Of a stretch of DNA of 64,000 nt, positions 1 through 64,000 are shown piece after piece. Position 1 is the stretch's first letter. Each line of letters opens with the position of its first letter. The notes below the pieces were generated by a model, which saw nothing but the letters and a program-made list of their open reading frames with translations, was not told the origin of the DNA and did no database searches. The stretch spans positions 22,630,001 to 22,694,000 of the forward strand of contig CM120646.1 in the NCBI GenBank assembly GCA_051362555.1, given 5' to 3'. Both the position numbers and the translations under genes were made by a program. This stretch comes from Lingula anatina. Taxonomy: Eukaryota; Animalia; Brachiopoda.

Positions 1-2606
1 TTACATGAATTTACAGAAAAATCAAAATATATTTTCTAAAAAAGGGCTGCTGAAATAATGATAACACAACCCCATTAAAACATTCTCTTTATCGCAGTAG
101 ACCACACATATTATCTGATAATGTTATCAAAAAGATTTCTCCCATTGAAAACTCAACATCTCCGAGGCATGTTCCAGTTATGATAATTGTCCTCAGAGAA
201 CCAGGCAGTGCCAGGGTCTGGGACCCTGTTCCTCCTGGTACAGCGCCACCGTGGACGACATTTCAGGACAAAAAACAACTTATTTCACTTTAATATGGGG
301 TTAAGTCCAGGACAGCAAGGCTAGGATTAAATTAACTTTAAAATGGTGCGTGTGTAAGGAAAGATAGGAGAACTGAATTGACAGGTTTCAGGAAGTAAAA
401 TATATACAGACTTCAGTCTGTCTGTGGATGATACTCAGGTGAGGATTACCAGACAGGTATTTACATACACGAGTATGCACCACTGGGAGCAATACTTAGT
501 CTATTTCTTTATTCATATACTTATTTATTCATAAATTTTTTGTGGTTATTAATAGGTCAAGTCAGTCTTGAGGGTAACTAGTGCAATATAGGATTACAAC
601 CATGAATAATTATAGTTATTGTCTTTTATAGACTAATCTTTGTATGTTGCTGTTCTTTTTAGAAGCAGTTACTGTAAGGGATATTGTGTAGGAACCATTG
701 CCCCATTCTGCAAAAATAAATCTAAAGAGATAAATAAAATAAACAGATAAGAATTTGAGTGGCCTGGAACATCACAGTTCAGGAGGCCATGGATATATGA
801 AACAATGATGAAAGGCAATACCTGGGACATGTGGGCACTAGTTGTTACTGGGCATATTGTATATTATATTGTAAATCTCTTCATCATGTATATATGAAAA
901 AAACTGTGTAACCCATTGGGACTTCAGGATGTGATGGAAAGACTGGGGAAGAAGTACGATCATCTTATTTCTCCACTGATTATTAGTTATCACATTTTAA
1001 GACCAACACACTCCATGTTAATACCAATTCCCTTTGCCCTATTGAGAGTTTGGGAAGGTTTTATATATATATAGTTGAGGAGGGTTCCTCTGCTTCCCAC
1101 TATAATTAAGTGTCTGCAGTGCCTGTCCCGCCATGACACTGTTTGCTCTAGGGTTTTACACTCCAGTATACCTACATGTACACACACTCAGAGTGCAGTT
1201 TTAGGGGACTGTCCCTGAGATCAAATTGAGGCTGGTTGGGGGGGGGGGGGGGGGGGGGGGTTTAGGAGGTGATGCCATTTGTGTGGTCAGACCATAGTGA
1301 GGAAAGTTATTGTTTATTCATTACAGGAAACAAAGGTTACTTAAGTTAAGGTGAAAGGATTTCCATAAATTATAACTCATTTAAGATAAATTGTATAATT
1401 GTTAATTATTGCTTCAGATATATAGATATTTATATATAGTTTTGACTCAAATGTGTCTTAAAACAAACTCACTAGTGAACAGAAGATATATCATATATTA
1501 ACCTCTTCAAACTAGGAAGTGTGGTTTGTCTGTTTATCTTTTATGAATATGTTACTAGAATAAACAATGCAGAATGTTTAAACTGCTTGCTCAGTGATTA
1601 TTACATTGAAGCAGGCTACTTGAGATAATGCTTGTTTACAAGACCAATATTTCTTGCTTGAAAACCAAGAGAGGTATTTGCCACAAATATTAGAAGGGCA
1701 TATTTTATAGTTTATCTCTAGCAAAGAGTGAGTACTACATATATATTTTTGTGCAGTATTTATAAAAAAAGCCTTAGTTTTAGAAGTCTGTACCCTGTAC
1801 TGGAGAGTCTCAAAGTTGGGTGGAGACGTAATTGTCAGTACTTATGAAGTTCAGGATGGATGAACACTTTTATGATTGTCTGATATAAAGTCACACATAT
1901 GATAACTTTAATAATGGTAGATATTATTATTCATTTTTGGCAAGTTATCAATGACCCTGAATGGAAATAGTGTGCAAGGAATCTATGGTGATATTGTGTC
2001 TTTTACCTCCTTCCTCCCTTTAGTTGACTCGATTTCAGAACCTAAATCAAATTTTGAGTCAGACCATATCTTTTCTGGCCAAAAGGGCGGTTCCTTTGAA
2101 CCACCTTACCCCCACCCCTACCCCCTGTTTTGTTCTTCCCCTTTAACTATACACTTTGAGTCAATATAACGTACGTGATATTTATATTATTACATACACA
2201 CAGAATTCTTAGATTCCTGCCAAAGTTTGAGATCTATATTCAGGTACATAATTCATTAGCCATATAAATTGGATGAAGGTGAAAAAGCAGGTGCCTTAAG
2301 TCTAAGCTCATTCTTAGCTCATTTCAATGTGCTGAATCTTAGACTAAAGCTAGATATTTCTTTTTTGCCCAAAGAAACTGTGAAGAATACCACAGTTTTT
2401 GGTGCTATTGGCTCAGTGGTGGAGCAAAAAATTGATTCGTCTTTGTCTAAATGAAATTATTGAGTAAGTCCTGTAGCTATTGTAAATATTTAGCATTATA
2501 CTCAGCTATTGTATCATTATTCTGTAAAGTAGACCATATTACAATGTAATGACATCAACTCCTGACAGGGGGGGGAAGAATCTGAACCCGGAATAAAAAA
2601 CTATCA

Positions 2607-2699
2607 AATATAGTTTTTAATGATAAAGCATGAGATTACTGAGAAAGTATTCAATATAGTTTTTAATGATAAAACATGAGATTATTGAGAAAGTATTCA
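2607..2699. repeat. 46-bp tandem duplication
   Basis: aatatagtttttaatgataaa.catgagatta.tgagaaagtattc occurs twice. Confidence 0.9.
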
Positions 2700-4913
2700 G
2701 AGTGTATAGATCCGCCTATGTTATCTAGATAGATAGTGTACCAGATAGGAAGTGTACAAGGTGCACAATGTTATCACCAATGAATCATAACTGAGAGAGT
2801 TGAGGACTGGAGGAGGTGGATATTTTCTCATTAGACAATCTGAGTGTGAGGACAAGGTACCACTTACTACTACAATATCATATTGTATCTGTGTGGGTTG
2901 CTGTATGCTTGGGTTATTTTTGGAAATTATTTTGAAATTTTGCCAGTGTGAAATTTGAAAAGACACTTTGAAGGTATATAGCTAGAAGGGAAATCAAACA
3001 GGGTTAGTAGAGTAGTGGTTGAATATTTTTTTTTATTTGGGGGGGGGGGTGAGAGAGGGGGGGGGCAAGTTTGAGAGTTAGGAAGGAAAAAACAAAGTGG
3101 TTGTTTTGGAAGGGGTTGTGGTGATAGCAATAACAGTGGCAGTAACAGCACTTTAACAGTACCAGGTACAACACATATATACTAGTATTGTAGTTTTACT
3201 TGGTGTAATGTAGATGTAGCACTGAGTAGGAGGCAATGACAGTCTGGGAAAAATATCAAGAGGTTTTGAAAAAGATTTTGTAAAAAATAATAAAATGACA
3301 TATTTTTTATTTTCAGTCAGACTTCCTGGACACAACTCCTCAATGTGTGAGACAGATCGGTAGCAGCAGTTTTCATTTTTAGTCAGGTAAGGAAATAATC
3401 CACAATAACTTATTAAGAAAATTTTCATTAACTTATAACATTAAGAAAAAAGGCTTTCCACTTATGTATTTGTCCTGAATGGCTATCAGGCATGCCAAGG
3501 AGTACTTAAAATGTATTTTGCCTAATGGTATGTGGTTATTTATAGACTGCGTCCATTTATTACAGCATGGTACCCTCATGTTACGCTTTAATGGTGCGAT
3601 GTAAAATGTGTCACATTTAGGTGGAAAATCACCATTCAAGTGATCAAGATCCATAGTTGGTGGATTAAATTCTAGTGTATGCCTCATTATTTAAGCCTCC
3701 AAGTCAAGAATAGCTCTGTTTTATCACTTAAATTGTACTTAATAGTATCTTTAGCCTTCAGCTTTTATGACATATGAAATGCTGAGACTGTGGTAAAAAT
3801 TTCAGGTCAGTCACATACTTGTGACATGCATATACATATGGAGGTCTATTACTTGCAGTTTTTAAAAGACCTGACAGCTACAGGTTGACGTGATTTCATA
3901 TCTTTAATGCAAAATGTCAAAAGAACAGTCAAAAGTACATTCTGTTTTAAACTCAAGTCTTATTAAGAGTTTAAAAAAAAGTGGTTATAGTTTAGGGGAG
4001 GATGGGCCAGACCAGGGATATTTTTCAAGTCTCTGTGGCTGTAATAATGATAATTATTTTACTTGTGATATACTATCTCTAAGACATCATGCCGTCTTCA
4101 TTGAAAGATCTCACTGGAAAAAAATTAAAGTAGCCAAAATTACAACACTGCAAAACCACTAAGTCTGAAGATCTAATCTAGCTGAGTCACTTGAGCAATG
4201 ATTTTTTCCTTACTAGTAACTTTTTTTAATCTGGTTACATCACTTTTTTCTAGCATGTATAACATAGTACAGTGTACTAGTATTGGATCACGTATGACTT
4301 GTGAGATTGGGTTAAACTATTTTTAGAAAAAAAGTAAACTATTAACACAGAATGATTGGCAGAATGCCTGTGCCCTCTCCTCCTCCACCCCAGATTCCTT
4401 ACAGACCTCCTTTCAGCTTGGATTTAAAGAAAAATAGGAAACCTCTGACTTTTTGAGCCTGGATGAAAAAAATATTGTTAACTTACACAAGTAAATATAG
4501 GCCACTGATTCTGTCTTATGGCAAACATATTTTAGGTTGATGTACAGTTGAAAGCCACATGCTCTACAGGATTCTTTCAGTTTAGAATATTAACCTACAT
4601 AAGGGTTTGGCCCCAGTGAAAACAAATGGGCCCAGCTGTAGGTTACATAAGACAAGGGTTCTCTTGACATGGAGATGTTTGACTTATGACCTGGTTTGTC
4701 AGTTAATACGAGGTCAAACGAACACAGAGCAGGCACAAGTGGGTGCTGTCTGTGTCAGTGTAGGGGGTTAGCCAGAGGTAAGGGATTTCTTGTATGTGTG
4801 TAGGATTTAATGGAATTGGGTTGTTTTGTTTTGTTATACATGTAGTTAATTGACATGCCTGAGATACCTATGGTGGTGCTGTTTATGTACGTGGTTTTCT
4901 GAAGGGTAGCTTT

Positions 4914-4914
<1 letters not shown>

Positions 4915-4964
<50 letters not shown>

Positions 4965-5012
4965 GCACACACACACACACAGCACACATACACACACACA
5001 CAGCACACATAC

Positions 5013-5049
<37 letters not shown>
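4915..5049. repeat. Compound (CT)n(CA)n microsatellite
   Basis: Direct observation. Confidence 0.97.
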
Positions 5050-5052
<3 letters not shown>

Positions 5053-5068
5053 TGGAGCCCATTTCTTT

Positions 5069-5283
5069 CACCCCATTTCCATAGATTAGATCAACCTACT
5101 TTAGATCGACCTAACTCCCTGGAGGTTCACGCTAAATAGCTGTCAACCGGGCGGACACGAAAGTTAATTACCTCCTTACAGCTTGTAGTAGGCGGGATGG
5201 ACATTTAAGTCGGATTATCTGAAAGTAATCTAGTGAGACTCCCCGCGGGGATAGATCGATCTAAAACCTATGGGAATAGAGCC
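5069..5283. mobile_element. 215-bp MITE family A, copy 1 (3-bp TSD TTT)
   Basis: 12 substitutions versus the copy at 52648-52862; imperfect subterminal inverted repeats; TTT on both flanks. Confidence 0.85.
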
Positions 5284-8200
5284 TTTGTAACCACAACATT
5301 TCCAAGTCCTCTACTTCAAGGTATTTGATAGTTGAAGATGTTCAGCACTTGTTTCGAAGAGTATAGACCTATTCCTGATAAAAAAGTAATGGAATACCTT
5401 TGTCTATATCTGCTGTTGTCGTATAGTCTGGCTCATGTATTTATTGGTTTTAAAAGTAATTTATATATTAAATTACTGTCACAATAAGGAAATGTATACC
5501 ACACATGCTTTGTTTCACACATTATTGGTTTTACTTCTGTCATACATAGTGTACTCGTGTTTAAGATACTATGAGCCTGTGGCTTAAAATTCCTGAATAA
5601 ATATACTGCATTCTATATGTCACTGGAGAAGATGAGATGCAGTGACAGGTAGAGAGTTTTCAACCTAATCAGGGGTGAGTGTGTTAGTTGTGAAGACAAG
5701 CAGTGGATGTGACAGTGAACACAATGTGGAAAGAGTTGAGTTAGCATGTGGGCTTAGTCCAGTAGAGTCAATTTCATAAGAGTGCAAAACATATTCCATT
5801 TATGAAAAGCATAAAAGTAGACAATTTTTAGAGAACTTTGCTGTTGAAAAATATGAAAGTTTTGATTTTACAAAAAAAAAAAAAAAAAAAATGGCTGTCT
5901 AGTCAAAAGACAAAAAATTCCAGAGCTTGTGTTCTTTCCATACTACAGAATTCATACTAAATGACTTAAAGATTTCAGCATAGGATCCACAGGGTGTACA
6001 TATCTCACCACCCTGACTAGATAGTATGTTCTGTACTCAGCATAGGATCCACAGGGTGTACATATCTCACCAGCTTAACCAGATAGTGTGTTCACTACTC
6101 ATTAAGACACAGACGGTGCAGTGTATTCAGATAACAACTACAGACACTGATATATATCACTGTATATATATAAAACAAAAGCTGTATGAGTATGTACTAG
6201 TAGTAGAGCTGTATATATAGCTTTTACTTACTGGATACATAGTGTTTTTTATTAGAGAAAATGCCAGTTGACTTTGAGACTAAACAGACTATTATGATCA
6301 GTGATTAGACAGCAAAAAAAAAAAAGCTTGGACTGTAATTTGTAATTGAAATCGATACAGCCATGTTTTGCTTACTGTTTCGTTTGACCTGAATCAACTA
6401 TATTATTATTTGATAAAAATGGAGCTACTCACAGGTGAAAGTTATGGATTATTGAGAACAATAAAACAACATTTAAGATAAGCTATGTCAGTATATTTTA
6501 TGGCCTTAAATATTGCAGTTGGTTGCATAGGCAGTGTTTTCCTGGGTTTAATGGGCAAAAGTTGCAATTGACAATTGACAATTGCCAATTTTTAGACATT
6601 TTGTCAGTGATATTAAGTAATAAACATAAGACAATCAAAAGTATTAGGCATTAGCCATTAAACAGATAATATCACTGGAGAAATTATGCATATCAAGTAG
6701 GATCCATGCATCAGAATTAAAGAATCAGAACTCATTAACACCTTATCAAATAGGACCCTTGTATCAGAAATAAAGAATCAAAACTATAATTAACACCATT
6801 GATATCTCCTACTTGACAGTCTTTAAATTAAATGATTTGTTTTTGTTAGAATTGTGATAACGCAGTTAGGCACAGAGCTTAGAAAAGTAAATAAGGTGGT
6901 ATAGGGACCACTTAATCAGGTAATTCCCAGGTGGAAGCGAGGAGAAGATAAGTACCAGATAAGCCAGCACTGGCTGTGTGTTGAGATATAGATGTACAGG
7001 TAGAGCCAACAGCTGGGCAGACTGCAGTGTGGCGTACCTGTCTTGGACCTGTGACAAGAAGAACTTGAAGAAGGAAAGAGACAGAGGGTGACAGATGCTT
7101 AGAGCAGAGGCAACTAGGATAATATGTGGTCCACCTTTAGCTGGAAATAAACCTCAGGTGGATTACTAGATATGCTGGAGCAAGGAGCTTTCTGTTAGGA
7201 GTTACATGTACAGAATTTTGAATCAGGGATGAAACTGTGGTTGTAAAAGTGTAGATACTATACAGTGGAGACAACTATAACTATTATATATTACTTTATT
7301 GGGCCTTAGTTGGGGACTTGTCTACAGTAAAGCTTGGTGCAATTCTAGAGAGCTGACAATTTTTTTTTCAAACAAGGAAAAGGATCAGTCCTGCAAGTCA
7401 CCAATGACTGGACGTCACTCAGTTTGAGAGATACGAGTACAAAGGGGAATTGAGAATTATAGCATTTAGGGATGAGACCCTAATTTGAGGGGACAGAACC
7501 TATAATTAGCCCATTAATGAGTATAAATATCTAAACTAAAATACAACAAGAGGACATAGTCAAAGTAAAAGAAGTTGGACATGATATAGAAGTGACCATT
7601 TAAAAGTACCAGTTAGCCTTTAATCTAGAGGGTCAGGTAAGTTTCTCTTTGACCCTGTGATCTTAACCCTCCATAGAACACAACTGAATACATATGAAGA
7701 AGAGAAATAGACCATAGATATAATTTACACATTGGTGTTATACAGGACCATCTCTGTTTGCTTGACTGCCAGTCATTACCTACTCACTTGGTCAAGCCGT
7801 AGTGGACATTGCTGTATATATACTAGTATATGTATCTATATGAACACAGGAGAACGTCAGTGACAGGAAGATATATATATACCAGCAAGTCTGGGTGTCA
7901 GCAACAGGAGACTGCTCCAATGGCACAATTGTCGTAATATTCCGTACCATGTTGCTATTTTAGTGTAAAGACAATGATGTCCTTGAGGGGAGGATTACAG
8001 ACACGTAGGTAACACGCTTGCAGTACAAGATACTGTGTGTGGAGTTCAGTGTGTTGTACTCAGAGAGACAGGTTCACCCTTTGGATATTGTGTGTGGTTT
8101 AAGTTTTAACAAGTGGCTGGAAGGATCAGAGAAGAAAATGCTGGACTTGACTGGAAGTGCTGTTGTTATGGATGTGGGTAGATAGGATTAGTATAGAGGC

Positions 8201-9438
8201 ACTGGTGTTCTACATATATTGTAACCTGAGCTCTTTTGGAGACTGTGTGTGCATTGGTTTTTGGATAGTGACATTGTAAATGTCAGTTCTGTCACTTGTC
8301 AGCTGTCACCTTTATTTCTTTGCACCTGGGGAGCTGTGATTTGATACTGTATGTATTGACTTAGACTACTGACTGTGCATGAACAGGTTTCTTGTGGATT
8401 TAAAGATTAGGTGTAGTTTATGATGGACAAAAACAAGTCAATTTAGACATATTGCACAGGTATTTGCTCTATCAAGTCTGTGATATGGACAAAGTGACAA
8501 ACTACTTGTTGAGTTGAAGTTGAGCAATTGTGACAGCTTACTTAAATGGGTGAATTAGTTCTTAAATATTGACTATCTTGAGGAACACGCACCAGCACAC
8601 CCACATTGTGGCTTTTAATCTGTCACTGGGATGATTCTTAAATTACTGGTAGACATGAACATGAACTCTAATCATCATGACATCTTTTATGTTGTTTAAG
8701 ATCCACCTTACCTTCAGATGTCAAAAGTCACTGCAAGAGTAACACCGTGACTTTTTAATTTTGGGACTTTGCACTTGGGGGATCAAGTGTAACATGTAGT
8801 GATTACCTCAGACATTTTACTCACAGCTGGAAAACCTGTTTAATTACTTGTGAACTTGCTTGCAGTCCAGATATTTTTTTCCTCATATCTTTGACATACA
8901 GATTCTCACTGATGCCAGCTAATGAATTTTACATTTAAAATTACTTAAACACCTTTTAAGTGCCATATAGGGGATGTCATAGTAATTTATTTAAATGTTA
9001 TGAGATAAGATAACATTATATTCTGGCAATCTTTCCTTCAAGAGTGACCTAGAATCCTTCCCAGGACATTTTGACTTTTCCATTTTGAACAATTGACAAA
9101 AATATTTTCATCAGTACACCAGCTGGTGTGCCGCTATTGACATGTGGAGGACATAGAAAAAAAGAAAGTGTACGAAAAAAAAAAGAGAGGGAGAGGAAAC
9201 CAATAACACTTTTATATTTGAGGAAGGAGGCACATTACCTAACAGCTTTTATCATTTCCAGACATTGCAGGAAAAAGGATTTTTGCTTCATTTCCACTGT
9301 TCTTAGGTCTTCAAATATCTCCATTCAGGAAATATGGAGTCCTTACCCAAAGCCCGTTCTTATATGAATAGTAAAGAGAATATTGTTCTTGTTCCTAATG
9401 CTAGTTTTGGGAAGAGGAAGTTCATCCAGTTTTCCGTC

Positions 9439-9508
9439 ATGAATCGTCAGACCAGTTTTGCGCGCTGGGTGCAGGGCCAGAAAGAAAACCAGTCTCACAG
9501 TCGAAACA
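9439..9508 (+). CDS. GULP1: GULP1 probable first coding exon (MNRQTSFARWVQGQKENQSHSRN)
   Basis: ATG at 9439 (an in-frame upstream ATG at 9364 is also possible). Donor A|GTAAGT at 9509 is phase 1 and fits the next exon. Confidence 0.7.
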
Positions 9509-11234
9509 GTAAGTATTCTGATTGGTGTGTTTATGTTTGTTAATTGTTGTTTATATTATTTTATTTATTTATTTATTATACTGTAACAATTACAATATTT
9601 TGTTATTGAAGTCTTACCAGAAGAGATCAAAGTATTTATTTAATTATATTTTTTGTGAGACCAATATTATTGTCACTTTATGATAAAACTTTTCAATAAT
9701 TAATCCCTTCCAATATACAATACAATAGAATTACTTGTACCTAAGGCAAGGGAAATGTAAAAAAAAATTAGACAAAATTAGTATCATGGCTTTGAAAAAG
9801 AACAATAAGAAACTACATGGGCCGCTAATGTAACTTGTGCTGTGAGTGTTACAGTAAATCATGATCTGGAGAGTGACAACAGGGAAGTAGGTGGTGCCAG
9901 GGTCCTCCTGGTACTGGCTTGCAAATCTGGGTCATGTTTTGGAGACAACTGGAAACAGTAATTCAGAAATAAGGAGCCCCTGCAGAAAGGAGAGGCTGTA
10001 TAGGCTTTCCATCTTGAACAGCAGCCTTTTCTTACTTTTTAGTAAAACGGGTGTCCTTATTTACTTGGAGTAAAATTTTCAGTCTTAAAGGCAAGCAGTG
10101 ATCTATTGTGAAACAGGTCTGAGAACTTGGCTGTTACATCTCTGGCACCTGCTGTGTTGCTGAATTGGAACAGCAAGAAAATGGGAAATGAATCATCATA
10201 TTTATTACCATGAATTTCTTAGGACAGACCACAGAAAATGTTTTTTTTTTCTGGTTCAATATTTACAATTATTCTCTGTCAACCATTTGCTGTTCTGGAA
10301 AAAAAAAGAAGAGAGAAAAGGAAAACTGAGTCTGGGAGTTACATCACCCTAAAGAATTCCATGTTTGTTGATTGTATCATGTATGGCTCAAATCCCTGCT
10401 GTTTTGAGCCTAATAAAATGAAAACAAGAAAAAAAGGTGAAGAAATTCAGGAAATTACTTCATCCTGAGTTCCATTCCTCAAAAATGTTACTTATCAGTG
10501 TTTCTGAAAGTTTTTCCCCTCTTTTGTATGTCTGTTCTCAAAGGAGTTTCCTGCATCTTTTGAAGAGAAAAAGACCCTTGTGTAAAGCCGTTGGTAGAAA
10601 TGTATCAGATTTGTTCTGTTCTTCAACAATTTGCAGAAAAAAAGTGTGATGCTTTAGATCTAAATAAAAGCTGCTGTTTTTTTGTCTTGACTTGGTGCCA
10701 GGACATTGCTCTTTCTGGAAACTTGCCTTCAATATTAACACATGCTTGCTGTTTTCAGATTTCCAGTTTTCTTTGAAACGCAAAACAATATTTGGATACC
10801 ATCAATCTTATTTTTACTTGAATCTAAATAATTGATTACTTGTATAGACCAAATTTATTATAGATATGAGAAAATAAAGATAAAGGGGGATGAAATAAAA
10901 AAGAGCAAATATTTGGAAATTTCCATAGCCAACCTAAGATCTAATAAATGGTATATTAGATCTTAGAGCCAACTTAAGAAATATTCGAATGTCAGTAGCT
11001 TTTCTACATATCCTGAATGGTAGTGTCTTCTTTTCATAGACTAGAGAAGAGCCACTGAACATGTTGCCATGGCATGTACGCATGTGCATACTGAACTTGT
11101 CATTGAACATGTACATGTATACCTCATATATACTTGCACATACATATACATCTCATATATACTTGCACATACACTTCATATATACTTGCACATAAATATA
11201 CACACTAAACATGTAATATTTGTTTCTTTTCCAG

Positions 11235-11299
11235 TGAACAAGCAGTGGGTTCATCCTCCAGAAGCTCTCCTCAGAGGGCACATAGTCTACAATGTCAAA
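11235..11299 (+). CDS. GULP1: GULP1 exon (NKQWVHPPEALLRGHIVYNVK)
   Basis: ttttccag acceptor, gtaagt donor; start of PTB domain. Confidence 0.92.
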
Positions 11300-11599
11300 G
11301 TAAGTGGATTTTTACTGGAACAGATACATTTTGCTACATACTTATAAATTGGTACAGTGTACATGTACAGTGTCAAAGTTGTTAAGATACATTTTGCTAC
11401 ATAGTTACAGAATGGTAGAATAATAGAATAAATCACCCTTTGTGTACAAAGTGAGATTATGATAGTAATGCAATAACTATGGCAGTTTTCTTATGTAAAG
11501 GTATTTTTTCTTTTTTTTTTTTTTACAAAGAACCTAAAGACAACTGATAGATCTAAGATCAAATTTTCTTCATTTGTTAATTTTTTTCAAATTTTCTAG

Positions 11600-11671
11600 T
11601 ATCTTGGAGGATGTGGAGTGGAAACGGCCAAGGGGTCTGATGTAGTCAAGGATGCAATTAGGAAAATGAAG
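11600..11671 (+). CDS. GULP1: GULP1 exon (YLGGCGVETAKGSDVVKDAIRKMK)
   Basis: ttctag/gtaatg boundaries, 72 nt; PTB YLG motif. Confidence 0.92.
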
Positions 11672-11827
11672 GTAATGTGAAAAATAATAATAATGATGAA
11701 ATGATAAAATTTTCTTACTTTATCACCATACAACTGAAACTTTCAGTAAAAATAGGGCAAGAAAGGAGTCTTCAAATAAACTTCAGATTTTAATTTATTG
11801 TTAAGTCACCAAAACTTTTGTTTTCAG

Positions 11828-11926
11828 TTCAACAAACAGTTAAAGAAGTCAGAAGGCATCAAGCCGGCCAAGGTAGAGCTGACAATATCCGTGGACGGGG
11901 TAACCATTCAGGATCCTAAAACCAAA
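11828..11926 (+). CDS. GULP1: GULP1 exon (FNKQLKKSEGIKPAKVELTISVDGVTIQDPKTK)
   Basis: tttcag/gtaagt boundaries, 99 nt; PTB domain. Confidence 0.93.
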
Positions 11927-12343
11927 GTAAGTCACCATTCACCAAAGTTTAAATCCACTCTTCCTGCTTCTTTTTGGAGCTAGTCTGAAGTTAAGCAGTC
12001 TTTACTTTTCATTCTTCTGTGAAAGGATTTCATTTTCAGTGCTTTACATGTCTTTAAGTTTGACAGAAGCCATTTCATAATCTCTTTGACATATGATATG
12101 AACAATTGCATGCATGCAGACAAACACACATCTCTTACAATTTTGGTTGTTTATTTATTTAAAAAAAGGCATCAGATTCTGTAACATGGCTTTTCATTTA
12201 ACTTAAACCACAATGTCTACAAGTTCATGAATGAAAAAGAAAATTAAGTAATATCATTAACACAGACCTTCTGTGCTTTTCACATAAATAAAGGACAGCA
12301 TCAAGGGGACCACACAATCGCAATAAATCTATATCATTTCCAG

Positions 12344-12481
12344 ATTATCAAGCACCAGTATCCTCTGCATCGTATCTCTTACTGCGCAGATGACAAGTCA
12401 GACAAGAGGATGTTCACCTTCATTGCCAAGGAGGCGGACTCACAGGATCACACTTGTCACGTGTTTGACAGCGAGAAATGT
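12344..12481 (+). CDS. GULP1: GULP1 exon (IIKHQYPLHRISYCADDKSDKRMFTFIAK...VFDSEKC)
   Basis: ttccag/gtacgt boundaries, 138 nt; PTB core. Confidence 0.94.
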
Positions 12482-12943
12482 GTACGTCTGTCCAATTTGT
12501 CATCCTGTATAACACTGTGGGGATTGTCTGATTTGGGTGAAATTGTGATACATATATTGTTTAAGTTGAATGAAGTTGTGGTTGAAATTGCGACATAGGT
12601 TGAGTCAATACTTACATGTTTCAGTAGCAAATGACTGCCAGGTCCTCACTTGCCCTGTCTTTCACAAATGGCAAATGCATTGAGTTGGGTGAGATTGCTA
12701 CAATGTCACACCTATCGCAATGAAAAACCATGCACTGGAACTTTCAGGTGTTACCTATTATGGACAGTTTTGATTGCATTGAACCAAGACTTCTCTTGTC
12801 CAGTGTTGGTGCAGCGTGCTTGTCATGTGGTCACAGCCAGAAGTGAAATTGTGTTGGGTTGTGACAATTGAGATCATACTAGCACACCTAACACAATTAG
12901 GGAACACTTGTTCACTATATGAATGTCATATTTTCCATTCCAG

Positions 12944-13060
12944 TCTGAAGAGATCACTCTGACAGTGGGTCAAGCATTTGACCTTGCCTACAGAAAATTT
13001 CTGGAGTCTTCAGGACGCGACATGGATCTCAAGAAACAGTTCTTGCTGCTGCAAAAGAAG
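12944..13060 (+). CDS. GULP1: GULP1 exon ([39 protein letters not shown])
   Basis: ttccag/gtaatt boundaries, 117 nt; terminal PTB helix. Confidence 0.94.
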
Positions 13061-13365
13061 GTAATTAAAAGTGAAGTTGCACATACATGTTTTAAAGCAG
13101 TTCTGCATAGACTTACCAAGCTATTTTATATACCCTATTGTAAGGAGAGTGTTTGAAGGAAAAATGGGTCTCGGATTCATTTACCAATGTTTTCCAGCTA
13201 GTAAATTTGACCTGGACTTCGTAGTAATCTTCGGGTGTACTAGTCAGAGCTACCAATGGACTGCAAAGTTATGAAGTTACAGGCGTGGACTACTCAATCA
13301 CTTCCTAATGTCCGTTTATCTTTTTTGCTATCACATCCTAATATCCCAGTGTCTCTCGCCCCCAG

Positions 13366-13470
13366 GTCCAGGCACTGTCCCATGAAAACCAGGAACTGAA
13401 GACCAGGATCCAGGAACTGGAGGGCATGAAGGACAGAGACGAGATCCAGAGATACATGGAACAGAACCAT
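13366..13470 (+). CDS. GULP1: GULP1 exon, leucine zipper/coiled coil (VQALSHENQELKTRIQELEGMKD...)
   Basis: ccccag/gtacgt boundaries, 105 nt; heptad leucines as in CED-6. Confidence 0.9.
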
Positions 13471-13516
13471 GTACGTACCACCTCAGATCCCAGGATATCT
13501 GACCTGGAGAGACCGG

Positions 13517-13555
13517 ATTATTATTATTATTAGTAGTAGTAGTATTTATTATTAT

Positions 13556-13599
<44 letters not shown>

Positions 13600-13619
13600 T
13601 TTATTATTATTATTATTAT

Positions 13620-13661
<42 letters not shown>

Positions 13662-13673
13662 CAGTAGTAATAG
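13517..13673. repeat. Compound (TAT)n/(TAG)n microsatellite
   Basis: Direct observation. Confidence 0.97.
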
Positions 13674-14482
13674 TTCAATAAAACCCAAGATGAATTTGGG
13701 TATTTTTCCATTTTTGACGGATCTGAAATGATGTTGAACCCAATTTCAGTTAGTTTATATGAAGATTACCCCATGGTTTTCGAGTTAGCTAACACGTAAA
13801 TGATTGGTGGCCAAAGTTTTGAAAATTTTTATAATTGCTGTTGTGAATTTTGATATGAATATTCTCAAACTTACATATCAAAAGGAAATTTTATAAAAAG
13901 GCTCTAGTTGCAAAATTTTGAGTACAAAACTTATCAAAAATTTTCTCCCTTTGAATATAGATCTTATGTATCTTAACAGTTTATTTGAAACCCTGCCCAC
14001 GCCTATATGTCTGGCTTCCTTTATTTGAAAATATACAGGAATTAAATAACAACATATTATTATTGATTGCATGCCCTGATATGGAAATAACCATATTAAC
14101 AGGAAGCATTTTATTTAACTAAGAGCAAATTGACTTGTGGTTTATCAGAAAAGTGATGACATTTCTGAAGATAACATGTCACAACTGACCCTAGACATAG
14201 AAATAGAAATACTGAAAAATTTAGCTTTATTTTTTTAGAAATTACATGTTCTGGTTGTTATTTTCTTTGTCAGAATTTTTAGCTCTCAAGTCACTATTTA
14301 AGACATTAAGGTGGAGGTGTCAATTTTGTTCATCAGTGTTTTAATTAAAAATTGTAATAGTCATTCTGGTGAGGATACACACAGTTATAATTGTCTCTAT
14401 TTTTGTTGATTTTACTTTTAATTTATTTTCCTTTTTTTGCGCTCTCTTTTTTTTCATAATCTGCATGTGTTCATGTTTCCAG

Positions 14483-14587
14483 TCTATCACGCCAGCCTCA
14501 CCAGTGTCTCCAGCTGACTTGATTGATTACAATTTTTATTTCGGTCACCATAGTGACCTGAACACTGTGGCAACAGAGGCCACAGAG
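14483..14587 (+). CDS. GULP1: GULP1 probable cassette exon (SITPASPVSPADLIDYNFYF...)
   Basis: ttccag/gtaacc boundaries, 105 nt, phase 0-0 and open. No homology support. Confidence 0.55.
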
Positions 14588-15009
14588 GTAACCATGTGAC
14601 AGTCATGTGACCATTGTGTGACACACCTCTATATTTTGTGTTGTTTTACACTGTCATTACTTTTCTATACACCCATACTCATTATACTATGTACTTATTT
14701 AAGGCTGACACCAGTGTGAAATATCACAGTACCATTTTTGGAAAGAAAGAAAAATATATCTTTTTACTGAAGAGGTATTCATTTGCTATGGATTTTATTT
14801 GAACATTACGCCAACTTGTCAATTAAGACTTGGACAGTTAAGGCCAGATATTGCACAGTGGGTTCTCTGTCGTGGTTTCTGGTTTAAATTGTTTTCGGTC
14901 TGATTACACCCATAAGATGAGACAAACCATACTGGTGTGAGTTATAAGTCCCATGTATTTCCACTTGGTAGTCTAACCCTACAAGCTTTCTGTGCTTTTA
15001 TTTCTCTAG

Positions 15010-15078
15010 ATACGCTCTCTGGGTGAGATAACCCCAAGCCTTGTTTTCACAGAAGGAAAGTCCAAGCATAATGGGGAG
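15010..15078 (+). CDS. GULP1: GULP1 probable exon (IRSLGEITPSLVFTEGKSKHNGE)
   Basis: Pyrimidine tract with ctctag acceptor, GAG|gtagga donor, 69 nt, phase 0-0 and open. No homology support. Confidence 0.55.
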
Positions 15079-16315
15079 GTAGGAGATACATGTATCCGCT
15101 TAAAGTTACTTTCACATGCTTGGGTTTTATGTGGACCTGGCACACTTTTCAGTTTTGAAGTTCAAGGGTCTCACTATATGCTCACTACATGTATATGCTT
15201 CATAGAGTAGGGTTGACTGTTACTTTGCAGACAGGTGTATACATGCCCAGCTGGAAGAATGACTGACAGAAGAACAGACTGACTGACTGAAGGATTGACT
15301 GACTGACAAGATTAGTTTTTGACATTATAATGCCATGGTTAAAAAGAATAATTGGTAGGCTTCTATACTTTAGGAAGACACATACTCACCTAAGCTCTTG
15401 CAACTGGCAAACAATGGCACATTAATTTTTGCTTTTGTACCATTTTTGATTCAGCTTTTTAACTAAATGTATTTATGAAGATAGTAAATAACATGTCAGA
15501 CTCTCAAAATAAAAATTCCTTATCAGCCTTTAAACACTGCTTCTGTCACTAAGGTAACAAAAGTACTGCAAATAGGTAGTTCAGTAGAAGTCTTATGTGA
15601 TAAAGCAGTATAAAAATCATTGTTGACATTCTGAGATAAATCAACATAAAACATCAAATTTATGTGACTGGCAGTGTGAACTATTTTTTTAAGAGGAAAA
15701 GAGATTTAAAAAATCTTGGAGAGTTTTCTGTCTCTTTGCACAATTTCCTCTTCCTCAGTTCCAGACTCTCAACTTTGGGATCAGTTTTCATCTATATATT
15801 CTGATAGTTCTGTGATCTGATCTGATACACAGGGTGCACTGTCTGTTCTGTGATCTGATACTAAGATATATGTGTTCACCATTTTAACACAGTAAACCTT
15901 TCTGTGTTTTATATCACGTTTCAACCAGCACACTTCACAATCTGAGGGAGATTTTCTATTAAGATCAGTATAAATGTGTCCTGAAAGTCTGCACAAAAAG
16001 AGGGAATATCCATGATGTTGAACAATTGATGCGTACCCTGATGTTCACAGTGTATAAGAGGCTCTTCTCTATTAACATTATAAACTCTGTATTCTGGTCA
16101 TTGATTGAAGTGTTTTGAAGACTGAATTTCAGGGTACCCATACAGAAGATTTAAGAATTTCAATTTAAAGTTTATCTTATTAACTAAGTTGACCATATTA
16201 TTGATTAAGCCTTCAAATTTTATTGTGGGATAATTTAGTGAGAAAGTAGCAAGTGCTTTATAAAATATTTTAAAATTTTTCATTGTGATAAAAGTGATGT
16301 TTCTCCTGTTTTTAG

Positions 16316-16460
16316 ACCAATGCCGAGAACAACCACCGCGAGGTCCCCACGGTGGGCCGGAGACTGGAAGGGCTGATATTTGAAGATGACTTTGTGCCTC
16401 AGACCAACGGCAGCGCTACTCCTAATACTAGTCAGTCGTCCCCCAGTCAGTTACCAATAT
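16316..16460 (+). CDS. GULP1: GULP1 exon (TNAENNHREVPTVGRRLEGLIFEDDF...QLPI)
   Basis: ttttag/gtgagt boundaries, GC-rich codon-like sequence, phase 0-1. Confidence 0.85.
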
Positions 16461-16728
16461 GTGAGTATTTTTGTGTATGGTAAACTTTTTGCCCCTCACC
16501 ACTGAAGTAAAATTCCAGGTCTGATTATAAAGCACTTGTCGATAATTTTACATGTACTATAAAGGTTTAGCGAAGACTTATTTTACTAAGCATGTTTTGT
16601 ATATGGTATGAAGTATGTCAGTTCTCAGATCTGTTAATGGACAGAATTTAGGATGTACATAAAAGGTTTGAATGCAGACTCTAAGTAAAGATATGCTCTA
16701 TAAAGCTGTCTAAATTTGTATTTTGCAG

Positions 16729-16806
16729 TGTCCCCACCCCCCAGCACTGGGAAGAGACCTCATCATGGCACACCCACCTCACCAGCCAGTACTTCTAATA
16801 ACCAAG
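16729..16806 (+). CDS. GULP1: GULP1 Pro-rich exon (SPPPSTGKRPHHGTPTSPASTSNNQ); its 3' end seeds the minisatellite
   Basis: ttgcag acceptor and AAG|gtacag donor; phase 1-1 links the neighbouring exons. Confidence 0.8.
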
Positions 16807-18907
16807 GTACAGTATATATACTCTATCACACACCCACCTCACCAGCCAGTACTTCTAATAACCAAGGTACAGTATATATACTCTATCACACACCCACCTC
16901 ACCAGCCAGTACTTCCGATAACCAAGGTACAGTATATATACTCTATCACACACCCACCTCACCAGCCAGTGCTTCCGATAACCAAGGTACAGTATATATA
17001 CTCTATCACACACCCACCTCACCAGCCAGTACTTCCAATAACCAAGGTACGGTATATATATACTCTATCACACACCCACCTCACCAGCCAGTACTTCTAA
17101 TAACCAAGGTACGGTATATATATACTCTATCACACACCCACCTCACCAGCCAGTACTTCTAATAACCAAGGTACAGTATATATACTCTATCACACACCCA
17201 CCTCACCAGCCAGTACTTCCAATAACCAAGGTACAGTATATATACTCTATCACACACCCACCTCACCAGCCAGTACTTCCAATAACCAAGGTACAGTATA
17301 TATACTCTATCACACACCCACCTCACCAGCCAGTACTTCCAATAACCAAGGTACAGTATATATACTCTATCACACACCCACCTCACCAGCCAGTACTTCC
17401 AATAACCAAGGTACAGTATATATACTCTATCACACACCCACCTCACCAGCCAGTACTTCCAATAACCAAGGTACAGTATATATACTCTATCACACACCCA
17501 CCTCACCAGCCAGTACTTCCAATAACCAAGGTACAGTATATATACTCTATCACACACCCACCTCACCAGCCAGTACTTCCAATAACCAAGGTACAGTATA
17601 TATACTCTATCACACACCCACCTCACCAGCCAGTACTTCCAATAACCAAGGTACAGTATATATACTCTATCACACACCCACCTCACCAGCCAGTACTTCC
17701 AATAACCAAGGTACAGTATATATACTCTATCACACACCCACCTCACCAGCCAGTACTTCCAATAACCAAGGTACAGTATATATACTCTATCACACACCCA
17801 CCTCACCAGCCAGTACTTCCAATAACCAAGGTACAGTATATATACTCTATCACACACCCACCTCACCAGCCAGTACTTCCAATAACCAAGGTACAGTATA
17901 TATACTCTATCACACACCCACCTCACCAGCCAGTACTTCCAATAACCAAGGTACAGTATATATACTCTATCACACACCCACCTCACCAGCCAGTACTTCC
18001 AATAACCAAGGTACAGTATATATACTCTATCACACACCCACCTCACCAGCCAGTACTTCCAATAACCAAGGTACAGTATATATACTCTATCACACACCCA
18101 CCTCACCAGCCAGTACTTCCAATAACCAAGGTACAGTATATATACTCTATCACACACCCACCTCACCAGCCAGTACTTCCAATAACCAAGGTACAGTATA
18201 TATACTCTATCACACACCCACCTCACCAGCCAGTACTTCCAATAACCAAGGTACAGTATATATACTCTATCACACACCCACCTCACCAGCCAGTACTTCC
18301 AATAACCAAGGTACAGTATATATACTCTATCACACACCCACCTCACCAGCCAGTACTTCCAATAACCAAGGTACAGTATATATACTCTATCACACACCCA
18401 CCTCGCCAGCCAGTACTTCCAATAACCAAGGTACAGTATATATACTCTATCACCCACCTCGCCAGCCAGTACTTCCAATAACCAAGGTACAGTATATATA
18501 CTCTATCACACACCCACCTCGCCAGCCAGTACTTCCAATAACCAAGGTACAGTATATATACTCTATCACACACCCACCTCGCCAGCCAGTACTTCAAATA
18601 ACCAAGGTACAGTATATATACTCTATCACACACCCACCTCGCCAGCCAGTACTTCAAATAACCAAGGTACAGTATATATACTCTATCACACACCCACCTC
18701 GCCAGCCAGTACTTCCAATAACCAAGGTACAGTATATATACTCTATCACACACCCACCTCGCCAGCCAGTACTTCCAATAACCAAGGTACAGTATATATA
18801 CTCTATCACACACCCACCTCACCAGCCAGTACTTCCAATAACCAAGGTACAGTATATATACTCTATCACCCACCTCACCAGCCAGTACTTCTAATAACCA
18901 AGGTACA
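16769..18907 (+). repeat. 60-bp minisatellite, about 36 copies, made from the GULP1 exon 3' end plus 5' splice site plus intron start
   Basis: Unit cacccacctcaccagccagtacttccaataaccaag|gtacagtatatatactctatcaca is directly visible. Two units are 62 bp and two are 56 bp. Confidence 0.99.
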
Positions 18908-19215
18908 ATATATGTATTGTTAACAGTCAACAGTCAGTTAACTTGTACTTTTAGTTGTTCCATTTGGCCTTGCATGGGCTTGTATACAGTTCTATATACC
19001 AGTTTTTAAATATTATCTTTCAACTTTTTCTCTTGAATAATTTTTTTTATTATTAAAGGCTTTTTAGTAATTGAAACCAAATTGGAGATAAATTTGGCCA
19101 AACACAATCAAGTATTCTACTTTGTCTGTAGCCAAGTTAGAATGTATTTGACATTGTTGAGAAGGTGTGAGTCCAGCCTCTAGATCTAACATTTTATCTC
19201 AAACATATATTTCAG

Positions 19216-19361
19216 ATTTATTGGGCTCCAACCCCTTCACCTCACCAAGCAACAATGTATCTGGTGGAGAGGATCCATTTGGTATGGGGGCCTTCAACCC
19301 TAGCGCCAAGGACCTTGACCATGCTATCATGAAGGTTGACAAAGAACTGTTGGACTTACAG
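19216..19361 (+). CDS. GULP1: GULP1 exon (DLLGSNPF...EDPFGMGAFNP...ELLDLQ)
   Basis: tttcag/gtaatg boundaries, phase 1-0; NPF and DPF motifs. Confidence 0.87.
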
Positions 19362-19575
19362 GTAATGGAAAGTTGAAATAGAACCACATAAAATGCTAAT
19401 TGAAAAATGTTTAATAGGCTCAGTTTCTTTTCCTGACTTCAAAGGAACAGAGACAGTATTTTTATGTCAATCTGTTTTTTGTGTGTTTGTAAATCTATCT
19501 TGGTTTATGGAAAAATGTATTCATATCAGCTTACATAATTGGGCCACAGAATTTCATAAAAATTGTAACTATTTT

Positions 19576-19578
<3 letters not shown>

Positions 19579-19628
<50 letters not shown>
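19579..19628. repeat. (AT)n microsatellite
   Basis: Direct observation. Confidence 0.97.
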
Positions 19629-19633
<5 letters not shown>

Positions 19634-19773
19634 ATAAATTCTGCACGAATATTTTTCCCTGAATGTTTCTATTAACACTATCCTTTCGTGTTTGGATGCA
19701 TATGGTTTGTTTTTGCCATGTTTTCCGTCTCAAGCATGACCAGTATAACTGCACTGTTTGTGTGTTCTTCCAG

Positions 19774-19851
19774 GCTGGCTTCAGTCAAGGATTGTCCTTT
19801 GGCACACATGACTTTAATCTGGATGATCTAGACCCCTTGAACAAGAAGTAA
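19774..19851 (+). CDS. GULP1: GULP1 last coding exon (AGFSQGLSFGTHDFNLDDLDPLNKK*)
   Basis: ttccag acceptor, TAA stop at 19849-19851. Confidence 0.87.
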   Translation, partial: AGFSQGLSFGTHDFNLDDLDPLNKK

Positions 19852-20654
19852 AATATAACTGTAAAAGTTCTGTCTGCTTACATTATGCATGCTGACAATT
19901 CTATCAGCAACAAAGACTTAAAAGGACTGCTGCTGTTGCAGTGCATGAGAATGGTTATATTGAATGGGGTAACCTTGACCTTGAACACCTTAACAGGAGG
20001 CTGGTGACCTTGACCTCTGACCCATTTACTGATATCATGAACACTGACTGCTGCATTAACCAAGATTGAGGGCTGGGGATGTTTATCTTAACATGGTCAA
20101 GAAATAAAGTTGATCCTATTGCCAATCATGACAGACTGACCAGATTTCTCACTTCGTCATAATGGCCTTCAGCGGATGACCCACTGACCATTAGTGACCT
20201 TGAACTTCATGAACTTGACCTTGATAATCTTTCAGTAAATATAAGCAAGCAGAAATTCAAATCACATATCAACTGAAATGATGCTCAAGGTGTGTGAAAA
20301 TGAGACCATTAGGAGGGAAGCGAGTGTCACCGTGAGGGAACCTCTTAGCAGTGTGAAACATTATCACATTAAGACAGACTACGTGGGTGCAGTTGACTTC
20401 AGAGACTTGGAGATGCCCCCTGCTGTAACCTTGTACCTCCATTGTTTACTTTTGATAGGAGATATCACAGAAATGTAAACATGTCCAATGCACTTACTTC
20501 AGAGGATATTTGAGTATTACAATTTCTACATTAATCAAACCATAAGCAGTACGTGTTGTAGTTATTCTGTACATTGCACAGTATGACATCCTATAAAATA
20601 TCCACTTAATATATTAATATTGTCTGTATGTAACCTAGAGCGTAATTAGTAATA

Positions 20655-20835
20655 GGCTGCATTCAGAAAAGCATACTAACTTGTCCACGGGCCAAATATG
20701 GCAACCGACTAAAAAGCTTGCTGTCTATTCCTCTAATAGAAACTGAATAGATTTCCTGTGGGGAATGTTCAAGTCAATAGTGGGTAGGCCATATTTGACA
20801 CGTGGACTAGTTAGTACGCTGTTCTGAATGCGGCC
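20655..20835. mobile_element. 181-bp MITE with long imperfect TIRs and ATA TSD
   Basis: ggctgcattcagaaaagcatactaacttgtccacg...cgtggactagttagtacgctgttctgaatgcggcc, flanked by ATA on both sides. Confidence 0.85.
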
Positions 20836-22419
20836 ATATATTAGTCATGGGAAGCACAATGGATTGGTTGGTTATGTGACTTAGGCTGGGGGAATTCTGC
20901 AGACCACTACTACTAGTATAGACCTGAGATCTTGATGAAATTTTATGTGCCAAATGGAGATAAATATTTGAAACAGGACAGAGAAGAGCATGTCTGATAT
21001 CAAAATATGTGCAGATGAAGCAATTATCAAATTAACATGCATATTAAAACCATAAGTTTTTGAATTATGAAATTTGCATTATGTAGTTGAGGGTAGGGGC
21101 AGTCTTTATATATATTTAGGTAGCTGAGGAATGTAAACGGGAGTTGATGGAGCGATGGCAGAGTGTATAGAAATGACTGCCAGACTACGGCTATAAAAAT
21201 AACGTTCCATGTTTTTTTTAGCAAATGAAACTACTTTGTACTCTTTATCAAATAAAAAATTGAATCATATTAACTTCAGCGGTTTCTTTTTGAGGTAGAA
21301 GTAGAAGGGACTGATAAAAAATCTATGGATTTTTCTTGAGTTGGATATGTTGACAGTCAGACAGTGCTGTCTTTAAGTGTTCATTTAGTGCTTGAAACAA
21401 TATATATATGGACAATGTATAGAATGCAGCTCTGACTCCCAGAGTGCAGTGTATTGTATAAAGATAAGGTCAGTCTGTGCAATATATATATATGTTAAGG
21501 ACGTAGCCATAGGTCACGTGTTACGAACGTAGCCATATATATCACTTTATATCCAATTCATATAACGTGATGGATGAATACAGCTTTTAGCAGTCACTTA
21601 AGATATAAAATTTGTGTATATGTTTTGTGAAAAAAAAGTTAATGATTCATTCAAAACGTATTATTAGGGTGGATTAAGTCATGTTATTTCAGCCGATTGT
21701 GAGGCTGTTTAATCTGATGACTAAAGGGTCCAATTTACTGTTCATCTACAACTGGCCTAAATTCTGAGGATCAATACTTTGATCACAAACTTGATAATTT
21801 TCTTAGAACTCACTATCACACGATCTTCTCTGATCCTACAAATACTGGGATTATAAAGTATGTTCTTGGTGACTTATCAAACTTTGCCTGTTAACGTAAT
21901 ATTTTTATAATTAAGACAGTTATGAGATAAACATAACAAATTTGTAGTTGTGTGATGCCACTTAATTATAAAACTCACTTTCGTTTGACATCAAACCTCA
22001 TCTTGATAGACTTTGATAGAATTATTGGAATAGTTTGCATTAACATTAAAGGGAGTTGTGTGCAAAAATAAAAAAAAAAAAAAGAAAAGGAAATTTTGAA
22101 AAAGAAAATATTGTGATTTTTCAATGGGTGCCTTACATTGTTGAAATATATGCCATAAAACTAGTGTTGACATTTAGTATATACTTGTACACTTGCCTTC
22201 AAAGGGCATTGCGTTTTCACAAATGATGTTTATAGGCATGTATTCTGTACTTGTTGATTGATGAATTTGTTCTACAACTTTTATCATAGATGCAGATTTT
22301 TTTCTTTTTTTTTTAAACAATTATTAACATTATGGTGATCATATAGGTGATTGGGCTACTAAGTGTAAGATTTTCTTGTTTGAATCTCAAATTTGCAACA
22401 CTTTCTTCTAAAAATGCAG

Positions 22420-22680
22420 GGCCCAGTTTTATAAAGGACGTTTAGCACTAACCAGTGGATAAGCCTAACCAGTGGATAAGTTCCCCTAACACCCATTAAC
22501 TAAAAGATGGTTAAATTGTGTTTCATATACAGTCTTGTAACGGAAAACAGTCAATTAGTTTACTGGCCAGTGTTTGACTGGATTGAATAATTATTTAAAG
22601 GTCAGTTTACTAACAGACTATTAAGGTCTGGTTAGAGTTAAACACTGGTTAGTGCTAAACGTCTTTTATAAAACTGGGCC
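22420..22680. mobile_element. 261-bp PIF/Harbinger-like MITE, 38-bp TIRs, CAG TSD
   Basis: TIR ggcccagttttataaaRgacgtttagcactaaccagtg with one mismatch; CAG on both flanks. A 3-bp CWG target is known for animal Harbingers. Confidence 0.9.
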
Positions 22681-24846
22681 CAGCTGTTTAGCTCCAGATT
22701 TGACAAAAAAAAGCCCTACAGACACTGAAGCGGTTTTAATAGCACTCTAAATATTATTTTTGATTCATTTATGTAGAATAAAAGCAGCTTTGTTGGACCT
22801 ATGCAGTGTATATAGGACAAAATGCATATACATTTATATATACAACATTCTTATACATAGATATACAAGTTAGAACAGTGAATCTGCATGAACATCAATT
22901 ATTATCATGAAAGGATAATTGTTATTATACCAGAAATATCATCTCAAATGTTTGTAGCTACATAAATAGAAACTGCTATAAGTTGGATATTTGATATTTT
23001 TATTATTGTATTTCAGTAATAAAATCCCGGATTTATTTGTATTTATGTAGCGAATTGATAAGGGTATAAATATATGTCTCTGTAAATATTCATGAAGTAA
23101 AAATTACTGTATTGATGACACGACAGATGTGACCCCAAGCACACACAGTTAATATTTTGTCATTATCAGAAACTTAAACAGTTTAAAAAAAATTTCTTGG
23201 AGCAATTTACGAGATTAAATGTTTATATCAAAATATATAGTGACATTGTTGTTTTGTGCTATGAAATTATTTTGTAAAACATGGAGCATGTAGAAGTTTT
23301 CGGTAAACTGGGGATCGGGGGGGGGGGGGCAGAGAACTGCTTCATTTCAGGTTCATAATGTATCTTGTTTGAATGCAAGAGGATTTGTTTTAAGTCATGA
23401 AAATGCATCAAGTGGCTTCAAAATAACCCGCCAGCGTTGTTTACAAGTTGGACATTCAGATATGACTTTTGTATGCCATTATTGACCGTTTTCTCTTATT
23501 TACAAAACCATCTTGGTTATAAAACTGACCTGCATGGAAAGTTGAAACACAAGTCTTTTTCTATCGCTTTAACTTTTGTTACCTGCAAGTATGCTTAGTA
23601 TGATTTTTTCTTTTTGCATAACACTTAAAAAACAATATCATAACATTTAAAACATAATTTACTGATCCATATATTCAAAGTTTTTTATTTTTATTTTTTT
23701 ATTTTCAGCGTGGGAAACTTCAGTGGCCGTGGAGTGAAATTACTCCAGGGAAATTTGAAAGTTGAAGTCAAGTTGTTAACACTGTATATACACATGTACC
23801 TTAAAAAAAAAAAGGCCACTGTTACAGACAAACTTACTTATCAGTCAATACTTTACAATACTGGAAATAAACAGTTAACTTGGACACAAGTTCTGAAACA
23901 AAATTCCTTTGACAACTTCAATGCACTTTCTCTAGTCGAATTTTAGTTTCAATGCTGAAGTTATAGTGTTGATGTCTCAATCTTTAACTTAAGTACTGTT
24001 CCTTACATTAACTACAGAAGACATTGGATAATATCAAGTACTAAATCTCATTTTCAAACCATTGTTTCAATCAAACATGCAGTACTATGTTCCAACTGTG
24101 AGATAATTGTTAGAACTGCACTGAGATCATTTACTTTCTTTTTTTCGCTATCAAACATCTGAACATTGAAACTGAGATGCCTTTAAATCCTCATTTTCAT
24201 TTGTAAGTCAATAATAATAACTGAAGTCTACAACAGAATAAAATACTTGTTCTTCAAGAAGAAACCACTACATTCTAATGTACTGAGATTTCTTAATAGC
24301 ACAATGGTTTGGTCTTGACACAGTCTAGGTATTACTTTAATATATGTTATCTAATGTCAAGATTAGCATATCCACCTTGATTAGTTAAAATTACAGATCT
24401 TCCAAGCTTTGTAAATGTTTTGTTTTTTAAAGATCTAACCTTTTCATAGACGAAGATCTGTTTACCCTAAGCTCACAAAATGAGGAACTGACCAACAAAA
24501 GACGAAATTTACCACAACCCAGCCCGGCACAGTAAAAAGTTCTGGTATTATTCATAATTTCACACAAGTCTCTTCAACAACAAAAAACCCAGAAGATGCC
24601 ATAATTAGTCATACAAAAAACTCACGACATTAAGTAGAACTTGTATCTATGTCTGAAAAACTAATAAAAGATCCAGATCATGTAAAACATTATCTGCATA
24701 GAATGTTCTTTTGCTATCAAATAAAACCCACTGTTCAGAAAAGAACATTCCAATAACCTAATAAAAATATATTTTCCTTTCAGAATATTCTAACAAATAC
24801 TTCACTGAGGTTTTGAACCAAACAACTAATGTTGTCTCACTACACG

Positions 24847-25246
24847 CTATACAAGGACCACTCTTTCGTAGGGGACGGGAGTCATTTTGTAAAACAATAA
24901 GTATGGCGTCTCGCAGATACTGACTTGTTTATTCAACAAGCTCTGCATGTCTTCTTCGCTTTTAAGACAAATCCTTTCATCATCACACTCAAACCAATTC
25001 CCAGAATAGTCTGGGATGTCTACTTCATTCTGGGTGTAGATATTACAGGAGTTTGCTTTCCCTGCAGTTTCTTCTCCTTTCCGTTTAATTCTCTCAGAAA
25101 TAGGGCGTTGTCGCTCTGCAGATTTGGCGTCTGTCTTTTTGGAGGGGTCCTTCATCTTGTGAACAGGGGGGGCTTTGACGTAGGCAGTGTAGTGACCCGA
25201 GGAGATGGAAATACCGCTGTGCATGACAACTGCATACAACTCAAAT
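24847..25246 (-). CDS. USP1: USP1 last exon (His box; WFECDD; ETPYLLFY)
   Basis: Catalytic His and Asp motifs; ctccag acceptor; TAG stop. Confidence 0.94.
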
Positions 25247-25643
25247 CTGGAGTGAAGTGAAAATGAATCGAATGAAATACATTCATTGTAACTCTTATCT
25301 CAAATCATTCTGTCAAATTACCAACACCCAAAAACTCTTTTTTGCAGCTATATTTATATTTCTTTTTGACCTTCCATTCCTGGACAAACTGATTTTAATT
25401 GCAATTCTCTTGAACAAATAATGCCTAATATATTTTCTCTCTTCATTTTGAGGAGTAAAATATCTGAACCTGAAAATTTTTAAAGATCTTTATATCATTA
25501 GAATATACCTTTATTGAAAACAATCTTACAAACGACACAAGTTAACAATGGTAGGAAAATACTAGCTTGTGTTCAAAAACTTAATTACTGTCTGATCTAA
25601 CTACTAAGCTAATAAGGGACATTTTCTCCTAGAATATACTCAC

Positions 25644-25748
25644 TCATGACTGTGTTTACGACAAGGCTGTTTGCACCTGTTACTGAAGCAGGGTAAAACC
25701 AGAGGCGTGGCCACGAAATCATTCACCTTGGAGATACCGCCAAATAAC
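25644..25748 (-). CDS. USP1: USP1 exon (LFGGISKVNDFVATPLVLPCF...)
   Basis: ttgcag/gtgagt boundaries, phase 2-2. Confidence 0.9.
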
Positions 25749-26126
25749 CTGCAACCAGACAGACACATATAAATAACTATCATTAACCTGTGTATAAAAT
25801 GTATCCTTGTCAAAGTTTACCTTCAAGTTACCTGCAATAAAGGAAAGATGCATATATCATAATTATTGAACTAAAGTATATATAATATGTATCCTTGGCC
25901 TTCTTGTGATATTGAAATTGAAATGCATTTATATTATATTGATGCGTATTGTGAAAAACAAAACTGTCTAACTGTCATTTAACATTACTTCATTTTCCTG
26001 ATGAAGTCTATGGGATATAGAGGAAATGTCAGAACTCACTCCATCTACCATTCTTTGCTTGACTGAATCAACAAATAGACCAATAAAAATATACACCTTA
26101 TTTTTTCATTAATACTTAATTCTTAC

Positions 26127-26316
26127 CCTGAGTTCGCCTCAAATCTCTTGAGATGAAGCATCAGTATCTGTGGCAGCCTGACATACTGGGTGGACCTCTC
26201 AGCTTCCACGTATCTGTGGCACTGATCGCAGAAATATTTATTATCATCCTGCAGACGTTCTATCTCTGAGAAAGCCTCCATCAACCAACTTACACTGCCA
26301 GGATTACAGGACTCGT
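26127..26316 (-). CDS. USP1: USP1 exon (...ERLQDDNKYFCDQCHRYVEAERS...LPQILMLHLKRFE)
   Basis: Second CxxC and LHLKRF motif; ttttag/gtaaga boundaries. Confidence 0.94.
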
Positions 26317-26591
26317 CTAAAATAAGGAATGGGATGGAGAAAAGTGAACATTTTTAAGGAACTCCACTCAGTGGTAAATTAAACACTGGTCTAAAAGTAC
26401 TGTCACTTGACACTGTGTAATTTCCCACTAACTAGTATCAATGGAAATTTTGTAAATTTTCCATTTTTACATGAATAACATAAGCACTGACTTACAAATG
26501 TTTTCTTTCAAAATTACATACTCCCCCAAGTAAGACGACAAAAGTTTGCATTTGGAAAACAGCAACTAAAAAAAAAAAGTGAAGCTCTCAC

Positions 26592-26730
26592 CATCTGTCT
26601 CATCATCAGTGTCCCCCTCTTCTTTCTTGACTTTCTCTTTCTTCACTGGGACCCCAATGTCCTGAAAGTCCTCCTTCCTCTGCGTGAACCCCTCACACTC
26701 CAAACACCGCGTCCTCAGGGCCATGCTGCC
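26592..26730 (-). CDS. USP1: USP1 exon (GSMALRTRCLECEGFTQRKEDFQDIGVPV...)
   Basis: First CxxC of the fingers subdomain; ttccag/gtgaga boundaries. Confidence 0.93.
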
Positions 26731-27003
26731 CTGGAACATGAATGCACAACATTGCTATCACATGACCTAATGCTGAATCATTTCAATAACATGTAAGTAT
26801 ATCTTCTGAATAGAGGCTATTCATGTGGATAGCCTCATTACCCAATGAAAATGTTCTCATATTCTCATGGAATGGCTTTCAAATTTATTGCCAACTGAAA
26901 CAACTCAATCAAATTTTTTCTTTCAACTATTATCATTATCTGTGAGATAAAACGGACACCGAGCTCATCCCTGAAGTACACTTCTATCCATAAAATCTCT
27001 CAC

Positions 27004-28361
27004 CTGAAACAAATCCTGAACCAAACAGTCCAGCTCGTTAGTCTTTCTTCTGTGAGATTTCGGCGACTTGGCCGGGGACGCCATGTACGTGTCTGGCTGG
27101 TGGGCGTCCATCTTGTCTTCTGGATCCGTGTCATCTTTATTCCCGACTCGGTCGCCATTCACAACTTTGACAATTTCAAGATCCACGTCCTTGCGCCTGC
27201 CGCTCTCAGATGGTAATTCCGAAGTTTGGTTTGATTTATCACCATGTTTGGATGAGAGAGACAAATTGCCAGACTGATATTTGGAACTGATACTGACGCC
27301 CATTTTTTCAAAAGACTGTTTAATAGTCATATTGGATTTCATTTTTTGAGCATCTTTAGTCTCTACACCTTTTTGGTCAACTTCAGAAATGTTGGACAAA
27401 TGATTACTGTCATTCCCTGACTTCCCATTAAGAGCACCAAAGAGATCTATTTTAATCTTGTTAACACTGTCTTGTTTTGTCCCAGTACCACTTTCACACA
27501 CAGTGCTCAGGTTTTTGTTTTCTTTCTTTGGGGAGCAGTAATTATCTATAGCATGTCTGTTAAGTTTAACCTGAGGGCTGCCTGGACTGAGTTTGGCATC
27601 TTGTACATGAGATTTTGCATACTGAGAGATCATCTCACTATCCCTGTCTGAGCAATTCCAACTCGACGATGTCTCTCCTGCCTTCTGTTGAGTATTTTTC
27701 TTCGGAGATTCCAAAAACGGACTCCGCTCAATCTTAACATAGGCCCCTGAGAGAAGCTTATTGTCTTTAGCCTTTTGTTTGGGGTAATTTTTAATCCCGG
27801 CTTGACAGGTGTTTTTAGAGCTCAGTGGGTCTGGTGTAGCAGTAAGTCTAACAAAGGCCGCGCTGTTCAATTTCCTGTCCTCCACAATGTCAATGTTTTC
27901 TTGGAAATGGTGAGACCTGCCATTTTGTTTGGTTGGAGTCAGGGGGCTGTTGTTAGGCTCTCCGCCTCCTGCAAGCGGACTGGGTTCCCTCTTAATGACT
28001 GCTCCCCGCATCCCCAACCTCTTTTTGGCAAACATGGCAGTAATGCTTGGCTGTTTAGAATCCGAGTTTGGCTTCAAAGGTTTTGGCATGGGTTCCTCAA
28101 AACCAAGTCCATTTTCTCCACTGAAACTTTTCGACAGAACTTCCTGAGATACAGATTTAGAGTGCTTCTTTTTCTTAGACTGTCCTTTCAAAGGCACATT
28201 CTTCTCAACGTCATGGTCAAGACAAGAATCACTTTTGCCCTTCCTGGGTCGTCCTCTTTTCCTCCCCACTATTGCCCCAGTCCCATCTTTTTTCAGGACA
28301 GGTCTCTGACTGCCTGGACCCATGCTGCCATCATTTCCATTGACGTTTGCATCACCATTTC
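27004..28361 (-). CDS. USP1: USP1 large 1358-nt exon (insert; ends ...LVQDLFQ)
   Basis: Lies within the 490-aa ORF; ctgcag/gtgaga boundaries; splices in frame into GSMALRTRC. Confidence 0.9.
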
Positions 28362-29148
28362 CTGCAGAAAAGACAATAACTATGAATTTCAGAACCATTC
28401 CACAGATCTGCTCAACAAAGAAACATTTGAAAACCATTCATCTTATTCACTATTGTTCAATATTGAACAAGCCAAGGGCAGCTTCTGGTCATAAAATAAC
28501 CTGAAAGTATTGTTACTTTCCATGGTATTTGACAGGATCAAGTCCAAAACTTGATTTTTGTCCTCAAATACATACCTGGTTACAAGAGTATGTAAAAAAA
28601 TTCACCACTCATATACATATATATATCTAATTATGTGAAGTGAAGAAGTATTAACTTAATGTGCTGTTTTTGTTTTTTCTTTAAAAAATTGGAGACATTT
28701 ATCCAGAATCTGTTACACCACCTTTTTTTAAGAGAATAATCCACCACAGTAATTGAGTGATTTACAGTAATTACTCATTACATTAAGAAAGCATAAACCA
28801 ATAATTTTAGTAATCTTTTAAAATGTTGATTCAAAAGTTTGGAAAAAGTTGAAATTGTGAGTAAGCTATCAGAACAATGCAAGGTGTTAGAAAATCTTAA
28901 ATCATCAACTTCTTATGAGCAACAACAGACACCGCTTTGTGCGTTAAGCAAAAGGAAGAAAGAAATGTATTGGTGGGGAGTGGGGCTCATGAGAGGGGTC
29001 TGGGGGTTGCTGACGTCAAAATAATAATAATAATAATAAAGTAATAATAATAAAATAAAAAAATTAAAATTAACAAAAAAGCGATGTCAAACTTCCAATT
29101 AAAATCAGAAAAATATCACGCCTGAACAGTTCAACAGAGGTCCCCCAC

Positions 29149-29481
29149 CTTTCTCCTGCTTCGTATCATGTCCATTCCAGACCTGACTGGGACGAACCCC
29201 AGTGATCTCTTCCACTGCATCCTCCAGACACAGTCTCTTCCTACTCCTGGGTGAGGGTGACATCTTGGTGTCCACACCTGTCACCTTAGTGCCATCCTCC
29301 TCCTCTGTCTGTTTCACTGGGGTCACTTCATTGTTGACAGAGGTGAACTTGGAGGTGAGGTTTTTACCACCACTGACGTGTTCTATGATGTCCTCTGCAG
29401 TGTAGATCTTTATACTGGGAGATGAGTGTTTGGGCGTGTGGGGGACTTTTAACTCTTCTACTTTCCTAACTGGGCTAGATT
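29149..29481 (-). CDS. USP1: USP1 exon, low-complexity insert
   Basis: Open 333 nt, ttcag acceptor, AAG|gtgggg donor, phase 1-1. The donor position is less certain. Confidence 0.75.
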
Positions 29482-29782
29482 CTGAATTGATAAAAACACC
29501 AGATTAATTTTCTATTATCTAAGTTTTTGTCAGCATTATGTAATTAATCTTACAAAACACCTGTAAAAACAGATTTAACCAAGCTGCAATATTGTAAATA
29601 CAAGATGACACTCCTAACTGAAAGAAGACTTGGTATCACAGCATCCAAGTCAATCAGGTTGATTTCTACAAAGACCAACAAACAAGGCAGCAAAGCTGTC
29701 AAACAGACATGCATATAAATTACAAAACTAAGAGTAAAAATCTATGCTAGGTAAACTGTGTGATACATCGACAATCCATTAC

Positions 29783-30066
29783 CTTGAGTACCATTAGCAG
29801 GTTTCTGATCTGACCTTGAACCAGCAAGGTCATGACCTTTTGACCCTAATTCATCTACTGATATTAGATTCTTCTTCACAGAATTTTTCTGGAAAAACTT
29901 CATTAAAGTTGGCTGCTTGGAATCAGGCACTGGCTCAATACTTGGCACGGCCTTGACCTTGTACTTGTTGACCTCTGCAGTGGCGTCCTCTATATAGGCC
30001 AGCATGCACCTGAGAACTTCATGTGCATCATGTTGGAGGTTGCCCTCAAACATGGGATTCAGGTCT
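29783..30066 (-). CDS. USP1: USP1 exon (DLNPMFEGNLQHDAHEVLRCML...; contains PIP box)
   Basis: QHDA box; gtcag/gtaatg boundaries. Confidence 0.92.
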
Positions 30067-30364
30067 CTGACCAAGAATAAAACAACACAATAATAATCAA
30101 TAAAATAAGAATATGTATATAGATATATATATTAGACATAATATTAGATATAAATATTTTAGACTTCATTTTTGTTACGTCTTCTCATTAAAATGTATCT
30201 AAGCAAATCAAAATTATTACAGAAAATTATCTTTAGATCTGAAGTACCTTTGTGTCAATTTTTCATGGTGACAAATTTGAAAGAAAAAAGAAAGAAATTG
30301 CATACACACCTGCCACCCACAACATGCAAACACACGCACACACATTTTATCTAATAATTTTATC

Positions 30365-30696
30365 AAATTGCCTTTTAGTATCAGAGCTGAAAGTGACTAT
30401 AATACTTTTAAAGCCTGTCTTAAAACTCATCTTTTTAAAGAATTTTATGGTTAGTGTTCCTTTAAACCTTTTAGTTGTTTATCATTTATTAAGAGTGAGC
30501 TTGGGTTAATTTTAGTAGTATTTTAAAGTTATATCAATAAATTTTCTCTGCTTTCTATAATTAATTAATTTTATCAGTAGATGTTAAAGTATTTTAGTAT
30601 TGTTATTTTTAGACTTTTTAATTATTTGTAAAGTGCATTGAAATGTAAAAAATGGAATGCGCTATATAAGAAATAAATATTATTATTATTATTATT
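30365..30696 (+). mobile_element. 5'-truncated L2/CR1-group LINE 3' end in a USP1 intron
   Basis: Translates KLPFSIRAESDYNTFKACLKTHLFKEFYG* (30365-30454), the typical ORF2 C-terminus LPxxIR...FKxxLKTHLF. It is followed by the tail tgtaaagtgc...gcgctatataagaaataaa(tat)n. Confidence 0.8.
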
Positions 30697-30727
30697 AAAC
30701 ACATAAACAATATCCTAGCTGTCTTAC

Positions 30728-30822
30728 CTGACAATATCCAGCAATCTCTCAGGTCTTGTAAACAGGAGCTCAGTACCTGGGTTCACACATTTCTCTTCTA
30801 GACGGTCCATTCTGTTAAACAG
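30728..30822 (-). CDS. USP1: USP1 exon (LFNRMDRLEEK...RPERLLDIV)
   Basis: ttccag/gtaaga boundaries, phase 0-2. Confidence 0.88.
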
Positions 30823-31130
30823 CTGGAAGGGCACAGTGATATATCATATATCATATATGTATACTTCACAATTTTTGAATGGCACATTCTACGTAATGAT
30901 CTACAATTTAATCCTATGTATACATGTATGTATATTCTATTTATGATGCAAAATGTTGTGTGATGAAAGTATGTCATACCACTTTATTTACTAACAGGTA
31001 TTTCCAAATTATTCTAACATCTGAGAATATAAAAGGAACATTTGTATAATATATAATAAGCAAATGAAATGTAATTGGGTAATTTACACAAGATAAACAC
31101 AATCATGCACTAATGATATGTGAAATATAC

Positions 31131-31187
31131 CTTGTGTAGAGTTCTCACCAGCTTCCATGGCAAGAGATCACCAGATGAACTGTCTCC
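31131..31187 (-). CDS. USP1: USP1 exon (GDSSSGDLLPWKLVRTLHK)
   Basis: tttcag/gtatat boundaries, 57 nt, phase 0-0. Confidence 0.8.
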
Positions 31188-31430
31188 CTGAAACATGAAA
31201 AAGGAAGTGACCTGAAGAGAATAAGAGAACCCCCTTCCCCCAACTATACAATGCCTGTATCTCTGTCTACAAAAAAACTTGTATTTCCTGTCTCAGCAGA
31301 TACTACTGATAACAGATAAACACACACACACATTTCAAATGCAGAAATGCCTAAATTCCCAATTGACAAAAATTAACAAATTATACTATACATAATCAGG
31401 CATACATATAAAGTGCACCCCCCCCCCCCC

Positions 31431-31477
<47 letters not shown>

Positions 31478-31528
31478 AAATGAAAATCCCATACTGGATT
31501 CAAGTAGCACCAGTACATAGGACCATAC

Positions 31529-31662
31529 CTCTCCAGTTTTAGCCTCGGCTGCCAGTTTTCTCTCTATAACACTCAGTTCCTTGTACAGAATAGACAACTG
31601 CTGGGAGAATCCTGGTGTGTACCTCAACACTTGAAGCACACTGTTCAGGAAACAAGTATTAC
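31529..31662 (-). CDS. USP1: USP1 exon with catalytic Cys (GNTCFLNSVLQVLRYTPGF...)
   Basis: USP Cys box; cttag/gtatgg boundaries. Confidence 0.94.
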
Positions 31663-31966
31663 CTAAGAAGGACACCAAACTTCAAGAATCAGACTTAGAG
31701 TTTAAGATTTATGTTTGTATTAATTAGTGAACTGATGGTGAAGGAAAATATGCCCATGTATCTACCTTTATTATCATTATTTTTATTATTATTTTATTTT
31801 TTAGTGTTATCATTATTATTATTATTTAAACACAAAGGATTCCAACATTACTCAAAATGAGAGACCCCACTGCTTATGTTGTAATACAACAAACAAAGTA
31901 AAATTAGGTGAAAACAAATTGCTTAAACATTGACAACCTCTTCAAAATATATTGGCATATGCCATT

Positions 31967-32133
31967 CAGGGGTGAATCGAGGCCACCTTCTGGGTCTTCC
32001 AGAAGGCAGTCAGATTTTCAAGTTTACATTGACGGGCATCTAAATTTTTCTATCAGAAGACGGTAAAAAATGGAGGATGGATCAAGAAAGATAATTTGGA
32101 AAACTGTCAAAAATTGCTCTTGATCTGCCCTTG
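31967..32133. mobile_element. About 168-bp MITE family B, copy 1
   Basis: Aligns end to end with 53889-54057; degenerate CAGGGG..GATC / GATC..CCCCTG ends. Confidence 0.75.
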
Positions 32134-32240
32134 ATATTGATATCAAAGTGCTTCAACACATGCAGGCCTATGCACACACACACATGACTAATACATAAAA
32201 TTAATACTTCCATTAATAACATAATATGTGCTGTGATTAC

Positions 32241-32353
32241 CCAGATTTTCCAAGCCAGCTACTTTAGGCACCTCCTTCACCTCAAGCTCTCTCCGCTCTG
32301 TAGCCTCTGTCTCAAGAGGTGGCAGCTCACTCTCCTCTTCTTCTTGGACTTTA
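32241..32353 (-). CDS. USP1: USP1 exon (...VPKVAGLENL)
   Basis: Phase 2-1; start of the Cys box. Confidence 0.88.
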
Positions 32354-32677
32354 CTACAAGATACAATATAATAAGAAATCAAAACAAAATTTTTATAAGT
32401 GCTGGAATAATGTAAACGAGTGTGAATGTGCATGTTGTACGTTTATGATTTCTGCGTGAAAACAGGTGTCGTATGTCATTTGATGTGACATTATACGAGT
32501 CGGAGATTATGTTTCAGTTCAGTGCAAAAACATAAAGACAATATATAATATAGCAAATTTACATGAAAAAGGAGAGTTTGATGATGATTACAAGGACTAT
32601 AACTGATAACATAAAAAAAATTATTAATATAGAAATGCTGAAGGATTATTCCTTTACAAACTAACAATTCCACCTAC

Positions 32678-32817
32678 CTTGGAGCACCATCTCCTGTCTG
32701 GGGAGACTCACATTTTTGCTGGTCAACTTCTTCTGTCTTCTGCTCTGATTTGTTCTTTAACTTTAAGGACAGACGAGGGCGCTTTCTAACAGGCCCTTGG
32801 CCCTCACCAACTGTCAT
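32678..32817 (-). CDS. USP1: USP1 first coding exon (MTVGEGQGPVRKRPRLSLKLKNK...)
   Basis: Acceptor gives exon start at 32830, ATG at 32817, donor gtaggt, phase 2. Confidence 0.82.
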
Positions 32818-33755
32818 CTCACCTACTGACCTAAGATACATGATGATGATTTTAGGGCTCAAATGTGAAAATAGTTTCATTGGATTTCAGTTTTGATAGT
32901 CAGAAAGTTTTCATTTATGATAGATCCAGATATTTGATTTACCTGTTGACTGTTTTGTCTGTTCACTCTGACAGACTTGGTCACAAGTGGATTACCTGTT
33001 CAGGTGAATGTGAACAGGTAATTACCTCAGTCTTGATGATGACTTGTTAGTCCTCTCGCCCCCTCCCCCCCATGGGGTTTGAGAACAGAGATGAAGGAGC
33101 ACGCAAGCTGTCCCATATGTATGACGACATTCTCAAACCTACCCTGGGGGGTAAATCAAATATCTGGATCTATCATAAATGAGAACTTTCTGACTATTTC
33201 AGGGCTCGACATTAAAGGTGGCCCATTGGCCCAGGCAACTGAAAACCAATCTCATGCAGCGTGCCTGTGAATCATGTTGGGCAAGTGGATAGCTGATTTG
33301 GGCAAGGGAGTTGCAGGAGAAAAAAGCACTGTATTTACCAGGTCACTACATCCAAGCCATATAAGTGACATGATCACATACAACTCTTAATATTAGTTGT
33401 GTACTAACTAACTTACTATAACTCTTAAAAATGGGCTAATCTATAATTAGTTGTACCAGTACTCATTAGTCAATGAGGTGCATTAAAAACGTTGAATTAA
33501 CTGACATGATGAAAAATTAGCTCGACTAAAGACATACTTGTTAGATAAAATAATTGCTGTATGTTTCGTTAGAAGAGAACGGTGAACAGATAAAAAAAGT
33601 AAATGTGAATTTTATCGAAAATTAAAAAAAAAAAGGCCTGCAAATTTATCTGGCTCAACTGCGATTATCAACAAACCCATCAGATCATATCTGAGTATGC
33701 CTATGATAGTCGCTCAACGGTTTTTAAATAATACCCGTCGACAACATACTGTTAC

Positions 33756-34092
33756 CTTTTAAGTCTTTGAAAGAACGAAATCATTGGACACTGTCAATTC
33801 ATGACTTCAGAAAAAGTTGCCGCCATCTCCCTTTCATGTGACGTAGAGCTCAAGAAGCAGTACTATTTAATTTCGATCTTATCTGATTGAAAAAATTCAT
33901 ATTATTTTTAATAAAAAACTAATTGAATTCTACAAAATATCTTATTTTATTTTTATTGATATTTTTATATGCAATTTATATCATTACATATATGATGTAC
34001 ATTTTTAGTATTAATCGAAAATATAGATGAGTGGTTCCTGAAGGTCAATTGAAGGCCGTCCATGGCGTGAAACTTGAAAAAAAGTTGTCATT
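33756..34092. promoter_or_regulatory. Probable bidirectional promoter and non-coding first exons of USP1 (-) and ORC4 (+)
   Basis: Outward-facing donors (minus AAAG|gtaaca with intron starting at 33755; plus |gtaagt at 34093) flank an AT-rich core. There is a YY1-like GATGGCGGC on the minus strand near 33820-33828 and GGCGTGAAA-CTTGAA at 34064-34078. Confidence 0.6.
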
Positions 34093-34208
34093 GTAAGTTT
34101 CCGATTAAATGAAGTGAAATTGAGCGGCTTTACATTAACAAGTCAAGAAAATGTGAATTTTTGTGTTCACTCAATGTGCTTCTTATTTCAGTCAATAATT
34201 GAAACAAG

Positions 34209-34342
34209 ATGAGTAAAAGGAAACCTAAGGCTGCCTCCAAACAATCTGCTAACAGCACAGAAGAAGTACAGCAGTTGCTGAGAAGACGTGTATATGGTCA
34301 TGACCTACCTATTGAGATCATTGGGCTAGAGCAGGAGAGGGG
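34209..34342 (+). CDS. ORC4: ORC4 coding exon 1 (MSKRKPK...EVQQLLRRR...)
   Basis: Acceptor tttcag ending 34191, ATG at 34209, phase 2 donor. Confidence 0.85.
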
Positions 34343-34798
34343 GTAAAACTTCAGGGAGTGGTGGTGGGGATTGGATATGGGGAATGGGGGGGGGGACCCA
34401 ACAATTCTGACTCTAGCACTCTTATTCAATTTTGACAATTCAACTGTGTAATGTGTGATACATTTGGAGAGAAATATGTGAGAAAAATGAAGTCTTTCTT
34501 CATTTTGGCCAAAATATCTGATGTCAGCATATGCTGCATATTACTTAAAAGACTTGATATTTTATGTTCAACCTAGTGAGTCAATGTACTTGTATTTGCT
34601 CTGCCCCTTCATGATTTTACATAAACATTACAATTTTGATTTTACTGAGCATGTAAGACTATTTGTCTGGATTTGGTAATCACCTCAACAGGTTTTTGAT
34701 TTGTTTCACTTCGTCAAAAATTTTGATTTAAGATTAATTTTTGAAACATATTGTTTTAGACAATTTCATGAAAAATATTACTATTTTATCTTGTCCAG

Positions 34799-34889
34799 TG
34801 TGCTGTTAGACTTGGTCAAGAGGACGGCCTCTCTGGGAGAGAGCAACTCAGTTCTGATTATAGGACCCCGCGGAGCAGGGAAATCCATG
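34799..34889 (+). CDS. ORC4: ORC4 exon with Walker A
   Basis: [30 protein letters not shown]. Confidence 0.94.
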
Positions 34890-35339
34890 GTTGGTATTTG
34901 TGAAGATAAGTTTAAATTTAAAGATATTTATAAATTTGTAATTTGTTAGAAGTATACCAAATATTTGCCAATTTCTGCAGTCCACTTAATTTCTTTTATG
35001 CATTAATCTGTTACAAACCAATATAAATAAAGGCACCAGATAATCAGTATTAGGAAATTAATGATAATTTTATAAAGCCTGAAGCACAAAGAAAATGCAT
35101 GTGTTTGGGTTTTTGTGGTTTGAGTTACATTGAAATCAAGCATGATTATTCACAATTGATGGAACAAGCACAAGGTTAGTTTGAGACAAAAAAAAAAAGT
35201 TTTACAATTCAAATAAAAAGCCCATTGCATAATAAAGCTAAAGTAAACAAAAGAATGGTCTAAATTGCTAATTTATAAACAGAGAGAAAAATGTCTGAGT
35301 TAATGTGTTCACATAGAAGTGTTCTGTTTGTATTTGAAG

Positions 35340-35415
35340 GTTCTCAGCAGTGTGTTAGAGGAGATCAATCAGCAGAAAGATGTGAAGGAAAACTGTATGC
35401 AGGTGACTTTAAATG
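35340..35415 (+). CDS. ORC4: ORC4 exon (VLSSVLEEINQQKDVKENCMQVTLN)
   Basis: ttgaag/gtaagt boundaries, phase 0-1. Confidence 0.88.
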
Positions 35416-35474
35416 GTAAGTGCTCAAAGAACAGGTAGCTCATCCTGTAGAGTGCTGTCCTCTAGTGGAGGGGG

Positions 35475-35850
35475 TGTTATTCTCAGTGGTAGTTGGTAGT
35501 GATTGATCTTTTGTCACAAACTATTTTTATATCATAAAGAAACAATCTGACATTTTCTTCAGTCAACACTGATGTCGCCAGATATTGTTCTTGTTGCCAA
35601 CCCAATTCCACAGATTCATTCCCAATGTATCAGCATATAAAGGGTGAAGCAGTGTAATGTCTTGGTCATTTTAGTGTTGGCAATTATAAATGCTTTTACA
35701 CTGTGCCACAACTTGGGCTGTATACTCCCCAAGGAGGGAAGATCTGTTCAGGATTGAGCAGATCCATAAATGCCAGGTATAAATTGTTCAGTATTGCAGG
35801 CTTCTTTTGCTTACATGGGAACATCAGGCTTTAATTAACCCAATATTACT
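35475..35850 (+). mobile_element. Possible decayed tRNA-derived SINE
   Basis: A-box-like ctcagtggtag head, a central ggctgtatactccccaaggag resembling a recalled conserved metazoan SINE core, and a degenerate AT-rich tail. Confidence 0.3.
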
Positions 35851-36031
35851 TTGCCCTGTTTCTGGTGAAAAATGGTACCACAATATCATATAATATAATG
35901 TAATGTGTGTTAAAGAAATCACATACTAGTGGTTTCCTTGCTGTCAATTACAATTGTAATCTTTGAAAAAAAATTTTTGTGAAATCATTTTCCATCAGAT
36001 TCTTTGACTGACAGACTGATCATTCTTTCAG

Positions 36032-36576
36032 GTTACCTTCAAATAGACGACAGAATAGCACTGAAAGAAATCACCAGGCAGCTGCATCTGGAAAACACAG
36101 TGGGAGACAAAGTTTTCGGCTCGTTTGCTGAAAACTTACAGTTCTTGTTGCAGGCCCTGAAGAGCGGAGGTCAGCAGAGCAAACCCATCATCTTCATTCT
36201 GGACGAATTTGACTTGTTTGCACATCATCGCAATCAAACTCTGTTATACAATCTGTTTGACATAGCACAGTCCGCCCAGGCTCCAATCTGCGTCATCGGC
36301 TTAACGTGTCGCCTAGATGTGATTGAACTTTTGGAGAAGCGTGTTAAGTCCAGATTTTCTCATCGCCAGATATATATCTTTAATAAGCTGACATTTGAGG
36401 AGTATTTAAGGGTCTTTAAACTATCTTTATGTTTGCCAGTGGATTTTGGAGATTTGAATTTTGTGCAAACTTGGAACAAGAATGTTGAATCACTTGTCAA
36501 GGAAGCCTCTTTGCTGGACGTGTTAAAAAGACAGTTTGAAACCAACAAAGACATCAGGACCCTGAAATCCCTTATG
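36032..36576 (+). CDS. ORC4: ORC4 exon with Walker B, sensor and arginine finger
   Basis: Within the 212-aa ORF; tttcag/gttagt boundaries. Confidence 0.96.
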
Positions 36577-36947
36577 GTTAGTTCTTTAGCTGTTTTAAAA
36601 CAATTTGTGTATTTATTTATTATTTTCATCATCCAAAAATAGGAGTTAAAAAGGCACTAGCCCACCATCAGGTTCAATGTACTTGTACATGTATTCATTG
36701 AAAAAAAAATTGTTTTCCTAAAAACTTTGGGAAAGTGATGCTCAGTTGCACTCCCCTTTCACACCCATGTCAAGTGTGTAATATGTATTCTCAGACTGCA
36801 ACATATTGTCATCACTTTTCTTGGGGACTACAGAGGGGAATACAGTGGGGAAAGGGGGGGGGGGGAGAACATCATCTTCTAAATACAGCATCAACTTTGT
36901 TGTCATGGACTTGACCAGCTCTCTAAAAATTTGGTTATTGGTTCCAG

Positions 36948-37056
36948 ACTGTCCCAGTTTGCCGTCTGAGCAGCTCTCACCCGAACCTGGAGGCCAGTGA
37001 TTTCATCGACTCCTGTCGTTTACTCACACAAGATTCCAAGTCTAATATTCTTCATG
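36948..37056 (+). CDS. ORC4: ORC4 exon (TVPVCRLSSSHPNLEASDF...DSKSNILH)
   Basis: ttccag/gtaagc boundaries; conserved SHP and DSKxNIxHG. Confidence 0.92.
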
Positions 37057-37418
37057 GTAAGCTATAATTATTATTATTTTGATTTTTGCAAACAGTATAT
37101 TGGATATGAAATATCACTTTTGTTCCTTGTTATTTGTTGAGCATGTGCTAAACAGGTAAGCAAATCGAAGTTTCTCCTATTGTCAATTCGCTATGTCAGT
37201 AGCATCTCTTCATTTATTGCAATTTTGATTTCTGAAGGCTTTAACAAATGTTAACACAATTTTCTTCCACAAGTTAAAAATTGTGTGCAGTGAAATTAAT
37301 TCACTTTGAAGAAGTTAACTTAGCATTGCTGTCATAAAGAATAATTATGTATTTGAAATACATGGAGCCATAAGACTACACATACAGCAGTAGCAATTTG
37401 AATAGTTTTAAAACCATA

Positions 37419-37424
37419 TTTATT
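37419..37424 (-). terminator. Polyadenylation signal of nested gene
   Basis: AATAAA about 75 nt after the stop codon. Confidence 0.55.
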
Positions 37425-37498
37425 GCTACATAATGAAACAGTACATTGATATGTCTTTAGCTATGTTGATGGTAGGTCATCATCCTAGTTTAAAGAAT

Positions 37499-37655
37499 TC
37501 ACTTTGATCGGCAGCAGCAGTAGTTCGGCCCACAGTATCGACCTCCACATGAGTCGTAACGATGGGTCTTCAGCCCCAGGGTGTCGGTGTCCATGCTGGG
37601 GTTTGGAGACAGGCGCTGGGCACTGTACACGTGAAGGGCATTAAAACACTCCAGT
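37499..37655 (-). CDS. Nested gene exon 4 (LECFNALHVY...YDSCGGRYCGPNYCCCRSK*)
   Basis: ttgcag acceptor, TGA stop. Confidence 0.87.
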
Positions 37656-37942
37656 CTGCAACAGATATTTATTTCTTTAATTGTGGATATGATTCTAGAA
37701 TAATATTTGTGTATAACCTGTGTAACTTTCACGTAAAAAACCTTTGGGACATATGGTTATCATTTACAATATTGTTCAAGCAAATTATCTTTTACATTTA
37801 GAATTTTTTTTTAAATGGAATGTGTCTCAGTAATTTAAAGGAAGAAATATTCTCCTTCAAAATATATATGCATATTATATATATCAGACTCGTATATATT
37901 TGATGAAGTTAAACTGAAATTAAATCCTGAGACTGTTCCTAC

Positions 37943-38129
37943 CCATTAGCCTTCACTTGGTTATCCTGATTAGAAAGTGCTCTGTTGGCACACACAGCTG
38001 AGCAGGGAGGAGCCTTATCACTGCAGACCCTGCGGACAGCGTACACCCAGCCACCCCTGGCATTGAGGGCTGCGCATGACGCTTGAGCAAGGATGTCTCG
38101 GTAGTAGTAGAAATAGGGAATGTCAGCAG
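37943..38129 (-). CDS. Nested gene exon 3 (ADIPYFYYYRDILAQASCAAL...WVYAVRRVC...)
   Basis: ttttccaag/gtagga boundaries, phase 1-2, GC-rich. Confidence 0.87.
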
Positions 38130-38255
38130 CTTGGAAAAGAACCCAGAAATATTTGTTTTTGGTCAGAGAACCCAAGTTAGGAATATATCTGAAAGATGAT
38201 CTTAAATTTGGGCTCGACTCAGTTGAGTAATGCATATGAAGTTGAAATCACTTAC

Positions 38256-38424
38256 TAATATCAGTGAGGTTTTTGACTTCCTGTTTCATTGTGGAGAACT
38301 CGGAGAGATAAGCCTCCATTGCTGTCTTCATCAGCTGGAGTTCCTGCCCTAACTGAGTTAACTGACCAGAGAAGGTGGACTTCTCCTGGGTCAGGTGGTA
38401 GTTAGCATCTTGGCAGGCCTCCAC
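38256..38424 (-). CDS. Nested gene exon 2 (coiled coil VEACQDANYHL...MKQEVKNLTDI)
   Basis: tcttag/gtaagt boundaries, open 169 nt, heptad pattern. Confidence 0.85.
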
Positions 38425-38864
38425 CTAAGAATCATGTACATGTTTATTAATATGAATGCATTTTAAAGTCTTTGTCTCTCACACAATCATGGGCATTTTG
38501 CCTAATTGACCAAATAGTTTACTTTGTCTAATAAAGACATTGTCATTTAAGCATATTTTTTAAGAATTTTATTATTTGCCTAAAGGAAAGACACTAAATG
38601 TAAGTAACATTACGGGGCTGTATGTCCAGGAATATTAGTGTATTATTGATTTATCCTAGTTTTCATTCTATAATTTGTCAGTATTTATAGAAAAAGTACA
38701 ATTTGAATTATTACATTGAAGGACTTTGAAATTAATTTTTATTATTTCTGGATATGCCCCTAGATGAGTATTAACCCCTGAGCAGCAGTCAACTAAAATA
38801 TCTTCACCCTGGTTTTGACTGTTATTGTTAAAATTGGTTATTGATACAATTCATGCATACTTAC

Positions 38865-39011
38865 ATCTTTCTTTAGCTGGTCCAGTTCTTCCTCCAGCTG
38901 TGCAGTTTTTGGTGTCTCTGTTGGCTTCCCATCACCAGTGTTGTTACACACCGGGTTGCCCACACTAACTTTGATCAGGAGCAAAAAGATTCCCAGGACC
39001 AACAGCTTCAT
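38865..39011 (-). CDS. Nested gene exon 1 (signal peptide MKLLVLGIFLLLIKVSVG...LEEELDQLKKD)
   Basis: ATG at 39011, hydrophobic leader, gtaagt donor. Confidence 0.85.
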
Positions 39012-39066
39012 AGTTCTCTTATGATGAGGATGTCCTTAATGCCAGCTTGTTTGCTGAAGTTTTGCC

Positions 39067-39072
39067 TTTATA
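39067..39072 (-). promoter_or_regulatory. TATA box of nested gene
   Basis: cTATAAAgg, 55 nt upstream of the ATG. Confidence 0.65.
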
Positions 39073-39961
39073 GGATGTTATGACTTGGATCTAGAAGGAT
39101 TCCCTCTCTGTTGTTGAGTGATGTCCATGTTTGATATCATGTTTATTTGCCTGTGATAAGATTTTCCGTCTGGATTAGGAGTTAGTGATTACTATAAAAT
39201 TGGTCAGTGAAACTTAATTGTAAGAGTATTAATGCAGTCTTTGCATCAAGTTCAAGATTGTCTGACTTAGAATATATTGGGATAAAGAAGGCTCAGGAAG
39301 TCCAACATTTGTCCCCCCGCTCCCCAGCATGCTCCTTGCCTCCACCCCAATAGGAAAATGCTGAGTGTGGATAATGCAAGGTCAGGGCTGTCTTCTTTTA
39401 TCAAAGTAGTGTCACATGGTATAATTGACCACTCGTCATATATCTTGGGTTGACTCTGTTTGAGTACTAGTCGTACCATCCCCATCACCCAGCAGGCCCT
39501 GTTTTATATGATATACACACATACAGCCAATCCCAGGTGTTGAATATGATGATATCCAGTACCAGTAATGAAGATAACTCGTTCGTCTTGATCCCTTTCT
39601 ATATTTGCGTAGTTTATACAAACTTTCAGCTTGGCAATGTTTCTGGTTACTTTTCCCACACTGATATGTGTTACTTGTACCAGGAAACAGTTTATAGTTA
39701 ATGTACTTTATCATTGGATGTTTATGTCCAATTTTCTTTCATCCTTTCAGTTCTTTGTTACTCAATATTTTAGTAGGTATAAGAGCATGATTAGTAGTTG
39801 TTTGCTATTATTATTGATTTTTTTTTTTTTTTTTGAAAACTTTCCACTAGTTTTTACTCTTTTTAGCCTATGTCCTTGTTGCCACTATTTTTTTTTTTTA
39901 GATCACAAAGAAAAGACTTAGATTTCATTTAGATAATGCACTGTTCTTGTCTCTTTTTTAG

Positions 39962-40308
39962 GCATATCCATTCTTGAACTATGTCTCATAATAGCCATGA
40001 AACACCTGATGGAAATCTACGACGGTGAACCTTTCAACTTTGAAATGCTCTACAACGAATACAGAAAATATGCAGAGAGGCGCTCGTCCATGCAGATGTT
40101 CGACAGACAGGTCGTCATGAAGGCCTTTGAGCACTTGGTGGCTTTAGAACTTGTCCGCCCCCTGGATGGGGTAGGAAGTAAGACGCAGAAGGAGTACAGG
40201 CTCATGTCTCTTCTGGTGGAGCCCGCGCAGTTGTCAGAGGCTCTACAGAGATACCCTGGATGTCCCACTGAAATAAAGCAGTGGGCACAAACAGCAGTGT
40301 TAGGTTGA
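39962..40308 (+). CDS. ORC4: ORC4 last exon (ISILELCLIIAMKHL...GEPFNFEM...YPGCPTEIKQWA)
   Basis: ttttag acceptor, TGA stop; conserved ORC4 C-terminus. Confidence 0.95.
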
Positions 40309-41679
40309 AATAGGATGGTTTTCAGGGTGCTGAGTGGGAAGAGATTACTGCAGAGAAACTCTTGATGTTCTTTACATATTCAGTCCTGAGTGTGGAATTG
40401 AAGGTGTGGAATTCAGGCTGGTTAATGTTGCTGCCAAAATTACCTGGATGGCTTACGAAAATAATCATCCCAAAATTTTTTTCATTGACCTCCTCGGGCC
40501 TGAAGGGAGTAAATATACTGACTTGAATAAATTATGCCTGTTTAATTAGAACCAAGTTCATTGATAATATTACCTTTTCTGATATGCAACGTATTCATCA
40601 ACATTTGTTTAATTTGTGGATATCTCCAAAAAGTTCTTCCAAAATAAATAAATGAATAAATAGATTACTTTCTGATTTTTTTATAATTTTTCACAAAAAA
40701 TGAGATGGGGGAAAAATTAATTCTTAGAAAAGGAAATTGAAAAATAAGTTTTTGACATATTTAGACACTTCAGTTGACACTATAGGAAAATTTGCAATTT
40801 TTTTTTTTTTTTTTTTTTTGTTTTTTTTTTTTGTTCAAATGAGTCAAGATGTAATTAAAAAGCCATGAGTTATTTTCCAAACTCTAAAGGTTTATTGACG
40901 GCTATGATATGAACCAAAAGTGCCTTTCTATTTATTTGATCCCTCAGTCGACTCATATCAGTTTCTTTGAAATAAGGATGTTTGAATGTGATAGAGGAGA
41001 TTTGGATTATCTGCTCTAACACATTCAATGTCAGTTTTCCATCACAATGTGCTAGCATACGTGATCACCATTACAACAATTTTTCAAAACTGTTTTGTTA
41101 AATTTATCAACAGGTTTGTTCCACTTTAAATAGTTTCAGTGCATGTTTTGTTATGTTCATTAATAACAAACAGCAGCTTTCTTTTGTAAAAAGAATAGAA
41201 TCCATGCAAGTGAGTTTATTTTGATTGTGAAATTTGTGATCTCTTACTTTGACAAAATGTAGACTACGACTAAGCAAATCTGGTTCATAATTTTTTATTT
41301 AGTTTGAAAAAAATTCAAATAAAAGGGATAATGATTGATTATATGATGGTATCGATTTTTACTTTGATACAGTGTGAAAAAATTAACACAAATATATACA
41401 ACTTAAATTATACAAAGGTGTCTACTCGCACGCCGCCCCCCCCCTCCGCCCCCAATCCTCACGGTCATTTTAACCTCCTGGCTTTGTCAATAAGTGCAAA
41501 ATCACAGGTGATTTCCACGAAAAAAGAGGAATATTCATTACTGGAAATCTTGACATAACATTGTATTTATTTGTATCATTTCATTTTTTGCAGACATTCT
41601 TCTGTAAAGATCTGTAAATGAACCCCTGTAGAAGTCTAGGTATACATTGTTTATTGTCATGTAAGGTCTGCATTGATGG

Positions 41680-42420
41680 GTGCGTGATGCATGCTCCTTT
41701 GCGTGCGTAAACAAAAAAAAAAACGATTTTCTTTTGCGTAATACAATGTTATGTGCGATTCCCGCATTTGATTATATTTCTTATCCGAAAAAGGGAATTA
41801 TTTGGCCCCGGAAGGTGAATCCCTGAATGGAATTCTGGGAAAAAGTATATGACGTCACGCCAGGTTTAGTCTGCCATGTTTAGTGATTCATGTCAGCTGA
41901 GATCGTGAAAGCAATGAACTCAGTCATATAATTTCACTGAAAATTGAAGAAAGCACAATAGCTGAAGATCTCAGGCAATTAACTTGGTTATTTGCAAGCA
42001 ATAGAGCGAGTTGTTAGCTTGAAGCACTGAGGAATTCCAGGTAATTTTGCACATTTTCCAGCCTCGATCGCCGGGGCAGTCATTTTCAATGAATGGAAAC
42101 CGAACCAAAGTCAGTGTCCTGAAGGAAGTCGTACATGGGCGTCCGAGATAACGCCAAGTTTGATTATATAGATGAATTACCATTGTTTACTGGAATCATT
42201 AACGTAAAATATACTTGTTGTCTTCAAAGATTTTATTTCCTTTTTCATTCTGTACCGTAATGTTTTTGTGGTTGAGAAAATCATTGAGTTGGGACTGTTC
42301 CGGCTACATTTTTCTTGAGGGTCGCAAAAACTCCTTATGGCAGTGTCTTCACACCACCAAGTGATCCACTGACAAGACGTTAACAGGACACCATGAGCGA
42401 CAATACTATTTTTTTATGCC
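41680..42420. promoter_or_regulatory. Putative promoter/5' UTR of a further, unidentified gene
   Basis: Local excess of CpG relative to flanks, a perfect CRE TGACGTCA at 41850-41857, and a candidate donor CAG|gtaatt at 42041. No coding exon was identified downstream. Confidence 0.45.
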
Positions 42421-45400
42421 TCAAAAGTCGCATTGTCTTGCATATGTAATCTTGATCATAATCCTTGGCTTTGTTTTAAGTTAACCCAAACAGCAGCAGC
42501 AATTTTCATGTTTCTCAATTGGAAATGAATTATATTGTATTGATATAGCAATCAGCCAAGCCGGCCTCTTTAGTATGACTTGTTCAGCTTTAGATTAATT
42601 GTACACATGCTATATTCTCATTTAGCCTTATTCCAGATAGAATACAGCCTTAGAAGGGAGTAGGGAGTGTGTTATTAATTGAATTTTAAACTACACTGAT
42701 AGAAATGTACTTCAGATTTTGAGGTAAAGACTTATCAATATTTTTTAAGGCTAATAGAGATATTTTGTCATCAAGACAGCTTTATGTAAATTTCAGAAGT
42801 TGATCGATATGCTAATGAGCATTGCACTGCATCTGTTTATTGGCGTGTAATACCAGGTGATTACAAAAAAAGCATGGAGACCATTAGCCTGTTATGGATA
42901 ATTTGGATTCATTACATAACTGAGAACAGAATGCTAGAACATCAGACTCATAGATGAGCAATAATCTTCCATAGATGTTTTGAATTGACATCACTATATT
43001 TCACATTTGGGTTGGCTTGGACAGCACATGTTTAAAAGCTTTAGTTTATATTCCATTGTTACTTTACCATGGCAACAGTAGGTTATAAGCTTTTTTTAAG
43101 CTTTTATTTTCACCTTCTGAAATGTCGCTTTGATCTGTTGAATCATATTAAACTGTCATTTTTGCCACTTTTCAAACATTCCAGCATGTACATATTGTCA
43201 GAAAGAAGATGTCTGTCACTTCCACAGCACTGGTTTAATAGTTAACTGTTTAGTAATTTTTATGTTATAAATGTATAGATGAAACATTAGCTTTTCTTGA
43301 GATCACTGGTCACATTGTTGCATTAATACTTACAGCAATACAATATCTATTTTCAGGTCTAAAAGAAGTAATACAATCTCTACTTTCCAGGTAAAAGCTG
43401 AGCTGTTTTTAGCATAGCCTTAGGTGCTGCTGGTTGACGTTTCATCAGTGACGAGGCATGCCAGCATGTCACGCCACTGTTTGAAGTCATTGTGCATCAC
43501 TGTGACTTTTAAGACAAGTAGAAACTCTGTGCCAGATACTTGTCCAAGAACACCGTTACTTGTAAGAACACTGGAGAAGGCAATTTGAAAAAAAAAGTAG
43601 GCAGTGTTTAAAAGCCATAGTTAAAAGAACCACAAAATACCAAAAAATTGATTACATATTTTAACACTGAAGACCTGCAGTCGCAAGTGGCATAGAAATA
43701 ATTTAGAGCAATACGATCCCCACTTGTTGCCTTTAAGGACAGATGATATGTTGGCATTATGAGTTTTTAGAAATCAGCTTCCGTGTTTGAAACAGAATTC
43801 CTGCAGGGGAAACGGTGTTATGTATCTGTATAATGGATGCACAAAGCCTGGAATTGAATGTGTCAGGGCCTGTTTTATGCATAGAATCATTATATTGAAG
43901 TTAATGGCATTCTTAATTTTTCCTTGATTATTATTGATATACCTTCCTAGATAATAAATAAAGTAAAAAGTAGTAGTTACCAGTGTTGGTAAAAAAAAAT
44001 TATTTTTGATACTCTAGTATCCTCACCAATTCTAAAAAAAATGCACACAGCCAATGTACATGCAGGAACAAGGAAGATTCAGTGTCAGCAGTATAACATC
44101 TAACCAGGCAGTTAATATAAATTTCAGAGGTCCATCCGCGAGCAGCTTAGGGCTTCTACCCATTCTGTGTAGATTGATTCAACTGTGCAGTGTCTCTTGC
44201 TGAATGAAATTGAGGGGGGGGGGGGCTTAAAAATGAAATTAAAAAAATATTTAAAAAAATAATAAATTTCAATGATGTTTGTGGTTGAGATAGTCTCCCA
44301 TGCCTAACACTGCTGGAGCTTAGACAAAACTGTTACCAACACAGTGATCTCATCATCATCATCATCCTTGGCCCTTGGGTGGGTTGGGAGTAGCAGTAGC
44401 AAAATGTTTATACCAGAGTTGTTTCTCTCTCATTATTGAAATCTGATCATTATCAAGTTCTTATATATCAAATACTTGACAGGCAACAGATTGTATTATT
44501 ATTATTATGTCCTGTTGTCAAATTGGGCAGATTTTTCCTTACTAGTCGTGTACAAAAAACCATCAACTATTTTGTGGTATTAAGGTATTTCCATACTTTT
44601 AGATTTTCTAATTTAATTGTCTCCAAACTTTGCACCAATGAAGTACAGGTGAAACTGGTAATAAAAATGATTTTTTTTGATATGGTCACCGGTTTAGTTT
44701 CCTCACCACAGCCAACTGAAATATGGACTAAAATGCTAGAATTGGATATCGCAGCGCCTCTATATAAATAAGTTTTCAGGCCCAGTATATCACTCCTGAG
44801 GGGGATAATTACACCTGTTAAGATTTTAATGAAGAGAAAAGAGAATATTTTTACATTTTTTCATACATTTATTGTTGTTTCTATTTTTAGAACTGACCTC
44901 ATCATGTTTCTACGCCACCTGGTGGCCAGTTTGGAAACCAACAATTTTACACAAAATTGGTCATTGTACCCAATCCCTGAATTTAATTTTCATGAAAATG
45001 AGCAAAAACACTCTCCTATGAGTACTTCATGACATGATGTTAAAAAAATAGTAGGTCATCAGGCTAAATATTGAAATATAGTCAATTGAAATTATCAAAA
45101 AAAGGCAAAAAATGCCGAAAAATGTAATGTCACCTCAGTTCAAGCCCCAAATATACATCACTTCAACTCTATAGCCCTCAAAGTAGCATTCATGGTATTT
45201 CTCACTATATTTAGTTGCTGAATATTTCATAATTGAGAATATAATGAAAGACAGGGGGGATCCAGGGATTCTTGGGAGGGGGTTCTATTTAGGGAGGGGG
45301 TTCGTGAAATTCACTTTTTGATATATGTGAAATGAACTTGCCAGCCTTTCTGGGTGGAATATTACTCATCTTTAGGGATTTATAATTTCAAAACAACACA

Positions 45401-45565
45401 GCACATGGTAAATAAAAGCTGGTGACTAGAGGAAGTGCATGCTTATATTGTCCTCCAGTGCAGGAGAGCTTGATGCTGCAGTGGCTCCCTCTATACATGC
45501 AGTATGGAAATACCTTAAGGAACAGAGCTGCCCTAAAGGAATGGTGCAGGATCACAAACTTAATG

Positions 45566-45615
<50 letters not shown>

Positions 45616-46173
45616 AGAATTGGCTATTTTGAGATTTTAGAAAACTAGATGAATGACCTTTAAATTTCATTCTGTAGCTGGGAGTAGGTGACCTGGGTCT
45701 TGGGGAATACCCATTTAGGAAGTGTATATATAGAACTGCCTTTTGCATGATTCAGAGAAATACCTGTTAGCTGTCAGTCAGGTATAAGGAATGGCCTGAA
45801 AGACAGTATGAACCTCCATAATGTCTTGACTAAGACTTAGAACTGTTGTACCTGATATATTATAGGGAACACCACCATCATTACCATCAGGTATGGCATA
45901 AGCCATAGTGTAAGTGCTTGTCAGGTTTTTTCTAATTAACCTTGTGATTTCCCCATTGCAAGTGAAAATTCAATTTTATAATGGTTTAGCATGGTAGAAA
46001 TAATTGTGTGTAATTAAGATAATCTGTACTAGTAGATGTATAAATTGATCAAGTTCAAGTGTAAAAAGATGTGATTGTCTTTGATGAGAACCACAGTTCA
46101 AACCCTTGTAAAATGCATAACATTAGTGTCATCAATGTTACTTTAATTGGTAGACTTCACATTCAGTCAATAT

Positions 46174-46209
<36 letters not shown>

Positions 46210-49130
46210 GAGGGGGGGGGGCAAAAAATGTTTTGATTTGGACTCCAGTGTTTTAATGTTATTTAAAGGACTGTGCAATGCAGTTTTAAATTCCCTGTGG
46301 AAGCTTTTTATTTTAAATATTTGATCAATTCAGAAGTTGGTTAAACCCAGGAACTGCCAAGATTCACCTTTTTTCCTCACTGTTCTGATTGAAAGCAGAC
46401 TGCCAAAGTGCTAGATGAGATTATGAGAGATTACTGCTACATTGATTGCCACTCTAAAGTAGCATTTGGTATGAGGAATTTTAGATGTTTGAAAAGTTGT
46501 AGCAAGAGATACAATGTTCCCATATATATGTATTTTTCTGAAAACTGTACAAAATATTAAAAGGTTACGTTGATTTGGATGGTAATTTAAGAATTATGTG
46601 AATGGAATTTGTTTAAAAAATATTTTTAAGCCTTTATCCTGTGTACCATTTGCATCCTAAAGATTTCTACAAATTTGAAGTTTCCCCCTTTTCAGCACTC
46701 CTTATATATGGCATTGGTGTTTTATGAATTTGTTATGTACATGTTAAACTTTTTTTTTAATATAACATTTTTTGGATAATATAAGAAAGACTTAGAGATA
46801 TTTATTTGCAGTACCTTCAGTTTACTTTCTAAAATGTTTGAATAAAGGCCTTTCTTACAATATTTCTTTCACACAGTTAATTTAATTAAAATTTAAGAGA
46901 AATGTTGATAAACTAAAAGCATTGAAGAAGAGAGGATAACAAGGTTTCTGAAACGCAGAAAAGACCCTACACAATAATGTGAATGCTTCCATCTAGCGTG
47001 TTGCCATATCTCTAATAGATGGCAATAAAAACATTTTAAAGCTGCTTTTGCATTTAAACATAATGTAGTATTCTTCAAGTGGCATCTCCAGCTTTCCTTT
47101 CCATGGCAGCCTAAGAATCAAGCCATGTTAAATATGCCATTAGCTTATCTCACTATTAGGTTAAGATTGATTTTTGGACTGGAATTGGGCAAATATGTCT
47201 AATTCAACATGTTGGATGTCTTTTTTGTTGTTATGTTGAGGCAAAGGCAATCATCATCTTGAAGGGATGTACAGCTATAATTTTGTTTACACCAAGTGAC
47301 TAATTTGTGGACCATATCCATGATTGAATTGCTAAATACTGAAATATTTTATATTGGCTTCTGAAAGTAAGTTATCTACATAGCATTTTGAGCCTGGTTA
47401 ATTAAAATATTGGGAATGGATGAAAAAGCAGTTACAATGGGCTGAGTTACTAGTATTTAGATTGTTCCTTGAGATACAAAAAATAGTTACATAAGTATGA
47501 AAACTTATCTTGAACTGGCATATTTATATAACAAAAAATTCCCTGCAGAAATGCTGAAATGCTTCTGGAAGAGAAATAGATGTATATGGTTATCATGTTC
47601 ACCAAAAATATGGGAATTTAAAATGTCTGTTATGACACAATTCATTTATATTTTATATTTCTAAGAAAGCAGATGTTTAGGCTGAGGCATTAAATGCTAC
47701 AAAATCAATTTACCCAGGGTAGTTTTGCTTACAGGTTTATGGTTGTATTTTCAAAGAGGTAGCAGTTTTAGAAACAAGTTGGGATAATATTTGTAAAAAA
47801 AAAAATTGATTTTTTTGTTTCAAACTTCACTTACATGTGTGCTATCACAAGTTTGTTATCCTAACAAATATTTAACTCATTGTTTGCCTTTGTAAGAATG
47901 CAAATCTTGTTGAATTACCAACTGCCGGCGTTCTCACCATTTCAGTGTTTTTGAAGACAGCAACATGTGTATCGATTGGCTGAGCTCAGGAGGATTTCCA
48001 CTTGGCTGGACAGTTAGGCCTTCCTGAGCCTTTTCCTGGCCAGATCTCTAGGAAAGTGATGTCCAGTAGACTGTGAAATGTTATGTTGTGTGTGTATTTA
48101 GATGATAGAGTCTCAACAGATGTATGGCAGCACATCCTTCTTCACCAAATACACTTGAAATGGGAGAGCGCTGCGACATCTTCCTGTTGCTTTAGAATCA
48201 ATATTTGTTATTTGCATGCGTCTTTTCCTTCACTTTCTCTCTCTCTCTCTCTCTCTTGCACACACACACAAACACACACACACTTTTGTCTTTATAAATA
48301 AGTGTAACTATCTAAATGAACTTGACCTACAATATTTGAGGGTTGGCCTTGGTGGCTGAAAGAGGAATCTTCCACATTTTGGCTTGTTCCAAATTACTCC
48401 AACCACAGCTAATGATCCCTTAATGTATACTTTTTCCAACTAGTTTGGTTAAAACATCAGAGTTAAACCAGGCTGCTTTGAGATATTGATCTATTTCAAA
48501 GAAACACTCAGACTATGGTGGAAACATTGATTACAGAGAAGAGGAAGCCTTTATTAGTAACTGATGTGTCTTTTGTTATCTTTGTTTGATTTCTAAGTAC
48601 TACAAGTTCACTTCATATTATTTATATTTCTTTTTACTGAAGCATACAGGGTTATGATGTATCATTAACATTTATACACATACAAATATTTTAATAAAGA
48701 TAATGGAAGCAGTATTTCCTTGATAAATGGCTAAATCTCTAAATGGGGCTAATCTGTTGACAATTGAGGAGTTGAATTTAAGAAATGATAAAATGTAAAT
48801 AGTCACAGTTTACCTATTTACATCAAAATGATGCATTTGTGGTTATGTGAATCTGAAAAAAAAAGTGTCGTACTGATTAAATCTGTTTTTGAAAATAAGG
48901 GCTTGTGTCTGAAGTCTTTAAAATATAAGGTTATGATATCTCTCATTTGAGAATTGAAACCCACTTTTGATTGGACCTGCGTAAAAAAGTACAAAAATCA
49001 ATAATGTATCACCTTTATATCCTCGCCCCTTTTTGCAGCCCTCTACATTCTAATTCTGTTATTGAGTACTCTTTTCTTTTTCTTTTGCAGTAGCAGTAAT
49101 AGCAGTAGTTCTGTCATGATGACGTCCACT

Positions 49131-51298
49131 TTTTATGTACAGACACAGATGTGTCTGTACATATTGCCATCACCTGCGTCTGTCGTCGCCGTCGCCGTCG
49201 CCGATGCCGATGCCGGCGCCGTGCACTTTCCTTGTAAACACAATAAGTGGAGGGCAGTTTTACTTTTTGGCTTAATATTTACAAAGCTGATGAATATTCA
49301 TAAAACGCAGGTCAAGTTCGAAAACCAGCATGATCAGGCCATTATTGTAGAAGTTATGCTGTTTTTTCACTTTTCAGCATATATGCAACCCTGTAAACAC
49401 ATTTTAAGGAAAACCGTTAGGCCTGTTGTCATGAAACTCACAGGAGTAATCAATCTTACTAAAACGCAGGTCAAGATCGAAAATCGGCATGATGGGGCCA
49501 CTATTTTAGTTGTTATGCTGTTTTTTCATTTTTCAGCATATATGCAACACTGTAAACACAATATAAGAAAAACAGATAGGCCAATTGTCATTGAACTCAC
49601 AGGAGTGGTCAATCTTACTAAAACACAGGTTGAGTTCGAAAATCAGCATAATCGGGCCATTATTTTAGAAGTTATGCTGTTTTTTCAAATTTCCTCAGAT
49701 TCAACTCTTAGGCATGTTAACAGTCTCATTATTGAACTAATAAGATACGTAAAAGTGTTTGTTTGACATTTCCTGCATCTTTACAACATTATTAGTTGAT
49801 TATGTAAAAATGATGGTAAACTTTTTAGCGTGTATTGTGTAATAAAGTTTCAAAAATGGAAATAAACTCATATCATTGCAGTTTGTCAGATTCAATCATT
49901 CACTATGTTCAGAATCTCAGAATGGAGGAAATTGGACATTTAACACTGTTGTATTGATATTTTTCCCATCTCATCAATTTTCTTAGTTGATCGTATAAAA
50001 ATGGCAGTAACCTGTTAATTTTGTTTTATGTTAAAAAAAGTGTTAAAAATGGAAAAAAAAACATTTCAGAACAGTGCTGTCTTGTTTACATTTTGGCATT
50101 TTCAAGTTGTGACTTGGAAGTTCCATGGGCCTGAAGACCTTTGCTAGTCACATTTTCTGAATATCCATGATACTAATATTTTATTATTAAAAATTGATGG
50201 TCATTATGCTGTTAAACATTATGTAATATTGCATCAAAATTTGAAAAAAACCTATTTTGGGCACTGCTCCCATGATGACCATTTAAGAAAAACCATGTCA
50301 CTTACTGTTCTCAAACAGTACAGTAAATATGTACAGATGTGTCTGTACATATTGCCATCACCTGCGTCTGTCGTCGCCGTTGTCGCCGGTGCCGATGCCG
50401 TGCACTTTCATTGTAAACATGATAAGTGGAAGGCAGTTTTACTTTTTGGCTGTATATTTACAGAGCTGATGAATATTCGTAAAACGCAGGTCAAGTTAAA
50501 AAATCAGCATGATCGGGCCATTATTGTAGAAGTTGTGCTGTTTTTTCACTTTTCAGCATATATGCAACACTGTAAACACATTTTAAGGAAAACCGATAGG
50601 CCTGTTGTCATGAAAATCACAGGAGTAATTGATCTTACTATAACACAGGTCAAGTTCGAAAATCGGCATGTTCCACGGGCTTGAAGACCCATGCTAGTAA
50701 CATTTTCTGAAAATCCATGATATGTGTATTTGATTATTAAAAATTAACGGTCATTTTGCTGTTAACCATTATGTAATATTGCATCAGAATAGAAGAAAAC
50801 ACAATTTTGGGTGCTGCTGCTAAGATGACCATTATGGGAAAACCATGTTACTTATGATTGTCAAACTTTCAAAAAAGAAATACAGGACTAAAATGCAGAG
50901 TAATTGATCTTACTAAAACGCAGGTCAAGTTCAAAAATCGGCATGATCGGGCCACTATTTTAGTAGTTATGCTTTTTTTTTCACTTTTCAGCATATATGC
51001 AACACTGTAAACACAATATAAGAAAAACAGGTAGGCCAATTGTCATTAAACTCACAGGAGTGGTCATTCCTGCTAAATCGCAGGTTGAGTTCAAAAATCA
51101 GCATAATCGGGCCATTATTTTAAAGAAATGCCGTTTTTATGTACAGACACAGATGTATTTTACCTGTTGAGCATAATTAAAATTTGATGTTGAATTTGCA
51201 GTTTAACATAATGTACTTTTGCATCAGAATTGACAGTAGCCTTTTTTTGTTATTTCCTGCTTTTTGTCTGTACATTTGACAGCTTTGCTGCCTTGTTT
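49131..51298 (+). mobile_element. Composite Helentron-associated (HINE/DINE-1/Pearl-like) element with 159-bp internal tandem repeats
   Basis: 5' T-run and inverted repeat tatgtacagaca/tgtctgtacata, then a (GCCGTC)n microsatellite and 159-bp units starting at 49301, 49460 and 49619. The 3' end has subTIR tgtctgtacat, a short hairpin gacagctttgctgcc and cttgttt. Confidence 0.8.
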
Positions 51299-51770
51299 CA
51301 AACATGAAAGCAATAACTATTATCAGTTCTTTTCCTCCTGGCAGTAACTATGATCCTAGAACTGTTTTGCTGCTCTCACCATCATATAGAGTAATCCCAG
51401 TGGCATTCTGTTTTTCAGTTTTCATATCTTTTTCATATCATTTTTTATTTTGTTTTTTACATTTTTTTCCTGTACCACTTCAGCACGAGAGATTGACAAC
51501 TTAATTACCTGGCAATGAATTATTTATAAAAATAGAATCTCCTTAACAGAGCTCTTAACTCGACACAGCCAGTCAACCAGATCAATATGATTAGTACATT
51601 AGGGTCTATAAGAGGGAGTAAGCCCCCTCCCTGTAGCCTATAGGGTACCTACATGTTGACACCTGTCAAATTGATGCAATGAACAAAAGCTGTACTGCTT
51701 CATGAGAAAAAAGGCTATGACATAGTCCCTAGTAGCAGTGTCAAACACAGGGATGTTTTGACTCTCTCCC

Positions 51771-51942
51771 CAGGCCAGTAGCTAGCAATTTCAAAGGGGG
51801 GAGGGTACTTTTTCTGAAAAAGTGGACCAATTTTGATTACCATAAAATGTTCATGTACCTAGATCATATTTTACCCTGAGTGGACCTTTTCCCAGTAAGA
51901 AGGGCAGTTATTTCAAACCCCCCTCCCTTCCAGCTGCAAGTC
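51771..51942. mobile_element. Degenerate MITE
   Basis: caggccagtagct ... agctgcaagtctg imperfect termini with complementary internal G-run and C-run. Confidence 0.4.
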
Positions 51943-52647
51943 TGTTCCCAGTTCCTACTTGCCAACAAGTTAAGATGTGTTGTAGTAGCAGTGTTGTACT
52001 AGTATGTGTGGGTTGCTGTTTGGGTTACTGTGAACATTGACAAGCTTTGCGTAGGTTGGTTTCAGGAAGCTTTGTGGTCGTGCAGTGTAATGTTCTCATT
52101 CACTTGTCTCTTCCTGTGTGTGTGGAAATCTGATGGTCTAAATGGATCAGTTGCCATCACACTCTCCTAGTGCTGCATTAAACCAAACTAACAGCTTTGA
52201 AAGCTGGATTGGTTGTGAACATGTGGGAAAATAGACATCAATGATTTGTTTTTCTCTACTAATGGATACACCTATGTTTATATTACTTAATGATCAGAGT
52301 GATTTTTTTATTATAATTTTATTCTTCTTCTTCTTCTTCTTCTTATTATTATATAAATTGAATTTTATGCTTCTAATTTTACCTAAGTGGCAAGGTTTTG
52401 TCAGCTTATGACTACAAACTGTGAAAAAATGTCATTTGGATTTTTTTAAATGCCTGTTTTGGGTTTGATTAAAAAATTGAACTTTTTTATGTTTTTCCAA
52501 AATTTCATTTTATTTAGTTTCTCATTATTATTTTCATTATTTTAATTATTGATGCCAAAGTTTCATGTTTAGAAGTGACAGCCATTGGGCCTAATGCATC
52601 TTCAATGTGACAGTGATAGGCACATTACAACAGGTGGTCTAGTCTTG

Positions 52648-52862
52648 CACCCCATTTCCATAGATTAGATCGACCTACTTTAGATCGACCTAACTCCCTG
52701 GGTGTTCCCGCTAAATAGCTGTCAGCCGGGCGGACACGTAGGTTAATTAACCCCTTACAGCTTGTAGTAGGCGGGACGGACATTTAAGTCGGATTATCTG
52801 AAAGTAATCTAGTGAGACTCCCCGCGGGGATAGATCGATCTAAAATCTATGGGAATAGAACC
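52648..52862. mobile_element. 215-bp MITE family A, copy 2 (3-bp TSD TTG)
   Basis: Same length and ends as copy 1; TTG on both flanks. Confidence 0.85.
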
Positions 52863-53888
52863 TTGGTGCTAAATCGTTTTTTTAGGAAGATCTGGAATTC
52901 ATGAACTTTGGTCACTGCCATCAATATTTTTCCAATTCCAGCACTCTTTAACCCACTTTTTTCATTAAGCAGAACATGCACTTGCACTACCCACGATTCC
53001 CTGAGGTTTCATTAGCAGATGTGTGTGCGGAACAAGAACATGCTGCACACGACGGGGGAATGGGTTTGCATTACAGAGCATGGTATAAATAAGCCAGATA
53101 GGGTCTGAGGTGTATTGATTAAAGATAGAAGAATATGTTAATTGACCGCCCACTTACTCCCACACACAAACCATTTTACTTTGTTATGTCAATACATGAT
53201 TGGCTGAATATGTTCTGTTGGCTTTCAGGACCTAGTATTGCCATAGAAAGGCCAAATGGGAGGCCTCTGCTGACTTGATTCCTGCCAAGATGTTTTGTTG
53301 CATAAAGTGAAGTCTTGCTACCTTACTCCAAATCGATATCAACAGTTGCTGTCTCAAAACAGTGTACAACCTTCATGCTTCGTAGAATTAAAACCAGAAT
53401 ATTGTAGCCACAGTAGAAGGGGCTCAGTCATATCTGAAACATACCCAATGTAGGCTATAAACCTTCCCTCTTTTTCAAAATTTCTTCACAGCAGGGTGAT
53501 GAAGGGAGTGTCTTGAAATCACAGGCATTTCATTAGTGATTCCTGCTGACAAACATATTATTGAAAAATATTAACTTGAAGCTTTTTTTATGCTCCCCCC
53601 CCCCCCCTTCACCAAGAAAAAATAAAGAAAGAAAAAATGATAACAAATGTAACTGCAAAACACTGAGAAACTACCTTATCAGGATGAAAAAGATGTCCAT
53701 ATTATTAATACCCAAGCCTGTATTTTTGCTGAATATTTTCAGCCCAGTCCCTAGAAGCAAACTTGCCAAATACAGACTTTGGAGAGTTATAGCACTTTTC
53801 AGAAAAAAATACCCGGTTTTACTATGTTGACTAATTGCTGTACTCTGTACATATAGGACTTTTTAGCCAAACGTGTCTACAGGCCATA

Positions 53889-54057
53889 GACGGGCAGATG
53901 GAGGCTGTCTTCTGGGTCCTCCAAAAGGCAGTCAGAATTTTTCAAGTTTACATTGAAAGTCATCTAATTTTTCTGTCGGAAGATGGTCAAAAATGGAGGA
54001 TGGATCAACAAAGATAATTTGGAAGACTGTCAGAAAATATCTCGGGATCCACCCCTG
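53889..54057. mobile_element. About 168-bp MITE family B, copy 2
   Basis: Shares ttctgggtc.tcca.aaggcagtcaga, ttttcaagtttacattga and aaaatggaggatggatcaa.aaagataatttggaa with copy 1. Confidence 0.75.
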
Positions 54058-54428
54058 TTAGATTTAATCTTCTTCTAAGAATTTGCCAACTAAGGTTCAG
54101 TCAGGTTTGGACTGTAAGCTTGCATCTGTCATTGTTAGAAGTCACAACTGGACTCCCTGTTTTTTGTAGCAAAAATCATAGGTAAATGATGATTGTAACA
54201 TGAGATACAAAGGACTGTGGTTTACCTTTATATTAACAAAAGAACATCTGATATTGTGTGAAACATTGTTGGGGCAGTTTTGTTGAGGAAAATGTGGTGT
54301 AGAAAGATTGGCAACATTTTTTGCTTCCGTAGTATTTGGTTAGTTGCTGCCTGGCATTAAACTGACTAGTGCGTTGGCGTAGAGCAGCTGAAAATAACGT
54401 TTTCAGAAAGGTGGTAACATGTGGATAT

Positions 54429-54459
<31 letters not shown>

Positions 54460-55570
54460 CTAATTTTTCAGGCAAATTTTAGTTTTGAGGTTATTGGGTA
54501 AAGAAAAGTACAATGACAGTTTAGAGAGGGAGAGAAAGAGAGAGATGAATATGGAAGATCTGTTGTAAAAATAGTTGACAGAACTAAAAATGAAGATCTT
54601 CTGTCTAATGTCTTACTAACAATAGAGTAATGTTTGTACAATGAATTCATTCCAAATAATGTGTAGGAAACATGTATAGTTGACACTTTCCTTCACATTT
54701 TCTCCAACTGTTTATACCACTAATCAAAATTAGTGTGGTTGATTGGCAGTGTCGAGCCTTCAGGCAGAGGAGGGGAGGGGGGGCACACTGCACCCGTTAA
54801 GAATCTTGGTGACTGTTTTGTGTAATAACCAGACTATTTAGTTGTCAATCTCTCAGAATAATGCAAAATTAAAAAGTGTACTGCTTGATGTGGAAAAAGG
54901 CTAAGGATCCTTATCTACGCCAGATAGCCTTGGTTGTAAACAGCCCAAAGTGCTTATACTTGTGCAAAAGTTCATATTTACTGCAGACTCTTGCCTTGTT
55001 TGTTTCAGAGCCAGATTTGGTATTTCTCAGTCCTAAGGGTTTTGTTTACAAACAATCTCTCTCCCTCTCCATTGAATGTTATGCCTGCAGTATACAACTG
55101 AGGGCTTGTGTTGACTTATTAGGCAGGCCGACTACCCTATACAGCCAGCCTGAGGTGTGGATGCTTCATTCATACCTGTTCCACTGACGTCTAACTTACG
55201 TCAGACGCTGGTAAGAGCGTGGCCTTTACAGCGGCGAATAGAGCAGGTTGGAGAAAACAGAATGAGTTATTTCACGGTGGTGGATGACCTGGTATTTTGA
55301 TATTTCATTTTCTGCTGACAGTTATGACACCAGTGCTGTTCCTGTAGACTCCAGTACTTATTTATGTATATTATACCTAACATAGTTGTTGTCTTGTTTT
55401 TGTCTTATTTCCTGCAATTTTGATCTGTGCACAAGTCAGGAATAGACCTGTTCAGTAGAGGGTCAGTTTGGGTTTTTGTGAGGGATGCCCTTGTACCAGT
55501 GCAACAAGATTTTTATTCGCTCGTCTCACTTTTATTCTGATAATATGTTAATCCTCTGTGGTCTTGCTTT

Positions 55571-55620
<50 letters not shown>

Positions 55621-57686
55621 TAATTATTATTATTATTCCATCAAAATTGAATAAGATTCAAATATTTATTAATTAGCATGAAAGTGCTATTTTTTTAATC
55701 ATTTAAAAAGAACTAACGCAATCTTCTATTTTTCAATAGACCTTATTAGTAAATGCCCTATTTCTCAAATTCTGTAGGACCTTTGCAGACTTTATTAATA
55801 ATCAATTTCATTAAAATCTCATTTAGATGTTTAAAGATTATATTCCAACAACCAAAAGAAAAGTTTAGCTCTTTAACAGAAAATATCTGGCCTTGCTGCG
55901 TTTATTGATAAACATGGTCCATGAGCTGGAATAGCAATGTTTAGATATTTATATCAGCATATGTTTACTTTCCAGAAATATCACTGGCATAACTTCCTCA
56001 GAATTGTACAAAATAAAGCACTATGTTTACTGCAGATGCGTACTATGCTGCATCACAGACATTTAGATTTAGAGAGAAAAAACACTATGCCTCATAAACT
56101 GACTCGAAATGTGAATTTATCTTACCTGTAAATAATTATCTAGGTATACATGTAAATATCCATGGACTACTGTTACTTCCTGGTCTTCTAGCCTTCTCCA
56201 CCCACACAGTGGCTGTGATTTATCAGCACAAAGAAAGATTACCCAGCTGTTGATGTGAACTGTATTCTTATCCCGTTGATGTGTACACTGAATATAGAAG
56301 GCTAATAAAGCCAGTGTTAGTTCTGAGATCAGTGTCTGCATCATACTTCTATTGTCCTCAATTTAAGTGTGAATTACTGGTAATTCATAGTGATATAAAC
56401 CACTCATTGCAGGTTAGAAAATGCCTAGAATGGTATTATACCTTTTTAAATTGTTATTTGATTTGCAACAATAATATATCATATAATGCCAAGCTTTTGA
56501 TACAAGGGTTTTCATTCCATGATTATGTAAGAAAAAAATCCATAGAAATATGATATTGCCCAGAGATATATACACGAGTATCACTTTTTTTGTAGGAAAT
56601 TAGTAATAGGTGATATTGCCCAGAGATATCTCTTTGTAATCTCAACTGTACATGTGTACTTGTGCATTTGATATTGGTTCTCTCTCTACATGGCATGTTA
56701 TATGTGACCTTACAAATGACCTTAGTAATCTACAGGTTGGCTGTACTCTTAGTGGTCATAAGTCTGTCTGAGGAAGTGCTGACAAGTGCCAGTTTAGCCA
56801 AATGCTAAAACTGACTTTTAAATTGGGTAAAATAAAAAGGGCCTGATTTGACTTGTTTTAGTCAAATTATAACTATTTTGATAACAAATTGACAAAAAAA
56901 GTGGTGATTTGGTTTAGCCCCCCCCAAAAAAAAAAATTGCTAGCGCTTCCCCAGTCTGTGTAGAGAGCCTGTATCCTGGTTTGTTACTATGTGAATCTAC
57001 AGATTGTCTCTAAGAATGAAATGCTTAAAAAAAAAATAAACAATGATATTTTTTCCTTAAAAATGAATATTATATTATAAAAGATAAAAAACACTTGCTG
57101 GTGCATGTGGTTTAATTATTTAATCATAAGGCATGAAATGTTAAAGGAAAGTTATTATTCTTATTACTGCTACACATGACTGTGTTCAGTTTGAAGTTAT
57201 ATATGTAGGTCTTATAAGGGAAATGCACGGCTTCTGTTTGTGAGACAAGACATGAAACTGAATTGTATCTCCTGTCTTGTTAGGGATGTTTTTTCCAGGT
57301 GATATGATAATCGCTTTGATTAATGAAATCACTTCACCAGTTATAAAATGATTGGATCATTCTGCAAAAAGTGAACATTTGAGTCATATTGGTAAAGAAC
57401 ATGTTTTAGTAATATTTGTATATAACTTTGTTTTTATAACTATTATCTTTTTTTGATTGTCCTTTTTGATTTCTGTCAAAAATGGAGGGAACTGTGATAG
57501 TATGAATCATAAACAAAAAATAATGAGGCAATTCAAAATTGTGCAGGTATTACACAAAATGTCTGGGTCACTTTCTTAATGCAGATGTTCTCCTGTGAAA
57601 CGATCCAATCAACAGAAAGGGATGGGCAATATCAATTCCGCCTTTCTCCTTTCTTCACTCCCTTTTCCCTCTTTCCCCCCCCCCCT

Positions 57687-57688
<2 letters not shown>

Positions 57689-57738
<50 letters not shown>
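57689..57738. repeat. (CT)n microsatellite
   Basis: Direct observation. Confidence 0.95.
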
Positions 57739-57742
<4 letters not shown>

Positions 57743-60700
57743 AGACTTGCATATTTCAGACAACATTCACCTTAGTAATTATAGATTCATGTGTTCTAAT
57801 GATATGACTAGTCCACACCTCTGAGCAGGTGGATGAGAAAAAAGATGGCTCACCTTTAACCCTTCATCTATCACATCTCTGCCTTCTCTTGGCACATGTA
57901 AGAACACATGGCAGGTGTCTTGGGTACACGTGCTTGAAGAAGGGTTAAATTAAAGTTCAAAGTAAAAGCTAAGTGGGTATTGCAGCGGGAGGCGCTGTTG
58001 CTGCTCGCTCCCCAGTTAAAGTGTCAGAAGTGCTCTAGCTGTGGTCCGCAGACACTGAGATAAAGTATGTCGATGTCAAAGCTGAGATGTTAAGGCGAGT
58101 TATTTGCTGGCATGTTTTTGTTATGTTGTCAAGTGATGTAAATGTGTATGGAGGCTGATAAGAGGGGCGGGGTGATCCTCTCATGGTACCTGATTTATCT
58201 TGTATGTCAGTGACTATTGTTTTGCAAAGGAATGTAATATTTATTTTGGAGTTTTTTATAAGGATAGGTATTTCTCCATTTACACTTAAACCTGTATTGT
58301 ATAGAAGTATTTGCAAGTTCTATGACATATATATTTGTATTTTATAGTTTTTTTCTTTGTTCTTTTTAGCAGGTGGCTGTACTCAGTATGTGTTTTAGTT
58401 GGTAATTGAATATTGCAATTGGTGATGGAGAGCATTTTGATGTTCCTAGAAATCTGGTCTTTGTTGAAAGGTTCTTTATTGTATTTTCACTTGCATGTCT
58501 TTTGTTTTGGTTCCTTTCAGAAGATGGACTTCTTCTTTAGATTGCTTGACTGTTGATATAATTCTGTGCAATTCGAGACCACTAGGTTCCCAGAGGACTG
58601 GAAAAAAAGCTTGTATTCTTATAATTGCTTATTCAGGCGTTATCTTTTCATCAAAAGGATTGATCTCTCTGGTTGGAGAAGGGGCACTGAGTAAATTCCT
58701 GCAAGCTTTCAGCAGAGTGACTCTTCAGAGATTTCACAATGCAATTAGTCTGGTCGTCGCAGAAAATGCATGTCAGTTCTGGGGCTGATTGCATTAGGCT
58801 GTCGTTATCACAGTGAATGCTGCATTGGTGTTATATCTGGTAGAACAGACCGGGGCTATGTTCACACCTTGATCAAATTAGACCAAAAATAGGCCAAATG
58901 ACATTACAAGAGGACCAGATGGCATAGAGACCTCATGTGACGTTACGATGATGGTTTATAGTCCTAAGTTGGGCTTATTGTGAACATGGCTCTACTTGGG
59001 CATTGTAAAACAAATCCCTCTGAGGGAATGTTTGGTTACCAAGGTGAATATCATTCTTGATTATGTGTCAGTTTTACTGTGATGAATTGAAGACTCCTTA
59101 GCAATAGCTGTACTCATTTACTGACCACCACTCTTATGCTTTAAAAATATGTTTAAATATTTTGATGGCAACAAGAATGACATGGAGGATAGTATATTAT
59201 AGCAGTGATTGAGTAGACTTTTTCTGTCTGAGAAAACAAAAGAAGGGGGAAGAAGAGCAATAAGTATCTTAAATACCCCCACCCGAACAGTCACGATGGA
59301 CTCTATTTAGCAGAAGTATCTAAACCATCAGGCTTCCTGACCCAGCCTCTCTGTTTTCACAACCTGAGCACACTGTGCAGGAAGCACATCCAATCTATAA
59401 AGAAATCAATGATAATGTCTTGTCACTGCCCACCTACTCCGCTGAGCCACATTACCCGAACAGAGCATTTTAAACCTCATTCAGGAATTATCTTTGAGAT
59501 ACAGGGGACATGAGCAGATTGGCAGGCTTATATGTAGAGTTTGTAGTTGCTTGTTGTTGAAACAAAAAGCTTAGTTTATATTTATGTGACTTTGGCAGAA
59601 GATTTGGTAAGTGTTGTGTTTTTAAAATAGGGACTGCATTAGAAACAGTATTGTCAAACCTGTAAATTAAAAAATGCCTTTGTGTTATTTTTGATTTCAT
59701 GGCAGGTTAACAGAACATGTTACAAAAGAGTCAAATTAAAGTATACGATATATCAGACTAACCAGTGGGATTAAACCATACTTAATATTTTTCACTGTCA
59801 TGTAAATCAATGGGAATATAAATATGTTTGATTGTGCTTTGACTTCTCTGGGTTGAATATGATACAGTAGAAGGATTTGAATGGATCAATAGCATGGCAA
59901 GTGCTTCAGTTTTTTTTTTTTTTTTTCTTCAGTAAAATGGAATATGTCCTAGAGAGGGGAGCATGCTTTAGATAGACATTATACCAACCAATGTTAATGT
60001 TTTAAGCACTGGACAGAATTCTTTAGTTATCAGTTTATTACTGATTTTAGACATGACTCAGGTTGCAGGAAAAACTAGACTTGGTGTCCTTACAATTGTG
60101 AGGCTCTGGTGGCTGCATGAGGCTGCCCCCCACCCCACCACCCCCACCCCACCAAAAACGTAATCTGTGATTTAAGTTGTAGCAAGATTTGATTCACATA
60201 TAAGTATATAAAAGAATAAGAGGGTAATAACAAAGTATTGAATGCTTTATGATAGTGTTATCAACCATTTATCGTGTCCTGTTCATCAGGTTTTGCTATT
60301 ATTTCAGTTCTCCCAAAAAAGTTTCTGTTCAACACTGTTGATGTATTTGTGTTTATTTTCAGACAGTAGAAAAACCTTATCATTGCCTGCTAATAAGTTT
60401 AGGTGGGCAGTAACCAGTATCTGCTTTGGAGATCTTAAGGCATTTAACCCTCTCTCTTTCCAGGCAGAAGCTTAGAGATTTTGTCCCCCCAGGAGCCCCA
60501 GAACACTGTCACCACACCTGAACATGTTAGCATACTGATGGGCCAGACACTCTGTCACTGGTAAGTTATAGGGGCGGGAGGGGGGGGGGAATCTAGCAAA
60601 ACATGGTTATTTTGTATGATATTATTATAGTAAGGAGTTCTTTGATTAGCATTGTTTGTTTAAAATTATGATGTGATAACTATCTTTAGTTAGTAGACTA

Positions 60701-62534
60701 AATAGATTGGACCGTAATTTGTCATTAACAGCAAAGGTACCTTATTGGTGCCAGAGTTTTGGACACTTTCTTTATTTTGATGAACTTGTTGAAAATATCT
60801 AATGGTTGCGACAAGTTATTGACTTAATGGTTACATTTCTGATCTTTTAGCAAATTAACTGGCACCTTCCAAATGTCTAGGGAAATTTTTTGTTGATTTT
60901 AGGCGTGTTAAAAAAGGTGAAAAAAAGTGATTATTGATGTTCCTGCAGATCCATCTTAAAAATGAATTCTTTAAGGTTTGGACAATATCACTCAATTACC
61001 ACCTTGTTTTAATGGAGTGCATCTCACACCCAAGAAATCAAACAATCTTCCCAAGTTAGACAGGTGTTTTTTTGGGGAAAGCTCATAAGTGTGTAAGATT
61101 TGGAATGATTATTAGATGACATAATAGACGTACTAAATTTTTTTAAATATATATATCAAAATTTTGACTTTCAGAAAGGAAAAAAAAATATGAAAAAAAT
61201 GGCGATTTCAATTTTTGACTGATAAAGGCTGAATTTTACTTATTAAAAATATTGGGGAGCATGGTTAGTATTGATTGGCTTTTAATGCTGTTGACATGGG
61301 TAAAAAGTGTGCAAATATATATAAAAAAAACAAAGATCACAATTAGGAAGAAAAAAAAAAAGAAATCTTGCTTTGTCATTAGTGACAGTCCATTTTAAAA
61401 ATTATTGTTCTATATTTACTCTTTGTACTTGAAATGTATGGTTGTCAAGGGGGCTTTCCTACCTGAAGCATTCAAGTTTACAGCAGATTTGCATCAAACA
61501 CTGAAAACTCAATTGCCTGATAGACATAGACAAAAGAAACATGATTTACAACTTGAAAGCCTTTGACCAATTTGTTACATTGTCTCATTTGTGACAGGTT
61601 TCTTGGTGTGTGGGAAAAGTTGCCTGTTTCCCGTTTGTTCTCTCTGAGGCTGCATTAACACCAGCTTTAAAATGACAACTTTTTTTTTCAGGAAGCAGAC
61701 ACTCGATTGCAAATCCCTTGCCAAAGAATCCCACATAATCAGTGATGTACTGACCACTTCACAGATTACAGAGGGATTACATCCAAGGGAATTGCAATCA
61801 AGTTTTTACCTTTTACTTGAGATCAAAATTGAGACAGTAATTGTTGAACTGTTCTGAATATGTCCTAATACATAGTTCTTTAGAGTAAAAGACTGCACAG
61901 TTATTATAAATGGATGAAAAATGTGGTAACTTTTCAGTTTGACTTACTGAGCAAGTTTGTCTGATAAAATTGACATAGGTCTTAGTTTTAGTAATAGAGA
62001 ATAAGCTTACATTTGATTCTTTATTGATTGCAAGCATTTTCATAACATCCTGTCTGCCTTTAGTAATCTTTCATATTTTTCAGACTTTCAGAAAAGATGT
62101 ATCCACTACCATATTGCTATTGATTTTTACAAAAGTGGTTTAACTTCAGGAAACACCCTCCTCTGCCCCTCTATGCCCTCCCAAACCCCTCAAGAAGGAT
62201 AGGGGTGCACACAGGGGCCTATTTCAGAAAGGAACTTGAGACAAAAAATTTTAAACCAAAACTCACTTCAGAATAAATTTGCAATATGCCACTAAAATCT
62301 GGTGATTATTGGTCTGAACTTTAATATGCAGAAAATTGGTCTGCTTGAGTAAGTGAGAAGAAATGGGTAGCAGTTCATTTGGATGAAAAAAAAAATTGTC
62401 TGAAGTATCAGCTATGCATTTCTTGTTAAAAAAAGAAACACAGTATTTTATTCAGTTGGTATAACCGCTGATTTATCTTGGGTCAAAGTTGGCTAAAATG
62501 TTTGGTCTAAAAGTATAGACCAATTTAAAGGGGG

Positions 62535-62690
62535 GGGGGCATAGCAATAGTGCGAAAGTTCATTGGTCCAAATGTTCACTATAGAACCTTTGGACCAGTG
62601 AACCCTCGATTAAAAAACTGATGAAAATGTTACCATTTTTCGGACCAGTGAACCTGGACCAGTGAACCTTCGGACTATTGAGATGCCCCC
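62535..62690. mobile_element. MITE with 34-bp imperfect TIRs and subterminal ggaccagtgaacc repeats
   Basis: Left ggggcatagcaatagtgcgaaagttcattggtcc versus reverse complement of right ggggcatctcaatagtccgaaggttcactggtcc. Confidence 0.75.
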
Positions 62691-63120
62691 ATTCTGAGGC
62701 TTGAGTTCTATAGCAAAGCCAGCCCCAGGTGTTTAGTTTACTTCAGACAGGGTCTAATGGTCAGATGTGGGTGGAGGTTGTCAGGAAACTGTGATTCAGT
62801 GATCTGTAATCAGTGGTTGAGTGGGCAGTGAGTGATGGTATTACACGGATATTATTTCCCTCTACACCTTGTTATTGTATTGACATTATATAGACATTTG
62901 TCTTTCTTCTGTGAGTTAAATTGCAAGAACCTATACCTTACTTCCTTCTTTGCGTCTCATTGTTGATTGAACTGGGTTTATGTTCAGGGAGCAGGTCAGT
63001 GGTGATGAACACGATTTGTAGCAGCCATAAAGTGTTGTTGCCAAGGATTAAGGGATGTACAGGACAGTGGTGTATTTAGATCAAGTGTCTCACAGTAGCT
63101 ATTGATATACATATGTAAAC

Positions 63121-63375
63121 TGGGTTTCCATACCTAGATCGATCTAACAGGATCGATCCATCTTCCAAGGGGTTTCTTGTAAATTGCTTTCTGCTTAAGC
63201 GGCTTAGATGTCTGGTATGCCTACTGAAGCTGCAAAATGATAATTAATTACCCCCTATCAGTTTCAGTAGGCGTGACAGACATCTTAGCCACTTTAGTTG
63301 ATTGCAATTTAGTGAGAATTCCCTTGGAGATACATATATCCCCAGTTAGTATGATAGGGTCTGGGAATGGTCCCT
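63121..63375. mobile_element. Diverged fold-back relative of MITE family A
   Basis: The right arm resembles family A; the left arm is its imperfect reverse complement around a central taattaatta. Confidence 0.65.
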
Positions 63376-64000
63376 AATACACTAAAAGTTGTTAATATTC
63401 TTCCCTGCCTCAGATTTCTTTACCTTCATCAGATTTTTTTTTCGCAGTTTAGAACTCAAGCTCATTTCACCTGTATTATTGCAGTGACTGATAAAAACAC
63501 TTATTTCTTTTTTCTCCTTACACCACTTCAGTGTATGATATCTACCACTGTCCTGGTGGTGAAAGATGTCCTACCACCAACCTGTGCGTCTGTTGGCTGT
63601 TTGAAAGAAAAAGAGGGAACGCTGGGTAATTGCAATCAAAAAAATCCAGCAGTTATACATATTTGCTCTGGGGCAAGAATTCTTCTGGATGTGGTAACTC
63701 AGGAACAGCTAGGCCTTTCGTAGATTGAGCTTGTGGCACTGGGTGCAAAGTGTCTTCATCTTCTTAGGAATTTGTGGAGTTTATTTTTGCTATTCCAATA
63801 TAGTTCTGGTCCACCTGTATGTTTATTTCTTGGATTATGGTTTTGGTTCTAAGAAAACCTGGTGAACAGTGGTCTGTCTGAACCTAGCTGTTCTGTTGCA
63901 TATATAAATATATATTTGGCAAACTTCTCGAAAATGACCTGGTATTAAGATTTTTGCCAAGTGCAGCTTACACGTACAATAGCAATTTTCTGTGGTAGCT

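What the first reader, a model, noticed from the sequence alone, without database searches (positions are those of the whole stretch)
37499..39072. Complete unrecognised secreted-protein gene nested antisense inside the last ORC4 intron
Seen: a TATA box, four phase-matched exons (660 nt) and AATAAA lie entirely within the 2.9-kb last intron (37057-39961), while the other ORC4 introns are under 0.7 kb. The 219-aa product has a signal peptide, a coiled coil of roughly 70 aa with two isolated N-terminal-half Cys, NxT sequons (NNT, NLT) and a C-terminal domain of about 110 aa with 10 Cys ending SCGGRYCGPNYCCCRSK. I cannot assign that domain to a named family. Known: signal peptide + coiled-coil stalk + globular head is the layout of oligomeric secreted recognition proteins (C1qDC, fibrinogen-related proteins, collectins). 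Inference: this may be an undescribed multimerising lectin-like, immune or matrix protein family. Its TATA promoter would transcribe head-on into a housekeeping replication gene.
Basis: partly seen in the sequence, partly recalled or inferred. Interest (0 to 1): 0.85.

Follow-up and report, generated by a model that had tools for sequence, protein, structure and literature searches.

The report
Myticusin-like trimeric head on coiled stalk
A gene lying backwards inside an intron of the DNA-replication gene ORC4 encodes a likely secreted protein, predicted to form three-chain bundles, whose cysteine-rich tip resembles the mussel antibacterial protein myticusin-1 and belongs to a large unnamed family found from sponges to bacteria, where it likely grips microbial or other cell surfaces.

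Summary
The gene structure is real: four GT-AG exons (660 nt, 219 aa) on the minus strand of ORC4's read-confirmed last intron. A RefSeq Lingula protein 97% identical shares two of the three joins. Reads barely cover it: no nested junction was listed in 8 partly sampled runs, and one read pair fits splicing.

The head is not undescribed. Its ten-cysteine pattern and motif match myticusin-1, a mussel antibacterial protein (compared by eye). What I did not find in print is the family: 377 clusters across sponges, cnidarians, lophotrochozoans, amphioxus, choanoflagellates, other protists and scattered bacteria, with no Pfam model. The domain is almost always C-terminal, often on coiled-coil, collagen or bacterial fibre stalks. 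A confident model of the head has no significant structural match, and a three-copy model scores 0.82 against 0.00 for controls.

Best reading: a collectin-like secreted trimer whose myticusin-type heads likely bind microbial surfaces; function is untested. Antisense nesting itself is ordinary. The scan had not noted this family before.

The parts
39067..39072 (-). TATAAA, 61 nt upstream of the ATG; candidate core promoter
   Evidence: Sequence. Such hexamers are common here; the start site was not shown by reads.
38865..39011 (-). Coding exon 1 (aa 1-49): predicted signal peptide (about aa 1-18), Cys22, NNT sequon, first heptads
   Evidence: One stranded read pair in run X1 fits a splice from this exon to exon 2 (inferred from depth bins). 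Not covered by the RefSeq model.
38256..38424 (-). Coding exon 2 (aa 50-105): coiled-coil stalk with Cys53 and the NLT sequon
   Evidence: Heptad register runs unbroken from exon 1. RefSeq XP_013408811.1 begins at Met81 in this exon.
37943..38129 (-). Coding exon 3 (aa 106-168): end of stalk and first half of the myticusin-like head
   Evidence: Found P0001 at 98% identity; the exon 2/3 join is shared with P0001.
37499..37655 (-). Coding exon 4 (aa 168-219 and stop): second half of the head, ending in the CGPNYCCC motif
   Evidence: Exon 3/4 join shared with P0001; family conservation.
37419..37424 (-). AATAAA 75 nt after the stop codon; candidate polyadenylation signal
   Evidence: Sequence; chance rate 1.25 per kb per strand; not shown by reads.
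37057..39961 (+). Last intron of ORC4 (2905 nt), host of the nested gene
   Evidence: Spliced reads in 5 of 8 runs.
36948..37056 (+). ORC4 penultimate exon
   Evidence: Read joints.
39962..40308 (+). ORC4 last coding exon
   Evidence: Pfam ORC4_C, E 5e-30; read joints.

Best explanation
This is an intact four-exon gene nested antisense in the last ORC4 intron, encoding a likely secreted, predicted homotrimeric defence protein whose myticusin-type heads likely bind microbial surfaces. Shown: the gene structure, the 9-10 heptad stalk, and the head's membership of a large cysteine-rich family. Read by eye from print: mussel myticusin-1 belongs to the same family. Predicted: three stalks zip into a parallel coiled coil that runs into the head's first helix at the three-fold axis, and neighbouring heads lock together strand to strand. 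Inferred: the conserved polar residues (Gln121, Arg139, Asp161, Gln163, His176, Lys197, Asn212) form or line ligand sites, several of them at the predicted subunit contacts. The trimer would then bind bacterial cell-wall ligands multivalently, as collectins and ficolins do with other heads. Cys22 and Cys53 would tie chains or trimers together. The intron is most likely only where this paralogue landed.
For: GENE; P0001 differs at 4 of 139 residues and has two of the joins. FAMILY: 377 clusters at E<=0.001; 17 invariant or near-invariant columns. MYTICUSIN: the printed myticusin-1 sequence (PMC5484132 and PMC5856950 passages) has 16 of those 17 residues by eye. Its Cys spacing (16,5,3,21,30,4,4,0,0) compares with 16,6,3,18,32,4,4,0,0 here and lies within the family's 5-95% range. 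It fits by eye a motif found in 152 of 246 fetched proteins and 0 of 49,200 shuffles. It came from haemolymph, with MIC <5 uM on Gram-positive strains (review passage), and its transcripts rise after tissue injury (PMC6401078). TRIMER: three copies of P0001 score 0.82, best control 0.00; runs agree in at least 84% of contacts; partner pLDDT at least 81; the best-placed contacts are head to head. Calibration for that mark: 21 of 30 solved pairs and 0 of 23 single chains (microbes); in eukaryotes 17 of 29 pairs, 1 of 7 without an older relative, and 0 of 30 single chains. ARCHITECTURE: the head is C-terminal in 240 of 246 proteins. It follows a heptad segment in 22 of 71 longer proteins against 1-3 in shuffles, collagen in a sponge and amphioxus, and MAT-like or fibre-repeat stalks in bacterial-type proteins. 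One fibre also carries C1q and H-lectin domains. Ten chains hold three heads in tandem.
Against: No ligand, activity or tissue is known for this protein. Only one family member has been assayed, it is distant (about a fifth identical by eye), and I saw it only through reviews; the original paper is not held. Expression is barely seen: no nested junction was listed in 8 runs, and exon 1 is outside the RefSeq model. Only three copies were modelled, so the model does not rank three above two or four, and the job lies outside the two-copy calibration. Seven chains have two heads, at least one of them apparently complete (P0159), and the three-head chains may share one origin. 80 of 151 relatives have no long stalk. 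The bacterial MAT N-domain matches (29.6-35.7 bits) are below the curated cut-off of 60.
Confidence: 0.52

Rival explanations
1. The trimer is real, but it is a matrix, adhesion or cytokine-like ligand that binds host molecules (wound repair, shell or cuticle matrix) rather than microbes.
For: Amphioxus members read as membrane anchor, coiled coil, basic cleavage site, collagen and head (by eye), the layout of shed ligands such as ectodysplasin A (recalled). Mussel myticusin transcripts rose with injury and not with infection (PMC6401078). The heads are not strongly cationic (median net charge +2).
Against: The only assayed member is an antibacterial haemolymph protein. Lineage-specific expansions in Owenia, Branchiostoma, Lingula and Dysidea are typical of recognition genes. 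Bacterial members tip fibres whose closest named kin are adhesins.
Confidence: 0.25
2. The protein is a precursor: the acidic stalk is a pro-region and the basic head is released as a soluble myticusin-like antibacterial protein that kills directly.
For: Stalk net charge is -8 and head +6. Mature myticusin-1 is the bare 104-aa head. Many relatives are signal peptide plus head, and 32 of 179 have a basic site just before it.
Against: The only dibasic sites here are KK47 and RR138, neither at the stalk-head border. The stalk is a regular heptad coil that continues into the head's core helix in the model.
Confidence: 0.14
3. The copy is silent or decaying: an intact-looking duplicate parked in the intron and seldom transcribed.
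For: About one informative read pair in 8 runs, while ORC4 exons reach depths of 10-20 in the best runs. Six other Lingula loci carry the domain.
Against: The frame is open over four exons with intact splice sites, all ten head Cys and an unbroken heptad register. A second allele or copy keeps the frame over its 139 residues with 4 substitutions. Only 6-30% of each run was read and the tissues are unknown.
Confidence: 0.07

Closest known systems
Myticusin-1 / myticusin-alpha (Mytilus coruscus haemolymph antimicrobial protein; Liao et al. 2013, seen only through review passages in PMC5484132, PMC5856950, PMC10608444)
   Same: Ten Cys with near-identical spacing, 16 of the family's 17 most conserved residues, same domain length (by eye).
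   Different: About a fifth identical by eye. It is described as a bare 104-aa peptide of mussels with 'no homologs among known AMPs' (PMC10608444 table). This protein adds a stalk of about 90 residues with two extra Cys. Myticusin-1 is neutral by my count; this head is +6.
Collectins, ficolins and C1q-domain proteins (recalled architecture)
   Same: Signal peptide, N-terminal Cys, trimer-type stalk and C-terminal globular head. One amphioxus relative is auto-named 'collectin-12-like'.
   Different: The head has no Pfam C-type lectin, fibrinogen or C1q match. This protein has no collagen. C-type-lectin chains appear only as weak Foldseek rows (TM about 0.2).
Bdellovibrio MAT (mosaic adhesive trimer) fibres (PMC10769870, passages)
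   Same: Trimeric fibres with exchangeable C-terminal adhesive tips. Three relatives with this head match the MAT N-domain weakly, and four have fibre-type G-N-V-G-I-G repeats.
   Different: Scores are below the MAT cut-off. The paper's solved tips (S74, beta-sandwich, TNF-like, C-type lectin) were not listed as structural matches. This protein is an animal coiled-coil form.
Opposite-nested gene pairs such as C. elegans ceh-10 in polq-1 (PMC12274878, passages)
   Same: A protein-coding gene inside an intron of a DNA-metabolism gene on the opposite strand.
   Different: Nothing sets this pair apart so far; 567 such pairs exist in C. elegans. No effect on ORC4 was seen or tested.

Membership tests
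Myticusin (domain) | Ten cysteines with myticusin spacing, ending C-x4-CCC | tested here: met
   Spacing 16,6,3,18,32,4,4,0,0 against 16,5,3,21,30,4,4,0,0 counted by eye from the printed sequence.
Myticusin (domain) | Shared non-Cys motif residues | tested here: met
   16 of 17 invariant or near-invariant columns of A2 are present in myticusin-1 by eye; the Gly of the LGLK strand is missing. No program was run on the printed sequence.
Myticusin (peptide class) | Mature product is the bare head of about 104 aa | tested here: inconclusive
   A stalk of about 90 residues precedes the head and has no dibasic site at the border; actual processing is unknown.
Myticusin (peptide class) | Haemocyte or haemolymph expression and antibacterial activity | not testable with these tools
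   Run tissues are unknown and coverage is minimal; needs an assay.
Collectin | C-type lectin domain by sequence | tested here: not met
   No Pfam hit for P0001 at E<=10; no family recurs in more than 2 of 98 members at E<=1.
Collectin | C-type lectin fold | tested here: inconclusive
   Weak Foldseek rows only (E 2.7-6.9, TM about 0.2, rmsd 11-19 A); not listed at Z>=2 in the second look.
Collectin | Collagen stalk | tested here: not met
   No Gly-X-Y run in this protein; present in some relatives.
Collectin | Coiled-coil neck leading into a trimeric head | tested here: met
   Heptads; three-copy model 0.82 against 0.00. Predicted only.
C1qDC / fibrinogen-related proteins | gC1q or fibrinogen C-terminal domain as head | tested here: not met
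   No Pfam match on the head in 148 relatives; the head is about 107 aa and mixed alpha/beta in the model.
MAT fibres (bacterial relatives only) | MAT N-terminal domain at curated cut-off | tested here: not met
   3 of 30 proteins scanned match NF053851 at 29.6-35.7 bits; the cut-off is 60.
Opposite-nested gene | Wholly within a host intron, on the opposite strand | tested here: met
Opposite-nested gene | Independent spliced antisense transcript | tested here: inconclusive
   One stranded pair fits junction 1; no junction was listed. The RefSeq model has junctions 2 and 3; its read support was not seen.

The most novel reading that the evidence does not exclude
The myticusin domain is an unrecognised class of trimeric recognition head with a fold not yet solved, standing beside C1q/TNF, C-type lectin and fibrinogen heads. 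It is swapped onto coiled-coil, collagen and bacterial fibre stalks, shared between bacteria, protists and marine invertebrates, and not seen here in vertebrates or ecdysozoans. The mussel 'antimicrobial peptide' would be a stalkless trimer that binds a specific cell-wall ligand, and this brachiopod protein its collectin-like form.
Probability: 0.4. Interest if true: 0.78.

Novelty: new variant of a known kind. Interest (0 to 1): 0.6.

Why it matters
Myticusin is listed in reviews as a mussel peptide without homologues or structure. Tying it to hundreds of proteins, a predicted trimer and an unmatched fold gives it a testable mode of action (specific multivalent binding rather than cationic membrane lysis). 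It also gives a large unannotated family its first functional handle. Marine invertebrate immunity may have one more collectin-like recognition class, missed because no member was seen in the usual model animals. The window also supplies the signal peptide and 80 residues that the public model lacks. The nesting in ORC4 adds little.

Tried and rejected
No whole genome is held, so paralogue gene structures and ORC4 synteny in other animals were not checked. No RNA holder was listed by index; nine runs came by species label, eight were laid, X6 was not.

Sequence libraries: Pfam on exons and on P0001 gave nothing on the head. NCBIfam and PHROGs on 110 members hit only stalks, or one member weakly. 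PDB sequence searches gave nothing significant. The ESM Atlas gave two unnamed clusters at 0.83-0.86 (a lead only) and no structural row above TM 0.35.

With the good model (pLDDT 90.5) Foldseek found nothing at E<=0.001 in PDB or BFVD. VIA-align over 48,161 chains gave best Z 3.1 (rmsd 4.1, 65 aligned) and none at 5 or more. This shows no match, not that the fold is new; AlphaFold DB was not available. My own early guess of a C-type-lectin-like fold got no support. Weak rows for the MGAT5 C-terminal domain (Z 2.9, rmsd 3.6, 63 aligned, 19% identity) and the lectin MVL (Z 3.0, rmsd 3.6, 46 aligned) are tied with noise and remain leads.

Viral contigs: 0 of 9 pattern matches confirmed. Bacteria: 12 of 20 pattern matches confirmed in the genome collection, but only the seed genome among 201 of its phylum matched, so the bacterial spread is patchy.

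Literature: motif and accession searches found only the two reviews printing myticusin-1 and nothing for six other locus ids. 'Myticusin' is in 34 papers, none in title or abstract. Two combined searches showed no paper on its wider family, trimer or structure. The top 12 of 178 nested-gene papers did not mention ORC4. Subscription papers, including both original myticusin papers, were outside the search, and one supplement of the MAT paper could not be read. Earlier scan notes held nothing on this family.

Full report
1. OBSERVATION. Exons are 48-56% GC against 26-36% around them. The host is ORC4 (Pfam ORC4_C). RNA reads give its coding introns as 456, 450, 616, 371 and 2905 nt, the last at 37057-39961, with 33 reads across it in 5 of 8 runs. 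The stalk is a regular coiled coil: 15 of 21 a/d positions hydrophobic against 3 of 51 others, periodicity beyond all 5000 shuffles, and the register runs across the exon 1/2 border. TATA-like and AATAAA hexamers are frequent in this AT-rich DNA and carry little weight alone.

2. IS IT A GENE? Exon 3 found one protein, XP_013408811.1 of Lingula anatina, 'uncharacterized'. It is 139 aa, starts at Met81 of the window protein, differs at 4 positions, and has the exon 2/3 and 3/4 joins. I did not see what evidence that model rests on. Direct read support is thin. In 8 of 9 listed runs, each read at 6-30%, no nested junction reached the 3-read bar. In stranded run X1, minus-strand RNA covers about 267 bases in the exon 2 bin and 35 in the exon 1 bin with none in the bin between; the sum, 302, is one 2x151 pair, which fits one fragment spliced at junction 1 (inference). 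In stranded run X5 about 526 bases of minus-strand RNA lie at 39361-39895, upstream of the proposed TATA, so the start site is open. Reads over exon 1 in X7-X9 come from libraries that look unstranded and cannot be assigned.

3. THE HEAD FAMILY. A three-sequence profile found 377 clusters (50% identity) at E<=0.001 and 246 at 1e-10; the best 150 were returned. A 110-sequence profile found 150 proteins, 120 listed. Named members are from sponges, cnidarians, an annelid, bivalves, Lingula (six more loci), amphioxus, two choanoflagellates, Goniomonas, Keelungia and bacteria. I saw no vertebrate, arthropod, nematode or echinoderm name, but many rows have none. Names are 'uncharacterized' or similar except two automatic labels, 'collectin-12-like' and 'Skp family chaperone'. 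None of 148 relatives has a Pfam match on the head. Conserved columns are nine Cys and Ala, Ala, Arg, His, Tyr, Gly, Gly, Pro, Asn. In bacteria the domain is rare: 12 loci by pattern, and none beyond the seed among 201 genomes of one phylum. A tree of 67 heads (named records and 10 loci only, 107 columns, many open forks) sets bacteria, Goniomonas and Keelungia apart from animals and choanoflagellates (96/91) and shows local expansions. I ran no clade test and claim no direction of transfer.

4. A KNOWN MEMBER. A full-text search for the terminal motif hit two reviews. Both print myticusin-1, a 104-aa, 10-Cys protein from Mytilus coruscus haemolymph (passages), with MIC <5 uM on Gram-positive and >10 uM on Gram-negative strains (PMC5856950). 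By eye it has 16 of the family's 17 most conserved residues. Its Cys spacing 16,5,3,21,30,4,4,0,0 compares with 16,6,3,18,32,4,4,0,0 here and a family median of 16,6,3,18,29,4,4,0,0 over 192 heads. It fits by eye a motif met by 152 of 246 fetched proteins and 0 of 49,200 shuffles. Identity to this head is only about a fifth. No program was run on the printed sequence, and no protein named myticusin was among the listed hits. A 2023 review table says myticusins have 'no homologs among known AMPs' (PMC10608444); the other reviews read in passages treat them as mussel peptides. Myticusin transcripts rose about 6-fold after injury but not infection (PMC6401078) and rose under acidification with shell damage (PMC10639161). 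The original papers were not readable (for the first; the second was not tried).

5. STRUCTURE AND ASSEMBLY. With 98 sequences the head folds at pLDDT 90.5, pTM 0.81: a long first helix, a strand, a short helix pair and three further strands. No solved or viral structure matched significantly; details are under Tried and rejected. Three copies of P0001 scored 0.82 (runs 0.92, 0.74, 0.82) against a best control of 0.00, with at least 84% contact agreement and partner pLDDT of at least 81. That mark was reached by 21 of 30 solved pairs and 0 of 23 single chains in microbes, and in eukaryotes by 17 of 29 pairs (1 of 7 without an older relative) and 0 of 30 single chains; a three-copy job lies outside that calibration. 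Contacts follow the heptads, continue through the first head helix, and join one head's first strand to the next head's LGLK strand. I found no solved like complex, though a generic coiled coil can pass from memory. The number three rests more on architecture. The head is C-terminal in 240 of 246 proteins. It follows collagen, an obligate trimer (established knowledge), in a sponge, amphioxus and unnamed records; heptad segments in 22 of 71 longer proteins; and fibre-type stalks with sub-threshold MAT N-domains or fibre repeats. MAT fibres are trimeric with varied adhesive tips (PMC10769870, passages). Ten chains have three heads and seven have two; the threes may be one lineage, and one two-head chain looks complete.

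6. HOW IT LIKELY WORKS. Signal peptide (inferred from hydropathy), export and glycosylation, assembly of a three-stranded stalk, interlocked disulfide-rich heads (predicted), and multivalent binding of a microbial surface ligand (inferred from myticusin-1 and from the slot this domain fills on collectin-like and adhesin-like stalks). The heads are not strongly cationic (median +2; myticusin-1 neutral by my count), which favours specific binding over membrane lysis. Rivals are a matrix or cytokine-like ligand (amphioxus forms recall ectodysplasin, from memory), a precursor of a free antibacterial head, and a silent copy.

7. NESTING. Opposite-nested pairs number 567 in C. elegans and several hundred in fly and human (PMC12274878, passages). 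ORC4 is spliced across this intron. Other Lingula copies are recorded on other contigs. Conservation of the arrangement could not be tested. I treat it as ordinary.

8. VERDICT. A real gene and a stalked, probably trimeric variant of the myticusin domain. It is not a member of the collectin, C1qDC or fibrinogen-related families, though it likely works like them. The breadth of the family, the trimer and the unmatched fold were not found in print (open-access library only). Interest 0.6.

Noticed in passing
window 24847-31681 (minus strand), upstream of ORC4: Exons of a ubiquitin-specific protease (Pfam UCH pieces; USP1-like is my recall) lie head to head with ORC4; a few minus-strand RNA reads at 33800-34033 hint at a shared bidirectional promoter.
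   Followed up: partly
window 34083-34192: ORC4 has a 5' UTR intron with two donors 9 nt apart (joints at 34083 and 34092 to 34192).
   Followed up: no
window 39361-39895: Minus-strand RNA reads in stranded run X5 upstream of the nested gene's TATA box, and a possible splice acceptor near 39091: an upstream exon, a longer 5' UTR or a separate antisense RNA.
   Followed up: partly
window 37662-37690: Three reads in X9 run unspliced from exon 4 into intron 3, differ at two places and leave the sequence at 37690: a divergent allele, a paralogue or a structural variant.
   Followed up: no
window 12248-12598: Exon of a PTB/PID-domain gene on the plus strand (Pfam PID, E 4e-10).
   Followed up: no
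window 16769-18913: Tandem array, period about 60 nt, 35.8 copies, 98% matches, giving long repetitive open frames on both strands.
   Followed up: no
window 49005-50684: Two related open frames built on a 159-nt repeat; no Pfam match for the first; probably a repeat element.
   Followed up: no
proteins P0209, P0211, P0218, P0220 (amphioxus): Membrane anchor, coiled coil, basic cleavage site, collagen and myticusin-like head in one chain: an ectodysplasin- or scavenger-receptor-like layout with this head.
   Followed up: partly
L001:2-2029, L006:2774-4261, protein P0047: Bacterial fibre-like proteins ending in the same head; P0047 also has C1q and H-lectin domains. L011 and L012 pair the head with a DUF3011-type N-terminal region.
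   Followed up: partly
proteins P0004-P0011, P0013, P0014: Proteins with three tandem heads joined by long linkers, one named from Goniomonas: possible single-chain pseudo-trimers.
   Followed up: partly
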